From Methanotrichaceae archaeon (GTDB lineage: Archaea > Halobacteriota > Methanosarcinia > Methanotrichales > Methanotrichaceae), in contig JBGQAL010000006.1 of NCBI GenBank assembly GCA_041494285.1, positions 3,057-27,056 of the forward strand: 24,000 bases of DNA, given 5' to 3'. Position numbers and translations under genes: made by a program. Position 1 is the first letter of the stretch. Each line of letters starts with the position of its first letter. Under the pieces are notes generated by a model. That model saw only the letters and a program-made list of their open reading frames with translations, had not been told where the DNA came from and did no database searches. This document shows, piece after piece, positions 1 through 24,000 of the stretch.

Positions 1-35
1 GGCCCTGGATGCCGCCCTGAAATAAGGTGTAACTC

Positions 36-992
36 ATGGACCTGGGCGCGGAGCCTGTGAGGAGGCTTAACAGCCACGGCAAACCTGCGCCGCATCTGTC
101 CATAAAGTTCGATTCCCATCTTTTCTCCATCGACACCAGCCGGTCGCCCAAGGCCTGCGTCCAGCCCGATGCTTACCTTATAACGCACGCTCACAGCGAT
201 CACTACGGCAAGTCGGCCATGCTCTCCGAACGATCCGTGGCCTCGGTGGAGACCGCCCGGGCACTGGAGATACGCTACGGCCGCAAATATCATGGTCGGA
301 CTTTCTCCGTTGGAGAGAGCATAATGGTAGGAGACGTGGAGGTCAAGACCCATCCCACTGGGCACACCATAGGCTCTGCAGCCTTCTCTTGGCAGACGGA
401 AGTCGGGACCAGGATTCTGGTCACTGGCGATGTCAAAGACTACAGCGCTCTTCCGCGCTGCGATTTTCTGATCTCGGAGGCCAACTACGGCGATCCCTGG
501 GACCCATCTTGCATCTTTGATGATGATCTGGCCGGCTTCTTCGAGGCCTTGGAGTCAGGTGCATCCTTCGGAGCTTACGCCTTCGGCAAGGCCCAGCGTG
601 CCGTTGCATTGATCCGGGGCATGGGATACAAGGGCGAGATAGGCATGGACTCTGAAAGCCTTGCCTTGACCAGAGAGCTCATGGCTGACTCCGGGCCTTA
701 CGTCGATGTCCAGAAGGACTGCACCAACGTGGTTACCCCTTGGAACCTGAACCAGGTTCGGGGTAACAACAAGTACATGCTCACAGGCAGGAGAGATATG
801 TCCTACCAAACTATCATGATCAGTGACCACCTTGATTTCCGTGGGCTGATGAAGATGGTGGAGCACGTCTCGCCGCAGGAGGTGCTGGTCTATCATCCCG
901 GAGGAGAGCGGTCGAACCTGCTGGCTCATCATCTGCAGCAGTGCGGGATGGAGGCCACATCGCTGGACCTGATAGAGAGCTTTTTTTGCTAG
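36..992 (+). CDS. Metallo-beta-lactamase-fold hydrolase (beta-CASP-like nuclease candidate)
   Basis: 318-aa ORF. ATG at 36 follows AAGGTG at 24-29. It has the MBL signature HAHSDHYG (HxHxDH), further His/Asp ligand-like positions (HPTGH, VTGD) and a C-terminal ...VLVYHPGG. The substrate cannot be inferred. Confidence 0.75.
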   Translation: MDLGAEPVRRLNSHGKPAPHLSIKFDSHLFSIDTSRSPKACVQPDAYLITHAHSDHYGKSAMLSERSVASVETARALEIRYGRKYHGRTFSVGESIMVGDVEVKTHPTGHTIGSAAFSWQTEVGTRILVTGDVKDYSALPRCDFLISEANYGDPWDPSCIFDDDLAGFFEALESGASFGAYAFGKAQRAVALIRGMGYKGEIGMDSESLALTRELMADSGPYVDVQKDCTNVVTPWNLNQVRGNNKYMLTGRRDMSYQTIMISDHLDFRGLMKMVEHVSPQEVLVYHPGGERSNLLAHHLQQCGMEATSLDLIESFFC

Positions 993-1381
993 CATTCTTT
1001 ATGAGCGTCTTCCTTCTTGGGCTTGAAACCTTCTTTCCCGATATCATCCAGGATTCTCGTCATGGATTTCTTGAGCGGCGGAATATCCTCTTTCAGAGTG
1101 CGCCAGACTACTTCCAAATCAACCAAATGGTACGCATGGATGAGCTTGTCTCGGGTTGCGGCCATTTCGCTCCAGGGAACTTCGGGATATCTATTCTTGA
1201 GGGATTTGGGTAAACCTTTTGATGCCTCCCCGATGATCTCCAGAACCTGAACGGCAGAGAGGGCTTTCTCTTCGTTGCTGCAAAAGGTCTCAAAGTCTAC
1301 CCCGATTGTTATTCTCTCGCCAATCTCTGCATATCGCAAAATGTCCAGCAGATAGTCCCGGAAATCCCTTTTATCCTTCAA
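989..1381 (-). CDS. hepT: HepT (DUF86/HEPN) toxin of a type VII HepT-MntA toxin-antitoxin pair
   Basis: 130-aa ORF with the RX4HXY motif (RDKLIHAY) and an N-terminus (DYLLDIL) typical of DUF86. The TTG start at 1381 overlaps the mntA stop (TTGA). Confidence 0.85.
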   Translation of the reverse strand: MKDKRDFRDYLLDILRYAEIGERITIGVDFETFCSNEEKALSAVQVLEIIGEASKGLPKSLKNRYPEVPWSEMAATRDKLIHAYHLVDLEVVWRTLKEDIPPLKKSMTRILDDIGKEGFKPKKEDAHKEC

Positions 1382-1701
1382 ATAGCTACCACTTCCTCCA
1401 GGATGCGCTTTCCTGCATACGGCCGCAGAGTCTTCTTCATGACCAGGTCTACCTTGATGCCCACTTGCTCGCTGAGATAGCGTTCCATACGTATGAGCTC
1501 GTAGAGGGTCGGAGCCTGCTCGAACTCCACCAATAAATCCAAATCACTGGTCTGCCTGGCTTCTCCACGAACATAGGAGCCGAAGACTCCCAGAGACTTC
1601 ACTTTGTAGCGCTCCTGGATATCGGGCATTATCCTTCGGAGGGTTGACTTAATCTCCTCTAGGGAGGGACGCTTCTCGGCGATATTTGATGAACGGGGCA
1701 T
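1378..1701 (-). CDS. mntA: MntA minimal nucleotidyltransferase antitoxin
   Basis: 107-aa ORF with the GS-x-x-RG...SDLDLLV motif (GVFGSYVRGEARQTSDLDLLVEF) of MNT-fold nucleotidyltransferases. ATG at 1701 follows AAAGGTGA. It lies directly upstream of hepT and overlaps it. Confidence 0.85.
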   Translation of the reverse strand: MPRSSNIAEKRPSLEEIKSTLRRIMPDIQERYKVKSLGVFGSYVRGEARQTSDLDLLVEFEQAPTLYELIRMERYLSEQVGIKVDLVMKKTLRPYAGKRILEEVVAI

Positions 1702-1742
1702 GGATTCACCTTTGCTGTAATGGAAGTCGCTTTTGAACGGGT

Positions 1743-1750
1743 TATTAAAA
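1743..1750 (-). promoter_or_regulatory. Candidate TATA box for mntA-hepT
   Basis: The minus strand reads TTTTAATA about 45 nt upstream of the mntA ATG. This would leave a short leader containing the SD-like AAAGGTGA. Confidence 0.3.
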
Positions 1751-2064
1751 TATCTCGTTCATTGCTTTTGAAGCCATCGATAATGTTAGATCTAATGATG
1801 TTCCGCAATGCATCAAGTCCCGGGAGATCCAGTACAGGAACAACGCATTCTGAAGGTATCAAAGATGTTTTTTATTACAGGATAAGAACACCCAGCATTA
1901 GATGTCCATAGAACACATCTTGCTGGAGGAGGTCCGGGATGTCATCCCGGAAGTTGCGATCAAATCTGCGGGCCCATTATCTGCAGCAGTGAGTATATTG
2001 AGGCTACATAACTGTAACAGATATAGCTATTGCAATAGGGTGTGTAATTTTAAGGGGTATTTAT

Positions 2065-2292
2065 TTACGATATCTCTTTTACTTTTTCGAGCAAACATTC
2101 CAAAAATCTCCTTGCTTCTTTGCTAAGTTTGGAATACATATACACAAAATCTTCCGGTTCAGTAGGTATTTGATTTAATCCAAGCCACCCAAATGCATCC
2201 CGTAGCGATTGACTAGATTTAATGATTTTTTTCTCATTACCATGATCCGGATCGTGACGCAACCACTTGTTTCTTAGTTGCTTATACACCAA
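2065..2292 (-). CDS. Terminal fragment carrying LRNKWLRHDPDH (possible HEPN Rx4-6H)
   Basis: 75-aa ORF with a TTG start and no SD. It overlaps the preceding fragment by 19 nt in another frame, so it reads best as a continuation of the same gene. Confidence 0.4.
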   Translation of the reverse strand: MVYKQLRNKWLRHDPDHGNEKKIIKSSQSLRDAFGWLGLNQIPTEPEDFVYMYSKLSKEARRFLECLLEKVKEIS

Positions 2293-2924
2293 ATGAATTC
2301 ACATTCGGATCCTTCTAAAACGCCTCCATTTTCTTGCAAAAAGCGTAACTTGTCATCTCCCGCCCCTTCATAAAAAATAGTATATAGTTTATCTATAAAT
2401 TGTCCAAAATCCTCTTTATCTCTTGGGACAAACAGCGAGAGATCTAAGATCGCATCAACTGCCTTATTTGTAGGCTTAAATATCTCAGATTTTTTTGCAA
2501 TTTTTGCGGCGTCGTTACATAAGGGGAGTAATTTAAGTGTTTCGCAGATATATTTACAAAAAATTGAATCTTCTCGGTTCTTGATAGAAAGTAATAAGTC
2601 TTCTCGAATTGAATGATTTGGCTTAATTAAGCGAAGTTCAGAATTTCTTATTTTCTTTAGATTTGTCGGATAATGTTCTGTCTTATCCAAATGGTCTAAC
2701 GCTGAATAATCAGGTACTTTTATAGTCTCAAGAACACTGCTTATTCCTGGAGCCATCGCTGATGCATAATCGCTTCCTACCGTTGATTTTAGACTATCGC
2801 ACAAGCTTTTAGATGCAAAAGCTAAATCGTCTTGCGCTTTCATTATTCCAGAGATGTCTGTTATACCTGGAGCCATCGCTGATGCATAATCGCTTCCTAC
2901 CGCTGATTTTAGACTATCGCACAA
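2274..2924 (-). CDS. Central/C-terminal fragment of the repeat protein (216 aa as tracked)
   Basis: It begins inside a repeat unit, so the tracked TTG start is not a credible native start. Two repeat units are followed by a non-repetitive domain of about 150 aa that I cannot assign to a family. Confidence 0.55.
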   Translation of the reverse strand: MCDSLKSAVGSDYASAMAPGITDISGIMKAQDDLAFASKSLCDSLKSTVGSDYASAMAPGISSVLETIKVPDYSALDHLDKTEHYPTNLKKIRNSELRLIKPNHSIREDLLLSIKNREDSIFCKYICETLKLLPLCNDAAKIAKKSEIFKPTNKAVDAILDLSLFVPRDKEDFGQFIDKLYTIFYEGAGDDKLRFLQENGGVLEGSECEFIWCISN

Positions 2925-3270
2925 GCTTTAGATGCAAAAGCTAAATCATGTTGCGCTTTCATTATTCCAGAGATGTCTGTTATACCTGGAGCCATCGCTG
3001 ATGCATAATCGATTCCTACCGTTGAATTTAGACCATCGCACAAGATTTCAGACGTTCGCAATGATGAAACAAAAGCTAAATCGTCTTGCGCTCTTTAATT
3101 ATTCCAGAGATGTCTGTTATACCTGGAGCTATCGCTGATGCATAATCGCTCCCTACCGTTGATTTTAGACCATCGCACAAGCTTTTAGATGCAAAAGCTA
3201 AATCATCCTGCATTTTCATTGCTCCAGTGATGTCTGTTATACCTGGAGCTATCGCCGAGGTATAATCGAC
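2744..3270 (-). repeat. Coding tandem repeat, about 4.5 copies of a 120-nt (40-aa) unit
   Basis: The string CCTGGAGC[CT]ATCGC recurs at 2746, 2866, 2985, 3122 and 3242, giving periods of 120, 119, 137 and 120 nt. The units are near-identical at the DNA level. Confidence 0.95.
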
Positions 3271-3387
3271 TCCTGGCATTGCCTTCATAATTCGCAATTC
3301 TGAATCCTTCATTCTATCAAAATCATCTCCCGTAACTGCCAACTCCTTCATGTATTTCGGCCATCTTTTTCCATCTAATCTCGACAA
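3076..3387 (-). CDS. N-terminal fragment of the repeat protein (103 aa)
   Basis: ATG at 3387 lies about 27 nt downstream of a consensus TATA box. The ORF holds two 40-aa repeat units and then ends at a TAG created by a 2-nt insertion relative to sister units. Confidence 0.6.
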   Translation of the reverse strand: MSRLDGKRWPKYMKELAVTGDDFDRMKDSELRIMKAMPGVDYTSAIAPGITDITGAMKMQDDLAFASKSLCDGLKSTVGSDYASAIAPGITDISGIIKERKTI

Positions 3388-3410
3388 GCGTTTTTAGTGC
3401 TTTTAAAGTA

Positions 3411-3418
3411 TATAAATA
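3411..3418 (-). promoter_or_regulatory. TATA box of the repeat gene (leaderless geometry)
   Basis: The minus strand reads TTTATATA, matching the archaeal consensus TTTAWATA. It is centred about 27 nt upstream of ATG 3387. Confidence 0.45.
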
Positions 3419-3506
3419 GGACCAGGGCAGGCCGAAAGTAATCCATGCTTAGCAATGATGGATAGCTGAGTTCAAATTGCGTTAATTGATAATCACAAGT
3501 ATTAAA

Positions 3507-4769
3507 TTATAAGTAATGCACAATCAGCGGCAGCATCAGCACTCCCATGGCGTGAGTCTTCCGGATTCCAGCCAATGGTGAGATCATCCCCACTATCGTT
3601 GAGATGACGAAGATGAACAGCCCAAACCATCCTGTGAAGGCCAGGGTCATGGCCGTCAGGCCCGCCAGCACGCCCAGGCAGAGCCGAGGGTAGTTCAGCC
3701 GTGATATCACTCTGGCAAAGACCCGTGCCGATCCTATGGCCGCAATATAAGAGGCTGCACCGACGGCTATTATTATCACCAGCATCTGAACAAGGATGTC
3801 CCAGTTCATGGTGATCAGCTCCTTTATGGCTGCAGATGCCCCGCTCCTGGGCTTGTCCACGGCGTAAAGGGCCACCAAGGAGAACAATGCGTTTGCGGTG
3901 TTCACCCCGGAGATGGAGACAAGAAACTCCTCTCCGGTGGAGGGAGCACCCAAGCGCGTGGCCATGGCAGCGATGGACGGCGACACCCCAGGAATCCAGG
4001 CAATCACCGATCCGCCCAGGCTGCCAAGTAAGACCGACCTGGCCAGAGAGCCAGCAGGGATGTGCAGACCAGTATCCTTCTGCTCCGGGATGCTTGTCCC
4101 TGAAGATAGGCTGATTATCAGAAAGGATGCTCCAAAGAGCCCTGATAGAAGGGGCAGCATGGGCTGGGTCTGCAAGCCCAGAGGTGACTGGAACATGCTC
4201 TCGTGGTTGAAGGCGAAGCTTCCCAGGAAACCGCTTGTCAGGAAGACCAGAATCGCCAAGATTTTGTACTTCAAATGGACCAGCGACCCCTGGCCCTCAA
4301 TCACTGGGCCGTTCTCTGTCTTGATCATGAAAAGAGCAATGACCAGCAGCAGGACTCCAACGTACTTCATCAAAAGATCGTTGTAACGAGAGAAGGTCCA
4401 GGATAGAGGAAAGACCAGGAGCATAGCGGCAATGATGGACCCTGCCGAGCCTATTGCCGATAGCCTGATGGCCTCTATCCCCCGTCCTTCGAGCATGAGG
4501 CTGTGGCCGGGCAGGACCGTCAGAATTGTGTCCGAGTCGGGTGCTCCCACGAACACCGCAGGGATGGCGTCGAAGAAGGTCTGGGAGATGGCCGCCGCCA
4601 GAATGATCGTTGACACATGATAGGGAGAAAGGCCGTAGGACATCAAAATGGGTGAAGCCGCCAGCAGCATGGCTGCGAAGTTGTTCACATGCAGGCCAGG
4701 GGTAAGCCCACTGATAGCCCCCAAGATCAGTCCCGCAGAGGCACAAAGGATTATTATAACGTCGATCAT
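3507..4769 (-). CDS. TctA-family (DUF112/COG1784-like) integral membrane transporter
   Basis: 420-aa polytopic hydrophobic ORF. Its N-terminal GLTPGLHVNNFA motif and Gly/Ala-rich helices recall archaeal TctA-like permeases. No solute-binding partner lies in the window. Confidence 0.6.
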   Translation of the reverse strand: MIDVIIILCASAGLILGAISGLTPGLHVNNFAAMLLAASPILMSYGLSPYHVSTIILAAAISQTFFDAIPAVFVGAPDSDTILTVLPGHSLMLEGRGIEAIRLSAIGSAGSIIAAMLLVFPLSWTFSRYNDLLMKYVGVLLLVIALFMIKTENGPVIEGQGSLVHLKYKILAILVFLTSGFLGSFAFNHESMFQSPLGLQTQPMLPLLSGLFGASFLIISLSSGTSIPEQKDTGLHIPAGSLARSVLLGSLGGSVIAWIPGVSPSIAAMATRLGAPSTGEEFLVSISGVNTANALFSLVALYAVDKPRSGASAAIKELITMNWDILVQMLVIIIAVGAASYIAAIGSARVFARVISRLNYPRLCLGVLAGLTAMTLAFTGWFGLFIFVISTIVGMISPLAGIRKTHAMGVLMLPLIVHYL

Positions 4770-4812
4770 AGCTGATTGAGAGATGATGATAGTAACTGTT
4801 GGACTTAATTTA

Positions 4813-4840
4813 ACATGTAAGGATTACATGTAAAGGATTA
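4813..4840. promoter_or_regulatory. Tandem direct repeat upstream of the TctA-like gene (candidate transcription-factor site)
   Basis: ACATGTAAGGATT (4813-4825) is followed directly by ACATGTAAAGGATT (4826-4839). Each unit holds the palindrome ACATGT. The pair lies just distal to a TTAAATTA TATA-like element at about 4804-4811 on the minus strand. Confidence 0.3.
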
Positions 4841-5083
4841 ATAGCTTACTGAGGCAGGCATTGCAGGATTGGCCGTTGAATGGGGTAGCCTTTGACCGTC
4901 TTGGTGCTGGCCCGTGTCAAAAAGCACAGCAAGGTGCAAATGGTGAAAACTCTTAAATACTGGTGAAGAGTCGGTTAATCATTCCGCACCTGGGGCAGGA
5001 GTCCCGGGGCGCATGAACCCGAAGGTTCGAACGTGCGTGCAGCGCGTGAGTGGGCCCGAAAGAGGCCTTGCGGAGGATTCAAG

Positions 5084-5446
5084 ATGAAAGCGATAGCTAA
5101 GACAAATCCGAGGTTGGTCCGCCTCATTGGCGACTTGAAGGCGGCATCCCGTAATAATAATGTTGGCCTCTGGCGCGACGTCGCTAGGCGGCTGGAGAAG
5201 CCCAAACGCAACTACGCTGCAGTAAACCTAAGCAAGATCAACAGGCATACCAGTCCTAACGATACTGTTCTCGTTCCCGGAAAGGTGCTGGCCTCAGGCG
5301 ACCTGGAGCATAGCGTGACTGTGGCTGCCCTGGGATTCAGTGGCCAGGCAATCTCCAAGATAGAATCGGCCGGCGGAAAGTGCCTCAAGATAGAGAGCCT
5401 GATGCAAGAGCACCCCAAGGGCTCCGGCATAAAGATTTTGAGGTGA
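5084..5446 (+). CDS. rpl18e: 50S ribosomal protein L18e (eL18)
   Basis: MKAIAKTNPRLVRLIGDLK... is typical of archaeal L18e. I moved the start from the tracked 5033 to ATG 5084, which follows GGAGG at 5072-5076. The gene heads the conserved L18e-L13-S9 order. Confidence 0.9.
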   Translation: MKAIAKTNPRLVRLIGDLKAASRNNNVGLWRDVARRLEKPKRNYAAVNLSKINRHTSPNDTVLVPGKVLASGDLEHSVTVAALGFSGQAISKIESAGGKCLKIESLMQEHPKGSGIKILR

Positions 5447-5450
5447 TCTC

Positions 5451-5867
5451 ATGATAGTTGATGCAACTGGATTGGTCATGGGGCGTCTGGCTTCAGTGGT
5501 CGCGACGCAGCTTTTGGCAGGAAACGAGATCAAGATCGTCAACGCTGAGAAGGCCATAATCACTGGCCGCAGAGAGAGCATTTACGAAGAGTACTTCGCT
5601 TGCCGTGACAGAGGGCACAAGGAGAGAGGCCCTTACTTCCCCAGAAGACCTGAGATGATAATGAAGAGGACTGTAAGAGGCATGCTACCCTACAAGCTAA
5701 GACGCGGACGGGATGCCATGTCCAGGCTCAGGATCTATATCGGCGTTCCCAGGGATCTGTCGGGACAGCAGTTCGAACAACCCCAGGCCGCAAAGGTCAG
5801 AGGATCCAGCAGTGCCAACTTTATCGAGCTGGGCGATCTGAGCAAGAGGCTTGGCGCACATTTCTGA
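5451..5867 (+). CDS. rpl13: 50S ribosomal protein L13 (uL13)
   Basis: [14 protein letters not shown]...[11 protein letters not shown] is a uL13 N-terminal signature. ATG follows GAGGTGA. Confidence 0.95.
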
Positions 5868-5877
5868 GAGGTTCTTT

Positions 5878-6276
5878 ATGAAGATAATCAACTCGTCCGG
5901 CAAGAAGAAGACTGCTACTGCCAGGGCTACGCTGAAGGATGGAAAAGGCAGGGTCCGGATCAACAAAATGCCCTTAGAGATTTATGAGCCCAAGCTGGCC
6001 AAGATGAAGATCATGGATGCCGTGACGATAGCCGACAAGCTGGTTCAGGGCATCGATATCGATGTAACAGTCAGCGGTGGCGGGACCATAGGGCAAGCGG
6101 ATGCAGTTCGTACTGCCATTGCCAAAGGGATAGTTGAGTGGACTGGAGACACTGGACTTAAAGAGGCTTACACTGAGTACGATAGAAACCTCCTGGTCAG
6201 CGACCATCGGCAGAAGGAGAAGAAGAAGTTCGGCGGTCATGGTGCAAGATCCAAGTTCCAGAAGTCCTACAGGTGA
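5878..6276 (+). CDS. rps9: 30S ribosomal protein S9 (uS9)
   Basis: [11 protein letters not shown]...KFQKSYR is a uS9 signature including the C-terminal tail. I chose ATG 5878 because it lies after the rpl13 stop; the tracked 5851 start overlaps rpl13. Confidence 0.93.
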
Positions 6277-6282
6277 AATGGC

Positions 6283-6468
6283 TTGATTCCAGTCAGGTGC
6301 TTTTCCTGCGGGAAAGTAATCTCTAATGTATGGGAGGAATACCGGGAGCGCATAAAAACTGAACCTCCCGACAAAGTCCTCGACGATCTGGGCATAGATA
6401 GCTATTGTTGCAGGCGCATGCTCCTTGCCCATGTGGAAATAGTGGAAACGCTAAGGCGGTACCAGTAA
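6283..6468 (+). CDS. rpoN: DNA-directed RNA polymerase subunit N (Rpo10)
   Basis: MIPVRCFSCGKVI...CCRRML is the zinc-bundle signature of Rpo10. The TTG start follows AGGTGA. Confidence 0.95.
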   Translation: MIPVRCFSCGKVISNVWEEYRERIKTEPPDKVLDDLGIDSYCCRRMLLAHVEIVETLRRYQ

Positions 6469-6472
6469 GAAG

Positions 6473-6547
6473 GGGGTTGTAGGGTAGCCTGGTCCATCCT
6501 ACAGCGTTCGGGACGCTGTGACCTGAGTTCGAATCTCAGCAACCCCA
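6473..6547 (+). tRNA. tRNA-Pro (anticodon CGG)
   Basis: Hand-folded cloverleaf. The acceptor stem is GGGGTTG/CAACCCC with discriminator A. U8, A14, G18, G19 and A21 are present. The anticodon stem is CAGCG/CGCTG with loop TTCGGGA. The T arm is CTGAG-TTCGAAT-CTCAG. There is no intron and no encoded CCA. Confidence 0.95.
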
Positions 6548-6574
6548 TCATGCTCTTCCTTTTGAGGTGGCTAT

Positions 6575-6760
6575 TTGAAGGGTGAGAAGTATACAAGATA
6601 TGAACGTGCCAGAATAGTAGGAGCACGGGCTCTGCAGATTTTCATGGGCGCCCCGGTATTTATCGATACCGCATCTATGGACCCCCTCGAAATAGCGCTA
6701 GAAGAGATGAGACTGGGGGTAGTACCCATCACCGTGAAACGGGCGATAGCAAACAGGTAG
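6575..6760 (+). CDS. rpoK: DNA-directed RNA polymerase subunit K (Rpo6)
   Basis: [16 protein letters not shown]... is the Rpo6/omega signature. The TTG start follows GAGGTGG. Confidence 0.92.
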
Positions 6761-6769
6761 GTGAATTAG

Positions 6770-7390
6770 TTGGAAGAAGATGAGGTGATAAAGGTAGTGG
6801 GAGAATACGAAACTCTCATACCCATAGACGAGTACCTTGCTGCTGGTGTGCACATCGGCACTCAGCAGAAGACGAACGACATGATGCCTTACATCTACAG
6901 AGTGCGAACAGATGGTTTGTACGTTCTGGATGTTCAGTCCACAGATAAGCGCATCCGCTTGGCTGCCAAGTTCCTGGCCAAGTACGATCCATCCAAGATC
7001 CTGGTTGTCTCAGCCAGGCAGTACGGTCAGCGGCCCGCTACAATGTTTGCCAAGGCAATAGGAGCCAAGTCCAACGTAGGACGGTTCATACCCAACACTC
7101 TGACCAATCCCGATTTCTATGGATTTACAGAACCGGACGCCCTGATAGCCACTGACCCGAGCGGCGACGCCCAAGCGGTCAACGAGGCTGTGGATTCCGG
7201 AATTCCAGTGATAGCCCTTTGTGACACCAACAATATGATCTCCAACGTGGACCTGGTCATACCAACCAACAACAAGGGTAGAAAGGCTCTGACTCTGATC
7301 TACTGGCTCCTGGCCAGACAGGTGCTGCGTGAGCGTGGCGAGGAAGACCGGTTCAAGTACACTATCTCCGACTTTGAGATGGAGTTTTGA
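6770..7390 (+). CDS. rps2: 30S ribosomal protein S2 (uS2)
   Basis: [14 protein letters not shown]...ALCDTN is a uS2 signature. The start is TTG at 6770; an in-frame GTG at 6785 is an alternative. Confidence 0.93.
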
Positions 7391-8190
7391 TCGGGATGCG
7401 GTCTCCGGCTGTGGCGGGCCAGTTCTATCCCCTAGACCCCGAGGATCTTAAGCTCCAGCTGGACGAGCTCTTTAAAGGCGTAGCCTCAGAGGAGCTTCCC
7501 GCGCTTGGGGCTGTAGTTCCTCATGCAGGCTACGTCTATTCGGGATCTGTTGCAGCGGAGGTTTACGCCCGGCTTCCCAAAAGGCAGACCTATGTCATCC
7601 TTGGTCCCAACCATCACGGTCTGGGAGCGCCTGTAGCTCTGTCCGGGGACTCCTGGAGAACGCCTCTGGGCGTCGTTGAGACTGACCTGGAGATGGCTGA
7701 CGCTCTTGCGGGCACTATAATCGATCAGGAAGACTCCGCTCACCTTCACGAGCACTCCATTGAGGTTCAACTGCCTTTTCTTCAGTATAGGTTTGCTGGT
7801 TTCAAGATCCTGGCAATAGCCATGGGACTGCAGGACGAGGAGACCGCAACGGAGGTGGGCGAGGCCATAGGCAAAGCTGCCCGAGATCTGAAGAGGGACT
7901 GCACATTCGTAGCCAGCAGCGACTTCACGCACTATGAACCTCAGGAGTTGGCGAGAAAAGTAGATGCCAACCTGATCGAGGCTATTCTCAGAATGGACAT
8001 TCCGGAACTCTACTCCAGGGTCTACAGGTATGAAGCCACAGCATGCGGCTACGGGCCCATCGCCGCCGCCATCACGGCCTCACGGGCTTTGGGTGCTACC
8101 AGCGGCAAGCTCCTTCGATACGCGACAAGCGGAGATGTCACCGGCGACTACAGTCAGGTCGTAGGTTACGGAGCCATTGCTTTCACGTAA
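7387..8190 (+). CDS. MEMO1-family protein (AmmeMemoRadiSam system protein B-like)
   Basis: PAVAGQFYP...[13 protein letters not shown]...GPNHHG are hallmark MEMO1 strings. The start is either TTG 7387, which overlaps the rps2 stop as TTGA, or ATG 7396. Confidence 0.85.
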
Positions 8191-8200
8191 CGGAGGTCTC

Positions 8201-9151
8201 TTGACCAAGGCATCTGCTCCCGGCAAGGTCATACTGTTCGGAGAGCATGCCGTCGTCTCTGGCATTACTGCCCTGGGGTCAGCCATTGACCTCCGGGCTA
8301 ATGTGACCATTGAAGACCTCCCCGGCAAGCTTGAAGTAAAGGCCAGTAACCTGATGCTGATGGGATTCTCATTGGATCTAGTGACGGGAGAGGTCTGCTC
8401 GTCTGGAGCCCGAAACGCTTTGAGATACGTTTCTGCTGTTCTAAAAGAGTTTCAAGCCAATGACATTAGGGTGATAGTCGATTCGGATATTCCTCCCGCT
8501 GCAGGCCTTGGTTCCTCGGCCGCGATCGTGGTTGCCACTCTGGCGGCTCTCAACCAACACAAGAACACGGGCTTGACCAGGGAAGAGATAGCATCTTGTG
8601 CCCACAGGATAGAGAAGACTGTGCAGATGGGTCTCGGCAGCCCCATGGACACTGCACTGTCCACTTTCGGCGGGTACATGCTAGTATCTGGAATGGTTCA
8701 AAGGATCGATCTCCCTAAAATGGAGTTGGTGGTAGGGTATACAGAAAAGGAGCACGATACTAGGTCAGAGGTGCACAAGGTCCAGGACATGAGGTCAACG
8801 TATCCGGACATTGTCGAACCCATATTCTGTGCCATCGGAGCCATATCCACCAGAGCGGTTCCCCTCATAAGGGACAACCGTCTGGAAGAGCTGGGCAGGC
8901 TTATGAACTTCAATCACGGGCTATTGGAAGCTCTAGGCGTAGGTACCCGTGAGTTGAGCGAGCTGGTCTATGCTGCCAGAGGAACCGGCGGTGCCCTGGG
9001 CGCAAAGCTTACAGGAGCAGGAGGTGGCGGGTGCATAATTGCCATGCCGCCAAGGAAGGGTTCTGAGACTGTGATCACAGCACTAATGCAAGCACGCGGT
9101 AAGGCCTTCCTGGTAAAGACAGGCTGCGATGGAGTGCGGGTGGAGGCCTAG
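8201..9151 (+). CDS. mvk: Mevalonate kinase
   Basis: APGKVILFGEHAVV and PPAAGLGSSAA are GHMP kinase motifs, and KLTGAGGGGC is the third motif. I prefer the TTG at 8201 behind GGAGG (8192-8196) because the tracked 8177 start overlaps the upstream gene. Confidence 0.9.
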   Translation: MTKASAPGKVILFGEHAVVSGITALGSAIDLRANVTIEDLPGKLEVKASNLMLMGFSLDLVTGEVCSSGARNALRYVSAVLKEFQANDIRVIVDSDIPPAAGLGSSAAIVVATLAALNQHKNTGLTREEIASCAHRIEKTVQMGLGSPMDTALSTFGGYMLVSGMVQRIDLPKMELVVGYTEKEHDTRSEVHKVQDMRSTYPDIVEPIFCAIGAISTRAVPLIRDNRLEELGRLMNFNHGLLEALGVGTRELSELVYAARGTGGALGAKLTGAGGGGCIIAMPPRKGSETVITALMQARGKAFLVKTGCDGVRVEA

Positions 9152-9154
9152 CCA

Positions 9155-9901
9155 TTGGTTAAAGTGCTGAAGATCGGAGGAAGTATCCTGACTGACAAGA
9201 ATCGTCGATTGTTTGCCCGGTCTGAAGAAATAAATCGTGTGGCAGAAGAGGTTGCTCCTTACGCAGAGAACTTGATCCTAATCCATGGTGCCGGGTCCTT
9301 TGGGCACGTACAGGCAGAGGAGTACGAGCTTCGGGAAAAATTCAACCCTGAGGGCCTCAGGGTTACCCACAGTTCTGTTGTGGAGCTTAATCGCTTGGTG
9401 GTCGAGGCTCTGGCCCGATCTGGCGCAAACCCCATGCCCATTCACCCCTTTTCCTGCGTTACTCTGCGAGATGGAAGGATTGAGAGCTTCTCCTTGGAGC
9501 CCATCGGGCGGATGATCGAGGAAGGCCTCTTGCCTGTTCTGCACGGAGATGTGGCCATGGATATAACCCGCAGAGCTGGCATCGTCTCGGGAGATGATCT
9601 AGTTCCGTACCTTGCAAGATCATTGGACGCCGAGATCGTGGCTGAGGGCACTGACAAGGATGGGGTTCTAGTAGAAGGAAAGCCCCTCGAAAGGATAGGT
9701 TGGGATGATTGGTCTGCCGTAGAGAAGTTTCTTGGTGGGAGCTCCACTACGGATGTGACGGGTGGCATGAGAGAAAAGGTTCTGAAGCTTCTGAAACTGG
9801 CCGATGCGGGCATAAACTCTTTGATATTCAACGCCTCAAAGCATGGCTATATTTCCAGGGTTCTGAAGGGAGATGTATTGGGAACAAAGGTAGAGAGGTA
9901 G
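9155..9901 (+). CDS. ipk: Isopentenyl phosphate kinase
   Basis: LKIGGSILTDK and IHGAGSFGH are amino-acid-kinase-fold IPK signatures. The gene sits between mvk and the IPP isomerase. The start is TTG. Confidence 0.88.
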   Translation: MVKVLKIGGSILTDKNRRLFARSEEINRVAEEVAPYAENLILIHGAGSFGHVQAEEYELREKFNPEGLRVTHSSVVELNRLVVEALARSGANPMPIHPFSCVTLRDGRIESFSLEPIGRMIEEGLLPVLHGDVAMDITRRAGIVSGDDLVPYLARSLDAEIVAEGTDKDGVLVEGKPLERIGWDDWSAVEKFLGGSSTTDVTGGMREKVLKLLKLADAGINSLIFNASKHGYISRVLKGDVLGTKVER

Positions 9902-9903
9902 GA

Positions 9904-10989
9904 ATGACCACATCCAGCAGAAAAATGGATCACATCAGAATCTGCTTAGACCGGTCAGTAGAGACAGAACCCAAGCCATTTGACGACCTGATGCTCATCC
10001 ACAAGGCTCTTCCTGAGATCAGCGAGGCGGAGATCGATACGAGCTGCCTGTTCCTTGGACGGAAGATCGAGGCGCCCCTCATGATCACGGGCATGACTGG
10101 AGGCCATCCTGAGGCTCGAGAGATCAACATGAACCTGGCTGCGGCCGCCCAGGAGATGGGAGTGGCCATGGGCCTAGGTTCTCAGAGAGCCGCCTTGGAG
10201 GACCCAATGCAAGTGAAAACCTTTTCCATGGTGAGGGGAGTAGCACCAGACGTGCCCATAGTTGGCAACATTGGAGCCGTGCAGCTCAGAGAATCTGGTC
10301 CAGAGGTCCTGGACAGACTGGCGGAGATGATAGATGCCGATGCCATGGCCGTTCATTTGAACTTCCTTCAGGAGTCTGTACAGCCCGAAGGCGACAGAGA
10401 TGCCTCTGGGGTCTTGGAAGCTATTACCTCTGCTCGCAGTTCTGTTCCTGTGATCGTCAAGGAGACCGGGGCCGGAATATCCGGTGAGGTAGCCTCGGAA
10501 CTCCTGGATGCAGGAATCAAAATTGTGGACGTCTCGGGGGTGGGAGGCACCAGCTGGTCAGCGGTGGAGGCTCTCCGGGCAGAGGAAGCAGGAGACACAG
10601 AGTCTCTTCACATGGGCAGGATCTTCAAGAGCTGGGGAATTCCAACGCCCGTCAGTGTTGTGGAGTGCGCATTCGCAGGAGCAGATGTTATATCAACCGG
10701 AGGCGTTAGAAACGGTATAGATGTGGCAAAAAGCCTGGCCTTGGGCGCATCTATGGCAGGAATGGCCCTCCCATTGCTAGCGCCTGCATGTCGCGGCCCA
10801 AGGGAGGTGGAAAAAGCCCTGAAAGAGTGCATCAGGGCCCTCAGGATGTCAATGTTCCTGACCGGATGCAAGGATCTTTCAAGGCTTCGTTCAGCTCAGG
10901 TCGTAATCCTGGGAAGGACCAGGGAGATCCTGGAGCAGAGAGGCTTTGATACGAGAAAATTTTCTATTTACAGAGAGATGGCAAGATGA
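9904..10989 (+). CDS. fni: Isopentenyl-diphosphate delta-isomerase, type 2 (FMN-dependent)
   Basis: RKMDHIRICL, MITGMTGG and KETGAGIS are type-2 IDI motifs. The start is ATG 9904, right after the ipk stop. The tracked 9709 extension overlaps ipk and is not credible. Confidence 0.9.
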   Translation: MTTSSRKMDHIRICLDRSVETEPKPFDDLMLIHKALPEISEAEIDTSCLFLGRKIEAPLMITGMTGGHPEAREINMNLAAAAQEMGVAMGLGSQRAALEDPMQVKTFSMVRGVAPDVPIVGNIGAVQLRESGPEVLDRLAEMIDADAMAVHLNFLQESVQPEGDRDASGVLEAITSARSSVPVIVKETGAGISGEVASELLDAGIKIVDVSGVGGTSWSAVEALRAEEAGDTESLHMGRIFKSWGIPTPVSVVECAFAGADVISTGGVRNGIDVAKSLALGASMAGMALPLLAPACRGPREVEKALKECIRALRMSMFLTGCKDLSRLRSAQVVILGRTREILEQRGFDTRKFSIYREMAR

Positions 10990-12326
10990 AGGATATTGGA
11001 ATTATTGCGGTCGGTGGATATAACGAGGTCGGAAGGAACATGACCGCGATTAAGATAGGAAAAGACATAGTGGTTATGGACATGGGCATCCGTCTGGATA
11101 GGGTCCAGATTCATGAGGATACGGATGTAGAGTCCCTTCACGCTTCCGACCTGATCGCCATGGGGGCAATCCCCGATGACAGCATCATGAGCCACGTTGA
11201 TGGCAAGGTAAGGGCGATAGCCTGCACACACGGCCACCTGGACCATATTGGTGCGATCTCCAAGCTGGCGCACAAGTATAAAGCGCCGATTATAGCCACG
11301 CCTTTTACAGCGGACCTGATCGATCAGGAGATAAAATCGGAGAGGATCTTCGGGGTAGATAACCCAGTTAAACCCATGTGTGCGGGAGAGAAGTACCAGG
11401 TAACTCCGGACATCGAGCTGGAGTTCGTCAGGGTTCAGCATAGCATAGTTGACTGTGTCTTTGCCGCTATACACACCAGTCAAGGGATCATCCTCTATGC
11501 TAACGACTTCAAAATAGACAGGAGTCCTACACTGGGTGAGCCGCCGGACTTTGCCAGGCTCAAAGCTCTCGGAAAGGAGGGCGTTGTTGCGCTGATAACT
11601 GAAACCACCAACGCGTCCATATCCGGCAAGACTCCTTCGGAGCAGATTGCGAAAGACTTGGTGTGGGATGTACTCATGGGTACCGAGGAGAGCAAGTCTG
11701 GGGTAATGGTCACGACCTTCTCATCCCACATCGCTCGCATAAGGTCTATCATTGAGGCGGCGCACAAAATGGGCAGAAAGCCAGTTCTCCTCGGCAGGTC
11801 CATGGAGAAGTACTGGGGCACTGCCGTAAGAACAGGCTACGCCGAGAGGAACGACGGGCTGGCCGTCTACGGCCGCAGAAAGTCGGTGGACAAAGCACTG
11901 AAGAGGATCATGATTGAAGGAAAGGATAAGTACCTTCCCATTATGACCGGCCATCAGGGAGAGCCCGGGGCCATCTTGAGTCGAGTGGCGAATGGAGAGA
12001 CAGAGTACTTGGTCGAGTCCGGAGACAAAGTCGTGTTTAGTGCCGGCATAATACCCCAGCCTCTGAACATCTCCAACCGCTATACAGTGGCGACCAAGCT
12101 CAAGATGCGAGGTGCCAGGATATACGACAACATCCATGTCTCTGGTCACGCCTGCCGAGAGGATCACTGGGAGCTTCTGAGGATGATAAATCCGGAGCAC
12201 GTAATCCCCAGCCACGGAAACTTGGTGAGCCACGGCGACTACCTCATGATGGCAGAGGACACCGGCTACAGCCTAGGGTCCAATATACATCTTGTGAGAA
12301 ACGGCCAGGAGCTTCTCTTAGAGTGA
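10986..12326 (+). CDS. rnj: Archaeal RNase J-like beta-CASP ribonuclease
   Basis: IIAVGGYNEVGRNM...CTHGHLDHIGA...HVSGHA gives the MBL plus beta-CASP motifs. The length of 446 aa is typical of aRNase J. The ATG overlaps the fni stop (ATGA). Confidence 0.85.
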   Translation: MKDIGIIAVGGYNEVGRNMTAIKIGKDIVVMDMGIRLDRVQIHEDTDVESLHASDLIAMGAIPDDSIMSHVDGKVRAIACTHGHLDHIGAISKLAHKYKAPIIATPFTADLIDQEIKSERIFGVDNPVKPMCAGEKYQVTPDIELEFVRVQHSIVDCVFAAIHTSQGIILYANDFKIDRSPTLGEPPDFARLKALGKEGVVALITETTNASISGKTPSEQIAKDLVWDVLMGTEESKSGVMVTTFSSHIARIRSIIEAAHKMGRKPVLLGRSMEKYWGTAVRTGYAERNDGLAVYGRRKSVDKALKRIMIEGKDKYLPIMTGHQGEPGAILSRVANGETEYLVESGDKVVFSAGIIPQPLNISNRYTVATKLKMRGARIYDNIHVSGHACREDHWELLRMINPEHVIPSHGNLVSHGDYLMMAEDTGYSLGSNIHLVRNGQELLLE

Positions 12327-12348
12327 AAGCGACGGCAAGAGTAAGATC

Positions 12349-13311
12349 ATGATCGACGAAGAGCTGGCTAGACGAGCAGGAATGATTTCCAGGGCGATAG
12401 AGGATCTCCTGCCCGTCGTCCATCCCATGGGGCTTTACAAGGCCAGCAGGCATCTGGTGGATGCCGGCGGAAAGAGGCTCAGGCCTTCAATGCTGCTGAT
12501 CGCCGCAGAGGCAACAGGAGGGGACCCTGTGGCCCTCGTGTCTGCTGCGGTGTCCATTGAACTGATCCATAACTTCACTCTGATCCACGACGATATAATG
12601 GACAATGCAAATATTCGCAGAGGTCGGCCTTCGGTCCACAAAATCTGGGGTGACTCGGGAGCCATCCTGGCCGGAGATACCCTATACTCCAAGGCATTCC
12701 AGATCCTGGGCAATACACCTGCGGAACCAAAGTTGATCCTTGAGTCCATGAACATACTCTCCAAGACCTGCACCGCTATATGTGAGGGACAGTGGCTGGA
12801 CCTGGAGTTCGAGAACAGGTCTCGCGTCTCCGAGGATGAGTATATGGAGATGATCGAGAAGAAGACCGGCGTCCTCTATGGAGCCTCCGCTTGCATGGGC
12901 GCTACGCTCTCAGGTGCATCAGCAAAAGAGGTTACAGGTCTAGATGAGTTCCGCAAGCTTACCGGAATGGGCTTTCAGATCCATGATGATGTACTGGATC
13001 TGACTGCTCCCGAGAAAGTCCTGGGAAAGCGACGCGGGGGGGATCTGGTAGGTGGGAAAAAGACTCTGATAATGATCCACGCCTTGGAGCATGGCGTCGA
13101 AGTGGATGTCTTTGGAAAGAAAGACGCTTCACCTCAAGAGATTGAAAAAGCCCTCTATGTTCTAGAGGAGGCTGGATCTATAGATTATGCCAGGACTCGA
13201 GCAGCCGATCTGGTGAGCCGGGGAAAGCGGGCTCTTGATGTCCTTTCCGACTCGCCCGCAAAGATGTTATTGCTGGATCTGGCCGATTACATGATCAGAC
13301 GAGGGTATTAG
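12349..13311 (+). CDS. idsA: Geranylgeranyl diphosphate synthase (short-chain trans-prenyl diphosphate synthase)
   Basis: First Asp-rich motif LIHDDIMD and second FQIHDDVLD, plus GKRLRP near the N-terminus. Confidence 0.9.
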   Translation: MIDEELARRAGMISRAIEDLLPVVHPMGLYKASRHLVDAGGKRLRPSMLLIAAEATGGDPVALVSAAVSIELIHNFTLIHDDIMDNANIRRGRPSVHKIWGDSGAILAGDTLYSKAFQILGNTPAEPKLILESMNILSKTCTAICEGQWLDLEFENRSRVSEDEYMEMIEKKTGVLYGASACMGATLSGASAKEVTGLDEFRKLTGMGFQIHDDVLDLTAPEKVLGKRRGGDLVGGKKTLIMIHALEHGVEVDVFGKKDASPQEIEKALYVLEEAGSIDYARTRAADLVSRGKRALDVLSDSPAKMLLLDLADYMIRRGY

Positions 13312-13326
13312 GAACGTCCGGGGAGA

Positions 13327-13536
13327 GTGCCTTATTTGAATAAGCACGAAGCACAACATCTTCTAGAACACTGGATAGAGCATAACGTCAGCCACAGCCG
13401 CTCGTTTCGTGAAAGGGCCAAGCAGATCGAAGAGATAAGCAGGCAGGCAGCCACAGAGATAAATCAGGCGGCTGACCTGATGGATAAGTGCACAGATATG
13501 CTAAAAAAAGCAAAAGATGATCTTGAGGTGAGATAG
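13327..13536 (+). CDS. Small helical protein with an N-terminal five-histidine ladder (unknown family)
   Basis: 69-aa ORF with a GTG start after GGGGAG. His residues fall at positions 7, 11, 15, 19 and 23 (H-x3-H repeated). The rest looks coiled-coil and contains a single Cys. Confidence 0.5.
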   Translation: MPYLNKHEAQHLLEHWIEHNVSHSRSFRERAKQIEEISRQAATEINQAADLMDKCTDMLKKAKDDLEVR

Positions 13537-13832
13537 TGGAAATGGTTTACTTTTACAGCACAGAAAACGAGAAGGCTATGAAGAAGGTACTGGACGACGA
13601 CCTGTTCGATGAGATTGTACCTACGATCGTGGAATGCAAGTTCATGGGCATAAACAAGGATGGCTTTTGCATGTACATCAAGGTCAGGGACGAACTAGCC
13701 CTCAAGGCTAAGAAGATGCTCTCCGAGTCGCCTGCCAAGGAGCTGACGGGCGAAGAGGGAGAGGCAGTGATCAAGGCATTCAGGGAGCAGGCCGAGGCTG
13801 CTGAGGCGGGGATGGGAGCGCTGTTTGGGTAA
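13536..13832 (+). CDS. Small acidic protein ending in a ribosomal-stalk-like tail (...AEAAEAGMGALFG), unknown family
   Basis: 98-aa ORF. The start is GTG 13536, which overlaps the upstream TAG by 1 nt, or ATG 13542; both follow GAGGTGA. The tail was read directly from gctgaggcggggatgggagcgctgtttgggtaa. Confidence 0.55.
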   Translation: MEMVYFYSTENEKAMKKVLDDDLFDEIVPTIVECKFMGINKDGFCMYIKVRDELALKAKKMLSESPAKELTGEEGEAVIKAFREQAEAAEAGMGALFG

Positions 13833-13908
13833 GTCTACTACATGCGATAAATCAATTCTTTGTCTTTATCTTATTGACACACAACACAATGTGTTATCTG
13901 ATTCTATA

Positions 13909-14026
13909 TTAATAACCATAAGGGGGCAAATACGATAGCTGAAGGTCTAATCACGTCCGATTTCATAGTAATAAGTTTAATAACCATATATCGAATTTTT
14001 CGCTATCGTAGATGCATGGTTATTAA
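13909..14026. repeat. Two-block inverted repeat (MITE-like or structured-RNA candidate)
   Basis: TTAATAACCAT (13909-13919) pairs with ATGGTTATTAA (14016-14026). TACGATAGC (13931-13939) pairs with GCTATCGTA (14002-14010). An extra direct copy, TTAATAACCATA, lies at 13977-13988. Confidence 0.5.
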
Positions 14027-14134
14027 CAAGCCCGGAGTTTAGGTTATAACTCAAGTCGATTTTCCCGATTATCCCAGACGATGCAAATCGCGAAGCATTC
14101 ATTTAAATATATGAGCATTAACATTATTTGATTT

Positions 14135-14141
14135 AAAAAAA
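14135..14141 (-). terminator. Oligo-T (T7) archaeal terminator candidate for the minus-strand gene pair
   Basis: An A7 run on the plus strand, so T7 on the minus strand, about 74 nt downstream of the stop at 14215. Confidence 0.3.
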
Positions 14142-14214
14142 GGTAACTTTTGAGGTTTTATTGGGCCACTTGTACTTATTGTCCCATCCGATAATATGGT
14201 AGCACAGTTAAAGC

Positions 14215-14688
14215 TCAAGATGCTGGTCGTGTTGAATTATTCGCAGGTGTTGAATTGGGTTTTCCGTACAAGATGGGGATATCTCCAACAAAATATTCTT
14301 TCAAATCGCTTGCATCCAGCGTCGGAAGATTAGTTTTGCTTTTGCCTGCATCAGGATTAAGACTTTGTGTCAGGGGCACATCTTTCTGGCGGAAGTCTTG
14401 CAACGAGAATGGTATAGTGCTATTTGTATCATTTATGCCCTGATTTATGACACCCTCTGAAGCCCATCGCCCAGAATCAGGCAAGGTCCATGGCTTAAAT
14501 GCGTTCAACTTAGGATTCTGCTCGGTAATAAGCTTGGCAGCTGCAGGATCTATGCTCATGAGATCTACTTTCTGGACTGTATGCCCCTGATGCTGAAGGG
14601 CAATATCAGCAGGAGTTTGCAAGGGAGTCTGAGCAGGCACAAGGCTCAAGAGGATAAAAAAGGAAAAGATAACTAAGAGTAATCTCAT
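14215..14688 (-). CDS. Secreted protein, unknown family (signal peptide, several N-glycosylation sequons)
   Basis: MRLLLVIFSFFILLSLVPAQT looks like a signal peptide. Sequons NDT, NST, NST and NNST are present. ATG 14688 overlaps the upstream stop (ATGA) and follows GGTGGGG. ATG 14709 is an alternative start. Confidence 0.6.
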   Translation of the reverse strand: MRLLLVIFSFFILLSLVPAQTPLQTPADIALQHQGHTVQKVDLMSIDPAAAKLITEQNPKLNAFKPWTLPDSGRWASEGVINQGINDTNSTIPFSLQDFRQKDVPLTQSLNPDAGKSKTNLPTLDASDLKEYFVGDIPILYGKPNSTPANNSTRPAS

Positions 14689-15059
14689 TTTCTTTTCCCC
14701 ACCCACCATTTCGTTCCCAGACTACTTGTATTATAAAATCCTGGCTTGCCTTCAATACCCAATTTTCTCATCCTAGCCAGCATGATCTCAGGGTCAACTC
14801 CAAAGGTCTTAACGAACTCCTCCCTTGACATCTTGGTGCCTTGGGCGGTAGTATAAATCTTCTGACCTGAGACAGATTCTACTACTCCAGCAGGGAGACA
14901 CCACTCAAAGCCCGTTGGCGAAAGGCATCCACAGGCGTCTGGATTGGACATATCCCTGGGCACTACATTGACTGCTCCACACTCTCCGCAGATGAATTCC
15001 TTAGGTGGCTGAGAGACTTCTTTTTCTGAGCCACACCCGTGACAAATCAGCACTACCAT
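14685..15059 (-). CDS. Zinc-ribbon protein, unknown family
   Basis: CHGCGSEKE...CGECG forms a CxxC...CxxC ribbon. ATG 15059 follows a strong AAGGTGAGGA. The tracked TTG at 15161 would add a hydrophobic helix (IWQIASAFSILIVFLISY) but has no SD. Confidence 0.55.
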   Translation of the reverse strand: MVVLICHGCGSEKEVSQPPKEFICGECGAVNVVPRDMSNPDACGCLSPTGFEWCLPAGVVESVSGQKIYTTAQGTKMSREEFVKTFGVDPEIMLARMRKLGIEGKPGFYNTSSLGTKWWVGKRK

Positions 15060-15483
15060 TTCCTCACCTTCTGGCACTGATTTCCACCAGACCTTACTAT
15101 AGCTTATTAGGAAGACAATTAGGATGGAAAATGCAGATGCAATTTGCCAAATTACTCTCAAATCATTTAAAGTCTTTCCTAGCTACGAGCGTTCAGCTCA
15201 ATTGAAATAATAATAGTCAAAAGCCTAAAGATTCATACTCATTGACCACAATGATAAAGCAGCGAATGCTTGTTATTCGTTTCAATCTTTGATGCGGAAC
15301 TATGCAAAGATACACAGGTCATTCGCATAAAGTAAGGAGGCCGTAATCGAAGAATATCGCAAGAGATACGAACGTCTCACAAATGAAAGAAGCAAGGTTT
15401 GTGAAAAGAACAGCTTTTCACTCTCCTGCAAAACCTCACCTTCCAAAAGACAAATAAACTTGAATATCCCTCCCGATTAGGAT

Positions 15484-16998
15484 ATGGCTAGATTCATCGT
15501 TGTCCTAGGCACTACCTCCCACTCTGGCAAGAGCACCTTGGTGGCTGCTCTATGCCGCATCCTCCGCAACCGCGGCCTTCGAGTGGCACCCTTCAAATCC
15601 CAAAACATGAGCCTGAACTCCTGGGTCACGTCAAACGGCAGCGAGATTGGTATAGCTCAAGCTATGCAAGCCTGGGCCGCGGGGGTCGAGCCCACCGAGT
15701 TCATGAACCCCATCCTTTTGAAGCCTAAGGGCGACCGAACATCCCAAGTCATAGTCCTGGGAAAACCAGTAGCGGACAAATCCGCAGATGAGTACTACAA
15801 AGGGATAGACGGCCTGAAGGAGGTCGTAGACCGTGCCCTGGACGAGCTGGAGAATAAGTATGATTACATCGTTGTGGAGGGAGCTGGAGGGGCCGCCGAG
15901 ATCAATCTGTATGACAGGGACATCGCTAACATCTATGTTGCTGAACGTCTCCAGGCGCCGATAATCCTGGTGGGTGACATCGAACGCGGCGGGGTGTTTG
16001 CCAGCCTCTTTGGAACAGTGCAGCTGCTGCCACCCCAAATTCGCTCCTTGGTGAAAGGTCTGGTCATAAACAAGTTCCGAGGAGATCCAGCTATCCTCGA
16101 GCCGGGGCTGGAATCGCTGGAGAAGCTAACTGGAATCCCGGTCCTAGGTGTAATGCCTTATCTCAATCTAACCCTGCCCTCTGAGGACTCCGTGTCCCTG
16201 GGAGATAAAATCCAGGCAAACAAAATGGCCTCAGGAAAGGATGATCTGGTAGAGATTGCGGTTATTAAGTTGCCTCGCATCTCCAACTTCACGGATTTCG
16301 AGGCATTGGAGCAGAGCGCTCGGATCAGGTATGTGGCCTTGGACGAGCCTTTGGGAAAACCAGATGCGGTGATAATTCCTGGCACCAAGAATACCGTCTC
16401 CGACCTCGAAGAAATGAAGCAATGTGGACTGGACCGCCAGATTCTGGCCCTAAAGGATGTTCCAGTCCTTGGGATTTGTGGAGGGTACCAGATCTTGGGG
16501 AGAGAGATAATCGACTGCGGAATTGAGGACACCGTCGGTACAGTTCAGGGGTTGGGCCTCTTGGACGCTGTCACTCGCTTCGACCTGTACGAGAAGAAAA
16601 CCGTCCAGACAAGGAAGAAGGTCACAGGAGGAGGTCCAATCCTGGGAAGGATCCAAGGTCAGGAGGTCACTGGATACGAGATTCACATGGGAGTGACGTT
16701 CCCCAAGGACGAAGCTGCCTTTGGTGACGATGGGGCAGTGGCTAAGGACGGCCTTGTCATTGGAACTTACCTTCACGGCATCTTTGAGAACGAGAACTTC
16801 AGAAACGCTTTCCTTGATTACCTATACAGCCGCAGAAAGACGGTCCAGAACAGTGCTTCAGGCCAGATTCATAATAGCAGGCCGACCACATCTCATGAAG
16901 GTGATGTATATGATGAGCTGGCCAAGGCAGTTGAGGCCAACCTGCGCATGGGCGAGATCTGGAAGATGCTCGCACTGATTGATCATCAGTGTGGTTAA
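15484..16998 (+). CDS. cobQ: Cobyric acid synthase
   Basis: The N-terminal P-loop GTTSHSGKST is CobQ/CbiP type. The C-terminal glutamine amidotransferase part shows GICGGYQILG and YLHGIFEN. Length is 504 aa. Confidence 0.9.
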   Translation: MARFIVVLGTTSHSGKSTLVAALCRILRNRGLRVAPFKSQNMSLNSWVTSNGSEIGIAQAMQAWAAGVEPTEFMNPILLKPKGDRTSQVIVLGKPVADKSADEYYKGIDGLKEVVDRALDELENKYDYIVVEGAGGAAEINLYDRDIANIYVAERLQAPIILVGDIERGGVFASLFGTVQLLPPQIRSLVKGLVINKFRGDPAILEPGLESLEKLTGIPVLGVMPYLNLTLPSEDSVSLGDKIQANKMASGKDDLVEIAVIKLPRISNFTDFEALEQSARIRYVALDEPLGKPDAVIIPGTKNTVSDLEEMKQCGLDRQILALKDVPVLGICGGYQILGREIIDCGIEDTVGTVQGLGLLDAVTRFDLYEKKTVQTRKKVTGGGPILGRIQGQEVTGYEIHMGVTFPKDEAAFGDDGAVAKDGLVIGTYLHGIFENENFRNAFLDYLYSRRKTVQNSASGQIHNSRPTTSHEGDVYDELAKAVEANLRMGEIWKMLALIDHQCG

Positions 16999-17151
16999 CG
17001 GGGGTCAATCAATATCATTTTATTCTTCTAAATTTTAGATATATCAACCCAGACCCTTGCATCCCTTCGATCTCGATAGGGATTCCAACATCATGAAAGA
17101 CGTTGGGCATAATCTTTATACTCTATCCTTTAAAAGAACTAATACATTGCA

Positions 17152-18645
17152 ATGGCACTCACTACTTCCGATCTAACAGCCATCGATAGGACTGTTTCGT
17201 CCGTCTGTCCAGTATGTCTCAAGGTTATAAAGGCTCACATATTCCAGGACGGAGAGAAGGTCTTCATCGAGAAGGAGTGCCAGACCCACGGTGAGTTCAA
17301 AGATCTCTACTGGTCGGATGCTGCATTGTACAGAAAGTTCTACAGGTACTTCTGCGAAGGCTCAGGGATCGAGAACCCGACCGCGTCCGAGAGGGGCTGC
17401 CCTTTCGACTGCGGATTGTGCGAGAAACACCTGACAGGTACTCTTCTAGCAAACGTCGACCTGACAAATAGGTGCAACATGTCCTGCCCTGTATGCTTTG
17501 CCAACTCCGGGGGCCGGATTTCGGAGCCAACAATCGATCAGATAACGGCTATGTTGCAGAACCTGCGATCACAGAGACCTGTGCCATGCTCGGCTATCCA
17601 GTTCTCTGGCGGTGAACCAACCTTGAGAAGGGATTTGCCCAAAATAGTAGCCTTGGCCAAAGAGATGGGCTTTACCCAGGTTCAGATTGCAACCAATGGA
17701 ATAATGCTTTCAGCGGATTTGAAGCTCTGCCAAAGCCTGGAGCGGGCTGGATTGAGCACAGTCTATCTCCAATTTGACGGACTGAGTTCCAGGCCTTACA
17801 AGATGATGAGGGGCAGAAATCTCCTGCCCATTAAGCTCAAAGCAATCGAAAACTTCAGGAAAGCTAGCCAGACGAGTATAGTCTTAGTCCCCACGCTAGC
17901 TAAGGGAGTCAATGACGATCAGATGGGGGACATAATAAGGTTCGCCTCCAAGAACCTGGATGTCATCAAGGGAATCAATGTTCAGCCGGTCTCCTTCGCC
18001 GGGAGGATCGATCAGAAAGAGAGATCGGAAAAGAGAATCACGATCCCCGATTTTCTGACTTTGGTCGAGGAACAGACGAACAATGAGATAACCAGGGAGG
18101 ACTTCTATCCTGTTCCTTTCGTAGCTCCCATATCAAGGCTCATAGCCGCAGAGACACAGCGCCCCCAGCCGGTTTTCACCGTCCACCCATGCTGCGGTGC
18201 TGCCACCTATATCTACTGCATGGACGGCAAGATGACCCCCATCAACAGGTTCCTTGACGTAGAAGGACTAATGGAACGCATCGCTGAGGAGGCAGAGAGC
18301 TTCGTTGGATCCGGCCTGAGCAAGCTGAAAAAGAGAGGCGCGATACTCAAAGAGCTGTCAAGGTTTGCTGATGAGGCCAAGGCACCTCGGGACCTTAACG
18401 TGACCAAGATGCTTCTCAGCGTTTTCTGGAACGGCACAAGACAGTCTCTTAGAGAGTTCCACAACAAGTCCCTATTTCTGGGGGCAATGCACTTCCAGGA
18501 CCGGTACAACATGGACCTTGAAAGGCTTCAGAGGTGCGGCGTGCACTATGCCACCCCGGACGGCAGGATAATACCCTTCTGTGCCTACAACACAGTACAC
18601 CGAAAGGAGGTTGAGGATCGGTTTTCGGCTGAGGCCAGTAGGTAG
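17152..18645 (+). CDS. Radical SAM enzyme, Tes / GDGT-MAS-like (tetraether or macrocyclic archaeol synthase family candidate)
   Basis: 497 aa. The N-terminus has a CPVC...C..HG rubredoxin-like knuckle, then CPFDCGLCEKH. The radical SAM triad is CNMSCPVCFA with GGEPTL. The C-terminus carries further Cys motifs (HPCCGAA, CGVHY, FCAYN). This layout matches my recollection of the MJ0619/Tes family. A TTTATA element lies about 34 nt upstream of the ATG. Confidence 0.55.
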   Translation: MALTTSDLTAIDRTVSSVCPVCLKVIKAHIFQDGEKVFIEKECQTHGEFKDLYWSDAALYRKFYRYFCEGSGIENPTASERGCPFDCGLCEKHLTGTLLANVDLTNRCNMSCPVCFANSGGRISEPTIDQITAMLQNLRSQRPVPCSAIQFSGGEPTLRRDLPKIVALAKEMGFTQVQIATNGIMLSADLKLCQSLERAGLSTVYLQFDGLSSRPYKMMRGRNLLPIKLKAIENFRKASQTSIVLVPTLAKGVNDDQMGDIIRFASKNLDVIKGINVQPVSFAGRIDQKERSEKRITIPDFLTLVEEQTNNEITREDFYPVPFVAPISRLIAAETQRPQPVFTVHPCCGAATYIYCMDGKMTPINRFLDVEGLMERIAEEAESFVGSGLSKLKKRGAILKELSRFADEAKAPRDLNVTKMLLSVFWNGTRQSLREFHNKSLFLGAMHFQDRYNMDLERLQRCGVHYATPDGRIIPFCAYNTVHRKEVEDRFSAEASR

Positions 18646-18722
18646 ATTGTTATAGAAACGAACTGTTCTTTGAGGCACTCATCCGGGCAGAACATGGGCG
18701 TTTCGGGGGAAAATAGATTGAT

Positions 18723-19514
18723 ATGAGAATGCATGAGTATCTTAGGATGCTTCGCATTGGCGACTGGATAAAGTTCTACATAGCAGCGCCCTTGGCCGGC
18801 GCTCTGTTAGCCGGTGCAGTGCCCGCTCAAATTATTCTGGTTTTCATAATATACTTTGCCCTCATAGGCTACGCCTTTACAGTCAACAACTATTTCGATG
18901 TTGAAATCGACAAGCATCACGCCGGGAAAATGGAGTCCAACAAGAATCCTCTGGCCTCTGGGTCTGTTGGCCGCAGAGGTGTTTTGTTGATGATGTTATT
19001 CCAGATCGGAATAGCTCTGGTCTCCCTCGAGATGAGCTATCTTGGATTCTGCCTTGTCCTGCTGAACCTAATTCTGTTCACAGCCTATTCAGGAGGCATA
19101 CGCCTCAAAGAGAAGTTCTTCCTGGACATAATAACCCACGGACTCATGTTCGGAGCCGTTCCATTTCTAACAGGTTTCGCCCTTTCCAAGGGCAGCATAC
19201 CACCTGAGATCCTTTTGGCTTCCTCATTGCCATTTATCCTGGGAGCCGAGGCCTTGATAGCTCACCAGGTGGTTGAGTACGAAGAGGATGTACTGTCCAC
19301 TAGGACCACAGTAACCTTTATCGGGCGGAGAAATGGCCTGCTGCTACTTGGATCCGCTGCAGCTGTCTCCATCGTCCTGTTGATGTTCATGGCAAGCACA
19401 AAACTGCTGCCAGTCTGGGCCGTGACCGCTCTGGGCTGGTACTTGTTAGTCTATCCAGCCTACTCTTGCAGGAGCTTAATTCGTGATTTCCGTCATACTG
19501 CCAGCCCTCAATGA
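18723..19514 (+). CDS. UbiA-superfamily prenyltransferase (divergent)
   Basis: Polytopic 263-aa ORF. The first Asp-rich motif is NNYFDVEIDK, followed by KNPLASG. The second motif is degenerate (EYEEDVLSTRTTVTFIG). Confidence 0.75.
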   Translation: MRMHEYLRMLRIGDWIKFYIAAPLAGALLAGAVPAQIILVFIIYFALIGYAFTVNNYFDVEIDKHHAGKMESNKNPLASGSVGRRGVLLMMLFQIGIALVSLEMSYLGFCLVLLNLILFTAYSGGIRLKEKFFLDIITHGLMFGAVPFLTGFALSKGSIPPEILLASSLPFILGAEALIAHQVVEYEEDVLSTRTTVTFIGRRNGLLLLGSAAAVSIVLLMFMASTKLLPVWAVTALGWYLLVYPAYSCRSLIRDFRHTASPQ

Positions 19515-20280
19515 GGAGTCGGGCATCGAGGCATGCCTGAGATCCATCTCAGAACAGAGTCCTTCCGAGGACTACGAGGTCGTAGTAGTTGATGGCGGCT
19601 CTCAGGACCGCACCGCGTCAATCGCCTGTGAGTTCGCGGACAAGGTGGTCATTCAGACAAGTCCGGGCATAGGCGGAGCCAGAAGGGATGGAGCGAAGGC
19701 TGCTTCTGGGGACAAGCTGGCATTTACGGATGCGGACACGATTGTCTCCGAGGGCTGGCTTGAGGCTATAAGCTACAATCTGGATCGATATGATGCAAGC
19801 ACTGGGCCTGTCGTCTACCAGGACCAGGGAGTAAAATCCGAGCTCATTCAGAGATGGCGTAGTATGTACAGGATATTTTACCTATCGAACTTCTACTACA
19901 TCCTGGGATCGAACATGGCTGTGCGAGCTGGAACATACAGGCAGATTGGTGGCCACAGCGACATCTCCCTTCTGGACGATTACGATCTTTCTCTAAAGCT
20001 GTTCAGGGATAAAGCCAGAGTTAGACACGACCCCAACCAGGTGGTTTACACCTCATCGAGAAGGGCTGAGAAGCTCCTGGCCTACGCTTTTACGGTGGCC
20101 TACGGCCATTACCACTACAGTATATCGGGGGACCACTCCCGACTGCTACGCTATCCCAAGGCTGAGGAGATGAGGCTCCGAGATCTGATACCTGCCAGCC
20201 CAATGCAGATCAGGAGTTTGCGGTCGTCCCTGGAGGCGGCTGGTGAGTCCTTCCAGGGCCGGATAAAAAGGATCATTTAG
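19483..20280 (+). CDS. Family 2 glycosyltransferase (GT-A fold)
   Basis: ISVILPALNEE...VVVDGGSQDRT and the DxD-type FTDADT. The GTG start overlaps the UbiA gene by 32 nt. Confidence 0.8.
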   Translation: MISVILPALNEESGIEACLRSISEQSPSEDYEVVVVDGGSQDRTASIACEFADKVVIQTSPGIGGARRDGAKAASGDKLAFTDADTIVSEGWLEAISYNLDRYDASTGPVVYQDQGVKSELIQRWRSMYRIFYLSNFYYILGSNMAVRAGTYRQIGGHSDISLLDDYDLSLKLFRDKARVRHDPNQVVYTSSRRAEKLLAYAFTVAYGHYHYSISGDHSRLLRYPKAEEMRLRDLIPASPMQIRSLRSSLEAAGESFQGRIKRII

Positions 20281-20318
20281 ATACTCCGGCATCTTTAAGT
20301 GCCTTGAACTCCTAAATA

Positions 20319-20324
20319 TTTTTT
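20319..20324 (+). terminator. Oligo-T (T6) terminator candidate after the radical SAM-UbiA-GT2 unit
   Basis: A T6 run about 40 nt downstream of the GT2 stop at 20280. Confidence 0.3.
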
Positions 20325-20334
20325 GGGGTTTTAA

Positions 20335-21345
20335 TTGATTGGCTCCAGAATGCTTTGCAGCATTTGCATCTTCTTGCCTCTTCTTTGGTCCCTGGCTGAA
20401 GCAGGGGATCTGTTGACATTTGTGCCTCCTTCATCAGTATGCAAGGGAAACGATCTCCTGAAGAACCCTTTCTTTGTCGATCCCTCGAAGGACTTCAATA
20501 GCGGCATCCTCACCATGAAGAAGTTTGATCTCGCCCCGGAGAATTGGTCATGGGGACTGCGCGGATATAGCTGGGACACCAACACTTTGGAACAGTACCC
20601 CATCACTGAGTGCAATTTTTCATCCTACCGATCGAGAGCAAACGACTCCGACGTCTGGCTCTACGGAAAGGACGACTCGGGGAGGCTTGGGGTAGTGACT
20701 CTCATCCAGGGATGGGTCTGGCAGGATTCAAGCCCGCCCAATGGATGGTACATCTTTCCGCTCCTGCCGGTTTCAGGGACGACCAATATGACCATCCGCG
20801 CCTGGATCAAGCATCGTGGAGGTCTCTATCCACCTGAAAAGATGGAATCATTGCGAAACGGCATAATCGACATCTGGATGAGGGATGAAATCACTGGAAA
20901 GAACCTGATGATGGATCTGTACTTTTTCGGCGATGGATTATCCTGGAAGGATCAGGACACCTACCATTATGCATCCAAGGTCGACGATGTTCCCGAGGAA
21001 ACGTGGAGCGATGTGGTAGTGGACGTAGATCACCATATTGACCTTGCCATAAAGGAAGCAGCCAAAGAGGGCATGATCTTTGACAAAAGAGGCCTCAAGA
21101 TCTACCAGGTTGAGATACTCGAAGAGACGAAATATGCCTGGGGTGAGCTGCAAATAGGCAGCTTCGAGTTCACCTATTGCCGTTCTGTCTCTTTTTTGGA
21201 GGGGCTTCTGCCCAGAATATCGGCGTTGACAATCTCGATGGTTCTGGCACAAACTCATGAATGGCGATATCTTCTAGCTTCCCTCTTGACTGTTAGCCTC
21301 AAAGATATCCTTGTAGTAGGTCGAGACCTCGCTACCGTTCTCTAA
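20335..21345 (+). CDS. Secreted protein, unknown family (possible GH12-like jelly-roll glycanase, weak)
   Basis: The N-terminus is hydrophobic, LCSICIFLPLLWSLAEA. The start is TTG 20335 or ATG 20350. NWSWG, IIDIWM and YQVEILEE...FEF loosely resemble the GH12 strings NNLWG, E[IL]MIW and GFE/GTE. The 3' end overlaps the convergent gene by 72 nt. Confidence 0.55.
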   Translation: MIGSRMLCSICIFLPLLWSLAEAGDLLTFVPPSSVCKGNDLLKNPFFVDPSKDFNSGILTMKKFDLAPENWSWGLRGYSWDTNTLEQYPITECNFSSYRSRANDSDVWLYGKDDSGRLGVVTLIQGWVWQDSSPPNGWYIFPLLPVSGTTNMTIRAWIKHRGGLYPPEKMESLRNGIIDIWMRDEITGKNLMMDLYFFGDGLSWKDQDTYHYASKVDDVPEETWSDVVVDVDHHIDLAIKEAAKEGMIFDKRGLKIYQVEILEETKYAWGELQIGSFEFTYCRSVSFLEGLLPRISALTISMVLAQTHEWRYLLASLLTVSLKDILVVGRDLATVL

Positions 21346-22860
21346 GAAGTACCTGAACCTCTGGATCAGCACCAGATAATAAAGGCACCATAGTACGTTC
21401 ATCAGCAGGGGAACGGTAAATTGGTGAAAAATTTTTATGAGTCCTATTACTGCCGAGACGGCTATCACCATCATCATTACAATCTGTGGAAGAAAATACT
21501 TTAGGGGGGTCCGGCCTTCTCCCACCTTGGGTGTTACTACAAAGGGAATTTTTTTGCCGACAAGCGCGTAAACCGCAGCCTTCATGAATATGGGAAATGT
21601 CAGAAAGGTCATTGTGGAACCTAGGAATATCTCCCTGGCGCTGTAGCCACGCATGTACGTGGTCACAAAAAACTGGAGGAAAGAGAAGATAAGGTAAGGC
21701 AGGTAGCACAAGAAATAAGCAACTGGGTCCGTGATCAGAAAAGGACGGATATTGAACAAGAGAAAAGCTATTGGGCAGATCATCAGGAAGAAATAGGCCC
21801 AACCTACGAAATACCAAGTACAGGAGAGAAGGTATTCTGCCCATTGGGACAGAGTCATACTTTTCGGATCGGCTATAAGGGCCGAAACAACCTTTTTGAG
21901 AACTGATATGGTTCCATAAGCCCATCGCATCTGCTGCTTGTAGTATCCCGGAATGTTCATGGGACCTTCCCCCTCTACGAAGACTTGACTGTAGAAGTAT
22001 GAGCCGTAGCCTTTTCTATGCAAGTTGAAAGAGGTGGCCAGGTCCTCTGTAACAGTTTCCTCGTCAAATCCACCTACATCTCGCAAGGCGCTTACCCTAA
22101 GAACCACGTTTGTTCCACAGGCGAAGACGGCGTTGGCGACTGACTTGCCCTCGCAGATATTGGTGTAGAAGATCACCTGTTGGGAGTAGGCGGCATGAGC
22201 CACTCGATTGATGTTGTGATTAACATAGAACTGAGGTGTCTGGACGAAGGCCAACTTTGGATCAGCCTCCAGTATTGGGACGATCTCATTGAGAAAGTTG
22301 TGTGTAGGACGCTGGTCGGCGTCAAGTACCAGTAGGTATTCAGCTTTAATCTCCTGGAGGATCTCGTTTATGGCCCCTGCCTTGTAACCTCTACGCTCTT
22401 TTCTGTGTCTGTACTCTACACCGTACGTTTCTGCGAGCTTCTGGGCAGTACTCCTGAGCGAAAGATCAGATGAGTCGTCCAGGAGGTAGATTTTCTTATT
22501 TTTGTAGCTCATCAAAGTGCAGATAGAGATGGTGCCCTCCAGGGTTGCTCCATCCTCATTGAAAGCTGTGATGAAGACGGCCACCGCTGGTTCCATGGTG
22601 GTAAGAAAATAGTGCTCACCCTCAAACTTGATAACGTAGAGGCGATTCGCCCTGATCACGTCCAAGGAATAGCCTAAACTATGGACAAAGAAGAAAAGGT
22701 CGGCCATAATAAGAATGATAGCAAAGAGTCTATCCCAAAGACCATATCCTTGTCCAAAAAATATAATTGACCTAAATATAAAATAAACTACAATGCTTAG
22801 TGCTCCAATCGCTGCCAAAACAGTTGTCAGTATAATGTAATCTCGGGATTTAAGTCTCAT
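21274..22860 (-). CDS. Processive family 2 glycosyltransferase (cellulose/chitin/hyaluronan-synthase-like polysaccharide synthase)
   Basis: 528 aa with N- and C-terminal TM bundles. It carries the D,D,D,QxxRW set: LLDDSSD, LVLDADQ, VTEDLA and QQMRWAYG. Confidence 0.85.
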   Translation of the reverse strand: MRLKSRDYIILTTVLAAIGALSIVVYFIFRSIIFFGQGYGLWDRLFAIILIMADLFFFVHSLGYSLDVIRANRLYVIKFEGEHYFLTTMEPAVAVFITAFNEDGATLEGTISICTLMSYKNKKIYLLDDSSDLSLRSTAQKLAETYGVEYRHRKERRGYKAGAINEILQEIKAEYLLVLDADQRPTHNFLNEIVPILEADPKLAFVQTPQFYVNHNINRVAHAAYSQQVIFYTNICEGKSVANAVFACGTNVVLRVSALRDVGGFDEETVTEDLATSFNLHRKGYGSYFYSQVFVEGEGPMNIPGYYKQQMRWAYGTISVLKKVVSALIADPKSMTLSQWAEYLLSCTWYFVGWAYFFLMICPIAFLLFNIRPFLITDPVAYFLCYLPYLIFSFLQFFVTTYMRGYSAREIFLGSTMTFLTFPIFMKAAVYALVGKKIPFVVTPKVGEGRTPLKYFLPQIVMMMVIAVSAVIGLIKIFHQFTVPLLMNVLWCLYYLVLIQRFRYFLENGSEVSTYYKDIFEANSQEGS

Positions 22861-22990
22861 AATCTTGCCGCTATTAGCAAAAAACTTATGAAAATGAATA
22901 TATTAATCTCACGTCCGTCCATAAGTCTACATAGTCAGTACCTAAAATACTTATAAGATGACCTGATATAAACAGTTTTGGTTTTTTAGG

Positions 22991-23734
22991 ATGGATGGCA
23001 TGACGAACGAGAGGGTTCCTACAGGTGTGGAAGGACTGGATGATCTCATCGGAGGCGGCTTCCGCCAAGGGAAGAGCTATCTGATCAGCGGTGAGACCGG
23101 CACGGGCAAGACGACCTTCGGCCTACAGTTCCTGATGAAGGGTTTGGAACTTGGCGAGAGAGGAGTTTATGTCACTGCCGACGAGAAGCCAGGAGATCTC
23201 TTAGAGGATGCCAATTCCTTTGGCTTCGAGATGGCAAATGGCATAGACCAAAAGAAGATAGTACTTTTGGACTACTCTTCCCATTTCGATCAGATAAGGG
23301 AGAAGGGCGGAGAGATCGACGTCAGAAAAATCGTCGGAGATCTCAACAAATACATCAAACAAATTAACGCTAAAAGGCTTGTGATAGATCCTATAGCGCC
23401 TTTCGTGGTCAAGGAGGAGAAGATGTGGGAGGTCCGGAGCTACATTCGCTCCCTCTTCTACGCCCTTGACGGCCTGGGCACAACAACTTTACTCGGCTCG
23501 GCCGTCCCCACGGGCACCAGCAGTCTCAGCCAGTTTGGGGTGGAGGAGTTCTATGCTTCAGGGATCGTAGTTCTGTCCATCTTGAGGATGGATAAGATGA
23601 GCCCCAGAAGGATAATGATCGTCCGAAAGATGCGAGGCTCAGCCCACACCCTGGAGCCCTATATCTACGACTTCGAGCATGGAAACGGAATAGTCGTCCA
23701 GCAAAGGCTAGCTGAAGACTTCGAGCTTGGGTAA
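22991..23734 (+). CDS. KaiC-like / RecA-superfamily single-domain ATPase
   Basis: VPTGVEGLDDLIGGG, Walker A GETGTGKT and a Walker B-like RLVIDPI. Length is 247 aa. A GATATAAA element lies about 24 nt upstream of the ATG, which fits a leaderless transcript. Confidence 0.8.
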   Translation: MDGMTNERVPTGVEGLDDLIGGGFRQGKSYLISGETGTGKTTFGLQFLMKGLELGERGVYVTADEKPGDLLEDANSFGFEMANGIDQKKIVLLDYSSHFDQIREKGGEIDVRKIVGDLNKYIKQINAKRLVIDPIAPFVVKEEKMWEVRSYIRSLFYALDGLGTTTLLGSAVPTGTSSLSQFGVEEFYASGIVVLSILRMDKMSPRRIMIVRKMRGSAHTLEPYIYDFEHGNGIVVQQRLAEDFELG

Positions 23735-23774
23735 TATAATTATATATTAAACTCGATTGGAACATGCGAATGAC

Positions 23775-24000
23775 CTAAGCAATTGAAAGCCATTCCTCCC
23801 TGCCAATTCCTGCTTCCACCAGGATGTTTTGGAGGCTTCTTGTCTCCTTTCTTAAAATGTGAAGCTCCCTGTTGTCCAGGGCTAGAGGATCCATAACCCA
23901 TATGGCCAGAGAATTGCGGAGCATTATTACGTCGTTCAGAGAGTGGGTGAACTTCAGCACTGTTTCGAATCCGTTCTGAGCAACCAGGTACTCCAGGCCA
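23775..24000 (-). CDS. C-terminal part of a gene running off the window edge (DUF835-like, tentative)
   Basis: The frame is open from 24000 down to the stop at 23775. It reads ...GLEYLVAQNGFETVLKFTHSLNDVIMLRNSLAIWVMDPLALDNRELHILRKE..., which matches my recollection of archaeal DUF835 C-terminal domains. The tracked GTG start at 23960 is probably internal. Confidence 0.4.
   Translation of the reverse strand, partial: GLEYLVAQNGFETVLKFTHSLNDVIMLRNSLAIWVMDPLALDNRELHILRKETRSLQNILVEAGIGREEWLSIA

Follow-up and report, generated by a model that had tools for sequence, protein, structure and literature searches.

The window, a 24,000-nucleotide stretch of DNA from a Methanotrichaceae archaeon (assembly GCA_041494285.1, contig JBGQAL010000006.1, positions 3,057 to 27,056 of the forward strand), carries a short gene encoding a 98-residue protein that follows a GGPP synthase gene and a 69-aa ORF. 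The features of this region are the following:

13327..13536 (+), the 69-aa His-ladder ORF, translationally coupled to the gene downstream, its stop overlapping the GTG start by 1 nt
13525..13531 (+), Shine-Dalgarno sequence GAGGTGA, 4 nt before the GTG start
13536..13832 (+), the gene for the 98-aa stalk-tail protein, with a GTG start and a TAA stop
13536..13748 (+), residues 1-71, a predicted ferredoxin-like alpha/beta body (strands 2-8, 30-33, 43-49; helices 9-19, 22-27, 52-63)
13749..13829 (+), residues 72-98, a predicted long C-terminal helix ending in the stalk-type tail (E87-A-A-E-A-G-M-G-A-L-F-G98)

Translation of 13536-13832 gives 98 residues ending ...EAAEAGMGALFG-stop. The GTG start is supported by the homologues, which begin M-E-[LM]-V-Y, and by the Shine-Dalgarno sequence, which matches the 3' end of archaeal 16S rRNA. 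A word-indexed search identified 135 close relatives; at least 120 of these share 55-98% identity, nearly all are exactly 98 aa long, and those with names come from Methanotrichaceae or Methanothrix. The gene, which is present in a single copy in this genome, is therefore real, and the genome is that of a Methanothrix relative. The earlier note had drawn attention to the likeness of its C-terminus to the factor-recruiting tail of the archaeal ribosomal stalk protein aP1 (L12), and this observation is confirmed. The tail is not a chance feature. Among 23,848 stop-to-stop frames of at least 50 aa in all six frames of the whole genome, four end in a loose G-phi-[GSA]-x-[LIMV]-F motif, and only two have the acidic run followed by G-phi-G-A-L-F-G: the canonical aP1 and this ORF.

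The protein is not aP1. A whole-genome search with the Pfam profile PF00428 (Ribosomal_60s) at E up to 10 returned only one gene, on another contig (C228), which encodes a 103-aa aP1 ending ...EGLGALFG directly behind L10 (aP0) and L1. The statement of the note that the gene lies outside the L11-L1-L10-L12 operon is thus correct. The protein itself has no Pfam hit at E up to 1, and scans of it and of ten distant relatives against Pfam and NCBIfam gave nothing significant. BLASTP against the genome's own aP1 aligns only GMGALFG with GLGALFG. Similarly, a profile-profile comparison (hhalign) of the family with 27 aP1 sequences from the same genomes aligns only the last 20 columns, family columns 81-100 with aP1 columns 92-111 (probability 78%, E 1.9e-5).

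Two AlphaFold2 models, built from 20-sequence and 85-sequence alignments (pLDDT 87.6 and 87.9), have the same topology. The predicted body is beta-alpha-beta-beta-alpha and is followed by a helix spanning residues 72-97, with confidence falling to 52-58 over the last ten residues. The tail therefore continues a confidently predicted helix, and the sequence contains no low-complexity, Ala/Glu/Lys-rich hinge of the type that precedes the tail in aP1. Fold searches (Foldseek PDB and VIA wide) returned only generic ferredoxin-like or ACT, PII or KH-type matches, with a best Z of 7.2 and no E below 0.01, and gave no functional lead. A profile search of PDB sequences returned only noise (uS15m and vimentin at E of 0.1 or more), and the ESM Atlas only unnamed archaeal clusters. 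The note had considered a divergent stalk paralogue as one alternative, and the similar lengths (98 against 103 aa), the shared tail and the ME-x-VY start of both proteins might suggest a full-length aP1 paralogue that still dimerises and binds aP0. However, no PF00428 match was found, the hhalign alignment is limited to the tail, and the predicted body has beta strands, whereas the N-terminal domain of aP1 is helical (PDB 3A1Y). This possibility is effectively excluded.

An exhaustive profile search of 1.84 billion cluster representatives identified 164 representatives of 50%-identity clusters at E of 0.001 or better. Most are 95-110 aa long and aligned end to end, and the protein of the window thus belongs to a family defined by full-length similarity and a C-terminal A-A-x-G-phi-G-x-[IL]-F-G. 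A search for fused forms of 190 aa or more found none, although this is weak evidence. In an alignment of 85 members, at 21-58% identity to the protein of the window, the only invariant columns are G92, G94 and F97. Position 93 is hydrophobic in 100%, position 96 is Ile in 77% and otherwise hydrophobic (L, V, M) in nearly all others, and G98 is 91% conserved and sometimes followed by one to four extra residues. The family consensus is an acidic run followed by A-A-x-G-[F/M/L]-G-x-I-F-G, whereas the aP1 proteins of the same genomes read: acidic run, [A/G]-[A/M]-x-G-L-[G/A/S]-x-L-F-G. The two logos agree over 16 positions.

The closest known system is the C-terminal domain of the archaeal stalk proteins aP1 and aP0, such as Pyrococcus aP1, whose last 18 residues bind aEF1A, aEF2, aIF5B and ABCE1 (PMC6125642, PMC6791870). 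The aP1 18-mer forms a helix on ABCE1 through L103, L106 and F107; F107S has the largest effect, and deleting G108 has none (PMC6125642). These residues correspond to M93, L96, F97 and G98 of the protein of the window, and the conservation pattern of the family follows the same order of importance. Both tails are located at the extreme C-terminus, have hydrophobic residues at the three contact positions and a dispensable or variable final Gly, and are predicted helical with low confidence, as expected for a segment that folds on binding. The tails of eukaryotic P1/P2 and uL10 (P0), ending ...MGFGLFD, are the same kind of docking peptide, with G-F-G-L-F close to the G-F-G-x-I-F of the family. 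However, these are ribosomal, multi-copy and carried on flexible hinges, whereas the family described here is archaeal and free-standing.

One rival explanation is that the tail is a convergent short linear motif for a different partner, such as a chaperone, an AAA+ unfoldase or another enzyme, and that its likeness to the stalk tail is coincidental. Short hydrophobic C-terminal motifs are common docking elements, and the family tail is consistently distinct from that of aP1, with F or M at -4 in 59 of 85 and I at -1 in 62 of 85, against L at both positions in 27 of 27 aP1. The tail is never identical to the genome's own aP1 tail in the 29 genomes where both were read, and no covariation between the two was seen, each keeping its own consensus. 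Conversely, the similarity covers 16 positions, including the acidic run and the A-A-x-G frame and not only three hydrophobic residues; DPANN aP1 tails (EEAAAGLASLFG) are almost the same as family tails (EESAAAGFGSIFG); and in this genome the motif occurs on nothing else but aP1. We consider this explanation unlikely, but a different partner remains possible.

The family is widespread. Source names include Methanotrichaceae, Methanosarcinales MAGs, Methanocellaceae and Methanocellales, Thermoplasmata, Thermoplasmatales, Methanomassiliicoccales, Aenigmatarchaeota, Micrarchaeota, Norongarragalinales, Diapherotrites and "Halobacteria archaeon" MAGs; outside the three phyla sampled below, presence rests on these names only. 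Every product name seen is "hypothetical protein", except for one JGI record that reads "uncharacterized membrane protein". In a sample of 301 genomes of the phylum of the window (Halobacteriota), 42 have the gene, and presence is nearly all-or-none per family (families are numbered here with f and genera with g): 7/8 in the family of the window, 15/15 in f12 (Methanocellaceae, as inferred by matching sequences to named cluster members), 7/7 in f16, 4/4 in f18 and 4/4 in f7, against 0/37 in the sister family f2, 0/46 in f6 and 0/38 in f13. The family was thus not found in many archaea with the same translation factors, which counts against the explanation favored below. It was found in 99 of 121 sampled genomes of the phylum of genome G301 (an Aenigmatarchaeota record) and in 119 of 121 of the phylum of G303 (a Micrarchaeia record), or 118 of 120 without the unpublished genome G458. 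As the genomes of these two DPANN phyla are only 0.5-1.5 Mb, such retention argues for a core function. Many members of the Micrarchaeota phylum (genomes G431-G546, for example G440, contig C36, 135622-135858, and G534, contig C1, 881444-881686) match the profile only from position 9-22 onward and sit in open frames of 125-190 aa, suggesting a subfamily with a different or extended N-terminus. Likewise, the member in a "Halobacteria archaeon" MAG (locus L040, 6998-7498 (-), same place as locus L073) sits in an ORF called at 166 aa, within an open frame of 342 aa, and may have an N-terminal extension or a misplaced start.

A canonical aP1 is also present in all 30 other family-positive genomes tested. 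The note had named two outcomes that would count against its reading, a tail not conserved among orthologues and a protein that is the genome's only aP1; both were examined, and neither was found. We also considered that the protein might replace aEF1B (EF-1 beta, PF00736), the small nucleotide-exchange factor of aEF1A, which is of similar size, belongs to the same general alpha/beta sandwich class and, as the family protein would be, is a small soluble partner of a translation GTPase. This was rejected: there is no sequence match, aEF1B did not appear among the fold matches, and a separate aEF1B is encoded on contig C46 of this genome and is present in 43 of 48 genomes tested, whether or not they have the family.

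No gene partner is conserved across phyla, but within lineages the neighbors are often translation genes. Ribosomal protein S8e lies directly upstream, with a 1-12 nt gap, in three Micrarchaeota loci. Phe-tRNA synthetase alpha and beta and a Trp/Tyr-type synthetase lie around the gene in f9, f16 and f18, and a convergent S4-FtsJ methyltransferase gene abuts or lies near it in several f7 and f12 loci. In Aenigmatarchaeota, the CCA-adding enzyme or a UPF0020 methyltransferase lies 3-32 nt upstream, and aIF2 alpha or Nop5 a few genes downstream. As translation genes are frequent in small genomes, this association is supportive and not decisive. In 28 Aenigmatarchaeota loci (L047, 3099-3518 (+); L066, 6550-7098 (+); L083, 6344-6943 (+); and 25 others), an unnamed coiled-coil protein of 133-224 aa, with a conserved PLFVK[IL]DKY motif, a variable Pro-rich N-terminus and no Pfam or NCBIfam match, is encoded co-directionally one to four genes downstream.

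The His-ladder ORF is conserved directly upstream of the gene in six other Methanotrichaceae genomes, at 64-68% identity and with a gap of 9-13 nt. All five His (i, i+4 spacing) and one Cys are kept, a second Cys appears in genus g2, and no Pfam family passes threshold for this ORF. The linkage to GGPP synthase is not kept, and no homologue of the ORF was found beside the gene in any other lineage. The two-component module proposed in the note is only partly supported: the two-gene module is real but specific to Methanotrichaceae, and the suggestion of metal responsiveness has no support beyond the His ladder itself.

A second rival explanation is that the protein is an unrecognized ribosome-bound protein, an auxiliary stalk element whose body would bind the large subunit near the GTPase center and whose tail would add or replace a factor-recruiting arm, especially where aP0 has lost its own tail. 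The aP0 of this genome (locus L001, 1888-2784 (-), contig C228) is 298 aa long and ends ...APVKEK, without the stalk tail, whereas other Methanotrichaceae genera keep it (...AAGLGSLFG). Tail-less aP0 is seen in most family-positive lineages: this genus (g1 of f1), f9, f12, f16, f18, f28 and 17 DPANN genomes. Most family-negative lineages have a tailed aP0: f2, f5, f6, f8, f11, f19, f20 and one genus of f1. There are exceptions both ways, as f1 genera g2 and g3, f3 and f7 have both the family and a tailed aP0, and f10, f14 and f17 have neither. At the lineage level this gives 8:4 against 3:8 (Fisher p = 0.10), which is only a trend. The S8e linkage and the near-universal presence in two DPANN phyla also speak for this explanation. 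However, removing the aP0 tail is reported to have only a slight effect (PMC6125642), and no similarity of the body to any ribosomal protein was found by sequence or fold search. We regard this explanation as improbable, although the trend keeps it alive.

The interpretation of the note, a free, non-ribosomal carrier of the stalk tail, is partly supported. Our analysis establishes that the gene is real, that it belongs to a family of which the tail is the most conserved part, that the similarity to aP1 is limited to this tail, and that a separate aP1 exists; that the tail binds translation factors, which factor it binds, and whether the consequence is competition, delivery or sequestration are inferred from sequence and predicted structure alone. 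On this evidence, the explanation that we favor, with little more than even confidence, is that the gene encodes a member of an old, single-copy archaeal family of soluble adaptors or regulators that would engage aEF1A, aEF2, aIF5B or ABCE1 off the stalk. In this view, the peptide most likely folds into a short amphipathic helix and inserts M93, L96 and F97 into the hydrophobic pockets that accept aP1 L103, L106 and F107. As there is no flexible hinge, the body would sit right next to the bound factor and could add specificity or block a surface. The consistent use of F/M and I where aP1 has L and L suggests a preference for a subset of partners. However, aP1 presents its tail in many copies on a long hinge, whereas here the tail follows a structured helix on what may be a monomer, so effective competition with the stalk would need high abundance or high affinity.

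A further possibility, which we advance only tentatively, is that the family is an unrecognized, ancient component of archaeal translation, soluble or ribosome-associated, that uses a private version of the stalk tail to capture a specific factor (aEF1A, aEF2, aIF5B or ABCE1). It may have become important where aP0 lost its own tail, so that part of the factor-recruiting function of the stalk moved to a separate gene. The stalk tail is the universal handle by which archaeal and eukaryotic ribosomes recruit translation GTPases and ABCE1, and a conserved cellular protein carrying it on a non-ribosomal body would be a new kind of player in translation, whether competitor, chaperone, delivery adaptor or auxiliary stalk arm. 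Full-text literature searches found the known aP1 work but no description of a free-standing archaeal protein with this tail. A 2026 study of archaeal hibernation factors notes that about half of the Archaea lack the factor HibA and infers that further hibernation factors remain to be found, without mentioning this family (PMC13324472).

Two other genes accompany the family in one Aenigmatarchaeota clade. A stand-alone 84-aa protein (locus L060, 7714-7968 (+), and 7 related loci) resembles EF-Tu/EF-1 alpha domain 2 (PF03144, 27.7 bits, just below the 30.3-bit cut-off) and is encoded two to four genes downstream of the stalk-tail gene. A protein of 472-507 aa with a hydrophobic N-terminus and no Pfam match (L060, 3514-4944 (+), and 9 related loci) is conserved upstream.
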